From Macrostomum hystrix (lineage: Eukaryota > Animalia > Platyhelminthes), in contig CATNEN010000034.1 of NCBI GenBank assembly GCA_950097015.1, forward strand, positions 1,674,001 to 1,738,000: 64,000 nucleotides of DNA, read 5' to 3'. The translations under genes and the position numbers were made by a program. The notes beneath the pieces are model-generated. The model saw only the letters and a list, made by a program, of their open reading frames with translations, searched no databases and was not told the origin of the DNA. Shown here piece after piece: positions 1-64,000 of the stretch (positions within the stretch are counted from its first letter, which is position 1; every line of letters starts with the position of its first letter).

Positions 1-217
1 TTTTTCAACGGAATCAAATTTACTGATTTTGGATTTTGGATTTTGGAAACGACAGCGACCCACTGTCGTTTCTGGATTCTGTTTTCAGCCTGCGAGGTAT
101 ATAAGGTTGCTGACCCCTTAGAAATGCGAAATTATGCAATTAGTTGGCGAAGCATTTCCCAGTTAGAAAATCAAATTGAATATCAGTGTAAAACTTTCTC
201 GCTAAGCTTCAACTCAC

Positions 218-3204
218 ACAGTCCAATGTTGGCGGTTTGGCCAACCGCGAAAACTGGCCCGCCGGCGGCCACAATGGCGTCCCGACCAATGTTTCCCATT
301 CGGATCTGGGAAGTAAACGATGCATCAGATAATCTTGCTAATAACTGCAAGTCCCACTATTAATACAACCATTGCCAACTCTACTGCCTTTGATGTACAT
401 GTTCACTGTGATCCCCATATCCACTGTGATCCCCATATCCACTGTGATCCCCATATCCACTGTGATCCCCATATCCACTGTGATCCCCATATCCACTGTG
501 ATCCCCATATCCACTGTGATCCCCATATCCACTGTGATCCCCATATCCACTGTGATCCCCATATCCACTGTGATCCCCATATCCACTGTGATCCCCATAT
601 CCACTGTGATCCCCATATCCACTGTGATCCCCATATCCACTGTGATCCCCATATCCACTGTGATCCCCATATCCACTGTGATCCCCATATCCACTGTGAT
701 CCCCATATCCACTGTGATCCCCATATCCACTGTGATCCCCATATCCACTGTGATCCCCATATCCACTGTGATCCCCATATCCACTGTGATCCCCATATCA
801 CGGATTACTGTTGACAGAAATTTGTTGGCCTCGCTTACTAGCTGCTATTACTTGTAGCTCGTACTAGCATTATAAAGTATATTTATATGAGCATTTATAA
901 GTATTACAGTGCTCACCATCTCATCGTGGTCCGGAGGATTCACGGCTGTGAAGGCGGGCGGTGTGAGCCAGTACTGACCGTAGGAGTGGAAGCTGACGTA
1001 CATTCCCCTCTGCAGCCGGGACTTCAAGCTCTCAAGAAATTCGCTCAAAGCCTTCGTCTCTGGCTCCGAGAAGGCAAAGGGTCCGTGGTAGATGTCGCTG
1101 GCGGGATTGCCGCTGGTGCCGACGCCCCCGAAGGTGTGGTCAAAGTTTCTATTGGCATCAGCGCCGTAGTAGAAGCCGTAAGGCTTGCGGGTCTTGCGCC
1201 AGAACCGTGTCTGGGGGCAGGACAGACGGGACTCTGTGATCCCTGCACAATCCATGGGACTGTGATCCCTGCACAATCTATGGACTCTGTGGTCCCTGCA
1301 CAATCCATGGGACTGTGATCCCTGCACAATCTAGGGACTCTGTGATCCCTGCACAATCCATGGGACTCTGTGATCCCTGCACAATCCATGGGACTGTGAT
1401 CCCTGCACAATCTATGGACTCTGTGATCCCTGCACAATCCATGGGACTGTGGTCCCTGCACAATCCATGGGACTGTGATCCCTGCACAATCTAGGGACTC
1501 TGTGATCCCTGCACAATCCATGGGACTGTGGTCCCTGCACAATCCATGGGACTGTGGTCCCTGCACAATCCATGGGACTGTGATCCCTGCACAATCTAGG
1601 GACTCTGTGATCCCTGCACAATCCATGGGACTGTGGTCCCTGCACAATCCATGGGACTGTGGTCCCTGCACAATCCAAGGGACTGTGGTCCCTGCACAAT
1701 CCATGGGACTGTGGTCCCTGCACAATCCATGGGACTGTGATCCCTGCACAATCTAGGGACTCTGTGATCCCTGCACAATCCAAGGGACTGTGGTCCCTGC
1801 ACAATCCATGGGACTGTGATCCCTGCACAATCCAAGGGACTGTGGTCCCTGCACAATCCATGGGACTGTGATCCCTGCACAATCTAGGGACTCTGTGATC
1901 CCTGCACAATCTATGCTATGATTCAATCGCCGCTTACCGTGGCGGACGTGAAGGTGTAGTCGTATCCGTCGGGGTTAACCACGGGCATGAAGTACCAGTC
2001 GAACCTGTTCAGCAGGTCCACCACCGCAGCCTGACCGCTCTTGTAGTCGTTGATGAACTCCTTGATGATGTAGTTGAGGGTTGCGGGGGCTAGCCACTCG
2101 CGAGCGTGGATGGCGGCGTCGATGACGACGACGGGCTTGTTGGCGGCGCGGTTATTGCTGACCTCCAGCACAAGGAGCCGGCGGCCCTCGTAGGAGGTGC
2201 CGATATTCCTGATGGTGGCGATGTCCGAGTTGGCCGCTGCCAGACCCTCAAGCCAAGTGAAGATCTGTGCAGATGACAGTGAGGTGAGGTGGGTGTTGGG
2301 AGATGAGGTGGGTGCAGGAGATGAGGTGGGTGCAGGAGATGAGGTGGGTGCAATGAGGGGGGTGCATGGAGGTGAGGTTGGTGCTATTAGGTAAGTGGTT
2401 GCTTGGAGAAGGCAAGGCATTAATAACTCACTTCCGGTGACCTGGCGAAGAAGGTGGATGGATCATTGTTGAAGACCACAGCGTTACGCGAGTTCTGCAC
2501 GTCTGTCTTCAGCAGCAGGCTGCAACAGGGGTTGCATGGAGTTATTAAGAATGTGTTGATGCGAACACCGCAAACATGTCAAGACAGCCTCACCTGCCGA
2601 CATCCTTCTGCAGGATATCGAACTTGAGTCCTCGCTGGCTGAGGAAGCTCTGAAACTCGGCGACCCGAGCTGGGGGCACGACAAGGCTCTCCGGGTGACC
2701 CAGGTGGTTCTCAGTGGCCACAATGATCTGAGAGACATTGGTTGGTGCAGTGTGAAAACTCGGCAGCTCAATACTCTACTCACACTACTCAGCAGCTCAA
2801 TACTCTACTCACACTACTCAGCAGCTCAATACTCTACTCACACTGCTCAGCAGCTCAATACTCTACTCACACTGCTCAGCAGCTCAGTTCTCTACTCACA
2901 CTGCTCAGCAGCGGAACACTCCAGTCACTCAACTGAAGTCTGGAAGATCAGCAGTTTAAGCTTCGGTTTACTCACGCTCATGTCATCTGAGAATTTTCTT
3001 ATCTCCTCAGCAGCCTCATTAGATAGGGAACTCAGAAAGAATTCGTTAAACCTGAAATATTTGGCGTTAATGTTCAGGACAAGTAAAATGCATAGGGTGA
3101 TGCTGTATTTGAAGTGCTTACCCAATGAGCTGCTCGTTCTGGCTGATGGCTGCTGAAGCCAAGGCCAGCTGAAGGCAGCAGATAATGACGTCAAATATTT
3201 GCAT
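218..3204 (-). CDS. Secreted zinc carboxypeptidase, M14A (CPA/CPB-like) preproenzyme; 3'-partial
   Basis: Hand-spliced exons complement(3122..3204, 2976..3051, 2594..2727, 2432..2519, 1938..2264, 917..1210, 218..305), all GT-AG and in phase. Signal peptide MQIFDVIICCLQLALASAA; activation-peptide-like LVVPPARVAEFQSFLSQRGLKFDIL; motifs DAAIHAREW (Zn His/Glu), PVVNPDGY, WRKTR, GADANRNFD, SFHSYGQ. Remaining exon(s) lie left of the window. Confidence 0.93.
404..798. repeat. 18-bp minisatellite (CCACTGTGATCCCCATAT)n, about 22 near-perfect copies, intronic
   Basis: Direct reading; lies in the carboxypeptidase intron 306-916. Confidence 0.97.
1228..1912. repeat. 26/28-bp minisatellite (GGGACT[CT]GTGRTCCCTGCACAATCCAT)n, intronic
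   Basis: Direct reading; fills almost all of the intron 1211-1937. Confidence 0.96.
2275..2392. repeat. Short 18-bp repeat (GAGGTGGGTGCAGGAGAT)n, degenerate edges
   Basis: 3 good copies plus degenerate flanks in the intron 2265-2431. Confidence 0.8.
2760..2912. repeat. 29-bp minisatellite (CAGCAGCTCAATACTCTACTCACACTRCT)n, about 5 copies
   Basis: Direct reading; intron 2728-2975. Confidence 0.9.
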
Positions 3205-3595
3205 TGATTCCTGTTTTAGTCACACTTCTAAAGACCACAAAAAGTCTGCTTTAAATTGCGTCGAGTCGCTGGTTTCATGTTTTATACGAGTTAACTGTTA
3301 GCAGTGGACCAGTCTGAACTGGTTCTGATACGTAGAATCGAAACAGACATTGTACCAGGTTAACTTTGACTAGCAGTTATTAATGGCTTGTCAAAGTAGC
3401 ATATCTTCTAGTTGACAGACTGGCTTTTTAGAATTTGTGTGGGAAGTCGTCAGCCCGTTCCAATTATTTTATAATCTCAATTGCTTGCTTTTTTAATTTG
3501 CCTGACTACGAGTATTAGCTTCCTTTTTGCCCCCTTAATAATTCTCTAAACATTTGCTGGGTCGCTTCACATTTTCTTAATTCCTAAGGGTAAAA

Positions 3596-3885
3596 ACGGG
3601 ATTCCCAAAGACAAGAAAGATAATTCCCAAGGGCAAAAAGGGTATTCCCAAGGACAAGAAAGAGAATTCTTAAGGGAATAAAGAGATTCCCAAGGACAAG
3701 AAAGGGGATTCCCAAGGACAAGAAAGGGGATTCCCAAGGACAAGAAAGGGGATTCCCAAGGACAAGAAAGGGGATTCCCAAGGACAAGAAAGGGGATTCC
3801 CAAGGACAAGAAAGGGGATTCCCAAGGACAAGAAAGGGGATTCCCAAGGACAAGAAAGATAATTACAAAGTTCAAAAAAGGGATT
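3596..3885. repeat. 22-bp minisatellite (GGGATTCCCAAGGACAAGAAAG)n in the divergent intergenic region
   Basis: Perfect core copies about 3690-3855 with degenerate flanks. Confidence 0.93.
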
Positions 3886-4019
3886 CCCCTGGGCATGGCA
3901 TCGGATTCCCAGGAGGTGCGAAACGGTATAGCCAGGGTGGAGTGAAAATGGATTTCCAGGGAGAAGGAATTGGATTTCTGCTATCGAATGCGAGCTCACC
4001 GTCTTTCCGTAATCACATG

Positions 4020-4048
4020 CTCATTGGCTCATCCTGGCAGCCAATGAG
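4020..4048. promoter_or_regulatory. Inverted pair of CCAAT (NF-Y-type) boxes, candidate bidirectional promoter element
   Basis: CTCATTGGCT (4020-4029) - 9 nt - AGCCAATGAG (4039-4048). This is a perfect 10-bp inverted repeat, each arm matching the NF-Y consensus RRCCAATSRG, between two divergent start codons (3204 minus, 4374 plus). Confidence 0.5.
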
Positions 4049-4373
4049 AGTCGACCTGAAACGTAGGTAGCATCATTTATTCGACCAGCATCCGTGGACA
4101 GCAAGGTTTCTTGCGCTGCGCTGAAAGCTGCCAGAATCCCTTTCTCTTTCTTGTCTAACGAAGTTCATCTGATTTCTGGTGAGTCAATTAGATAATAGTT
4201 ACAGCTGAAAAGTTTCCATTAGTGAAAAGCTTTAGCTTTTTCGAATCGAGGCGGCGACTCTAATAAAACAAGGAATTCGCCCCGCTTCGTTCTAAAACTA
4301 ACAAAATGAAAGCGACTTTTTTAGTCATTTGCGGCACAACAAAAACTATTCCCATTTGCAGAGACCCGATAAA

Positions 4374-7300
4374 ATGTCACCGAGCCTGTGCTTTGTCCTG
4401 TGCCTCCTGGCTGCAGGTAAGTGACTCGGCGGCCACTCTGAGACTAGCAGCCTCTAACACCATAACTAAGACTCATCCAGCAGTTAACACCCCCTTGGCT
4501 TTTCTAACCCTCTGACTCATCCAGCAGTTAACACCCCCTTGGCTTTTCTAACCCTCTGACTCATCCAGCAGTTAACACCCCCTTGGCTTTTCTAACCCTC
4601 TGACTCATCCAGCAGTAAACACCCCTTGGCTTTTCTAACCCTCTGACTCATCCAGCAGTTAACACCCCCTTCGCTTTTCTAACCCTCTGACTCATCCAGC
4701 AGTAAACACCCCTTGGCTTTTCTAACCCTCTGACTCATCCAGCAGTTAACACCCCCTTGGCTTTTCTAACCCTCTGACTCATCCAGCAGTAAACACCCCT
4801 TGGCTTTTCTAACCCTCTGACTCATCCAGCAGTTAACACCCCCTTGGCTTTTCTAACCCTCTGACTCATCCAGCAGTTAACACCCCCTTGGCTTTTCTAA
4901 CCCTCTGACTCATCCAGCAGTAAACACCCCTTGGCTTTTCTAACCCTCTGACTCATCCAGCAGTTAACACCCCCTTGGCTTTTCTAACCCTCTGACTCAT
5001 CCAGCAGTAAACACCCCTTGGCTTTTCTAACCCTCTGACTCATCCAGCAGTTAACACCCCCTTGGCTTTTCTAACCCTCTGACTCATCCAGCAGTTAACA
5101 CCCCCTTGGCTTTTCTAACCCTCTGACTCATCCAGCAGTAAACACCCCTTGGCTTTTCTAACCCTCTGACTCATCCAGCAGTTAACACCCCCTTGGCTTT
5201 TCTAACCCTCTGACTCATCCAGCAGTTAACACCCCCTTGGCTTTTCTAACCCTCTGACTCATCCAGCAGTAAACACCCCTTGGCTTTTCTAACCCTCTGA
5301 CTCATCCAGCAGTTAACACCCCTTCTGGCCTTTCCAACCCTCTGACTCATCTTGTAGTTAACGCCTCGCCACCTCTCTAACTCGCTTGACTCCTCTGACC
5401 CTAAAAGTTCACTAAGAACTGTATGCCACAGAATTGGCGTGACATTTTTTGACTAATTAAAAACTGCGCTGTCGCCGTTGACAGATGAGAACTTTCCCTC
5501 AGACTAGCACTCTAAATCGACTCACAATTCGCACAGCTCAGTGTGAGATTGCATGGACTCATAAGCCCCTATGAATTGCTCACACATTAGAGTGGCATGA
5601 ATAGCACGGCAATATAACTGGAGGCTGTTCGACTGCTTTTATGACAAATCCTCCACGCCTACTACCGTAAAAAGGCTGGCCGTATTGGTGAAATTTTCCA
5701 ATCGAAGCGCCTATAAAATCCCTACTCTTATGTTGTTTGTGCTATCGAAAATAGCATCTGAATTTACTAGTTGCTTTAAGACTACAGGAAATAGCTCAAC
5801 CTTTGAAAGAAAATACGTTCAAATTACACAACAAGACATGGTAGACTAGACAATGAGATTCCCGTGTAGACAATGAGATTATTTGGTAGACAGTGAGATC
5901 TATTGGAATTATTTCAAGTAGATTAACAATTAGCTGGAGGAAAACACATGTCACATTACTGGGACAAAAATTTATGGTTTATCATTTTTGCCGGATTTTT
6001 AGAAATCCTTATAATTAGAGGCTTTGTATTCACAAACTAAGCAAGACATGGTGTGACTGCAACCTCTCAGCCCCTGAATTAGTAATAGAAGTAATAGAAT
6101 GCCAATATTCTGTCGCATTAGTGTGAAGGCAGATTCTATTTGAAAGGTGTCGCGTTTGAAGCGTGAGAAATTGCAAAAAAAACAAAATTTATTCGAGATT
6201 TTCTGTCATTTTCGACACATTTTTCTGGGGGCTGCTGCCTAAAAGCTTAAAAAGGGCAATAGTAAGCCTGACATTTTCATTTTTGTTTATCATTTCAGCA
6301 GGAGTCGTTCTGGCGGCTCCCAGTCACTCGGAAGACTTTGAAGAGACTTTCTAGTGAGTTACACTCATGCTTTGTACAAACTATATTCATTCGCTCTAAT
6401 ATTTTACCTATTCCTACCCTGTCCTGTCCTGTCCTGTCCTGTCCTATCCTATCCTATCCTGTCCTGTCCTGTCCTGTCCTGTCCTGTCCTGTCCTATCCT
6501 ATCCTGTCCTATCCTGTCCTGTCCTGTCCTGTCCTGTCCTATCCTATCCTGTCCTATCCTGTCCTGTCCTGTCCTTTTCTATCCTTTCCTGTCCTATCCT
6601 GTCCTGTCCTGTCCTTTTCTATCCTTTCCTGTCCTATCCTGTCCTGTCCTGTCCTTTTCTATCCTTTCCTGTCCTTTCCTGCCCTGTCCTTTCCTGTCCT
6701 GTCCTGTCCTTTCCTATCCTGTCCTGTCCTTTCCCGTCCTGTCCTGTCCTGTCCTGTCCTTTTCTATCCTTTCCTGTCCTATCATGTCCTGTCCTATCCT
6801 TTTCTATCCTTTCCTGTCCTTTCCTGCCCTGTCCTTTCCTGTCCTGTCCTGTCCTTTCCTATCCTGTCCTGTCCTTTCCCGTCCTGTCCTGTCCTATCCT
6901 GTCCTGTCCTTTCCCGTCCTGTCCTATCCTTTCCTATCCTGTCCTATCCTTTCCTATACTGTCCTATCCTGTCCTATCCTGTCCTTTCCTGTCCTATCCT
7001 GTCCTATCCTGTCCTATCCTGTCCCATCCTATCCTGTCCTATCCTGTCCTATCCTGTCCTATCCTGTCCTATCCTGTCCTATCCTGTCCTATCCTATCCT
7101 GTCCTATCCTATCCTGTCCTATCCTATCCTGTCCTATCCTATCCTGTCCTATCCTATCCTGTCCTATCCTATCCTGTTCTATCATGCACAGTCTTATCTT
7201 TGCTACTCTGCTATTCGAATAAAGTTAGAGTCTAAGTCGCAAACGCTGACCTTCAGTTCGTGTACCTGTCACTCAAAGTGCTCCCCTCAGTTAAAAGGGC

Positions 7301-8039
7301 CTAATGAGCATGTTGTCGCGGGCGCTAGACTCCACCTAAGCAGTGATTTAAACCATTGCCGACTTGTGTAAGCTGAGCCTGTTGGTCGCATTCCAACACT
7401 AATTATCAGTCTAGTAAGGTCTGGCAAGTCTGTACACTGTGCATTATTATATATAATACAGCACTGCCTGTGTCAGCTCAGTCGCCGTGTCTCTCGGGAT
7501 TCCATTGGTTGGCGTTTTCCTCATGATCCATTAGTGAGAACTTTCTCATCCATCCCGTAAGGCCTGTGCGCTACCAGCTGATAATCCTCGTGCGGCTGGG
7601 GAGGACAGATCATAAAATAAGTTTTTTTCATAACAACCAGCGCCTCAGGGCAACCTTATTGCATTCATGGATACAGATAGACGTCATCGGGAAATTGTAC
7701 AGACTAAAAAGAGCTCTTGAAGTTTTATATACGAAGAATGATTTGAATAGTCTCTGCTTAAGAGGAAAACTCGAGAATTATTTAATAAATTTACTATGAA
7801 AATCCCTCCCTGACTCACTCGCACCCTCCCTGACTCACTCGCACCCCTCCCTGACTCACTCGCACCCCTCTGAATCACGCGCACCCCGCCTCCCTTGCAG
7901 CAAGCGCGGCTGGCCAGTCCGTTACGTGACTGGCGGCGGGGTGATGGAGATCAAACGCAATGCCGCCAGCTCGCGCCAGCTGTTCGAGGCCATGATGGGC
8001 CTGAGGAAGCGCGAGCACTGGCTTGAGCAGAGGCGGTGA
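4374..8039 (+). CDS. Small secreted neuropeptide/prohormone-like precursor, 77 aa
   Basis: join(4374..4416, 6302..6353, 7901..8039), GT-AG, phases 1 and 2 consistent. Translation MSPSLCFVLCLLAAGVVLAAPSHSEDFEETFY-KR-GWPVRYVTGGGVMEI-KR-NAASSRQLFEAMMGL-RKR-EHWLEQ-RR*: hydrophobic signal peptide, acidic spacer, repeated di/tribasic convertase sites. Confidence 0.8.
4468..5350. repeat. 42/44-bp minisatellite (CTCTGACTCATCCAGCAGTTAACACCCCCTTGGCTTTTCTAACC)n, about 20 copies
   Basis: Direct reading; intron 1 of the prohormone gene; 44-bp and 42-bp variants are interspersed. Confidence 0.96.
6411..7180. repeat. Pentanucleotide microsatellite (CCTGT/CCTAT/CCTTT)n
   Basis: Direct reading; intron 2 of the prohormone gene; source of the spurious SCPVL/SYPIL ORFs. 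Confidence 0.97.
7805..7872. repeat. 21-bp repeat (CCCTCCCTGACTCACTCGCAC) x3 just upstream of a splice acceptor
   Basis: Direct reading. Confidence 0.85.
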
Positions 8040-8283
8040 AACAAGTTGAACAGAAGAAGAAAATGATTTCTTCACAGAATTTCACTTTGAAATCTTGATT
8101 TCCTGTCTGACCCATCAGCCCGTTCGCCGCATTCTTTGAAGTGGACAATTGTTTAGTCAAACTGTGCTCCAATCTTCAGTAAATACAAAAAACACCGACT
8201 AAAAACTGTCGCATCTTCGGTTAACCATGCAGAAAACAGCAAACTTTTGGTGTTTACTGTGGCATTAACTTGTAAACTAGCAG

Positions 8284-8500
8284 TTCTATGGGATTGTCTG
8301 GTCTATGGCCTTGTCTGTTCTATGGGATTGTCTGGTCTATGGCCTTGTCTGTTCTATGGGATTGTCTGGTCTATGGCCTTGTCTGTTCTATGGGATTGTC
8401 TGGTCTATGGCCTTGTCTGTTCTATGGGATTGTCTGTTCTAACGGATTGTCTGTTCTATGGGATTGTCTGTTCTATGGGATTGCCTGTTCTATGGGATCT
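8284..8500. repeat. 17/34-bp minisatellite (GTTCTATGGGATTGTCT/GGTCTATGGCCTTGTCT)n
   Basis: Alternating 17-bp subunits seen directly. Confidence 0.92.
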
Positions 8501-9317
8501 TTCGTTCTGGGTAATTGCTGGCTAATTGGATTAGCCTACGAGCTTAAAGGGGGGTTGATCTGTTTAGAGGATCTGAACATTTTTTATTAGCAGCAGGCCT
8601 TTTCAGACTGAAACTGGCTGATGTGGCGGTACCACCAGAGGCTGGCGCAACATCAAAGCAATAAGACAGACAATTAGTCTGGGTAGTTGCTCTTGCCAGG
8701 TGAATGACTGTTCAAAATAAGAAATAAAGCTATGAGAATATCTATATTTTTGCAGTCACAAATGGCAATGGCCATTGAAAAATGTTGCCTCTATAAATAG
8801 GGATGCTTAGGCAACGCCATGGCAAGCTTAGAACAGTAAAAAAATCGACTGTTGCCGTAAGAAGGCCTTATTCTGTATTCGGATCGCTCATCTGTTTATT
8901 CTCTCCTCGGCCTCCATTTTATCCACTTCTCTCCAAACACCTAAGCCTGCTCTTTAGCTTCGCAATCAACCGTGTCGAGCTGCCGCTGGCAAGATCTCTG
9001 GGGCATTGTTCCCCGGTGGCCCTGCAGAGTCAATATTTGAGCGCTTTTGACTTTGCCTTCTAGCCATGCGGGATGCCCTTAGCAATATGTGTACTGGCAG
9101 GCACACATTTTGGCGGCGGGATCCAGCGCCACCTGACACAATGAAGCTAAGTCATTAGCTAGATGGTAAATTTTTCGCAGCTATTGTGTGAGGAAATCAA
9201 GGCAAATAAGCGAAAATATTCACCCGGCGGCTTAAACTACCATGAACTTCTTCATTTTCGGAGTTAAGTTGAACAAAGCTATCTGGAAAGCAATCGTGAT
9301 AAATAGGCCAGTTTATG

Positions 9318-10250
9318 GTTCACAACACAATCCAGAGACTGCGGTTGATGGTTCACAACACAATCCAGAGACTGCGGTTGATGGTTCACAACACAATCCA
9401 GAGACTGTGGTTGATTGATGGTTCACAACACAATCCAGAGACTGCGGTTGATTGATGGTTCACAACACAATCCAGAGACTGTGGTTGATTGATGGTTCAC
9501 AACACAATCCAGAGACTGTGGTTGATTGATGGTTCACAACACAATCCAGAGACTGTGGTTGATTGATGGTTCACAACACAATCTAGAGACTGTGGTTGAT
9601 TGATGGTTCACAACACAATCCAGAGACTGTGGTTGATTGATGGTTCACAACACAATCCAGAGACTGTGGTTGATTGATGGTTCACAACACAATCCAGAGA
9701 CTGTGGTTGATTGATGGTTCACAACACAATCTAGAGACTGTGGTTGATTGATGGTTCACAACACAATCCAGAGACTGTGGTTGATTGATGGTTCACAACA
9801 CAATCCAGAGACTGTGGTTGATGGTTCACAACACAATCCAGAGACTGCGGTTGATGGTTCACAACACAATCCAGAGACTGTGGTTGATTGATGGTTCACA
9901 ACACAATCTAGAGACTGTGGTTGATTGATGGTTCACAACACAATCCAGAGACTGTGGTTGATTGATGGTTCACAACACAATCCAGAGACTGTGGTTGATG
10001 GTTCACAACACAATCCAGAGACTGCGGTTGATGGTTCACAACACAATCCAGAGACTGTGGTTGATTGATGGTTCACAACACAATCCAGAGACTGTGGTTG
10101 ATTGATGGTTCACAACACAATCTAGAGACTGTGGTTGATGGTTCACAACACAATCTAGAGACTGTGGTTGATGGTTCACAACACAATCTAGAGACTGTGG
10201 TTGATGGTTCACAACACAATCTAGAGACTGTGGTTGATGGTTCACAACAG
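9318..10250. repeat. 33/37-bp minisatellite (GGTTCACAACACAATCYAGAGACTGYGGTTGAT[TGAT])n
   Basis: Direct reading; units differ by a TGAT indel. Confidence 0.96.
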
Positions 10251-10877
10251 AATTCAGAGACTTACGTTGTGAATTTAAAGGCAAGTTTAGAAGCTGTTGT
10301 TTTGGACGGGGACCATTATCCAGAGACTGTTGCTAAGATTCCCACGGACCCGAGGTTGAAATTAAAGTCAGGTGCATTTTTATCTGGGATTTCCGCTATC
10401 AAGTAGAGTCTCACCCTGATATCATGCATGCACTGTCACTGTACTTAATTCGCTTGCATTGCATGCCAATTTATTCGTCCTGCCTGCTTAAAAATGGGCT
10501 TCCGAGAGCGTCTGCAAAATCAAATTATGTAAGCGCCTAATTGATCGGGCGCAAATGTATTGAGGGACGACGGGAAAGAAACTAACCCTAGAAATCTTGA
10601 TCATGCAGCGATTTTCTGAGGAAATTTCAATCAGATCTGCAGTCAGCTCAAACCGATGCAATACATGCATTGGCATATGCACTCGAAAATGGAGACGGCA
10701 TGCTTGTGAAGCTGGGCAATTAATTGGGAATTGTAACAAAAAACTCTTTGCAGTTCCTATTGTTCGCCACGAAGGTTAGACTCAGCCGAATGTATCAAAT
10801 GCTTCTGCATGTTTAGGGCGAAATGGAATATAACTTAACTTCGACAAGTACGAGCTCGTATAGGGGCTCGTTGAGCT

Positions 10878-11850
10878 GGGTCGCCATCATAAGTGCGCAT
10901 GGCACAAGCGCGCCCGTGTATTTTAAGACAAAGTCTGGCACAGGCGCGCAGAGGCATTAGCGCGCACGTTTTGACTTGCACAAGAGCGCGGTAGAAAGTG
11001 CTCAGCACTGACATAAGCGCGCACTATCACAAGACCGCACTGACATAAGCGCGCTGTCAGAGTTTGGCTTAAGCGCGCCCTATCACAAGACCGCACTGAC
11101 ATAAGCGCGCTGTCAGAGTTTGGCTTAAGCGCGCACTATCACAAGACCGCACTGACATAAGCGCGCTGTCAGAGTTTGGCACAAGCGCGCAATGCAATAA
11201 ACAAAAGCAGTCAAGTTGCTACATCGTCAATGTGCGCCGTCAAAGTGAGAAATACTATCTCGTCGATGCGACCAATGCGCAGAAGGTTAGAAGCATAAAA
11301 AATTCGCGTGGATCGCAGCAGTGACTGTTTCATTGTGCGGCGTCTAATGCGCCGACCGTCTTCACTGCGAATGCAGTCGTGACGGAACGCTTGAATGGCA
11401 TGCATTAGGCAGTCCAAGTTCTCCCATAGGTTCGGATGGTATGGTACGACTCAACATCGCAATTTTATCGGCTGGCGAGTCCGAACACAGAGAACCGCTC
11501 GCTGCCAATGCGATCGAGCCAGAACGTTCGCATGTACTCGTAGTCGTGAAGCCTTCGCAGCGCAGCCAAGTTCTCGTTGGATACCTGGAGGAAGTTTTGG
11601 CTCGTAGGCACGCGGTTCTGCGGAAGAAGGCGATCCAGAGCTGAAGCAATACGCTCACTGGACAGAAGGGCCAAAACTAGAAGCTTCTTCAGCCAGATTT
11701 TGACTGCTGGAACATTCCGAAGCAGTGTCTTAAGACCCCACTATTTAAACTTGGCCACAATACTTTGAGCGTAATAAAACCAGAATCCAGACACTTGGCA
11801 GGCTGGAAAAACGGACTGTGCAACGGACTGTTCTCGTTAGAAAACTGTTA
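10878..11850 (-). mobile_element. Decayed Mutator-like (MULE) DNA transposon: C-terminal transposase remnant plus subterminal AAGCGCGC repeats
   Basis: Minus-strand translation with stops: QSVFPACQVSGFWFYYAQSIVAKFK*WGLK...IWLKKLLVLALLSSERIASA...YMRTFWLDRIGSERFSVFGLASR*NCDVESYH. This matches the MULE pattern VFP..v.GCwFH...LMALP.LP...WSV...RTNN.vEswH. Tandem GACATAAGCGCGC/CACAAGCGCGC motifs at 10880-11190. Confidence 0.72.
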
Positions 11851-12229
11851 GACTCCTTAGAAATCCGTTAGACTCCATTTTTAACTGTTCAACATATAAA
11901 AAAACTTTTTGACGCATTTAGAAACCTGTTGGACACGTTTAGAAAAATGTGGACACATTTATAAAACTATTAATACAAGTCATTGAATTAAAGTCTGCTT
12001 TGCACATTTTACCATTCATATCAAACACACACATGGGTGAGAAAAGCTGTGATGTAACCAATTTATAAATGTGCACTGACTGTCTCGCCATGGGGTTGAC
12101 ACAGCTATGTACATTTGACACAGTGAAATTCTTATCAGTGTGCTCACTTTTAATAAAACTGGCCCTGATGCAATCATTAAAATTGGCAGTGGTATGCACG
12201 TTGACAAAACTGGCTCTGATTGAATGCAT

Positions 12230-12600
<371 letters not shown>

Positions 12601-14999
12601 CCAATCATTAAATGTACGTTTTTATCTATTTAAAACACATCACTCAATCAGCCAAGAGACCAATATTACTATCGCTATATAGAAACGCACGTACGGGTGG
12701 GTACTAAATAAAATGAAGATAAATTATTCATAAATGAAGCTTTTTAAAATTCGTTGCAGCAACATCTTTTGTAAGTTATGTTAAAAGAACAGAATTAGAT
12801 ATTGCTTGCAAAAAAAAGTTATCAGTTTTTTATGTGAAAAAAAGTGAAAAGTTCTTAACTCGCTAGTGCATTTTTGTAAAAATCTGCCCTAAGAAAATAA
12901 GTGTCTTGTCCATCTTCTAGTAGTCCTTAGGAAATTCATGCTGACGAAATTCGTTTCCGTTTTCGTTTAATTTTGGGAGTGTTTTGTCCCTCAGCATTAC
13001 ACAAGATTTTTTGTCTGAACAGTAGTGCTCAACAAGGGGGGTTTAGTTTGCTAGCATTAAGCTATACAAAAAAATCACAAATGTGTTTTTTAAACTTAGA
13101 CGAAGTAATGGAATAAAAGGGATCGGTGGAGAATTTTCTGCGATGTACAAACGAATGAACTTTATTCTAAGCTTTATCAGTTCTATCACAAAAGAAATAA
13201 CTTTATTCACAATTCAATAGCATTTTAAATAGGCTAAGCAAAATAAAAAGTAAATTAAAATGTATATATTGTTTTAATATTTTATATGATCTAATGCTTT
13301 GGTGTTCAATTCAAAGTGTCCATAGAACCCAATCTTAGCAAGAACTATCGCAGCTACTAAGTACAGTTAGGCCTAATATGCTTGTTAGTAAGTTATGTTA
13401 CACCGTGAGTTGTAATTTTAAAATCTACTAAAGAATAAAACTTTCGTAGCTACCACAAGTAAAGTCTAAATCAGCACAAGTTTTTAAATGATGTGGCATT
13501 TGCTATTATTTGGCTATGTATATGGCCAAACTAAAGAAAAAGAGAAAATAATTGGGTTGGGACTCGGTGGGTAAAGACTAAGATGATTTCATTCTTGCCA
13601 TGTTACCTTGGGCAACATTCTTTTCCCTTGTGGCACACTACTTTGCAATCTTAGTGTTGCAGTACTAGTGTTCTATGACAGGCCTATATAGGCTATAATT
13701 ATAAGTGCTATACAGCCTAATACAGGCCTATAATCAAGTATATCTAAAGACTCATAATTATAAAAACAATTTGAATTAAATAGGCAAAACTAGGGAATTT
13801 CCAATATTTCATTTCTTTAAATTACTTATTTCAAACTAAGTACCAACAGTGCCAATGTAGATGATGTTATTTCAGGTGCCAATTTTGATTTGTCAGTTAG
13901 CCAGTAGGTTGCCCTGAAGTAGGCTATGATTATAGCTACCAATGTTCCTGAATCCTTAATTCAATGGCACTATCCAATTCAAAATAGATACTGTGCATAG
14001 CTTTGGCAACACAACCTATGGATTATGCAAGAACAAAAAATAAATAGCTAAATAAGCTAATATATTTAGTGACACTAGATAGACCTAGTATAAAGCATCT
14101 AAAGCTTAAATTTCACAATATTATTTTTTTGCCTTAGTTTAAGGGTCTACATCATATGAAGACAAAATTGAATGGCTTATTCAAGCCAACAGTTTATAGG
14201 TGTAAAATGTTTATATTTTAACAATAATGGTATTGGCCTATTATGTATTTATATTTTCATCCATCTTGTCATTTAGAACTTAATAAAATTGATGTGATTA
14301 CATGAAACATAAACAAGAAAGACAAAAAAAAGATTTTTTTGTAAAAAATATTCTATTGCTTTTTTCTGTCAGATGTCTCAATTTTTCTTATTAATAATGA
14401 AACCTAGAGAGTATCTAAAATTTTATTTACAAATAACATATAGAGGATAGTTAATACAAAATTCAAAACTATAAAAAGAAACTTTCAGGTTTTTGAAAAT
14501 TTAGGACTATAAATTAAAAAAGTATAGAGATATAAGTACAAGTACTCAGTCCTTAGAAATTTTTAAAATTAATGTTTATTGCATTAGTATTAAACTCACT
14601 TATGTTGAAACCTAATGTGTCATCTTGTGTATCCATTTTTAACAATGTGTTTTGATCATGGTAAAAAAGATTTTTACCTCATGTAGTCATAAGAAGATAA
14701 TTAAACTTTTTCTGTTCATTCTTTAGTATAGATTTGAATCAAGCAATGCTTTTTGTATATAGAATAGTTCTACAGTATCTATGATTGAAATAATAATATT
14801 ATTACACAATAACAGTACAATAGTTATCTCCATAACTTTCCCATAGCATATATATCTCCAAACATGTAACTAAATGAATTTCCCATAGCTTCTGGTACTT
14901 TATACTAAATTATCTTGCATAATTTATAGTTATAATCTTTGCATAAAAATAATTTTCATTGCAGTTAGCCAATTAGGCCAGAATTAAAGAAATAGGAAA

Positions 15000-17900
15000 A
15001 TGACTGCCAATGAAGATGCTGCCGCCTTGATCCCTGGTAAGTTGTTAGTTTAAATTAATCTGCTACAGCTTGTGCCCTACTATTTCGTATAATTTCTTAT
15101 TAAGAATTATTTTTTTCTATTTAAAATTGACTGTAGGTAATCATGCTGCCAGTGACAATGAGGTCTCCATCAGTGGAGACAAATCTATGCCTGTCAGCAG
15201 CAAGGTACAAGCTGTGACACACTATTTGAGGTGAGAAAACTTGCAATTCTAATCTATTTCAGTGGGTGCAGAAATGTTCAGACAAATAGATGACTCAGGA
15301 AAAAAGACATACAGAGATTTGATATGTGAGAGATAAGGCAGAGAGAAGATTCCGAAGAGATAAGACATACAGAGATTTGATATGTGAGAGATAAGGCAGA
15401 GAGAAGATTCCGAAGAGATAAGACATACAGAGATTTGATATGTGAGAGATAAGGCAGAGAGAAGATTCCGAAGAGATAAGACATACAGAGATTTGATATG
15501 TGAGAGATAAGGCAGAGAGAAGATTCCGAAGAGATAAGACATACAGAGATTTGATATGTGAGAGATAAGGCAGAGAGAAGATTCCGAAGAGATAAGACAT
15601 ACAGAGATTTGATATGTGAGAGATAAGGCAGAGAGAAGATTCCGAAGAGATAAGACATACAGAGATTTGATATGTGAGAGATAAGGCAGAGAGAAGATTC
15701 CGAAGAGATAAGACATACAGAGATTTGATATGTGAGAGATAAGGCAGAGAGAAGATTCCGAAGAGAAAAGACACGAAGAGATAAGTCAGAAAGTGATAAC
15801 AAGAGAGACGTGTTGTACGTAATTGATTCATGACTCTGGCAGGCCGTCTATCCCCTAAATTACCTGTCCCTAATTTATAGTCTAATAAGCTCCGTATTTC
15901 CTCCATCCCAGCCTGCCGGACAATGTCAAGCGCAGAATCAGGGCCCTAAAGAAGCTGCAGTTCGCTGCTCTTGAGCAAGAGGCTGAATTCTTTCGCGAGC
16001 TGCACGAGCTTGAGGCGCGATTCACATCTAACTACCTGGAACAGCTGGATCGGCGGCGCGAGATAGTCAGCGGAGATGCCGAGCCAACCGACGAAGACGC
16101 AGACTGGTCGGAGGAGGCCGACAGCGGCGGCTTCGCTGCCCAGCTGTCTGAGATGCTCAAGCAAAAGGTTCCATATTTTTTTCGAGTGTACTTGCTGATC
16201 TGTGCTTCGCTTATATCATTTTTATTGCATTGTGTCAATCTAAAATCAACTTGTCATTCTGACGTTCCTACTACACTGACCTAATCTGTCACTCAAACGC
16301 CATGTCACTCTAACTGACGCATTCTTGACGCATTCTTGTCACTCTGACTGACCCATTCATGTAACTCTGACTGACGCATTCTTGTCACTCTGACTGACCC
16401 ATTCTTGTCACTCTGACTAACCCATTCTTGTCACTCTGACTAACTCATTCTTGTCACTCTGACTGACTCATTCTTGTCACTCTGACTAACCCATTCTTGT
16501 CACTCTGACTGACTCATTCTTGGCACTCTGACTAACCCATTCTTGTCACTCCGACTGACTCATTCTTGTCACTCTGACCGACGCATTTATGTAATTCTGA
16601 CTGACGCATTCCTGTCACTCTGACTGACCCATTCTTGTCACTCTGACTAACCCATTCTTGTCACTCTGACTAACCCATTCTTGTCACTCTGACTGACTCA
16701 TTCTTGTCACTCTGACTAACCCATTCTTGTCACTCTGACTGACGCATTCTTGTCACTCTGACTAACCCATTATTGTCACTCTGACTGGCTATCTACCTGT
16801 AATAAATTTCCTTCGCATATCCTCGATATGGCATCCGCAGGTCACTATCGAAGAAGTTGACGAATCCGGCCAGCCGAAGCAGGTGGACGCAAAGGGTGTG
16901 CCAGATTTTTGGCTGACCGCCATGAAAAATGTCGAATTACTGGCCGAGATGGTGCAGCCGCATGATGAGCCAGTGTTGAAGCATCTTAACGATATTCGGG
17001 TTAAACTGTTCAGCGGCGAGGAGGTGAGTTGAGGCTCATGTTTTTCAATTTAGCCCTGATACCCTATGCTTATCAGGATTTGCTCTTTACCAGGGGTCGT
17101 CAAACTTATTAGCTAGCGGGCCAAAGAGAATCTAAAAGACGAGAGCGGGCCGCATTGACTGTATAAATATAAGATAGGGGAGAGATGAGACTCTGGAGAG
17201 ACGCGAAAGAGGAGAGATAAGACAGTGGGGAGATGAGACACGGAAGAGATAGGAGACGCGAAAGAGGAGAGATAAGACAGTGGGGAGATAAGACACGGAA
17301 GAGATGAGAAACGCGAAAGAGGAGAGATAAGACAGTGGGGAGATGAGACACGGGGGAGATGAGAGACGCGAAAGAGGAGAGATAAGACAGTTGGGAGATG
17401 AGACACGGGAAAGATGAAACTTTAGGTGTGAAAGAGGATACGATAGGTGTCGGAAGTGGCAACGGGCCGGATTTGAGAGCTTCGAGGGCCGCATCTGGCT
17501 CGCGAGCCTGAGTTTTCCGACACCTACTCTATACTAATCAGGATTTTTAAAAGTACTTTTCTCTACTCTCAGTAGCACGCACAGCTTAACCCAGTTGAAA
17601 AAATATATATAAAAGCGGCCATATTTTAGTCCACCATCAAAGTTCAGAAATAATTTGATTTAGTTGGAAAACTCTTACGCAATCCTTTTAGAGCGGATTC
17701 GAGCTGACGTTTCATTTTACTCCGAATGACTGGTTCACCAATGAGACTCTGACCAAGACCTATTATCTGCGCATGGGCCCAACCAGAGACGAGCCTTGGA
17801 GCTACGAGGGCCCGGAAATTGTGCGCAGCAAGGGCTGCGATATCTACTGGCGCAAGGGCAAGAATGTCACGGTGAAGGTGGTTAAGAAGGTGCAGAAGCA

Positions 17901-19863
17901 TAAGTCTGGAGGCCAGAAGCGCACAGTCACTAAGACTGTGGAGACCGATTCGTTTTTCAACTTCTTCAATCCGCCTAAGCAGTGTAAGTTTTCAAACCAT
18001 TACCAACCGATAGAGTTAGGATATTAACGACTCATGGAGCAGGAACCTCTTGAACGCTTGAAATATGGGATGCAGGGGATTAACGACTGATAAAGCGGCA
18101 GCTTAGCTACTGACGAAGTGGGGGATAGGAATTCGTTGAAGTAGGGAATCGGTGACTGATGAAGTGGGGATTAATGGTCGACTAAGTTGAGGACTGACGA
18201 AAATAGTGATAAGGAAATCTAGAAGCAACTAATTATATGTATAATTAAAACTAAATGCAAACATTTTTCCTCTGTTTTTCTTAATCATTTCAGCTGTGGA
18301 GGAACTCGAAGAGGTACAGTTCCTCATTTCTGCTGAATTCCTCTTTATTGATTTTTTTACAATTAAATCTAAGAATTCTCAATCGATTTCATCACTATTT
18401 AGAACGACGAGGACGTTGAGAACCTGCTCCAGTCTGACTTTGAAATAGGCCACTTCATGCGCGACCGATTTGTGCCCAGAGCGGTGCTGTACTTCACCGG
18501 CGATGCGCTGGATGACGAAGACGATGAAGATGTAGGTGGAACTGTGCTTTGATCTAGGCACTTTTGGTCATTCTTTATTGGGGCCTATTAAGGGGTGTGA
18601 GTGGCAGAGCAGTTTAACGCGTCTCTCGCACCAAGGTCCCTAAGTTCGATTCCGCGGCGAGGCCACATTCATTTGGGGCGCAGCCGCGGAGAGAAGGCTC
18701 GGGGGCTTGTCGTACAACGATGAGAATGTCAGGGCAGATGTACGCACCTGTGTGAGTGTGTGATTAGGAGTCAGCGAAATGGGCGGAATTGCCTCCTCGC
18801 GGTTCTACTGTCATCAAATAAACTTTACATTGTTTTCCATAGAAATAGTTAGGTGTGGACATGCTTTGGATATAATTTTTTACCGATACGTGAACTGAAG
18901 CACTGAGAAATTTAAGCTTCTTATTTAAAGTTAAACTGTTTCCTTCGGCAAAGATTCGAACCTCTTTCAGTCAAAAGTATGAAGTCCCAAACACTTATTT
19001 AGTAATATATATTTATCATCAGTTTTGGTCATAGCTATAAAGTTGTTGGGTTTGGTCGTAATAGAAGTGTGAGCGGAATCAGGTCGTATATCTTGGCAGC
19101 TGTTATTGCGACCACTAACTGTGAATTTTTATAATGATTTGTTAGAGTTCGGTTGTTATTATTGTTGCCTGTTAAGTTGTTTTATAAATATAATTGCGCT
19201 ATTGTTTAACGTTACTTTTTGTATGTTATATTCGTTAAAAAAACCATCCGTTTTTCTAATGTCAATTCATTTCAGTACGAAGAAGAGGACGACGAGGTAA
19301 GAAAATTTTAATCCCATCAATCATAGTTGGGATCCTACAACTTTAGGGTATTTTGATTGATAGTTATCTATCTTCGTATCGTAGATCAGAGTTCAATTCA
19401 TTTTGCAATTTTTTACCCTGTCCGCGTTTTTAGGATGACGATGATGAAGACGATGACGAGGAAGGCGATGGACATGGAACCAGGGCAGCGGTGAGTTGTG
19501 CAACAGTTATTTTATTGAACCCCTAGAATCTTCTCAATCTGTTCTCACTTTTTAATCTTCATATATGGTCTCTCTTGGTGTCTCAGGATTATTTATCGAG
19601 ATCTACTCTCACCCATCTCTCTCGGTGTCTCAGGATTATTTATCGAGATCTACTCTCACCCATCTCTCTCGGTGTCTCAGGATTATTTATCGAAATGTAC
19701 TCGAGTCTCGACCAGTACTCAATGACTAATTGCACCTCAAAGGCATTTATAATTACATTTTATCCCTAAAGACCTTAAAGATCAAAAGCCAATTTGCGCA
19801 ACTCTGATTCACAATTCACTCGTTAATTAGAACGCGCCACAGCAGGAGTGCAAGCAGCAGTGA
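15000..19863 (+). CDS. NAP1: Nucleosome assembly protein 1 (NAP1-like histone chaperone), 373 aa
   Basis: join(15000..15036, 15137..15230, 15912..16167, 16841..17023, 17692..17983, 18294..18313, 18403..18531, 19276..19296, 19434..19490, 19831..19863) = 1122 nt, in frame. Motifs [71 protein letters not shown], acidic tail, C-terminal ECKQQ. Confidence 0.96.
15305..15775. repeat. 59-bp minisatellite (GACATACAGAGATTTGATATGTGAGAGATAAGGCAGAGAGAAGATTCCGAAGAGATAA...), about 8 copies
   Basis: Direct reading; NAP1 intron 2. Confidence 0.95.
16300..16790. repeat. 23-bp minisatellite (CATTCTTGTCACTCTGACTRACY)n
   Basis: Direct reading; NAP1 intron 3. Confidence 0.93.
17091..17526 (+). mobile_element. 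hAT-family MITE with an internal approximately 57-bp tandem repeat
   Basis: TIRs CAGGGGTCGTCAAACT / AGTTTTCCGACACCTA (12/16 match); 8-bp TSD CTCTTTAC (17083-17090) vs CTCTATAC (17527-17534); subterminal GCGGGCC/GGGCCGC motifs typical of hAT non-autonomous elements. Confidence 0.82.
18592..18830 (+). mobile_element. tRNA-derived SINE, copy with internal deletion and truncated 3' end
   Basis: A-box-like GTGGCAGAGCAG, B-box AGTTCGATTCC; colinear with the copies at 46.6, 50.2 and 63.5 kb. Confidence 0.8.
19571..19700. repeat. Approximately 52-bp tandem duplication x2.5 (GGTGTCTCAGGATTATTTATCGAGATCTACTCTCACCCATCTCTCTC)
   Basis: Direct reading; last NAP1 intron. Confidence 0.85.
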
Positions 19864-21212
19864 ATGCGCAGCAAGCAAATGTTTCAACTGTACCTGAAAT
19901 TATTGTCGAGGGTTCTAATCAGCGGATTGGCGGTCAGCGGACTTCTAAAAAATTGTTGGGTGTAGTTTTTTATTAATAAAAATTACCTTTACCTTTATTG
20001 AATGCTATAATATGAAATAATTAAAAAATCTGCAGCTTTCTACTACTAGTAGCAGACTCGACGCGCGTACATGTCAAAAACCTAGTATCGTATTAAATTT
20101 TTGGCAACAAAGTGTTATTCTTGTGTTAGTCCGCATCACATCCGGTAACTTGTTGTTTCGTTTATTAAACTGATTCTTTGCAATTGATGCACAAAATTGC
20201 TGTCAATTCATACTAGTCGCAAAGCAGCAAATTGTTTCTTTTTTATGGATCAATTTGATCCCATTTATAAATAAATAAAATTTGCGTCGTAGTAGGGCAA
20301 AGTAAATCTTCCACTGGTTGCTATGCGACTGAGGCGCACAACACAAAGGATGGGCCAGTTAATTACATTTTGATGTCATTTAAAGTCCCCGTGAGCTAAC
20401 ATGGTCTCAGCCTGTCTCCGTCATCTAGTTTGCTTGAACCTGTACCCCAGTCTATTTTCTCTTTCCAATTTATTTTTCCTTCGCGTCATAGTTCGTACAG
20501 TAGGTTGCGCCGGCGCGTGAAGCAACAAAGAGAACTGAAACTATTATTTTTGCGTCTTAACCGTTTCGTCTTACAGAAGCATTATCGCATTTGCCTTTAT
20601 TTGAAGAAAACTTGTGTTCTTTTTCAAATCAAAACAGCCACCAACTAGACCATTTTTTTACTGGCCGACTGAACTACACTAATAGTTTTTCAATTAGGCA
20701 CAACGAGACTCACACTGGCTAGCGAAATCGATTGACTAAAATCCAATGAAAACAATGCACAGTTACTCTGTTATTCTAAAATTAGTTTTTTTGAAATGAT
20801 CCGTTACTTGTCAGTTTGTATCAGACAGTGTTGTCTTCTGTTGCCTTGTAAACCTACTAATATCCTTTCCTTTTTAATAAACAACATAATAATTAAAAAG
20901 CTCTTATTATTTACCTAGCGGGGCCTTTTTTTAATCTTTAATCTCCGACCGTCGGAAGAAAGGGTTGTTTTTTTTTAAGTAGAAATTTACTTGTCTTGCG
21001 CATTGGTTCCACTATTGAAATCGAAAACAACAGAGACCAATACCGAGCTCGGCTAAAAACTGCAGTCAACTTTGGATCTGAAATAAATCAGAAAGCTGGT
21101 GTTTTTTTGTGCCTGGTCAAAATTTGTGCCTGATTTTAAGCCTTCTTCTTTAGCTGCGTTTAGTAACCGTGAATGAGTAAAAATTTTTGTTTTCTTGTTT
21201 TAAGTAAAAACG

Positions 21213-22020
21213 CCCTATGAAATGAGTCCAAATCATACTGAATGCGTCGAAATCATATTAATTGAGTCGAAATCTAACTGAATGAGTCGAAATCTTACTG
21301 AATGAGTCGAAATCTTACTGAATGAGTCGAAATCTTACTGAATGAATCGAAATCTTACTGAATGCGTCGAAATCCTATTAAATGAGTCCAAACATACTGA
21401 ATGAGTCGAAATCTTATTAAAATAGTCGAAATCATACTGAATGCGTCGAAATCCTATTAAAATAGTCGAAATCATACTGAATGCGTCGAAATCCTATTAA
21501 AATAGTCCAAATCATACTGAATGCGTCGAAATCCTATTAAAATAGTCCAAATCATACTGAATGCGTCGAAATCATATTAAAATAGTCCAAATCATACTGA
21601 ATGCGTCGAAATCATATTAAAATAGTCCAAATCATACTGAATGCGTCGAAATCATATTAAAATAGTCCAAATCATACTGAATGCGTCGAAATCATATTAA
21701 AATAGTCCAAATCATACTGAATGCGTCGAAATCATATTAAATGAGTCGAAATCATACTGAATGAGTCGAAATCCTATTAAAATAGTCCAAATCATACTGA
21801 ATGCGTCGAAATCATATTAAAATAGTCCAAATCTTACTGAATGCGTCGAAATCCTATTAATTGAGTCGAAATCATACTGAATGAGTCGAAATCCTATGAA
21901 ATGAGTCGAAATCCTACTAAATGAGTCCAAATCTTACTGAATGAGTTGAAATCCTATTAAAGGAGTCGAAATCCTACTATATGAGTCCAAATCTTAGTGA
22001 ATGAGTCGAAATCCTATTGA
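21213..22020. repeat. 20-bp minisatellite (AATGMGTCSAAATCHTAYTR)n with a 40-bp dimer structure in the centre
   Basis: Direct reading; intergenic, upstream of the PH-domain gene. Confidence 0.94.
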
Positions 22021-22171
22021 ATGACTTGTAATACTACAGAATCCATTTTAGTAAATCAATGGATATGCATTTGCTGAAGGCAGAACACAGTACAAAGACC
22101 TTGGTAAATAACTACTATAACGTCAGCCCAATTAACTTGAATCTCTTCAGCAGCCGCAAGAAACTGTGGCA

Positions 22172-23831
22172 ATGACCGGCGACGCCCAGGTCGTCAGCCG
22201 GGTACTTTTCGGTCGCCGATTTCGCCACTGCCGCAGACGACATCGCCAGTGCCGACCGACGGCTGAGGGCTCTTTGGTTGCCGCAATTTCGACCGACAAT
22301 ATTTCAGCTGCCCAGACAGTTGCAGGAAATCAGCCGTACACTTGCCAGTGCTTCGATCTTCAGACCTGCGTGGCTCGCCTCCAGTCCTGCGGAGGCGGCA
22401 TCGGTGTTAGAGCTGAAGATCGGCTGCTGAATATTTATCATCAGACTGACGATGCAAAGTCTGTTAATTTTTCTACGGCAGATCTGGTAACTAGGATTTG
22501 TTTTGTCTTCACTCAGTTAGTTCATGAAATGCGCTGTTTATTTATCGAACACAGACGTTTTCTTCATAAAACAAAGCTGCTTGTTCATAAAACAGGTCGG
22601 TTTGTTCATGAAAAGCTGCTGTTTATTTATGATACACTTCTGTTTGTTCATGAAACTGCTTTTTGTACATGCATGAAACTGCTATTTGTTCATCGAACAC
22701 AGACATTTTCTTCATAAAACAAAGCTGTTTGTTCATGAAACACTGCAGTTTGTTCATGAAATACTGCTGTTTGTTCATGAAACACTGCTGTTTGTTCATG
22801 AAACACTGCTGTTTGTTCATGAAACACTGCTGTTTGTTCACGAAACACTTTTGCAGTTTGTTCATGAAACACTGCAGTTTGTTCATGAAACACTGCTGTT
22901 TGTTCATGAAACACTGCAGTTTGTTCATGAAACACTGCTGTTTGTTCATGAAACACTGCTGTTTGTTCATGAAACACTGCTGTTTGTTCACAAAACGCTG
23001 CTGTTTGTTCATGAAACACTGCTGTTTGTTCATGAAACACTGCTGTTTGTTCATGAAACGCTGCTGTTTGTTCATGAAACAATGCTGTTTGTTCATGAAA
23101 CACTGCTGTTTGTTCATGAAACACTTTTGCAGTTTGTTCATGAAACAATTTTGCAGTTTGTTCATGAAACACTGCAGTTTGTTCATGAAACACTGCTGTT
23201 TGTTCATGAAACACTGCTGTTTGTTCATGAAACACTGCAGTTTGTTCATGAAACACTGCTGTTTGTTCATGAAACACTGCTGTTTGTTCACAAAACGCTG
23301 CTGTTTGTTCATGAAACAGGTATTGAAAATATTTTACATCCCCTCAGTAAAACTTCGCTACAATTTCTTTAGTAATAAATCATCGTGTTGTTATTTTATA
23401 AGTAATTTTATGAGTAACTGCAGGTAGTGTAATTTTGAACAGTTTTGTGTTACTTCCACAAACAGCAGGCCGGAGAGTCTAACGAAGCAACCGTCTATAC
23501 ATTTTTCATCTCTGGCATGTCAGATGTAAGTCTTGTTTGAACTGATGCGCCAGTACCCACAGCCTCGTTTCAGTATTCGTATTTAAATTGTTTCAACCAT
23601 TTTTACGCAGATTTCGCTAGTTGGGCAGGACTGCAACCTCATTTGTGAGTGGCTTTAAGAATGTTCTTATTTAAATAAATTCAATACAAAAAAGCTTCCT
23701 CATACCCATCAATTCGTGCACTTATTCCTTGCAGTATTCTCCTACAATGGAGAGCGTTTTGCCATGTCGAGCAAAACTGTTGATAGCGCCACTGCTGCGG
23801 TGTCAATTGACTGGTTTGAAATTCTCAAGCT

Positions 23832-23875
<44 letters not shown>

Positions 23876-25067
23876 GCTTGACGCTCCTGTCACACAATCG
23901 CATGCGACGTTGCGCCACCGCCAGCGGCGATCTTCGCGATCATGCCAGCCTGTGGCGATCCGTCTCAGCTTTGGATTTGTTGAAATCCGCGATCGGCTTT
24001 CCAGCGCCAGCTGCCGCTGCGTCGCCGAGCTTCCTGACTGACGCGCGGCCTTTGCGTTCGGCTCGCGTGCTGAAACGCGGCCGGCGACTACGGCGAGTCT
24101 GGCATCGCAAGGTGCTGCTGCTCACGGAAGACTGCCTCAGCTACTACTCCGACAACGGGAGGCCCCTGCTGGGCTCGGCTTCGCATGTAAGGCTCCTGCC
24201 TGCCTACCTGCCTGCCTGCATGCCTGACTGCCTGCCTGCCTGCCTGTCTGTCTGCCTGCCTGTCTGTCTGTCTGCCTGCCTGTCTGTCTGTCTGTCTGCC
24301 TGTCTGTCTGTCTGTCTGCCTGTCTGCCTGTCTGTCTGTCTGCCTGCCTGTCTGTCTGTCTGTCTGTCTGTCTATGTGTCTGCCTGTCTGTCTGCCTGTC
24401 TGTCTGTCTGCCTGCATGCCTGTCTGTCTGTCTGTCTGCCTGTCTTTCTGCCTGTCTGTCTATGTGTCTGTCTGGCTGTCTGTCTGTCTGTCTATGTGTC
24501 TGTCTGGCTGTCTGTCTGTCTATGTGTCTGTCTGTCTGTCAGTCTGTCAGTCTGCCTGCCTGCTTGTCTGTCTGCCTGTCTGTCTGTCTGTCTGCCTGCC
24601 TGCCTGTCTGTCTGTCTCATTCTGTCTGTCTGTCTCATTCTGTCTGTCTGGGTATTGGCACTGAATATGCAAATCCAGTAAACCAGGCAGTGTCAATAAA
24701 ATACAAGCGTCATGCCTCAATGCGACAAGCGTTATGATATTGGCTTCCCATTTCAGCTGTCCGGCGTGTCGATTCCTCTGCAGCGATTGGTTGCCGCCTA
24801 CCTGGCACCCAAAGAGTGAGTCAAGGTGTTGCCCGCGTTCTCTCAATTTAATTTATCTGTTCGATCCACTGACTCGTGCTCAATAATTCATTTGTTTCGG
24901 GCCCTGCCAGGCGCACTGACGAGCTGTGCATCACCAGCTGCTGCCTGGAGCCAAACATCAGCTTCAAATTTGCCACGCCAGGAGAGGCCGGCAGCTGGCT
25001 TGCCCTACTGAATAGGATACTGCTGCGACAGGCTGGAAACTCGGAATATCGCAACTCCAACAGCTGA
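22172..25067 (+). CDS. Protein with two PH-like domains separated by polyQ, about 357 aa (start uncertain)
   Basis: join(22172..22486, 23469..23525, 23611..23644, 23735..24186, 24757..24815, 24911..25067) = 1074 nt, in frame. C-terminal PH signature [32 protein letters not shown]...[13 protein letters not shown]; a more divergent N-terminal unit ends in IDWFEILK; Q14 encoded by (CAG)n. Confidence 0.7.
22600..23320. repeat. 21-bp minisatellite (GTTTGTTCATGAAACACTGCW)n
   Basis: Direct reading; intron of the PH-domain gene; source of the [14 protein letters not shown] ORFs. Confidence 0.96.
24190..24650. repeat. (CTGT/CTGC)n tetranucleotide microsatellite
   Basis: Begins immediately after the GT donor at 24187. 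Confidence 0.96.
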
Positions 25068-28000
25068 TTGCAAATGTGATCAATGTGTCATTTAATATAC
25101 TTGTGTGCCATGCAACTGCTGTAACTTTTTTACACACCGTTTTTATTGTCCTATATCTAAAAAAATTTGATTCTTTAATATTTCCAAATCGCATGCATTC
25201 TCTACGATTATCACCTGCGTTTTTATCAGGTAATTATGGATTTATTCCAATTTTCAGACGAGCTTCGGAAGTTGTGCTTCACTTAATTTTCAAACCTCAA
25301 CCGTTTTGGCAACTTTTTCTCTGAGACAAATCTGTATTCAGAATTCGGCATCCCCGCGCACTTCTCTGAAATATATCAACATTTTGTATTGAACTTTTTT
25401 ACAGCTGTGCTGTATTGCATGTCGATTTACTCCACATTACGTAACGAATAGTGTTACTTAGTTACTTATTTAGTTGCTTACATATTAAACGGATTGTAGC
25501 TATATTTGCTAAGACCTAGAACTTACTTCAATAGTGCATTTTATCGAGGCGGTAATTTTTTATGTCACCTCAAAGCTTATACGCTCGTATATCTCAATGG
25601 TGCAGCACGACAGTTTCAGTGCGTGAATCTCACTGCTCAGATAGTTCATAGGGTTGCATTCTCAGCAGCAACAGTTAAATGTGACATACCTGCAGGCGAC
25701 AGGTGAAAATGTCTCACTAACTTGAGTCGCAGCTCATTCTATCCATCGGAGACCCTACGTCACTGGGGAAGAGTAAAAGGAATCAAGGATATAAAAAACT
25801 TTATGCGTTTTTAACTTGTCACGCACTTCAAAACAGGTCCCAAGCATTCTAAGCATTAGCTTCCCCATGCTGAACAGATCCAAAGGGGGCGGGGAAGTTT
25901 CAGGAAGCAAACAAAAGGTAGAAGGCACCGCACTAGATTGTCCTCAAAGACTGCGTCACCAACCTCGGTCATCATTCTAGCGGAGTCTTGTGTGTTTAGC
26001 TTTCGTTGGACTTCATTTGTCGCTGAAATCCAAGAAAGAGCGAATATAGAGGTACTCTTATCGGCCTACTAATACTCCCTGGACTCAAGCTCAAACTCAA
26101 GCTCCTCTGCGCGGTCTGCATCTAAAATTTTGCAAACAGTTCGATATAAACGCAATTTTATACACATCGAACGAAAGCTACTTCAGAAAATTAAATTAAT
26201 TAACACAAACAGCAGAATTTTTTTCTTTGCTAAAGTACGCACTTATTTTTAAAAATTAGGAAATTTCCCAGACATCTTGAAATGAATGCAATGCAAATAA
26301 AATCTGAAATTTCGTAACGAAAAAATATCTCATTTGCTCTTTCATTTTCTTATATCTGCTACATAATCTGCTACATATCTGCTACACAACTTGAATCTTG
26401 AGTTACCCTTTCGAAAGTCAATTTATTTTTATATAGTCACTCCTACTCGTAATAACGCTACAGATTAGGCCTAGTAGGTCTAGCGCTGGCATTAGCACGA
26501 TTGTGATAAACCTGTCTTCGACGATCGAGTTGTACAATAATTAGGCACACTAGTTTTTTACGAAATAGCGGTCAATAAATGAAACTAATGGATGGTTCTG
26601 TAATTGTCCAAAATGATCATCTAACAATGGATATTAGTGACGCCAGCAATTCTGAAGCATCTATGAGTTCAACAGTAGACAACTTGACACTAAATGATGA
26701 ATTAAAATATAAAGACAGGGGTAAGTTGTCATATTGCTTATTTTTCTATCTAACTAATTATAATTTATATATTATAAATCAATTAATAATAATTAATATA
26801 ATTATATATTATGTAAAGACAGAGCTCTCTATTTTTTATTGGCTAGCTAGCTAATTAAAAACTCAATATGGCAAAATAAGTAAAGGCACCTCAACTAGCT
26901 ATGTAAATATACACTGGTGAGACTCTTATTTTAGTCTTAGGCCCTAGCTAGGCCTATTACTATGGCATGTATATTATTTTCACTATAATATATATATATT
27001 ATAGCCTATATCAAAATTGTATTGAAAAGCAAGGATATTCTAAACAATGATCAATTCAGGTCTTAATTCAGTATTAGGCCCATATCCTTCAATATAATGG
27101 AACCATACCCTTGGCACTAATTGCTCTATTGTTAATAGTAATTATTTTGGGCACAAATAGGCCATAGGCAACAATCCTTAAATTGTTGTTAAATTGTTGG
27201 GCTTAGCAATCCTTAAACAACAATATTTTGGATAACAATCACCAAGTTAAGTGGCAATCACTATACAAGTGCTCTAGATAATTGAATTTAAAATTTATAT
27301 CATAGTAGCAACATTGTCATTATCCATGGTTCCCAGATAATAAAAAACAAATATTTGGGCCTTTGGAGTAGCAATGGTTTTCATTACCACCTTTTTAATT
27401 AGCAACTCATTATATAAACAATCTAGAAGTTGTTTATTGTTTTTGGATGACCATCATTTTGGGGTGGATTTCTTTTTTAAAAGATTATCTTCTGAAACTA
27501 TAGCCTTCTCTTTGTATCTTGTTCTTAATAATTAATTATTATTAATTAGGGGCCTATTATTATTGTTCAAAGTAGGAACTTGTGTATTGTTTTGGTTTCA
27601 CCCTAATAGGCCCCCATGGTTCTATTTCTAAGTTACAATGTTTTGTCTTCAGTTAGGGTAATGTATCATCAAGCAAACAAGAATGTGTTTTTTTACTTCA
27701 AACCTTAGCTACAGATTTTCTATTTAAGATATGATGATATATCAAAAGCCAAGTTATAGAAAACAGTTACATCTTTCTAAAAAGTATCTGCTTTGCTATT
27801 TTGTCAAATAGAAAAAAGTTATTCCTGCTTTTTATCTAAAACCAAACAATGATTTTCATGTATCTTCAAACCAAACAGAGAATTTGATGTTTGGTTTTAC
27901 AATTTGAGTGAGTGGTTTAATCTTATTTTAATGAGTGAACTATCATGAAATATGTCATTTGAAAGCATTTTTCATGCTCTATAAATAACTACATTTATGG

Positions 28001-31000
28001 TCATTTAATTGGCAAGCAACCATATACAATCTTCGTCTAAAGTACATACTGAAAAAATGTTGCTAAAAAGTATGCTTTTGCAATAAAAATTTCTACTGAA
28101 ACATCAATATCTTTCTTTTCTCTTAATGCTTCATTGCACATCATGCCTTAGCTTGTAGATAATTTCTTCAACTTTCAAATTAGTTGTTCTATGAAACACA
28201 ATAGCTTGTTTCTGTCTTGCACAAGACCAAGGAAGGAGTCAAAATTTTTGTTTGGTTTTGATGATACACTGTTCGGTTGATGATACATTACCTTAGTAAT
28301 AACCAATTCACTCAATTGCATAGCTTTGAACCAATTAGGCCCTACACATGCCATTGGCTCATTGAGAACAAAATGGTCCCACTGCACAGAGGCTTTGGAT
28401 TCAATTCAGTACATAATATGAAAATAATTTTAGGTTACAAAGTTGAGTGGCAACCCCCTCAGTTTTAGAGTATGATCAGTTTCAATAGTATGGGCATATA
28501 TGTGCAACCTCCCAAATCTTAGCCGGCTGTGCGACTTAGTTTTTGCTCTATTTACGACTTAGTTTGCTCTCATTTGTGACTTAGTTTGTTTCATTGCTCT
28601 AATTACAACTTAGTTTGCTCTCTTTTTCTGTCCCCTTTTTCCTTTTCTTCACGCCTTCCTTTTTTGTCCCTTGGTCCCCCCTTTGATTTTTTTGCGCTTG
28701 GTTGATTGGTTTTTGCGACTTACCTTGCTTGGCCCTCGTTTCACCTGGCCGGTTTGGCCGTGTTGGCCGGGTGTTGTGCATGTATGTGTATAGGTATAGC
28801 CATTGATTGTCAAAGAAAAGTGCATTGATTACCTTTGTGGAGTGCTCAGTAGAGTATTGAAGTTTTGGAAAATTCAATCAAAAAAGGAAATAAAATTTTT
28901 AACTTTTATTTCACACTTTATCTTTTATTTTTAACTTAACATTTTAACTTTTTAACTTTTTATACTTGTTGTAGTTTTGGATCAAATGTTTTCTCTTTAA
29001 AAGTTGCCCTGAAGTGATAACCTTCCAAAACTGATAAAATATGTCCATGCAGCTGTTGTAAACAATGTATGGTTCTTTTGCTTGAACAATGAATTTCAAA
29101 GCACAGCAAATAGTTTCAAGGGTGGTCATCAATCAAAACTAGTACGCTAAAAATGGTTGCTATCCAAAAGATGAAGCAGAAGCAATTACATTTGAATATG
29201 CATAACACATGATTAGATCTAGTATCAACAAGTGCTGCATGCTGTGGTCTGATGAGAAGTAGTCTGGGTTAGCCTGACCACTTTGATCTCAAGCCAGTTC
29301 TGACATGACTTACAGAAAGAATGGCCATGTTATGTTTATGTTTTGGGGAGAATCCATTATCTATCTACAATTTGCATCTCCTTGATAATGTTGAAATAAG
29401 TCTCAAGGGCAAGTGCTATTAAGAACTTCTGAACTGCTAGGCTATTTGATTCTAGCACTTTAATGACTGCACTAAATCTGGGACATAATTGATTTTGAGC
29501 AAAACAATGCCAGTTTGCACATGTTCTTAATGTTTTTTTTTCAGGAGAATGGTAATAGTTAATTGGAAAATTCCAAATATTTCCGATAAAGTTTAAAAGC
29601 ACTACCTAGGCCAAAAATAAAATTATTTAAGAATCTATATAGATTTGCCTTCCATTTGCCCCCTGTATTGAGATATAGTAGCTAAGCAGCAAAATAGTGT
29701 TTAGTGTTAAACTTACTGGCTTTGCTTTTCATTAAAATATCTAGCAGCAAAGCAATTGTCACCTAATAAGGTTATTAGATAGGCAGTCCTTATTGCCACC
29801 ATCTTCAAACAACTTGAAGTTGATTGCTACAGTGTCAATAAGGCCCACTTTTGTCAGCTAAGCCAAATTTGAGAGGGGCCAATGCCCCCAACTCAATGTC
29901 AGGGGCTGGAAGCATCTGCCCCCCTGTTCCACAGTGCCTGAGTAGAAGACTGATAGGTATGGCATGGTGCTATTTAGCAAAGAATAAAATTTTATTTTTT
30001 TAATGTGAAGGAATATCTGATCTTCAAACACATTGCCTGTTAAATCTATTAACTGAAGCAAGATGGATAAGATTGAAATTCAAAAGACTAATTTTTGTCA
30101 TTTTAAATTTATGTTTAATATAGGCCTACAAATAATTAAAATTACTTAAGTTTGCTACTAAGCAGCTAGAACTTTTTGGAACCCTTTGTAATGTTAGATA
30201 TGTAATGTTAACTTATCATTGAACAGAATATTTTCAGTCAGCAGTTAATTATTTGTTTAGGAAGGCTCTATTCCTATGGTTATTTAACTGTAACCCTCAT
30301 TGACTCACACTTAAGCCTGAAACATATGTATATAATACAATAGCCAGTCTTTTTAAGCTATTTATATATTTCTATATACTAATGAGCACAAACAAAATTT
30401 TCCTTCAAACCAGTATATATTAAGATAAAATTATAAGCACATAAAAAAGTAAAATTGCTTTATATTTTAATGTTCTATTATACAATACCCAAAGTTACCA
30501 TGAAAGTTTTGGAGAGACAAACTGGCAAGCTTTTATCTTATTTATTACAAAAAATTTGTTATTGTACCTATCTAAAACATTTAAAACAATTTATAACCTG
30601 GCAATGTGGTAGTATTGATTTTGGATTTGCCTACTTTATTTTAGCATTTCTGGTTTTGATAATTTGTGAAATAATAAATAAATACATTATCCATCCATGT
30701 CTAGTTATTGCTTAAACTACTTTGTCTTAAAAGTAATAGGATAGTAATTAATTGTTTTGTTTATGTAATACTAAACTAGTTAACAATATATTATTGAATA
30801 TTGATTGTTACTCAAATGAACAGCTAACTGCTAATGTTATTAAATTAGTAGACAATAATTATGCAGCCTAGTTTTAAGTGTGCATTATGCAAAATAAATT
30901 AATTTTCATTCTTAATTTGCCTCCTTTTCATCTACCTGGAAAAATTTAATACACTTTCCATTTCTGCCACCTACTCATTTTTCAGTCTTGACAGATCCTT

Positions 31001-31752
31001 CTCTCCCACTTCTGCTAGCTATTATTAAATTCACAATCCTGTCAGAAATTGGCCCTACGAGTATTTCACCCAGTGCTGCGTTGGCCTGGCTTTTAACTTG
31101 ATTGAAAAATCACTAGCCTTGTCGTAGTTTTCTTTCTAGTTTTCTAGTTAGCTCGACCCTCAGCGTTAAATCCTTAATTTTAGTTTTGTGCTCCTCTCAC
31201 CCACCTAGCAGGTGTTTTTTTAATTCCCCAGGCTCCAGTTTTCTCCGCCTCCCAGATTTAAATCTCGTACTTCTTCCTTTATTATTATTACTATTATTCT
31301 TATCTTACACTCCCGTTTTCTTTGCTGACGACTCACGAGTTCGCCCGCATTCGAGGATTGGTTGATCAGCGAGACAAGCACTGTCCGCTAAGCCGGCTGC
31401 CGCAGCTGAATAGCTGGAGCCCGATTGGGGAGGGGATCGAACGACAGAGGCGGGACTAAAGAAGAAGACTAGCAGGCCAGGAGTGGGCGGGCGGATCGGA
31501 TTGGCACATCCGTTTTCCCGTCTTTGCAGCCTACTCCAAGCTCCTAGCCGGTCTCTCCGCTCCTGTCTCCTCGTCCCGCTGAGAATCCGCGCAGCGAAGT
31601 GGAGGATGAGGATGGCTGGGCAGGGGGAAGCTGCCACTCTGGGGGGGCCATGCAAAATTCCTTCCTATATAATGCATGAATATATATATGACTCTCAACT
31701 CTCTTGACTTCGGGCCATCAGATTGTTAAAGGTTTATAAATAAATAAATAAA

Positions 31753-34700
31753 ATGTGGCCTTTTAAACACCGCTGGAAGCCTCCCCCTCGCACTGCCGCA
31801 GAATCCGCCGTCGCTGTCGCCTCGAAGCGAACAGACGCGCAATTGTCCGGCGGTGGCGCAGCCAACGGCTCCCTGGCGGCCCAGGCTGGTCCGCCGCCTC
31901 AGCGCTGGCTATTCTCCCAGGTCAAGGGCACCGCCTGGGAGGAGGTCAGCGAGCAGGACATTATCTCCTGCGTTGAGTTTAATCACACTGGACAACTATT
32001 GGCCACCGGCGACAAGGGCGGCCGCATCGTGGTGTTTCAGCGAGCCGCCAACGGCCTCTACAACGTCTATTCAACTTTCACTAGTCACGAGCCGGAGTTT
32101 GACTATTTGAAATCTTTGGAGATCGAAGAGAAGATTAATAAAATACGCTGGCTCCCAAGGCAGAATGCTGCCCATTGTCTGCTATCAACCAACGATAAGA
32201 CCGTCAAATTGTGGCGCGTGAGCGAGAAGGACCGCGTCATGGAGCCACCCGAAGCCGATCCAACCGGCTCGCTGCTCCGGCTGCCCAGGTACGCACCAGC
32301 CGAACTGGTCGTGGAAGCCGCGCCAAGGCGAGTGTTCGCCAACGCCCACACTTACCACATCAATGCCATCTCAGTCAATAGCGATCAAGAGACTTTTCTC
32401 AGCGCCGACGACTTGCGAGTCAATCTATGGCACTTACAGGTTGGTTAAAATTCCAGTGAAACTGGCGATTGTTTGATTGTTGATCCTGGGACTCTGGGCA
32501 CTGCTGTTTTATGGTAATCTGAGGATTGGCTATCGATGGGATCTGAGAATTATTTATCGATGGGATCTGAGGAATAGCATTGTTGCCCTGGCCTACAGAT
32601 CACGGATCAGAGCTACAACATCGTTGACATCAAGCCAGCGAACATGGAGGACCTGACTGAGGTGATCACCGCCGCTGAGTTCCATCCCAGTCACTGCCAC
32701 CTGTTTGTGTACTCCAGCAGCAAGGGCTCAATCAGACTGTGCGACATGCGCCAGAGGGCCCTCTGCGACCAGCACGCGGCCATCTACGAGGAGCCGGACG
32801 ATCCCGCGAACCGGTCATTTTTCTCCGAGATCATCTCCTCCATCAGCGACGTGAAATTCTCTCACTCTGGTCGCTACCTGCTCAGTCGGGACTATCTGCA
32901 GCTCAAAGGTGAGTCGGATTATCATATCTGCTGTTAAGCTTTGAGCTCAACTTTGTGACATCAATAATCCCCTGCCGACTGCTATTTTTGGGATCCTAAT
33001 CCCGAGCTTTGAGTTTGGATTTAGAGACGAAAGATTCTGGCTTATTCTGAGGTCAGGCTAGCCTTTTGTTATCAAAGCTAAATCTGTCTGGATTGTAGAG
33101 AATATCTTTACTGACTACGAGTATAAGAAATTTTGTTCCTACAGCAACACTAAAAACAGTTGCAGTGCGAGGGATAATTATGAAGGGCATGGGGATATTT
33201 AGGAACGATGATATGGAGAAGTATCCGGGGAGGATGTCAGGCATGTGTGTCGGCTCTTCGCCTGAGCACACTGGCAGAGGTAACCGTTCTGTGCCTATGC
33301 GACTCCTGCATTCGAATGCCTTATAATTTGTTTTCCATCTTTTTTCCTCTTCTCCCTCCTGTTCAACTCGGATGGGAAGGCGTCTTATTTCCCCTTTTCC
33401 CATCCGCCTGTTCATCCCTTTAATTAAATCGCCCCCGTTGCTGCCCCGCCCTGTCTCATCGGGGGCTCCTCTTCGCTGCCCCCCTTGCCTGCGCTAAGCA
33501 ACCTGCAGTGTCAATGCAGCTGGAAAGAGAAGCGCCTTTTTGTTAAAGCAAAATTTATAGAAGTACTTATTGCTCTTGCAAACTGGCTGATTTGCCTGTG
33601 ACTCTGGATTCCTGGCGTTTTAGAAGTTTAGGTATGTGAAGTACTCGATTGGATGAAATTTCCTAGACAAAACTATGAGATTAAATGGTGAGATTGTACA
33701 GGAAAAAACAACGAGAAAAGAGGCGATGGTACAGCAGGGAGATAGAATCGGGTTGCGTAAAGTGGAATTGTTGGGATAGGGTGGTGTGGAGAGGGAGATT
33801 GTAGGGTGTTGGGTAGGAAGATTGTAGAATGTTGGGTAGGGAGATTGTAGGGTGTTGGGTAGGGAGATTGTAGGGTGTAGGGTAGTGAGATTATAGGGTG
33901 TAGGGTAGTGAGATTGTAGGGTGTAGGGTAGTGAGATTGTAGGGTGTAGGGTAGTGAGATTGTAGGGTGTTGGGTAGGGAGATTGTAGGGTGTTGGGTAG
34001 GGAGATTGTAGGGTGTAGGGTAGTGAGATTGTAGGGTGTAGGGTAGTGAGATTGTAGGGTGTTGGGTAGGGAGATTGTAGGGTGTAAAGTAGGGTAAAAA
34101 GTCTCCACAGGGTAACGGTGGAAAGGGAGATTGTAGGGTGTAGAGTAGGGAGGATTAAATAACAGTGCAGGTGGAGAGAAGGGAGAAACACAAAACAGGT
34201 AGGGTGTAAAGCATGGAAGGAGACAGAACAGGGTAGGGTGGAGAGGGAAGTTGTAGGATGTCGAGTTTGTAGCAATACACATCAGAACGGAAAGAAAGAA
34301 AATTTTCAGAAAGGAATGAAATAATGATACGCTGGGGTATTAGAGAGGAAATGTTGATTTATTGTCTAACTACTTAACGAGTAGTGTTCTTCGTATTGTG
34401 TAACTAAGCAACATCATTTTTCCACTCCCAAACCCACCGCATTATTCAGTTTGGGATATGAACATGAACAAGAAGCCAATTGAAGTCTATCCTGTGCACG
34501 AGCACTTCCGGCGAAACCTGTGCGCCCTGTACGAGAACGATTGCATCTTTGACAAGTTCGAGTGCTGCTGGTCCGGCGACGATAAGTAAGCACTTCCTTT
34601 AGGACTGGCTACAATGGATGGGCTGACACCGTGAAGTGGAAACATTGGAGTAAGCTAACAGTAGGGAGAGGGGGCATAAGACGAGCATTTAGACAGGAAG

Positions 34701-35273
34701 TACTAAGGAGAGAGGAGTTGCTAGGGAGAGAAGAAGGGAGGGAGAAGTTGCCAGGGAGAGAAGAAGGGAGGGAGGAGTTGCTTGGGAGAGAGAAGGGAGG
34801 GAGGAGTTGCTTGGAGAGAGCAGTTGCTAGGGAGAGAAGAAGGGAGGGAGGAGTTGCTAGGAAGAGAGATAGGAGATGAGTTGCTAGGGAGAGAGACGAT
34901 AAGCTCATTGAGTATCATGCCATCGGCAAGTCAGTCACCTCGCCCACCCTGCCCCCCGCCAAACAGCCTGGTATTCACCGGCTCCTACAACAACCTGTGG
35001 CGCGTGTTCAATCGTCAGCAGGGCTCCGAGCTGACCTTGGAGGCCAGCCGCGACGGCATGTCGCCGGGCACCGAGCTGCGGCCGCGTCGAATCGTCCAGT
35101 CTGGCTCGAAGGCGCCACAGCAGAATCCCGGCGGCCTAGCCGAGCCAGTGTCCGCGGACAGTCTAGACCTGCAGAAGAAGATTCTACACCTGGCCTGCCA
35201 TCCGGGCGACAGCTGCCTGGCCCTGGCCGCCACCAACAATCTGTACATGATCGCCGGGGCTCCGGCCAGGTGA
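31753..35273 (+). CDS. PPP2R2: Protein phosphatase 2A regulatory subunit B55 (PR55/twins family), about 479 aa
   Basis: join(31753..32439, 32599..32908, 34450..34585, 34967..35273) = 1440 nt. Motifs [77 protein letters not shown]. Confidence 0.96.
33790..34150 (+). repeat. 23-bp G-rich minisatellite (GGGAGATTGTAGGGTGTTGGGTA / GTGAGATTGTAGGGTGTAGGGTA)n
   Basis: Direct reading; B55 intron 2. Confidence 0.92.
34660..34895 (+). repeat. Approximately 30-bp purine-rich repeat (GGGAGAGAAGAAGGGAGGGAGGAGTTGCTA)n
   Basis: Degenerate copies in B55 intron 3. Confidence 0.85.
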
Positions 35274-37098
35274 TGCCCGTGTCAATTTTTATGGAAATAT
35301 CTATCTGTCCGTCTGTCTGTCTGCTTCCAAATCCCGCTTCCCCATCCCCTTGCTACCTCTCACTGTCTTCACCTATTCTTCTCCTAGCGTTGCTGCCTTC
35401 GTCCTTAAATTTCTTCCCTATTCTCTATTCCTCTTCGCATTGTTGTGAATAATTCGCTAAATCGATAAAGACTGACAGTCTGAGAGTCCCAGGCAGGATT
35501 TTGCTTGTCTTGCCTCGCATACTCGCTCCATGCTACTGATCCTTGTCAGTAGTCTGAGAAGGCTTATGAAAGGCCTTTCAAATTAAACTGTTTAAATTCT
35601 GAGTTTTCGCTGGCAGAAGCATATCGTTTTTTAATAACTTTACAGAAATAAAATACGGAAGTGCGTAAAAATCTAAAAATAAATATATATATTATCATTT
35701 TCATTTATTGCGTCATATTTTGTTCTCACGATTATGTTGTGTTTGTCCGACTGTAACTAGTAAATCCCTAATTTAAATATTTGTTGTTCTTTTGTATTTT
35801 TACTTTGTCCAACGACTCCGTGCAAATGGATCTCTCTCAGTCTGTGCATTTGAATTTTCGCATCTATCATTTATTAGTAGTCACTGACGGTCTACTAACA
35901 GTAGTAAAGCGTAAAAAGTAGCAATCGAATTTGCAATTTCTATTTTCTTCAGTTTATTTTAAAATGCTAAACAAACGGCGCCCATTTCGAGAGCAGTAAA
36001 TTTAAATACAATTGAAACACTCCACATTATTTTGTTCCCAAATCATTATTTTGTCTTATGCAAATCATTTGTGTGCCGTATCTCCATCGCACCTGGCACC
36101 CACGCTAATTTATTGTTTTGTGTTCGCCCTATTGACACTTTGTATGTCCGGTTTTTGCCCTGCTAATTGATTGTCGCATAAAATTCAGGTACAGTTATTT
36201 TTATATGAATTAGCGTAGTAGTAAATTAAGTCTTAGATTCATAGCGGGAGTACGTCTTTCGCATATTATTAAAAAGATAACGTCTACATTTGCGGACTTA
36301 AATCTATAAATAAAGTTGCATAATATACGTAAACAAATAAATCACATTCACTTTGTCTGCTGTGTTGAAAGAAACACAGTTCCAAATTAACAAATTGACG
36401 ATTTAAACAAACTGTCGAAGCATCAAAGAACTAGACCCGCTGTTTTTTGTTTAACTAATGCTTTCTCATATGTATCAGCTGTTTTTCCTCACAGAGCCTA
36501 GGAACATGTAGGATAGTACTCTGCCTATATTATTATTTAATTAATTACGCTAGTCCTACATGAGCCAATTTATGGGAGGGCATGAATCCAATGACTCAGT
36601 TGACGATTGTATAAAATTATATTTTCATTGCTGTAATTTACAAAAGTTAGTACTGCAAGTACTCACTGACTAATACTGACGATTATTTCATTTTGAAAGC
36701 AATTTTGAAATGCAGATAACTAATTATCGTGATTTAGATAGCTGCTTATACTCATCTATTAGTATGTACAGTACTCTAGTAGTAGTACAGAAGGCGTTGT
36801 ATTTTGTATTTACAGATTGGCACTGCAAGATGAAGCGAAGAAAATATAGTGTTTAGTGTTAAGATGCATGTAATTGTTAAATCAGTATTCTCACGGACGA
36901 GATTTTAAAACTAAATTCTTAAGACTGCATTCCTAGGGATTTAAAAGCCGCTCTCATAGGCATCCGATTTTGAATCTGCTGAGATTTTGAGATCGCTGTC
37001 TCAATAAGAATGCCTGTTCTTTTAGTCTACTCATCCGCTAGCGTGGAAAACTTTGGAGCTAGTTAATCTCAGCAGAAAGCGACCAACATTTCAACGCA

Positions 37099-39154
37099 CT
37101 AATAAAGTTCTTCCCGACTATCACCAGCTTCCCCGCCATCAGCATCCGCGTCTTCCGGTTTAAGCTTCTCAACTCTCTGCATCCAGTCTTGTCGCATCGC
37201 GGCATCGAAAGCGGCGATGATTCGCCGCTCCTGTTCGCTCTCAATCTCGACGTCGCCCTCCGCTGGCAGCCGGCAGGAGTCCAGAGCGGCTCTGGCCAAC
37301 GGCAGCTCGTCACGGCAGATTTTCAAAAAGGCGTCCCGGCAGGCGTCTGACGGATGGCGCAGCAGGCGCTCGTGGGCGGCCAGCACGCGGTCCAGCGGAG
37401 CCACCAGGCAGTCGCTGGCGTGGCTAGAAAACTGTCGCGCTCCGGCGCGCAAGCCGGCCAGAGTCGACGCCAGGAAGTCGTCCAGTCGGCGACGTCGATC
37501 CACAATGTCGGCTTCAATTTGTCTGCGCAGAGCGAGTCGTTCGGCGTCGACAGCCGCCAGACGGCTGCGCAGAGCTTTGAGGCCGGCTTCGAGGGCGGCG
37601 CGCGACTCGGCAGTCCGACAGTCGGCCAGGTGGCGCGCCACAGCGGCGGACGAGTCGATGAGGCCAGCGCCGAGGCCCGGCAGCGGACGGCGCTGCTGCA
37701 GGCAGGGCACAAGGAGGCTGAGCTCCATCAGCTGAGCGCCTACGGCTTCAATGCGAGACTCGGCCGAGGCGAGGCCGGCGTTCAGGTCCGTCTCGAACCG
37801 GGTGCCAGCCAGAGGCAGCGGCCGGGCAGCCGCTAGGAGAGGTCGGAGGCCAGCCAGGCGGCCGTGCAGGTCGGCGAGGTCCGCTTCCAGCTGCCCGACC
37901 CTGCGAGTCCACAGCGGTGGCGAACGGCGATAAAATTATGAAACCAAGTCGATAATGAGTCGAAGAAAAATATACACGGCAACTTAAAAATCAGATACCG
38001 TGAAAATCCTGAAGGTTATCACAGGAAGAGGAATTTAAAAGCCTGAAGGTTCAGAAGCTGAGGAATCCTGAAGGTTCAAAAGCTGATGAATCCTAAGGTT
38101 CAGAAGCTGATGAATCCTGAATGTTCAGAAGCTGAGGAATCCCAAAGGTTCAGAAACTGAGGAATCCTGAGGAAGCTGAGGAAGGTTGAGAAGCTGTAAG
38201 AAAACTTATCAGAATCGTTAGACACTAACCTGGCTAGATTAAGGAAGGCCAAGCCCTTGGCGGACTCCGCCACCTCCTTCAGCGTGATGCTTCCGCATCT
38301 GAGAAAGGCATTCGGAATGAGAAAGGACTGATGATGCAAGTCGTTAATAGCGCTGTCCGCCTGTTTAGTGAGGCTGTGCCTTAGGCGCGCGGTCTCCTGG
38401 GCTAGGCGCATCAGGTCGGCTCGCGATACGGCCACGTTGGGCGAGCCGCGGCCCGCCTCGCTGCCGATAGCCGCCTGGCAGAGAGACGTCAGTTCGGCTA
38501 GCCTGATAAGTTTCAGCGGTTGCCCAAGTCATATAAATAAGCACTGCAGGCTGCTTTGATTTACTAAACCAAATAAACAACATAATGGGGTTTAGTAATT
38601 GGTCTTTTTCATTATACCCCGTCGTTGCTACACTTTATCTTTAATCTACCCAGCTATTAGCCTCCTGTCTACCCGGCCATTAGCCTCTTGTTTTTTTTAC
38701 GAGGCTATTTACAAAAAGGTAAAACTCTTTAGCTCTACAGCTCTAACACTGACCTATCCGCCAGTGCCACTGTGGCCTCTCGCCTCTGGCCAATCGAGTC
38801 GGACATTAGCAGCAACTGGCGCTCCAGCTGCACAATCTGACATTTCAGCATGAACACCCGGCGCCTGTCCAGGCATTCCCTGCGACATTCCTCCAGCACG
38901 AAGCCAATGAGGCTCTGGAGATCGTCAGGACCGCTGGGTTCAGTTTGGACTGCACGGTGGCACAACGGACCACAATGCTGACTCTGTCGGCGTGCTGCTG
39001 AACCCCCTCTGCTGGCCTGAGTTAGCAAAGGTGGCAGCGAACCTTGCTGCTGCTGATGCTGAGCTGTCTGGGGCCTGCTGCTGATAATGCCATCAGTCAC
39101 TGATATCTGGGATTGGGCTTTAGCTGACATTTTTGCTGTAATATTAGCTGACAT
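37099..39154 (-). CDS. Uncharacterised coiled-coil protein, about 491 aa
   Basis: complement(38754..39154, 38230..38502, 37099..37900) = 1476 nt, GT-AG, phase 2/2 consistent, GC-rich coding-like composition. Heptad-like segments VFMLKCQIVQLERQLLLM, VGQLEADLADLHGRL, LKALRSRLAAVDAERLALRRQIE. No family recognised. Confidence 0.72.
38030..38195. repeat. 25-bp minisatellite (GAAGGTTCAGAAGCTGAKGAATCCT)n
   Basis: Direct reading; intron of the coiled-coil gene. Confidence 0.88.
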
Positions 39155-42100
39155 ATAAAATTTCACTCATCTGCACAAAGTGTACTATGAAAAAAAATTC
39201 ATGCAGAAAAAACATGCAGTCAAAAGAGGGAAAACTGTAAAATAGCACAAGTACCTGCAATAGCAATAGCACAAAATAGTAAAACATATTTCCTTAACAT
39301 ATGTTAACCAGTATCCTAAATTAATACAAACTTTTAGTTTAATAAGTAAACAACAGATGTTTAGAATTCTAACTTTATTTGCTACCTTAATATTTCCTAT
39401 TTGATAGATATTTTTTGTCATTCATTCATCATTCCTATACAAAGTATAGATAGGAAACCAAATGATTAACTTTTATTATGTGTAGCTAATATGAAAAATA
39501 TTTATTGGCATTTTATACCACATCCCAATTAATCCGATACTGACTAATAATCTAATGGCTAAAATTCAATATATAACTATAATCTGTATATAAAGTTTAA
39601 AAGGTTGAATAACAGTTAAGAAACAAAAAAATGTTTTATCTTGTAGCTTTGCACATATAATTATTTTCTCTTCAGATTGTATCTTAATTAAGATTACCAA
39701 CATTTGATAAAGTTTGACTAAGTTTTTATGCATGCCAAAGCACCTCTTTGATAGTCATATCAAGGAGTTGATGTGGAATTGGATCTAGCATGCAAAATGA
39801 TATAGAAATCTCTTGTTCTGGGTTACCCACTACCACCGAGTCTAAGTAGGCCTATATGTATAACTGACTGTCCCATTGACAAAAATGTTAATAAATGTAT
39901 TAAAAACTATGATGCTAGCCGTTAGCGACATTTTACCACACAGTAAAAACCGCTAAATGATCATGTGTTATTCGTAACGATAAAAAATTATTAGTTTTCT
40001 ATTTACGTTCAAATCTCCACGTCTGACAAAAAATGTGGGAAACAGCTTGCATAGGACGATAAATAAATGCTGGTGTACGAGTGACAAATCTGGCTTGCTT
40101 GGCTTTTCATAGGAATGCACACTGACAGACTTCTGACAGACATCTTCTTAGAAATTGATGTTTTAAAAAGAATTTTTTGTAAGTATGCGATCCCGAAGAA
40201 AAAAACAATTGAGGTAAATTAGCCATTGATATTTAATAAAAACTTTTTCTCAGAAAGTAAAATTAATAAACTGAATGTCTTTTTAGCCTAAGGCAATATC
40301 GTTGTTAATTTTCACGTTTTTTGTTGCTAATTTAATTTTTTCTTTTGCAATTGCGTCAGTTAAATTTCATGAAAGTAAGCAATGTGATTCATCACTTAGA
40401 CCTACTCAGATTATACGCGTGATGCGCAGCTAATAGACATTATTGCTAAATACATAATTGATGTCCTAAAACCAGATCGAAATTTCACCTTTTATGTCGT
40501 GGCTAGTTACAAAACTTTATAATAAATAGACAGATGAGCTAGCAATGCTCATTAGGCCTATTATTCGATTTGACTATCCACATTACATCCACTTTAAATT
40601 TTGCATATAATGAGATCGAATGAAGCGCATGTAATAAAAATAAAAATAAATCTTCTTTTCAATCCTTATATAATTATGTCTGACTTTGTAAAAAAGTATA
40701 AATAATTCTAACTAAAAGGCACTGCTAGTCTGCTACTAGTGTATTGCTTTATGCGATTCTTGTGTAAATTAAAACATAGCTTTGTTTAGCATCTTATCTA
40801 ACAAGAACTCATAACTTTTATCTATAGCCTAAATAATTTTCATGAATTAAATTGTGTCACATTCTGGCTATGTAATAGCTGGCTATGTAGTTAGGTTAGG
40901 CTAGCTGTAATTTATCCAAATTATCAGTTAGCTTGTGATTAGTTTCTTTATTGCAAGAGAGTCTAGGCCAATAATAGTATGCTATTAAATGAATCATTTT
41001 TTATTTATAGCTTGCTCTGTCAGCCAACATTCTTGCAACATTATGTTACAGATAGTTGTTTAACTTTTAGAAAAAAGACTATTTTTATCTTTCACATTTT
41101 TATGCTATAAATAGCTACCTTTTTAGTATTAGACTCCCTAACTCCCTACCCTATTAGTATCCCTACCCTAATTAATATGAATAAGTCTTCATTTTGCATC
41201 AGGCATCTAGTGTGCCTAAGAAAATGTGGCAACTGTGGGTATGGACAGATTTTTAAATACATGGGGGCACATATAGGTGCATATGCAGGTTTACATTTGC
41301 AATGACACATTGAAAATTAGCCAGATGTATTACTAAAAAGCCTTATATAGGCAATAACTAAAATACCAAACTATAATACTAGACTTGTTTGATGTTCATG
41401 GACATGGTTAGGCCCTAGTATGGCTTAGTTATATATTAGGGGAATTGTGAAACTTTCTTGACTATGTAATAAAATGTATGGAATGTTTTGAAAATTTTAG
41501 TCATTACTCCTTAAGCACTTAAATATCTGGTCTGGCCTATTGAATGTAAAACAGCATGAAAATAGATAATATGGACAATATGGACATATGGACAATATGG
41601 ACAAAGTTTAAAAAATGTCACAGAATTTTCATTACTAGGCCCCTATTTAGAAATTCAAATTTTCATCATTCACTATCAGTCAATCACCATCACTAATTTT
41701 TTTGTAGTGCCACCTAGCTTGGGACTGGCTCACTCCACATTTGTTATCCATGGCTATATGGATGTCATGGTAGTGCTTAATAAGTTTTCTGAAGCCAGCC
41801 TCCTAGAAGGTTGTATCTAGCTGATGTAGGGATTATTTAGTGGCATTGATGACCTGCTTGTGTGTTGTTAAGACTTTGTTGTCTTTATTGGGCCAAACAG
41901 ATAGAAGTCAGCAATGGCCAAGACTAGACTATTGGCTGGGTACTTAAGTTGGTAGAAGCCAAGTTCCCCCACCTTGTGCCTCTCTTTAAGAAGTCTATTA
42001 AATTGATTATGTGAATCAAATTTATCAAACTTATTTTATCTGTTTATGCTTCTGGCAGTTTAAGCTTTAGTGACAACAAATTTATGCTCATTTGGAAATT

Positions 42101-42826
42101 CCATTCCTACACAGCAACAACAATCTAGAAACCTGAGCTGTTCCATGTTTTTAACACTAAGCTTTGTTATTTATATATAAGAAAATCTAAAGCCTAGCTG
42201 TGTATAGAATTTATTCTTTATTCCTCTATTGTCATTTGTAATATAGTATGCAGTAGCTAACAGTTTTGGTATAAGAGATTCAGACCAATCTAATTCTTTG
42301 TTTGTATAATATATATTGTTTTTAGCTGACAGTTTTATTTATCGGTAAGTATAACCCATGAGCTAATTAAAATGATCATGTTTATGCTGAATAATGAACA
42401 CTTTTTATTACACCAATTGTTAATTAAATATTTTAATTCTATTTTAGGTTATCATATTCTATTTATACATGATATTTTTTGTTTATTTTCCCTGCTAAAT
42501 TCGACCAAATGTGCAGCTTACAGAATAGCTGCAGCTACTACCCTGAAGGCTGCTAGTTGGGACTGCACACCCAATCCTCAAATACCCCAGCTAATGCTGT
42601 TACCCATTTAACAGCTGGCCAAGCTGGACTGAAGAGTTAAGTGTCTTGCCACGAATAGTTTCAGTAGAGTGGTTAATCAAACCATCGATGCCTTTAGTTT
42701 GTCAAGTAAATAAAACTGTAAGGTGTACTATACAATACATGGTTGTGTAAAGGTTTTTAGGTTTGCAGATATGTTACTTTAAAAAGTGTTACGAAATAAC
42801 TTTTTCAGAAAAAAGCATAAAAAATA

Positions 42827-44848
42827 ATGGCTGAAAAAGCTCAACAAAGCACCGGCGTCGAGGGCATGGACCCTGACGGCACCATCGACACCAACTGGGA
42901 TCACGTGTGCGAAAGCTTCGACGATATGGAGCTGCAGGAGTCCCTGCTGCGCGGTATCTACGCCTACGGTTTTGAAAAGCCCTCCGCCATCCAGCAGCGG
43001 GCCATCATTCCGTGCATCAAGGGCCACGATGTGATTGCCCAGGCCCAGTCTGGCACTGGCAAGACTGCCACCTTCGCCATCGCCATTCTGCAGAGCATCA
43101 ATCCTGAAATTCGCGACGTTCAGGCCCTAGTGCTGGCGCCCACCCGCGAGCTGGCCCAGCAGATTCAGAAGGTTGTGCTGTCACTTGGCGACTACATGGG
43201 TGCCAAGTGCCACGCCTGCATCGGCGGTACGAAGGTCAAGGAAGATGAGGCTCAGTTCGACAGCGGAGTTCAGGTTAGTCCCCTTTGCAACTTGCAATTG
43301 CAATAAAAATCCTGATTCCTGATCATGTTCGACAGAAAAGTCACAAAATATCTTTTAATTTCACAAAAAATCTGTTTTTGTCAAACTTCTTAGATCTCAG
43401 GGACCTAAAACCTAATGCTTCGCAAAAACTTATCATCTTGGACTAGTAAAATTATTTTTAGGAAAACTGGCTTAGCTCAGTCTCTCGCCTTACTCCTTCT
43501 CTATTCCCTTCTAGCGTGCTAAAATTTGATCTATTTTTAGCACAGCGACTTCGAGGGAGCTGGCAGGGCTGCTGCGTACATTAGCGTACAGGTTCTTCGG
43601 GAGGGATGAGAATTAGGGACAGGGAGAGAGACTTGAGAACTGCCAAAAATGGTCAGTAGCTGTCGGGATTTGGGTTCCGCTAGTGGGGATTAATTTTGCT
43701 CGGAGCTTCTCAAAGAAGTAATAGCTTAGGTTGCTTTCTCACAGAGGCCACTTTTTTGCTACAGCAAACAGAATAAATAGTTTTTTTTCTCATTTGCACT
43801 TTTGTGTCACAAAATCTAAGCAGAGTTAAATCAAGCACATACATAAACATTCGAAAAACCATGGACCGTGTGCGCTCAAGAATTTCGAAACGGCCCTGAG
43901 TTCGAATCTTCGACTAGAATCTGACATGCGAAGTCTAGTTATTATATAATATATGAAAAATAACTTCATTTACCTTGCGGCATCCGTGCAACGCAGGTGG
44001 TTGTGGGCACGCCTGGTCGAGTATTCGACATGACCAATCGTGGCATCCTGCGCACCAAGCACATTCGCATGTTTGTCCTAGACGAAGCCGACGAGATGCT
44101 CGGCCGCGGCTTCAAGGAGCAGATCTACGAGGTGTTTCGCCTGATGCCGGAGGAGGTTCAGGTTGTACTGCTCTCCGCCACCATGCCTGCCGATGTGCTG
44201 GAAGTTACCAACAAGTTCATGCGAAATCCAATCAAGATCCTGGTCAAGAAGGAGGAGCTGACCCTGGAAGGTATTCGCCAATTCTACATCGACGTTGAGC
44301 GCGACGACTGGAAGCTGGACACCCTGTGCGACCTGTACGAGACCCTCACCATCGCGCAGGCCGTCATCTTCTGCAACACCCGCCGCAAGGTCGAATGGCT
44401 CGCCGAGAAGATGGGCGCCCGCGACTTCACCGTCAGCTACATGCACGGCGAGATGGAACAGGCGGTTCGCGATCGCATTATGCGCGAATTCCGCTCCGGC
44501 AGCAGTCGGGTGCTCATCACCACGGACCTCCTGGCTCGCGGCATCGATGTGCAGCAGGTCTCACTGGTTATCAACTACGATCTTCCAACTAATCGGGAGA
44601 ACTACATCCACAGGTGAGTTCTTGAAATCCCGACTTTAAAACTTCTGTATAGCGTTTCTATTTCGAGTAGCAATCAGATAACAATCTGCCCCTGTCATTT
44701 CAGAATCGGTCGCGGCGGCCGCTTCGGCAGGAAGGGCGTCGCCATCAACTTCATCACCACCGAAGATCAGCGCACTTTGCACGATCTGGAAACCTACTAC
44801 AATACGTCCATCGAAGAGATGCCGATGGATGTGGCCAACCTCATTTAG
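42827..44848 (+). CDS. eIF4A: Eukaryotic translation initiation factor 4A (DEAD-box helicase), 402 aa
   Basis: join(42827..43273, 43997..44613, 44704..44848) = 1209 nt. Q-motif [63 protein letters not shown]-terminal [11 protein letters not shown]. Confidence 0.98.
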
Positions 44849-46218
44849 AGGAAGCGATTTTGCGGAGGCCGACGCTAGAATCTTCTCTCCAATTTAGTGA
44901 GCGGAGCTGGGTCAGCTGATCTGTGTTTTCTGCGGACTCTTGCAAACTCGGAAACAATAAAATAACAGGAATAATAACAGACGCGGTAATCCCCAAACCA
45001 CTCGATCCCAAAGTCTCGCTCTTTGGTTATTGTTTATTGTTATTATTAAAGAACACAAGAACAAGTTAATAGAAGCTGGAAAACAAAAATAAACCAATTG
45101 TAAGCTAACACAAATTCTACAGTACATTTCACAGTGAGCTGCAGTTGTGTGTGCGTTTGCCCGCGAAATGCCCTCGCCTCGCCGTGTGTCCCAATTAATG
45201 TTAACAGTGGAGGCCCGATTATTAATATTAATAATGTGTTACCAACTTTGTGTTCGGATAAAAGTCCTACTATTAGTAACAGTTGCTGCAGTAATTATTG
45301 CTATTGTTATTACTAATGCTGGCGCTGCTGATGTTAAGAAAATTCTCCCGCTATTGTCCTCATTCGCTGACTGGATGCTTCTAATGCTGTCTGTTACTCG
45401 ACAGATTAGTAATAATAATATAACAATTAATCACCTTGGTAACTGTTGCCACAATGACAAGTGTATCTTTGTTGACTCTTTGTCTTAGTTTTTTTACGTC
45501 AAGTCACATGAATTGTCGTCATGTTTTGCGTAGCATCTGTGTATTTGCTTTAGTCAAAAGCTCGGCTTAAAAACGATAAATTTTTACAAAAAGCTTTTGC
45601 AGCGAAATCGGGTTGGGCGCGGAAGCTATTATATAAGGGGCAAGAAAAATATAATTAATCATCTTCTAATTATTGGCGCTATGCCTGTACTAAATGTGAG
45701 CATGGGTACGCTTAGATGAAAGTATTTTTATGTACATTTGTACGTACTTTGGGCGCAAATGGCGGAATAATACATTTTTACCTGTAAATGTACACGTGGG
45801 TCTTGAATTAAACTAGTCAGTTTATTGTCCTAGCCATAGACAATTAGGAAGTTTTTTTTAATGTCTGTTAACTAGATTTGGAAGTGATGGGATACATTTA
45901 CAAATTGTGACTACACGACTCAGTAGCGTTTAAATAACTAGAATCATCATATTATCATATCGTGCAATATATGCCCGAATACCGTAGTCAGCAACTACTT
46001 GTAATATCCAGAAAAATACTTATCGTTGTTTACATTGCAAGCTTTAAAAATACGACTTTGATTGGCCAGGAAGGAAATAACTTTGTTGCTATTTTTAGAA
46101 CAACTTGTGCGGGAAACCCCGATTCCTTGCCTCGAATCGAAAGCACGTGACTTGGGTCAATGCGCGGTGTGAGCCAATTGAATCAATGATAATAAACACA
46201 GTAAGGCTGACAAAAAAT

Positions 46219-49200
46219 CTAGACACGAGACCCGCCGGGCATCGATGTCCGTCCAGTCATCGAAGTCAGGGTGACCACAGACGAGGACGCTGTCGACGGA
46301 TCCCACTCCTGCTGCTCCTTTGCGGCGCGCTTGTGCCAGCGGGCGGCCCTTAGCACAGGCATCGCGCCGATGCACAATGTCACCAGCAGGGCGCTGGACA
46401 GTGCCACGTAGAAGCCGCCGTAGGGCAGCGCGGCCAAGCTGCCGTTGCACTCGCTCACCACCGTGCTGAGCACTGCCGAGATGCCGCTGCAGTGGCCAAC
46501 TCTGGCTAGAATGCGCGACAGAAGACTGTTGAGGCTGGCTGCTAGCTCTGTAGTGTACTCCGTTAGGACCTGGTGGTGTGTCAATGGATGAAGCCAAATG
46601 TATGCAGATCAATAGAATTTCAACCTAGCGCTCTGCCTCTCGCGCCAAGGTCCATGCTGAGTTCGATTCCGCGGCGAAGCCACATTTATTCGGCCACGGA
46701 GCCGCGGAGAGAAGGCTTTGGGGGCTTTTCGTGCAATTCGCGCCCTTTAGGGCCAACCTCCAAGGCACAGTGAAAGCGTACACTGCTGACGATGAGAAAG
46801 TCACGCCCTGTGTGAGCATGTTCCGTGTACAGTATCTGTGTGCAGCGTGTGCTCAGGAGTCAGCGGAATGTGCCGAAGTGCCTTCTCGCTGACTGCGGGT
46901 CTAGTGTCACCCAGGGATGTGCCACTGTAGGCAGCCCTCTTGCAATTATTATTATTATACTGGTACCTATTTTAGATCGTATAGATGGGTGATATGAAGC
47001 TATTAGAAATTATATATCTTTCTCAAGGACCAAAACTGTTTACCTGACTGAGTTTCGAACCCACGACCTCTTAGTTAAAAGTCTAAACCTTAATTCTCGG
47101 GGCTTCAACCTCACGCGCCAAGATTCCAAATGACTTAGGAATCTATCGGAAGTTTCTAAATGCCCTCTAAAGATCTTGAACCAGTATTTTAACTGAAAAG
47201 TGCTTTCAGTTTAAGCATTAAAATCCCAGTCTCAAAAAATCCCATCCCTAGATCCCAGAGTTCCCACGAAAAGCCCCCACCTGATCGTAGCGCCTGGACA
47301 CAGCATCCAGCAGGGCAGTCTTGTTTGACAGGGCCTTCTTGAGGTTGGCCAGGCTGGCCGTCAGCTCCACGGTGAGGTTCAGCACCAGCCGGTTGTTCTG
47401 CAGCACCAGGAAGCGCTGTTGCATCTGGGCCAGGCTGTGGTTCAGCGCCGGATAGTCCGTGGTGTAGGAGGCGTTCAGATTTTCACCGAAATGTTGAATC
47501 AGAATAGCCCGACTGTCTGAGGGGTTGCGGTCCAGCAGGATTCGAACCATGGCCTGCAGTTCGCCTAGCAGCAGCGGCATCCGGTCACCGATGATCAGCA
47601 GCGGCTTGGATAGCTCCGCGATGCTGGCCGAGAAGTCCTGCGTGTCGATGATGTTGGCGAACTCGGGCAGCACGGCGAGGATGCTGTCCACCTGGGCTGG
47701 GATCAGCGTGCTGCCGTTCAGGTCGCCCACCATCTTCTCCACCATCTCCCTGCCTGGAATTAGCGGGCAAGTGAATAGTGAAACTATGCATTCTCACTAT
47801 CTCCCAGTCTGTCTCACCATCTCCCAGTCTGTCTCACCATCTCCCAGTCTGTCTCACTATATCCCAGTCTGTCTCACCATCTCCCAGGTTGTCTCACTAT
47901 ATATTTATCTGTCTCCATGCATAATAACTTACCTTTGTATAGCTGATCCTTGACCTCCTTGGCCTTCAACAGGTCGGTTAGATTGAAGGCATCGACTAGA
48001 TTGTAGATCTGGAAGAAGGTTGCGCTGGAATTCCGGCAGTTGCCCAGCAGAACACCCAGCAGGCCCTTCGGCAGCATTGACTGGGTCAGCGGCAATGGAA
48101 TGCTGACTTTAGTAGCCAGAAGGCGCTGCAACAACGGCCAGAGGGCGTCGTCCATCAGACGGTCGAGCTGTCCGTCCACCACCGCGGTGGCAGACGGCGA
48201 GGACATGTACCTGCAGGCGTCTAACTGGATCTCGCTGCCAGCGTACAGCAAGGCGAAGCCAAAGACGAACATCAGCGCGAAGGAGATCCCCAGGGCGAAC
48301 ATGACGCGAATCATCGGGTTGGTCTTCATCAGCCGCATGCCTCGGTCCATTCGACGCAGTCGGCGAAACTCCACGGCTGCCAGCTCCTGCTTCTGATTGG
48401 ACATTCTCTCCTGCTTGACCTCCATGATGCTCGTGAGACTGCGCAGTGTTGGCCTCTGCGGCTGATGCTGCAGACGGCGCGCGTGTAAAATGACGTCAGA
48501 TTTGGGTTATCTCTATCTCTGCAACTCTAAAGACGCTCTGTATTTTAAGGAAGCTCGGTATCTCTACATCTCTACGGGCTCTGTGTCACTAAGGACGCTT
48601 CTTGTCACTAATGGACACTCCTTGTCACCAAGGACGCTCCTTGTCACTAAGGACGCTTCTTGTCACTAAGGACGCTCCTTGTCACTAAGGACGCTTCTTG
48701 TCACTGAGGCCGTTCCTTGTCACTAAGGACGCTCCTTGTCACCAAGGACGCTCCTTGTCACCAAGGACGCTCCTTGTCACCAAGGACGCTCCTTGTCACC
48801 AAGGACGCTCCTTGTCACCAAGGACGCTTCTTGTCACCAAGGACGCTCCTTGTCACCAAGGACGCTCCTTGTCACCAAGGACGCTCCTTGTCACCAAGGA
48901 CGCTCCTTGTCACCAAGGACGCTCCTTGTCACCAAGGACGCTCCTTGTCACCAAGGACGCTCCTTGTCACTAAGGACGCTCTGTATGTCCCCAAAGATAC
49001 TCCGTTGTATTTCTAATAACGAAATGTAAAAACAATCACATACAATTACATAGTCGTACCCTAACTGCTGCAGCCAGCTGCTGCTGCTTCGGCTCCGGAC
49101 TGAAATCCGTGGGCGGTCCATCGCCGCCCATCTGCCGGCCGTTCCTGGCTGTCTCCCACTGGCGCCTCTGATAATAAAAGTACACCAGCACAATGATAAT

Positions 49201-51395
49201 GACGGTGATGCAGGCCAGAGTCAGGCAGTAGACAACGATGATGACGGCCGAAATGCTCTGCAGGACGGAGTCGCCAGTTTTGAAAGCGCCAACGAACGAG
49301 TCGCTCTGCGTGACGTTGAGCATCTCGGAGCGAAGCTGGTCGGCGCCGTCGAGGGCGCTGCGAAACTGCTTGGACACCTCGTCAACCAGAGATTTGAATA
49401 GATTGTTGATTTCGTCTCCGATGAGGCTCAGACTACCAGTTAGCAGGGATTTGGCTGAGTTCACCTGATTTATTTGATAAGGCGGACTTAAAAATCGCTA
49501 ATATTACCTAATATTTCTACTTGTAGTAGACGAGTAAGAAAAGTTTTTTATTTAGTAAAATCTGTGATTTTGTGCACATCATTATGTGGTATGCAGTTCA
49601 AATCTCAGTCCAAATGAGATTAGCTGTACACCTGGCCTAGCTGTTTTATGTCAATGATTACCTGAGCTTCAACCTCGGTAACATTCAGCTTAAAGATCTT
49701 GTCCAGCAGGGTCACAATCGTGACGCTGGTGTCCGAGTCGATTCGCCTGGCGTTCAGGCCGATGACCAGCAGGTTGAGGTACTGGTTGATGCCGCTGCAC
49801 AGAGCGATCGGGACGCCGTTAATCGGCGATCCGGCGCACACCTCAGACACCTTGGCGCGCAGGTCCTCGCGAGTGCGGTTGATCAACGTGGTGAAGGAGT
49901 TCAGCGGGTTCAGGACGCTCTCCCGGGAGTCCTTGATAGCGTTCATGCTTGCCAGCAGAAGCTTCACCAGGCCGATGAACTTGTCGAATGTGTTCAGCAG
50001 CGGGGTGAGCAGGAAGTCGCTGGACAGCAGGTCGAGGTAGCGGCTGGCGATGCGATTCACCAGATCCAGGATGGACGGCAGGGCCTCGTAGCAGACGGTG
50101 AGGACGCTGCTGTTGGTGCTGACGAGGGTGTCCTCGATGAATGCGTTTAGCTGGGCGGAGGGCGGGAGAAATGACAGGTTTGTACATTGTAGGTTTGATT
50201 ACAGGCGCAGAGAGGTTCGTGGACTTTTAGTGCCATTTACGCCCTTGAGGGCCAACCTCTAAAGTACAGTGTACGTAGACACTGCCTGACGATGCGAAAG
50301 TCAGGGCAGATGTACACACTTGTGTGAGTGTGTGCTCAGGAGTCAGCGAAATGGTCAGAATTGCCTCCTCGCTGGCTGCGTGTGTAGTGTCCCCAAATGA
50401 TGTGCCATTGCGCGCAGCCCTCCTGCAATTATTATTATTATTTCTCTAACAGATAATGTAATGCTTTGTTTTTTGCATAAGCGATACAGCTGTTTGAAGT
50501 TCAATAGAAAAGGATCAAAATGAGACCTAGCCTAGTTTGGCCAGATGTACAGCCAGTGCCACAGCCGCAGCTATTGTGCGGCGCATCTGAAGACTGTGTA
50601 CAGCTGTTCAGTCCATGGACTGAGTAGACCGCCACACCAGCAGGTGTTGGTGCTCATTTTACAGCTGGGTTAACTGAGGGAATGGAGAATTAAGTGACCC
50701 TCGGTCACATAAATTAGAAAAAAATCAATTCAAAGCCCAACCTGCAGCACAGCCGAGTTGACAGCCCCAGACAGGCTTCCGCCGCCACCTCCGGCTCCGC
50801 CGTCTGCTGTAGCCTGCTGCTTCTGGAACAGTCTCCCGAAGCCGTAGCCGCCGCTGTAGTGCCAGTAGACGCACAGCGTAGCCGTGCAGATGACGAACAC
50901 GGAGATCAGCAGTCCCAGCCGCAGCATCAGGAGCTGTTCTCGTCGTCGCTTTCGATTTCCGCGCCAGCCGCGCAGAGTCGACGGGGACCTGGCGCAGTCC
51001 GACGAATCAGACGACGGCGAGGGTGAAATATCGGCTTCGTTGACAGCGTAGAGACTAGCCGGCGGCAGCTGTCTGTCGTGATTTCGCTTCGGCGAGCACG
51101 GCAGCCGGTGTCGGCGAGTGGTGAGAACAACAGCGCAGACAAGCGCTGCCAGGGTGATGAACAGCCAGATTCCGGCGCCGACAAACTGCGGCGTCTGCGA
51201 CTGGGCGCGGTCGGTGTACCAGCCGACCAGGGCGGCTCCAAACGGTGGAGAATTGCCGGCAGTGGCATTGCTGTCGGCCGGGGCGAACCAGGCCGCCGAG
51301 TAGTTGGTTAGCAGCAGTGAGCCATAGCCGATCAGCGGGGTGAAGACACCGCCATCCAGGTGCGGAACAAATAGGCGCTCCAGATTGTCCACCAT
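46219..51395 (-). CDS. Prominin-like pentaspan membrane glycoprotein, about 968 aa (5' end possibly incomplete)
   Basis: complement(50742..51395, 49662..50150, 49060..49464, 47933..48467, 47281..47753, 46219..46569) = 2907 nt, in frame. Five hydrophobic segments in 1+1/1+1/1 spacing with two large N-glycosylation-rich loops. The C-terminal VGHCSGISAVLSTVVSECNG...GGFYVALS resembles the prominin VGxCxP...C...NxFW region. Confidence 0.72.
46625..46958 (+). mobile_element. tRNA-derived SINE copy with (ATT)n tail
   Basis: B-box GAGTTCGATTCC, shared body, 3' end GCAGCCCTCTTGCAATTATTATTAT; in the prominin last intron. Confidence 0.82.
47790..47900. repeat. 20-bp repeat (ATCTCCCAGTCTGTCTCACY)n, about 5 copies
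   Basis: Direct reading; prominin intron. Confidence 0.88.
48575..48980. repeat. 19-bp minisatellite (CCTTGTCACYAAGGACGCT)n, about 21 copies
   Basis: Direct reading; prominin intron. Confidence 0.95.
50205..50441 (+). mobile_element. 5'-truncated copy of the same SINE with (ATT)n tail
   Basis: Matches the 3' two-thirds of the 63.5-kb copy; ends GCAGCCCTCCTGCAATTATTATTAT. Confidence 0.82.
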
Positions 51396-52410
51396 GGCTG
51401 AGCTGAATTGTGGTCTACTTGGTCCAGCGGTGTGCAATGAGGCATTTAATAATGCGAAATTGGTACGCTTATATCATGTCTAATTTAGTGGGGCTCGGCC
51501 CTGCAGTGAGTCTTACTGGCTTGCACAGTGTCACTGGCAGGTTTGGGCAGCGAGTTCATCTCAATGCGTCATCTGCCATACTTTCTTTCATCTTGATCTT
51601 CTCTTGTCTTTCTCTCTCTCCAGACTCTTTTGTCTTTAGTTATTCGTCCAATTGAAGGGGGCAGACTATAGTTGCGAAGGCAAGGTCAGACTAAAAGCAA
51701 GCCTCATACTCAAACAAAGGGCCGTTAATTATAATAGTAAATGGCCTCGATAAACAGCTCATATAAAATGGCTTAAACATGAAGACAGAGAAATGTGGAA
51801 CTTGCAATTTTTTTTTCCTACGAACAGAACAGCAAGCCAACATCCAAGACTGTAGACAATTATAGCGATGACTCATCGGCGCCACCGAGCACATCTGTTT
51901 TGTTGTTTTATAAATGAAAGCAAATAACTCTCGTATAAACAACAGACAGCGAAATAACAAAATTTGCTGCAGCTTCGGCAACGGCGAAGCACGCTCACTG
52001 CAGCTCTGCTCAAGATGTGCTCAAGAACAGCATGCCAGCTAATTTTGTGACACTTAATAAAAAACAATTTTATCTATAATGGAGGTATTTTCCTGCAGCC
52101 AATGAGTTCTGCACACTTATTTAAGAGTAGTACAGCGACTTTATTGTAGCACTTCAGTGGATTATTGAAGCCATAGAATACCGACTGTCAACTCTCACGA
52201 AACATCATCTTTCGTCACACCATGGCTACACATAGCTTTACTGTGCTGCGTTGAGCTAGCAAGGCAAATTTAAGACGTGTTTCTGCATAAACTTTTGTCT
52301 GACTTATCTCGGACTGTGAGAACTTTTTTAGAATTTGCTATAAAACAGCACTATCAGGCCTCCTGTGAAGTATGACTGTATCAACCTAAAAAGCCAATAA
52401 TGGGCTCAAG

Positions 52411-55400
52411 TGTCCTCAGGTGAACTGATGGCAAGACTAGCAATCCAAACAGAGGATGCTGTCAAAGTGTGAGTCCTCGGGTGTACTGTAGGCAAGACTA
52501 GCAATCCAAACAGAGGATGCTGTCAAAGTGCGAGTCCTCGGGTGTACTGTAGGCAAGACTAGCAATCCAAACAGAGGATGCTGTCAAAGTGTGAGTCCTC
52601 GGGTGTACTGTAGGCAAGACTAGCAATCCAAACAGAGGATCCTGTCAAAGTGCGAGTCCTCGGGTGTACTGTAGGCAAGACTAGCAATCCAAACAGAGGA
52701 TGCTGTCAAAGTGCGAGTCCTCGGGTGTACTGTAGGCAAGACTAGCAATCCTAACAGAGGATGCTGTCAAAGTGTGAGTCCTCGGGTGTACTGTAGGCAA
52801 GACTAGCAATCCAAACAGAGGATGCTGAAGTGTGACTCCTCAGGTGTACTGTAGGCAAGACTAGCAATCCAAACAGAGGATGCTGTCAAAGTGCGAGTCC
52901 TCGGGTGTACTGTAGGCAAGACTAGCAATCCAAACAGAGGATGCTGTCAAAGTGTGAGTCCTCGGGTGTACTGTAGGCAAGACTAGCAATCCAAACAGAG
53001 GATGCTGTCAAAGTGCGAGTCCTCGGGTGTACTGTAGGCAAGACTAGCAATCCAAACAGAGGATGCTGTCAAAGTGCGAGTCCTCGGGTGTACTGTAGGC
53101 AAGACTAGCAATCCAAACAGAGGATGCTGTCAAAGTGCGTGTCCTCGGGTGTACTGTAGGCAAGACTAGCAATCCAAACAGAGGATGCTGTCAAAGTGCG
53201 AGTCCTCGGGTGTACTGTAGGCAAGACTAGCAATCCAAACAGAGGATGCTGTCAAAGTGCGAGTCCTCGGGTGTACTGTAGGCAAGACTAGCAATCCAAA
53301 CAGAGGATGCTGTCAAAGTGCGAGTCCTCGGGTGTACTGTAGGCAAGACTAGCAATCCAAACAGAGGATGCTGTCAAAGTGTGAGTCCTCGGGTGTACTG
53401 TAGGCAAGACTAGCAATCCAAACAGAGGATGCTGTCAAAGTGCGAGTCCTCGGGTGTACTGTAGGCAAGACTAGCAATCCAAACAGAGGATGCTGTCAAA
53501 GTGTGAGTCCTCGGGTGTACTGTAGGCAAGACTAGCAATCCAAACAGAGGATGCTGTCAAAGTGTGAGTCCTCGGGTGTACTGTAGGCAAGACTAGCAAT
53601 CCAAACAGAGGATGCTGTCAAAGTGCGAGTCCTCGGGTGTACTGTAGGCAAGACTAGCAATCCAAACAGAGGATGCTGTCAAAGTGCGAGTCCTCGGGTG
53701 TACTGTAGGCAAGACTAGCAATCCAAACAGAGGATGCTGTCAAAGTGTGAGTCCTCAGGTGTACTGTAGGCAAGACTAGCAATCCAAACAGAGGATGCTG
53801 TCAAAGTGCGAGTCCTCGGGTGTACTGTAGGCAAGACTAGCAATCCAAACAGAGGATGCTGTCAAAGTGCGAGTCCTCGGGTGTACTGTAGGCAAGACTA
53901 GCAATCCAAACAGAGGATGCTGTCAAAGTGTGAGTCCTCAGGTGTACTGTAGGCAAGACTAGCAATCCAAACAGAGGATGCTGTCAAAGTGTGAGTCCTC
54001 GGGTGTACTGTAGGCAAGACTAGCAATCCAAACAGAGGATGCTGTCAAAGTGTGAGTCCTCGGGTGTACTGTAGGCAAGACTAGCAATCCAAACAGAGGA
54101 TGCTGTCAAAGTGTGAGTCCTCGGGTGTACTGTAGGCAAGACTAGCAATCCAAACAGAGGATGCTGTCAAAGTGTGAGTCCTCGGGTGTACTGTAGGCAA
54201 GACTAGCAATCCTAACAGAGGATGCTGTCAAAGTGTGAGTCCTCGGGTGTACTGTAGGCAAGACTAGCAATCCAAACAGAGGATGCTGTCAAAGTGCGAG
54301 TCCTCGGGTGTACTGTAGGCAAGACTAGCAATCCAAACAGAGGATGCTGTCAAAGTGCGAGTCCTCGGGTGTACTGTAGGCAAGACTAGCAATCCAAACA
54401 GAGGATGCTGTCAAAGTGCGTGTCCTCGGGTGTACTGTAGGCAAGACTAGCAATCCAAACAGAGGATGCTGTCAAAGTGCGAGTCCTCGGGTGTACTGTA
54501 GGCAAGACTAGCAATCCAAACAGAGGATGCTGTCAAAGTGCGAGTCCTCGGGTGTACTGTAGGCAAGACTAGCAATCCAAACAGAGGATGCTGTCAAAGT
54601 GCGAGTCCTCGGGTGTACTGTAGGCAAGACTAGCAATCCAAACAGAGGATGCTGTCAAAGTGTGAGTCCTCGGGTGTACTGTAGGCAAGACTAGCAATCC
54701 AAACAGAGGATGCTGTCAAAGTGCGAGTCCTCGGGTGTACTGTAGGCAAGACTAGCAATCCAAACAGAGGATGCTGTCAAAGTGCGAGTCCTCGGGTGTA
54801 CTGTAGGCAAGACTAGCAATCCAAACAGAGGATGCTGTCAAAGTGTGAGTCCTCAGGTGTACTGTAGGCAAGACTAGCAATCCAAACAGAGGATGCTGTC
54901 AAAGTGCGAGTCCTCGGGTGTACTGTAGGCAAGACTAGCAATCCAAACAGAGGATGCTGTCAAAGTGCGAGTCCTCGGGTGTACTGTAGGCAAGACTAGC
55001 AATCCAAACAGAGGATGCTGTCAAAGTGTGAGTCCTCGGGTGTACTGTAGGCAAGACTAGCAATCCAAACAGAGGATGCTGTCAAAGTGCGAGTCCTCGG
55101 GTGTACTGTAGGCAAGACTAGCAATCCTAACAGAGGATGCTGTCAAAGTGTGAGTCCTCGGGTGTACTGTAGGCAAGACTAGCAATCCAAACAGAGGATG
55201 CTGTCAAAGTGTGAGTCCTCGGGTGTACTGTAGGCAAGACTAGCAATCCAAACAGAGGATGCTGTCAAAGTGTGAGTCCTCGGGTGTACTGTAGGCAAGA
55301 CTAGCAATCCAAACAGAGGATGCTGTCAAAGTGTGAGTCCTCGGGTGTACTGTAGGCAAGACTAGCAATCCAAACAGAGGATGCTGTCAAAGTGTGAGTC

Positions 55401-58364
55401 CTCGGGTGTACTGTAGGCAAGACTAGCAATCCAAACAGAGGATGCTGTCAAAGTGCGAGTCCTCGGGTGTACTGTAGGCAAGACTAGCAATCCAAACAGA
55501 GGATGCTGTCAAAGTGCGAGTCCTCGGGTGTACTGTAGGCAAGACTAGCAATCCAAACAGAGGATGCTGTCAAAGTGCTGAGTCCTCGGGTGTACTGTAG
55601 GCAAGACTAGCAATCCAAACAGAGGATGCTGTCAAAGTGCGAGTCCTCGGGTGTACTGTAGGCAAGACTAGCAATCCAAACAGAGGATGCTGTCAAAGTG
55701 CGAGTCCTCGGGTGTACTGTAGGCAAGACTAGCAATCCAACAGAGGATGCTGTCAAAGTGCTGAGTCCTCGGGTGTACTGTAGGCAAGACTAGCAATCCA
55801 AACAGAGGATGCTGTCAAAGTGTGAGTCCTCGGGTGTACTGTAGGCAAGACTAGCAATCCAAACAGAGGATGCTGTCAAAGTGCGAGTCCTCGGGTGTAC
55901 TGTAGGCAAGACTAGCAATCCAAACAGAGGATGCTGTCAAAGTGCTGAGTCCTCGGGTGTACTGTAGGCAAGACTAGCAATCCAAACAGAGGATGCTGTC
56001 AAAGTGTGAGTCCTCGGGTGTACTGTAGGCAAGACTAGCAATCCAAACAGAGGATGCTGTCAAAGTGCGAGTCCTCGGGTGTACTGTAGGCAAGACTAGC
56101 AATCCAAACAGAGGATGCTGTCAAAGTGCGAGTCCTCGGGTGTACTGTAGGCAAGACTAGCAATCCAAACAGAGGATGCTGTCAAAGTGTGAGTCCTCAG
56201 GTGTACTGTAGGCAAGACTAGCAATCCAAACAGAGGATGCTGTCAAAGTGCGAGTCCTCGGGTGTACTGTAGGCAAGACTAGCAATCCAAACAGAGGATG
56301 CTGTCAAAGTGCGAGTCCTCGGGTGTACTGTAGGCAAGACTAGCAATCCAAACAGAGGATGCTGTCAAAGTGTGAGTCCTCGGGTGTACTGTAGGCAAGA
56401 CTAGCAATCCAAACAGAGGATGCTGTCAAAGTGTGAGTCCTCGGGTGTACTGTAGGCAAGACTAGCAATCCAAACAGAGGATGCTGTCAAAGTGCTGAGT
56501 CCTCGGGTGTACTGTAGGCAAGACTAGCAATCCAAACAGAGGATGCTGTCAAAGTGTGAGTCCTCGGGTGTACTGTAGGCAAGACTAGCAATCCAAACAG
56601 AGGATGCTGTCAAAGTGTGAGTCCTCGGGTGTACTGTAGGCAAGACTAGCAATCCAAACAGAGGATGCTGTCAAAGTGCGAGTCCTCGGGTGTACTGTAG
56701 GCAAGACTAGCAATCCAAACAGAGGATGCTGTCAAAGTGCGAGTCCTCGGGTGTACTGTAGGCAAGACTAGCAATCCAAACAGAGGATGCTGTCAAAGTG
56801 CGAGTCCTCGGGTGTACTGTAGGCAAGACTAGCAATCCAAACAGAGGATGCTGTCAAAGTGCGAGTCCTCGGGTGTACTGTAGGCAAGACTAGCAATCCA
56901 AACAGAGGATGCTGTCAAAGTGCGAGTCCTCGGGTGTACTGTAGGCAAGACTAGCAATCCAAACAGAGGATGCTGTCAAAGTGCGAGTCCTCAGGTGTAC
57001 TGTAGGCAAGACTAGCAATCCAAACAGAGGATGCTGTCAAGTGTGAGTCCTCGGGTGTACTGTAGGCAAGACTAGCAATCCAAACAGAGGATGCTGTCAA
57101 AGTGTGAGTCCTCGGGTGTACTGTAGGCAAGACTAGCAATCCAAACAGAGGATGCTGTCAAAGTGCGAGTCCTCGGGTGTACTGTAGGCAAGACTAGCAA
57201 TCCAAACAGAGGATGCTGTCAAAGTGTGAGTCCTCAGGTGTACTGTAGGCAAGACTAGCAATCCAAACAGAGGATGCTGTCAAAGTGTGAGTCCTCAGGT
57301 GTACTGTAGGCAAGACTAGCAATCCAAACAGAGGATGCTGTCAAAGTGCGAGTCCTCGGGTGTACTGTAGGCAAGACTAGCAATCCAAACAGAGGATGCT
57401 GTCAAAGTGTGAGTCCTCGGGTGTACTGTAGGCAAGACTAGCAATCCAAACAGAGGATGCTGTCAAAGTGTGAGTCCTCGGGTGTACTGTAGGCAAGACT
57501 AGCAATCCAAACAGAGGATGCTGTCAAAGTGTGAGTCCTCAGGTGTACTGTAGGCAAGACTAGCAATCCAAACAGAGGATGCTGTCAAAGTGTGAGTCCT
57601 CGGGTGTACTGTAGGCAAGACTAGCAATCCAAACAGAGGATGCTGTCAAAGTGTGAGTCCTCGGGTGTACTGTAGGCAAGACTAGCAATCCAAACAGAGG
57701 ATGCTGTCAAAGTGTGAGTCCTCGGGTGTACTGTAGGCAAGACTAGCAATCCAAACAGAGGATGCTGTCAAAGTGTGAGTCCTCGGGTGTACTGTAGGCA
57801 AGACTAGCAATCCAAACAGAGGATGCTGTCAAAGTGTGAGTCCTCGGGTGTACTGTAGGCAAGACTAGCAATCCAAACAGAGGATGCTGTCAAAGTGTGA
57901 GTCCTCGGGTGTACTGTAGGCAAGACTAGCAATCCAAACAGAGGATCCTGTCAAAGTGCGAGTCCTCGGGTGTACTGTAGGCAAGACTAGCAATCCAAAC
58001 AGAGGATGCTGTCAAAGTGCGAGTCCTCGGGTGTACTGTAGGCAAGACTAGCAATCCAAACAGAGGATCCTGTCAAAGTGCGAGTCCTCAGGTGTACTGT
58101 AGGCAAGACTAGCAATCCAAACAGAGGATGCTGTCAAAGTGCGAGTCCTCGGGTGTACTGTAGGCAAGACTAGCAATCCAAACAGAGGATGCTGTCAAAG
58201 TGTGAGTCCTCGGGTGTACTGTAGGCAAGACTAGCAATCCAAACAGAGGATGCTGTCAAAGTGTGAGTCCTCGGGTGTACTGTAGGCAAGACTAGCAATC
58301 CAAACAGAGGATGCTGTCAAAGTGTGAGTCCTCGGGTGTACTGTAGGCAAGACTAGCAATCCAA
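52411..58364. repeat. 61-bp satellite (GTCCTCGGGTGTACTGTAGGCAAGACTAGCAATCCAAACAGAGGATGCTGTCAAAGTGYGA)n, about 97 copies, about 6 kb
   Basis: Direct reading; nearly identical units with a few recurrent variants. Confidence 0.98.
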
Positions 58365-59008
58365 AGGAAGAAAGCCACCAATGATGACGGACACTGTTAA
58401 AGCCATAGAATCGATTTTTTATAACTTCGAGGCGCCACGATGAGGCAACAAGACGGAGAACCGAATGTCTTAATTATTTATTTATTATTAGGTTTAATAA
58501 CTTTGCGAGCACATTACAGTTAAGAGAGGGTGAGTGGTGTCTTGGGGGGTATATAAATAGCAACGCACTGTTCTGGCTGTGTAACACAGAACTGGATATG
58601 GTCGCACCGGCCATCTATGCAGAGGCGAGATAGAAAAGCGTGATGGGGAATTTTGAAACTTGTAAACGAGCCACAAAAATAGACAATGCAACTATACGAA
58701 CAAGCAAAGAACACGATGAAATTTTAGACACAGACCGGTATTAATATAACTATAAATCATAGTATTACAATTAGGATAAAAATGCACGAAGTTTAGGCAT
58801 AACAATGCCGTTATAAAAGTTTAGAAAATATAGTAAGAGACCATGTCGGTGTGTTTGGGTCAAGTTGAGGGTGAGAGCCGGACTGGCGTCGAAAAGTGCA
58901 GCCTCTTAAAAATATTTTCCCACCTGTTTAAGAAGCATGTTCTTTTTTCAGTTAAAAATGGTGCAGACCACACAAACCAGCTACAGCCCAGGCACCGACA
59001 CGAGCTCC

Positions 59009-60748
59009 TCAGACTGCCGGCGCCACGGCTCCTTCGGCATCTTGCTGCTCCTTCAGCGCGTTGCCACTGTCGGCAATCATTTCGGTTTCGGCCTCGCCGT
59101 TGCCGTTGCAAACGATTTCCGCTCCGGCCAGGGTGCGCCGACGCTTATTGGGCGAAGCGCCAGTCACCTTGCCGGCTCCAGTCAACTCGCCGTTGGCTTC
59201 ACCATTGACGACTGCGGCGTCGGTCTCGGAGTTGCCGTTGCCATTGGCAACCGAGGCGGCCAACTCCGCGGTGGGCGTTGGCGGGGGCCGCTTTTTGCGC
59301 ACAAGGCCGGAGATGTCGTTGACACAGGCAGTTGCGGCAGAAGCGTCAGAAGTTTCCGTAAAAGTCGCCGCAGCCGTAGCCGTAGACATAACCGAGGCCA
59401 TGGCGCCGGCGATGCTGGCGGCTCCGGACCGCAGCTGATGCTTGGCGGCCTCGAAGTCCAGGCGCTCTTCGTCCACTTCGGCCATTCTTTGGCGCAGCTC
59501 GGCGATCAGCTCGTCCAGTTCTCGCCGTTCGTCGCTAGACGCTTCGCCGCTGCCGTCAGCCTCCAGCTGAGCAGCCCTGGCGGCTAACTGGGCGGCGCTG
59601 TCGTCAAAAGCGCGTTTCGCCTCGGCGAACTTCTTGCCAGCCAGGCAGGCCACGGCCAGCTGGAACTGGGCCGTTGCTAGGCGCCGATCGCCCTTGTCAA
59701 CGCGAGCCGATTCTGTGTAGACTCGCACGGCGGCGGAGAAGTCCTCCTCGGCTTGGTCCCAATCCTCCTTTTCCATGCCCACCTCGGCCAGGCACATGTG
59801 ACAGTCGGCTACGCGGAGCCAGTCCTCGCGGCGTTCGAACACCTTGCGAGCCACCTCCAGCACCTCCCAGGCGATCTGCAGGTTGCCGACATCCTCTTCG
59901 TCCTCTTCTTCCTCTTCCACTCCCTCGCCTTCTTCCTCCTCGCCCTCTCCCTCGCCCTCGCCTTCGCCTTCGCCGTTCTCCTCAATTTCCTTCTCCTCCC
60001 CAGCCTTCTCATTATCTTTATTATCGCCATCCGCCTCGGCCTTACCGTCGCCGTCCTTCATTTCCTCGTCAGCGTTGGCCTCGGCCTCGCCTACTTCCTC
60101 GCCGCCAGTCATGGCCTCAATAACTTGCTCAGAGATCTTCTCCTTCTCCTCCTCGGTGAGGTTGTCCTTCTCGATCATCGGCTCGTCATCGGCGTTAACA
60201 GATTCTACTTTCTTCTCTTGATCTGCCTTCTCGACCTCGCCCGCTGCGCCTTCGCCGTCTGCCTCCTTCTCTTCGGCTGGCACGCCTTCTAGAGCGCCGC
60301 CGAGCACATCAGCTTCCATGCGCGCCACCTCCAGCAGAGCCCGTCCATACAGCAGGTACGGCTCGGCGATCTCGTCAGCCAGGTCGCCGTACTTGGCTGC
60401 CAGAGCTTCGCACGCCCGCTGCAGCTGGCCGACTGCCTTGACGTACTCGCCGCAGTAGTAGTCGCGCTTGCCCTGGCCGAGCAGCGCCTCGATGGATTCC
60501 TCGGCCTCGCCTTCGACTGCAGTCTCCTTCACCTCATCGGCGACGGACGTGGGACCCTCGGTGGCCGCGGCTTCGCCGGCGGGGGCAGCGGTGTCAACGA
60601 CGGTGTCGACGACTTCGCCGGCGGGGGCGGCGGTGTCAACGACGGTGTCGACGACTTCGCCGGCGGGGGCGGCGGTGTCAACGACGGTGTCGGCGGCCTC
60701 GTTGCCGTTCTCGGCGCTGTTAACCTCGGCAGATTCGGCGGCAGTCAT
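59009..60748 (-). CDS. NASP: NASP/N1-N2 family histone H3-H4/H1 chaperone (SHNi-TPR), 579 aa, intronless CDS
   Basis: Single ORF with TPR1-2 (LLGQGKRDYYCGEY...PYLLYGRALLEVARMEADVLGGAL), an acidic insert, GNLQIAWEVLEVARKVF, ADCHMCLAEVGMEKEDWDQA, and NLS-like ISGLVRKKR and PNKRRR. Confidence 0.9.
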   Translation of the reverse strand: MTAAESAEVNSAENGNEAADTVVDTAAPAGEVVDTVVDTAAPAGEVVDTVVDTAAPAGEAAATEGPTSVADEVKETAVEGEAEESIEALLGQGKRDYYCGEYVKAVGQLQRACEALAAKYGDLADEIAEPYLLYGRALLEVARMEADVLGGALEGVPAEEKEADGEGAAGEVEKADQEKKVESVNADDEPMIEKDNLTEEEKEKISEQVIEAMTGGEEVGEAEANADEEMKDGDGKAEADGDNKDNEKAGEEKEIEENGEGEGEGEGEGEEEEGEGVEEEEEDEEDVGNLQIAWEVLEVARKVFERREDWLRVADCHMCLAEVGMEKEDWDQAEEDFSAAVRVYTESARVDKGDRRLATAQFQLAVACLAGKKFAEAKRAFDDSAAQLAARAAQLEADGSGEASSDERRELDELIAELRQRMAEVDEERLDFEAAKHQLRSGAASIAGAMASVMSTATAAATFTETSDASAATACVNDISGLVRKKRPPPTPTAELAASVANGNGNSETDAAVVNGEANGELTGAGKVTGASPNKRRRTLAGAEIVCNGNGEAETEMIADSGNALKEQQDAEGAVAPAV

Positions 60749-61771
60749 GCTTGGCTTTGCTTTTAAGAAGTGTCAACGCAGTGGAGCTGGGAATGTGCTG
60801 GGAATGCCTCCGAGCTGAAATGATTTTTTTTAATATTTTTGTTAGAATGCGACATAAGGTGGGAAATTCTGAATTCAAATCCTTCTTGAACAATTAGCTA
60901 TTTCTATATTATAACCAACGGTTTGTTGGCTAAAGAACTTGCGATTAAAAGGCTGCGTATAAATTAATTGTAGGAAAGAGAAGAAAGATAATACTTCTAA
61001 TGGAAGGTAATAAAGATGGGTATACTGAAGAGTCTAATTAAGAAATGAAATGGAGGGTGATGATATTAGGTAATAATGATGGGTTATTCATGGAATCATG
61101 ATGAGTAGTTGAGGGTAATCATATTGATAGAGAGTAATGAACGTGGCAATAGGGGAATGGAAATAGGTAAAGAAGAAGGTTAATGAAGACATTAAATTAG
61201 ACGAAACAAAGATATAAACGAAGAAAATACGTTTATAACTACCTGAAAATTAAAGGAAATAAAATTTTCCACCGTTTAAGATCATTTATCTTGCTAATAG
61301 AAAGAAAAAAGTTAGACATGACATCGACAAACAAATGATTCAGAAATTAGTCACATACAGTTGTACTAAACAACCTGAGTCACTGGGTAACAGTTCGATT
61401 CTCTCTCTTTCTTTCCCAGATACTTCAAGCAGGCAATTGTTTATATCGGACTGCAAATGCAAGGTGACAGCTTGGTAAGCTAAAGTAGCAGCAAAATCAA
61501 AAGCTTTTTCGCCCGCTATTGGCGGATAAACAGGTGAGAAAGTGGGTCTCAGCCTGCAATGTACATGTAAAATAGACATTAGTAAAATAAAAAAAATATT
61601 CAAAGAGGGCCACGCCAGTGCATTTTTTTCTTTAATATTAAATGTGTAATGCCGGAACAAGACAATATGCACTGATGAAGACTTTCATAGAAGAAACGGA
61701 GAAAAAAGGAGAGAGACACCAGGCTACTCAAAAAATAGGGATGGCAAATATTGAGACCGCGCTCATTAGTT

Positions 61772-62069
61772 TCAGGTGTGCTCCGCATAGTTCTCAGTGC
61801 GCATGTCCGCCAAGCCAAGGTTCTCATTCTGCTCCTCGGTACGATCGTATCGCTCGCAAATGAGCTGTGGATCTGGATCCGGGGCGCACAGGTTCTGCAG
61901 GTAGGAATTGCCGGCCGGGTCGTCCAGGATGAGCCTGAATTCCGGCTGGGCCTCGTCCGGCCCGCTAGCAACGGTTGCTAGGGTGGTTAGGCGGACCAGG
62001 AAGTCGGAGAAGCGAGGAGTTTCCACAGCGTCGCCTAGCAGACAGGGATTGGTCTCGGCGAGGCTGTCC
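61772..62069 (-). CDS. ZPR1: ZPR1 zinc-finger protein, terminal coding exon only
   Basis: After acceptor CCTCCACAG: DSLAETNPCLLGD...FRLILDDPAGNSYLQNLCAPDPDPQLICERYDRTEEQNENLGLADMRTENY*, the characteristic ZPR1 C-terminus. Upstream exons not identified in the window. Confidence 0.88.
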
Positions 62070-63471
62070 CTGTGGAGGCATGACGACAGAAAGATTGAGA
62101 AGCTGCTTAAATTATGCACTGAAAACTGTAAAGTAAACAAAATATTGCAAGACTGTTTGGACACAACAAATGATAGGATGGGCTGCACTTGGCTTAAATG
62201 TTTGGAGTGAATGAACCAAGAAAATCATCTTATGATTTTCAATTAAAGACTAGCTTGCAGTGTGTGAATAATGGAGGGATTTGTGTAACATGAATACTCT
62301 GCTATTCTCTAAATTTGAGACCAAAATTCGCCATTGTCTAGAGAGTTGTAAAATATGCTTTTGCTTAACGCGCTACTTAAAGTAATGTCACAAGGAAACC
62401 TCAGCCATAACGTTTAATCTAATTTTAGAAATGAGCCATGCGCTATTTTTAGAAACAAAGTCATGTGACATGAAACCGGAGAACCGGTTCTCGACAGCTG
62501 TATTTGCTTGAATTCCAAATATGGTAATGTTCACCTGAAAAACCCCCAAAACGCAGCCGAACAAACAAGTTTGACCTCACTGTGCAAACATGTATGCCCA
62601 ATGTAAACACCCGGTCCTAAACCGGTTTGCCCTAAAATTTTACTATAAATATAAGCGAAAATCCGAGCTGAGAATTCAGACTCGGAGCGGTCCACCGGAC
62701 TTCAAAACACCTTACGAAGAAGAGGACTCATCTCTGAGGGAAAGACAAGTGGTAAGCGCTTTACTAGACAGAGTTATTTATTGCTAGCAATAGTTGTTGA
62801 ATTGAACTAAGTTTACGAGAGCCACATATCGTCGATACATTTGAGAAAGGCCTCCTTGTTTCCTAGGATACATTCCTAGAGGATTATTGATTGATTTGAT
62901 TTGAGTTATCCGTTATCTTTCGGAGGTAACAAAGAAGACGCCCTTCAGGAGGACCTCATTAGAGATATACAAGAGAGATTTCAATTGTTCACTAGGGCGC
63001 ACGTTTCTATTGTGAATTCCGAGCTCGAGGAAACCGACAAGTAATCTGATTCGCTCTCGTCATTTATTGGCCAACAGACAAACTCAAGCAGCTGCCAGGA
63101 AGACAAAAGAAGACAAGAAGACTACAAAGACTCAAGAAGCAACAGAACCGATACTTCACGGTCGATCAGTACAAGGAGAAGAAGAACCGCCGGCTGTCGA
63201 AGACCAGAAGACTACAAACTACTTAAGGAATAAGAAGCAATTGCAGTAAGTGTCACGTGACTGTTATAAATTCCTAGGCAGTTAATTGTTCCCCATTGTC
63301 TAGAAGTGGGAGTTTCGTGTGTCTGATCAACACGCAAAACTCTTCATTTGAAAATAGAACATGCCCAAAGTGTAGAGTCGAAGTAGAGAACAAAGTTGAT
63401 ATATTCTGTTTAGATACAATTGGTCAGGCTATGTTATAAATAAACAACGCCGCTGCCCATAGGTCATAGTT

Positions 63472-63810
63472 AGGGGGGTCGGCAGCAGAGCGGTTAAAGC
63501 GTTTGCCTCTCGCACAAAGGTCCCTGAGCTCGATTTCGCGGCGAGGCCACATTTATTTGGGGCGCAGTCGCGGAGAGAAGGCCTGAGGGCTTGTCGTGCA
63601 ATTTACGTCCTTGAGGGCCAACCTCCAAGGCACAGTGAAATGTACACTGCCTGACGATGAGAAAGTCAGGGCAGATGTACACACTTGTGTGCGTGTGTGC
63701 TCAGGAGTCAGCGAAATAGGCAGAATTGCCTCCTCGCTGGCTTCGGGTCTTAGTGTCACTCAATAATGTGCCATTGCCCGCAGCCCTCTTGCAATTATTA
63801 TATTATTATA
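63472..63810 (+). mobile_element. Full-length tRNA-derived SINE with (ATT)n tail and diverged TSD
   Basis: tRNA-like head (GGCAGCAGAGCGGTTAAAGCG...GAGCTCGATTTC), body, tail; flanked by TAGGTCATAGTT (63460-63471) and TAGGCCATGGTT (63809-63820), 10/12 identical. Confidence 0.85.
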
Positions 63811-64000
63811 GGCCATGGTTTTATTTCAGAATTTCTGTAACTGTTCTATTGTCCCTTTCCCATGTGCAATATAACTATGCATTCTAGATCCCAGTTAAAA
63901 TGTCTGTGCTGAAAAAACCACAAATCAGCGTGCGCATTGTAATAAGAACAAAATTAATATGCCTTACTAAAATGAAAAAACAATAAAGATAGATTCTTTA

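What the first reader, a model, noticed from the sequence alone, without database searches (positions are those of the whole stretch)
4374..8039. Hidden three-exon neuropeptide-like prohormone missed by the ORF track
Seen: three small exons, separated by 1.9-kb and 1.5-kb satellite-filled introns, splice in frame to 77 aa. The product has a signal peptide, acidic spacer APSHSEDFEETFY, two 15-aa peptides (GWPVRYVTGGGVMEI and NAASSRQLFEAMMGL) bounded by KR/KR/RKR, and EHWLEQ-RR. Established: this is the architecture of prohormones processed by PC1/2-type convertases. There is no Gly before the basic sites, so the peptides should be non-amidated. Inference: I recognise no family; the only weak resemblance is MMGLR to the tachykinin-related F-x-G-L-R core. 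It may be an undescribed lineage-specific peptide.
Basis: partly seen in the sequence, partly recalled or inferred. Interest (0 to 1): 0.8.

Follow-up and report, generated by a model that had tools for sequence, protein, structure and literature searches.

The report
Conserved flatworm orphan peptide-hormone precursor gene
This is a real three-exon gene of a Macrostomum flatworm for a small secreted precursor whose 15-residue peptide GWPVRYVTGGGVMEI is identical in M. lignano; it belongs to an uncharacterised three-branch gene family seen so far only in Macrostomum, a solid but fairly ordinary find.

Summary
Exons 4374-4416, 6302 (or 6299)-6353 and 7901-8039 have consensus GT-AG borders and read in frame. 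The product has a signal peptide, an acidic spacer, KR, GWPVRYVTGGGVMEI, KR, a second peptide, RKR and a short tail.

The gene model is confirmed from outside the window. Macrostomum lignano has an annotated 81-residue orthologue (Mlig028524, "hypothetical/Secreted protein"). It has the same three exons, the same intron phases and the same junctions, and its first peptide is identical.

This genome holds three more copies, and two further M. lignano orthologue groups exist. All share KR-(G/A)WPVRY-x-x-GGG-x-(M/I)-E-(I/V)-KR. In this core dN/dS is 0.08-0.2 among paralogues, and orthologues show 0 non-synonymous against 6 synonymous changes.

The second peptide is only weakly constrained and is not conserved among paralogues. 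The tachykinin hint fails.

No relative was found outside Macrostomum in 1.8 billion proteins, in Pfam, or in a full-text search for WPVRY. The closest described families are planarian 1020HH and schistosome NPP-27 (non-amidated Y-L/I-T-G-G-I-R-Y). They share only a Y-x-T-G-G core and the precursor layout, so kinship is unproven.

No transcript data were available for this genome, and tissue expression is untested. The scan had not met this sequence elsewhere.

The parts
4374..4416 (+). Exon 1 coding part: ATG plus 14 codons plus 1 base (MSPSLCFVLCLLAA), the first half of the signal peptide. The donor is GTAAGT at 4417.
   Evidence: tblastn of the M. lignano orthologue P0003 matches 4374-4412 (E 0.017). 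The M. lignano exon 1 has the same MSPS start and the same phase 1.
4417..6301 (+). Intron 1 (phase 1). It holds an 87/44-nt satellite at 4470-5362. It may end at 6298 if the first AG of the CAGCAG acceptor is used.
6302..6353 (+). Exon 2 (alternative start 6299). It encodes the end of the signal peptide (VVLA, likely cleaved as VLA|AP) and the acidic spacer APSHSEDFEETF(Y). The donor is GTGAGT at 6354.
   Evidence: The M. lignano exon 2 ends with the same ...TC TA|GTGAGT junction.
6354..7900 (+). Intron 2 (phase 2; it splits the Tyr codon before KR). It holds a 10-nt TCCTATCCTG array at 6412-7183 and a 20-nt array at 7804-7887.
7901..8039 (+). Exon 3 coding part, which encodes all predicted peptides, plus the TGA stop.
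   Evidence: This is the only block of the locus conserved at DNA level with M. lignano (80% over 107 nt).
7908..7952 (+). Peptide 1, GWPVRYVTGGGVMEI, flanked by KR (7902-7907) and KR (7953-7958). This is the conserved, presumably active, product.
   Evidence: It is identical in M. lignano, with 4 synonymous and 0 non-synonymous changes over the 19 codons (Fisher p 0.0025). W, P, V, R, Y, GGG, E and both KR sites are invariant in all four copies of this genome.
7959..8003 (+). Peptide 2, NAASSRQLFEAMMGL, followed by RKR (8004-8012). It is weakly constrained and is probably an associated or spacer peptide.
   Evidence: M. lignano has GDSKHLFDALMGL-KR. In the shared block pN is 0.22 and pS is 0.31. 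It is not alignable among paralogues.
8013..8036 (+). C-terminal tail EHWLEQ plus RR, before the stop at 8037-8039.
   Evidence: M. lignano has SREWMLHRQ, so the terminal RR is not conserved.

Best explanation
This is a genuine small gene of a Macrostomum flatworm that encodes a 77/78-residue pre-pro-peptide.

Proposed mechanism:
1. The N-terminal hydrophobic segment, which is split between exons 1 and 2, directs the protein into the ER. It is probably removed after VLA.
2. In the secretory pathway a subtilisin-like proprotein convertase cuts after the conserved KR pairs.
3. A carboxypeptidase trims the basic residues.
4. The released products are the acidic spacer, the non-amidated 15-mer GWPVRYVTGGGVMEI, a less conserved second peptide and a short tail.

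The 15-mer is the functional product. It most likely acts as a neuropeptide or peptide hormone on an unidentified receptor.

The gene is one of three ancient paralogue types, defined by the middle of the peptide (VTGGGVMEI, MSGGGLMEI and MAGGG-L/I-ME-I/V). All three predate the split between this species and M. lignano.

Shown here: the gene structure, its conservation, purifying selection on the peptide and its cleavage sites, and the presence of convertase genes in this genome.

Inferred only: actual processing, secretion, cell type and receptor.
For: Gene structure:
- The splice sites are consensus and the frame is open across all three exons.
- The M. lignano orthologue P0003/P0007 (81 aa, Mlig028524) maps to three exons with identical phases and junctions.
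- Another annotated copy of this gene (P0008) carries 40 residues of translated 5' UTR. This indicates that the M. lignano model is transcript-derived.

Gene family:
- Three further copies lie in this genome (the profile search finds exactly four).
- They have the same exon layout.
- For type B the layout is confirmed against M. lignano Mlig029116, down to the CA|GTGAGT junction.

Selection on the core:
- Among paralogues dN/dS is 0.08-0.20 while dS is 0.5-1.4.
- In the type A and type B orthologue pairs there are 0 non-synonymous and 6 synonymous changes (p 1.4e-4).
- The spacers and tails diverge freely by comparison.

Secretion and processing:
- The h-regions of the orthologues score Kyte-Doolittle about 3.0 over 12 residues.
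- UniProt's automatic name for the orthologue is "Secreted protein".
- P-domain convertase genes are present in this genome at several loci.
- The nearest clusters by protein language-model features are all peptide-hormone precursors: PDH, DH31, gastrin/CCK, PrRP, NPF, spexin and galanin. I treat this as a lead only.
Against: - No RNA or peptide data could be consulted for this genome, so splicing here is inferred from the orthologue.
- No signal-peptide or cleavage predictor was available.
- No expression site is known. A gland, gut or reproductive secretion would fit the sequence equally well.
- The peptide has no amidation, no pyroglutamate and no disulphide, which are the usual stabilising marks of neuropeptides.
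- One copy in this genome (L004) differs from its twin by 5 non-synonymous and 0 synonymous changes in the core and has a broken tail. Not every copy is therefore maintained.
- No homologue was found outside Macrostomum.
Confidence: 0.8

Rival explanations
1. The family is the macrostomid, strongly diverged branch of the flatworm 1020HH/NPP-27 neuropeptide family. That family comprises planarian (QS)YLTGGIRY, YSYLKGGIRW and PNYRNNRYLKGGIRW, and schistosome VPPYITGGIRY. On this reading it is a known family rather than a new one. This rival is nested within the best explanation, not opposed to it.
For: Collins et al. 2010 (PMC2953531; Table 3 and Tables S2, S3, S5, read) give the following.
- The precursors are about 77 aa, the same size as here.
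- They have the same layout: a signal peptide, then an acidic spacer ending in an aromatic residue plus KR (DYDPIY-KR against FEETFY-KR here), then the peptide.
- The peptides are non-amidated and confirmed by mass spectrometry.
- They share (P)-x-(R)-Y-aliphatic-T-G-G with WPVRYVTGGG.

This genome holds no canonical Y-x-x-G-G-I-R peptide in a single exon. Two pattern scans each gave one chance hit, with Ser in place of Arg, against 3-5 hits for the control pattern. The slot for an NPP-27 gene is therefore apparently empty.
Against: - The shared stretch is only about five residues and Gly-rich.
- The C-terminal half, which usually decides receptor recognition, differs completely: G-x-M-E-I against I-R-Y/W/F.
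- A comparably good short match exists to a different planarian family, PPP-1 (YYDPIGGGLL). This shows how easily such matches arise.
- The profile search of 1.84 billion proteins found nothing outside Macrostomum at E up to 0.001.
Confidence: 0.3
2. It is a secreted, convertase-processed peptide with a non-neuronal role, such as a gland, gut, epidermal or reproductive-tract secretion or a defence peptide. It would not be a neuropeptide or hormone.
For: - The sequence shows only secretion and dibasic processing, and furin-type convertases also act in constitutive secretion.
- The products lack amidation and other typical neuropeptide modifications.
- Macrostomum has many lineage-restricted secreted proteins (general knowledge).
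- No expression data were found. A full-text search for the M. lignano gene ids gave nothing.
Against: - A 15-mer kept identical while synonymous sites changed is typical of a receptor ligand. So is a core kept across three old paralogues with dS near saturation. Defence and reproductive peptides usually evolve fast.
- The size and layout match mass-spectrometry-proven flatworm prohormones.
- The nearest neighbours by language-model features are all hormone precursors.
Confidence: 0.2
3. It is not a gene: three chance open segments with splice-like borders lying in satellite-rich DNA.
For: The exons are very short (43, 52 and 139 nt), and no transcript from this genome was seen.
Against: - An annotated orthologue has identical exon borders and phases.
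- There are four copies here and three orthologue groups in M. lignano.
- Selection on the core is strongly purifying.
- Exon 3 is the only DNA block conserved between the two species across about 20 kb.
Confidence: 0.02

Closest known systems
Planarian 1020HH-1/-2 and schistosome/tapeworm NPP-27 prohormones (Collins et al. 2010, PMC2953531; NPP-27 is also expressed in Echinococcus protoscoleces according to PMC11196405)
   Same: - It is a flatworm family of precursors about 77 aa long.
- It has the same layout: signal peptide, acidic spacer ending in an aromatic residue plus KR, then the peptide.
- The peptides are non-amidated and bounded by dibasic sites.
- It shares the Y-aliphatic-T-G-G core, sometimes preceded by R or P.
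   Different: - The Macrostomum peptides have an N-terminal (G/A)WPVR extension, a third Gly, and a C-terminus of x-M-E-I/V instead of I-R-Y/W/F.
- There is one copy of the peptide per precursor, against two or three in 1020HH.
- An extra variable C-terminal peptide follows.
- No statistically supported sequence similarity was found.
Planarian PPP-1 (pedal-peptide/orcokinin-like) peptides, such as GAYYDPIGGGLL
   Same: The peptides are non-amidated, flanked by KR and 12-15 residues long, with G-G-G followed by two aliphatic residues.
   Different: PPP-1 carries many tandem copies with a Y-D-P-I motif. The Macrostomum precursors carry a single copy, have no [FY]-D motif and differ at both ends.
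Other orphan Macrostomum prohormone genes noted by this scan in the same genome, such as s1-384932 (34-residue amidated peptide) and s1-351198 (GW-amide)
   Same: They are small two- or three-exon genes with minisatellite-filled introns. They are conserved in M. lignano and belong to no described family.
   Different: Their peptides are unrelated in sequence and are amidated. The present family is non-amidated and exists as three old paralogue types.
   Same: For tachykinin, only a G-L-R string. For PDH, the precursor size and an L-x-x-x-x-x-G-L string in peptide 2.
   Different: - There is no FxGxR-amide, no Gly amidation donor, and the Arg is not conserved (MGL-KRS in M. lignano).
- Pfam Pigment_DH gives no hit even at E up to 10.

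Membership tests
Convertase-processed secreted peptide precursor (prohormone class) | N-terminal signal peptide | tested here: met
   - The hydrophobic run spans exon 1 and the first codons of exon 2.
- Orthologue h-regions score Kyte-Doolittle 2.96-3.27 over 12 residues, followed by small residues and a polar stretch.
- UniProt's automatic name for the orthologue is "Secreted protein".
- No SignalP-type predictor was available.
Convertase-processed secreted peptide precursor (prohormone class) | Conserved dibasic cleavage sites bracketing a conserved peptide, with variable spacers | tested here: met
   KR on both sides of the 15-mer is invariant in the four copies of this genome and in two of the three M. 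lignano groups; Mlig025753 has RR upstream. Spacers and tails diverge. The core dN/dS is 0.08-0.2.
Convertase-processed secreted peptide precursor (prohormone class) | Processing machinery present in the organism | tested here: met
   Pfam P_proprotein (PF01483) matches above the cut-off at several loci of this genome.
Convertase-processed secreted peptide precursor (prohormone class) | Transcript expressed in neurons or endocrine cells, and peptides detectable by mass spectrometry | not testable with these tools
   No RNA-seq, single-cell or peptidomic data could be reached. The M. lignano gene ids appear in no searchable full text.
1020HH / NPP-27 | Peptide core Y-[LI]-[TK]-G-G-[IL]-R-[YWF] | tested here: not met
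   Only Y-[VMI]-[TSA]-G-G is shared. The family here continues G-x-(M/I)-E-(I/V) (against the sequences read).
1020HH / NPP-27 | Short precursor with signal peptide, acidic spacer and KR, yielding non-amidated peptides | tested here: met
   Compared by eye with Smed-1020HH-1/-2 and Sma-npp-27 in Tables S5 and S8 of PMC2953531.
1020HH / NPP-27 | Significant sequence or profile similarity to family members | tested here: inconclusive
   The profile of the Macrostomum family found no non-Macrostomum protein at E up to 0.001 among 1.84 billion. It is unknown whether 1020HH or NPP-27 proteins are in that library.
Tachykinin-related peptides | C-terminal F-x-G-x-R-amide with a Gly donor before the basic site | tested here: not met
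   The window reads AMMGL-RKR with no Gly donor. M. lignano reads ALMGL-KRS, so the Arg is not conserved.
Pigment-dispersing hormone/factor | Match to Pfam Pigment_DH (PF06324); an amidated 18-mer | tested here: not met
   No Pfam hit at E up to 10 for exon 3 or for the orthologues. There is no amidation signal. The atlas score is 0.92 with only 152 shared features.
Adipokinetic hormone / promotilin (UniRef automatic names of two M. lignano paralogues) | Match to the AKH or motilin/ghrelin Pfam families, with the hormone directly after the signal peptide | tested here: not met
   No such Pfam hit at E up to 10. The conserved peptide lies behind a spacer, not at the signal-peptide cleavage site.

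The most novel reading that the evidence does not exclude
The WPVRY-GGG peptides are a previously undescribed signalling-peptide family restricted to macrostomorph flatworms. On this reading the three ancient paralogues each encode one non-amidated 15-mer ligand for so far orphan receptors, and the family is not derived from 1020HH/NPP-27 or any other described family.
Probability: 0.45. Interest if true: 0.45.

Novelty: new member of a known kind. Interest (0 to 1): 0.35.

Why it matters
Macrostomum lignano is a genetic model flatworm with transgenesis and RNAi, but its peptide-hormone repertoire is poorly catalogued. This work turns three "hypothetical protein" gene groups into a defined candidate ligand family. 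Each has a precise predicted product, a 15-mer that can be synthesised, raised against and looked for by mass spectrometry. The family also has a clear evolutionary signature.

If the family proves to be the macrostomid branch of 1020HH/NPP-27, that family would extend across the phylum. The conserved core would be Y-x-T-G-G rather than the C-terminus. If not, it adds a lineage-specific ligand for receptor deorphanisation.

Either way this is an incremental gain in neuropeptide cataloguing. It is not a new principle.

Tried and rejected
Searches that found nothing or only false hits:
- Pfam on exon 3, on the paralogue exons and on the full-length M. lignano orthologues gave nothing relevant.
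- A word-based protein search with exon 3 gave no candidates. The same search with the alignment of orthologues found M. lignano only.
- The profile search of 1.84 billion representatives found three M. lignano clusters plus three repeat-driven false hits. P0001, P0002 and P0006 are tandem-repeat proteins matched in 3-11 short stretches.
- Rfam found nothing in the window.
- The ESM Atlas gave generic hormone-precursor neighbours and no specific family.
- Full-text searches for WPVRY and for the Mlig gene ids gave no papers.
- Koziol et al. 2016 is not held in the library.

Readings rejected:
- The tachykinin, PDH, AKH and motilin readings fail, as set out in the membership table.
- Synteny with M. 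lignano was not found. The carboxypeptidase is not within 8 kb of the M. lignano gene, and the cystatin next to the M. lignano gene is not in this window.
- The idea that the head-to-head carboxypeptidase is a matching processing enzyme is unsupported. It is an M14A-type zymogen with an activation propeptide (PF02244), not a CPE/CPD-type enzyme.

Steps left out on purpose:
- The exons were searched separately by reference, and the public full-length M. lignano orthologues stood in for the whole protein.
- The 1020HH and NPP-27 sequences exist here only as text in a paper's supplement, with no reference.
Full report
**1. What is there**

The window is a piece of a 220-Mb, 42-contig genome (G000:C34:1674001-1738000). 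The orthologues found below place it in a Macrostomum flatworm that is related to, but distinct from, M. lignano.

- Exon 1 is 4374-4416. It reads MSPSLCFVLCLLAA plus one base, with donor GTAAGT.
- Exon 2 is 6302-6353. It reads VVLAAPSHSEDFEETF plus two bases, with donor GTGAGT.
- Exon 3 is 7901-8039. It reads KR-GWPVRYVTGGGVMEI-KR-NAASSRQLFEAMMGL-RKR-EHWLEQ-RR and then a stop.

The introns (1885 and 1547 nt) are filled with minisatellites. The exon 2 acceptor is a tandem CAGCAG, so the product has 77 or 78 residues.

Each exon was searched by reference, and the public full-length orthologues served for whole-protein questions.

**2. It is a real gene**

A six-frame search of this genome with exon 3 found three more copies, and a profile search found exactly these four. 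They lie on C37 (L002) and twice on C38 (L003 and L004, 520 kb apart in opposite orientation).

All four share KR-(G/A)WPVRY-x-x-GGG-x-(M/I)-E-(I/V)-KR, followed by unrelated tails. Upstream of each copy I found a 13-14-codon hydrophobic first exon in phase 1, and a second exon that ends in phase 2.

A profile of the four exon 3 translations was run against 1.84 billion representative proteins. It returned three M. lignano clusters and nothing else credible:
- P0003/P0007 (81 aa, Mlig028524; UniProt "Secreted protein") is the orthologue of the window gene.
- P0004 (89 aa, Mlig029116) is the orthologue of L002.
- P0005/P0013 (Mlig025753/002456) is the orthologue of the L003 type.

Another annotated copy of the Mlig028524 gene (P0008) carries 40 residues of translated 5' UTR. 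This indicates that the M. lignano models derive from transcripts.

Mapping P0007 onto its genomic loci L010 and L011 shows three exons with the same phases and the same junctions. Exon 1 ends ...CTG G|GTGAGT. Exon 2 ends ...CTC TA|GTGAGT, where the window has ...TTC TA|GTGAGT. Exon 3 begins AG|C AAG CGC GGC TGG in both.

The same holds for type B. Exon 2 ends CAT CA|GTGAGT in both species. That also validates my paralogue models.

Across roughly 20 kb, exon 3 is the only block conserved between the two species.

**3. Selection**

In the 19-codon core (KR, peptide 1, KR) the three deep paralogues differ mostly at synonymous sites. dS is 0.5-1.4 and dN/dS is 0.08-0.20.

Between species, the type A core has 4 synonymous and 0 non-synonymous changes. 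The type B core has 2 and 0. Combined, Fisher p is 1.4e-4.

The conserved block of peptide 2 (S-R/K-Q/H-L-F-E/D-A-M/L-M-G-L) has pN 0.22 against pS 0.31, and it has no counterpart in the paralogues. The first 15-mer and its cleavage sites are therefore the selected elements. Peptide 2 and the tail look like a variable associated peptide.

L004 differs from L003 by 5 non-synonymous and 0 synonymous changes in the core and has a disrupted tail. It is probably decaying.

**4. How it most likely works**

The hydrophobic start (Kyte-Doolittle about 3 over 12 residues in the orthologues) should act as a signal peptide, probably cleaved after VLA.

Dibasic sites are the substrates of PC2/furin-type convertases, and P-domain convertase genes are present in this genome. 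A carboxypeptidase would then remove the basic residues.

No Gly precedes any site, so the products are free acids. This follows from established prohormone biochemistry.

Actual processing, the cell type and the receptor are inferences. Language-model neighbours are all peptide-hormone precursors, but of many unrelated families. I take that only as support for the class.

**5. Comparison with known families**

Pfam gives nothing. This also removes the UniRef automatic names "Adipokinetic hormone" and "Promotilin" attached to two M. lignano paralogues.

The closest described peptides are the planarian 1020HH and schistosome NPP-27 peptides (Collins et al. 2010, PMC2953531). Their precursors are about 77 residues, with an acidic spacer ending in Y-KR or M-KR. 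Their non-amidated products are confirmed by mass spectrometry: (QS)YLTGGIRY, YSYLKGGIRW, PNYRNNRYLKGGIRW and VPPYITGGIRY.

The shared features are the layout and a (P)-x-(R)-Y-aliphatic-T-G-G stretch. The C-terminal halves differ.

No canonical Y-x-x-G-G-I-R peptide is encoded in a single exon of this genome. This is compatible with the WPVRY family being its diverged counterpart.

An equally short match exists to planarian PPP-1 (YYDPIGGGLL), and no statistics support either link. I could not align the 1020HH or NPP-27 sequences computationally, because they have no reference here. I put common origin with 1020HH/NPP-27 at about 0.3.

**6. Neighbour**

The gene on the minus strand upstream (about 218-3204) is an M14 carboxypeptidase with an activation propeptide (PF00246 and PF02244). 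That makes it a CPA/CPB-like zymogen, not the CPE/CPD type that trims prohormones. It is not next to the orthologue in M. lignano within 8 kb. The "peptide plus processing enzyme" idea noted for this window (s1-355556) is therefore not supported.

**7. Verdict**

The gene is a new, uncharacterised member of a well-known kind (small processed secreted-peptide precursors). It belongs to a three-branch family known only from Macrostomum and annotated there merely as hypothetical proteins. Its interest is moderate to low.

The scan had not recorded this sequence elsewhere.

Noticed in passing
window 218-3204, minus strand: A multi-exon M14A-type carboxypeptidase gene lies head-to-head with the peptide gene. 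Its start is near 3204, about 1.2 kb from the peptide gene's ATG. It has the Peptidase_M14 domain and the activation propeptide (Propep_M14), so it looks like a CPA/CPB-type zymogen rather than a prohormone-trimming CPE. It is not adjacent to the orthologue in M. lignano within 8 kb.
   Followed up: partly
window 404-799, 1234-1915, 8283-8498, 9315-10262: Several minisatellites lie in and around both genes. An 18-nt unit is 100% identical over 22 copies. The others have units of 26, 17/34 and 37 nt. They appear to share an ACAATCC...(G)ACTGTG-like core in either orientation, which suggests one minisatellite family seeding many introns and spacers.
   Followed up: no
L003 (G000:C38:30399842) and L004 (G000:C38:29880550, minus strand): Two type C copies lie 520 kb apart in opposite orientation. 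Their cores differ by 5 non-synonymous and 0 synonymous changes, and L004 has an altered, shortened tail. L004 is likely a decaying recent duplicate.
   Followed up: partly
M. lignano proteins P0009 (UniRef A0A1I8JFX4) and P0012 (UniRef A0A1I8H4U9): The public automatic names "Adipokinetic hormone" and "Promotilin" for two members of this family have no support from Pfam or from the position of the conserved peptide. They look like mis-annotations.
   Followed up: yes
window 4306-4361: An out-of-frame upstream ATG sits at 4306, and a good acceptor-like site (ccatttgcag|) ends at 4361, 12 nt before the start codon. This could be a trans-splice or 5' UTR intron acceptor that removes the upstream ATG. 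The M. lignano 5' UTR is collinear with the genome for at least 120 nt.
   Followed up: no
P0014 (UniRef, M. lignano, 123 aa): This variant model of the orthologue reads correctly through ...GWPVRYVTGGGVM and then shifts frame. It is named "FGE-sulfatase domain-containing protein". It is probably a frameshifted allele or assembly copy, or a mis-modelled transcript.
   Followed up: no
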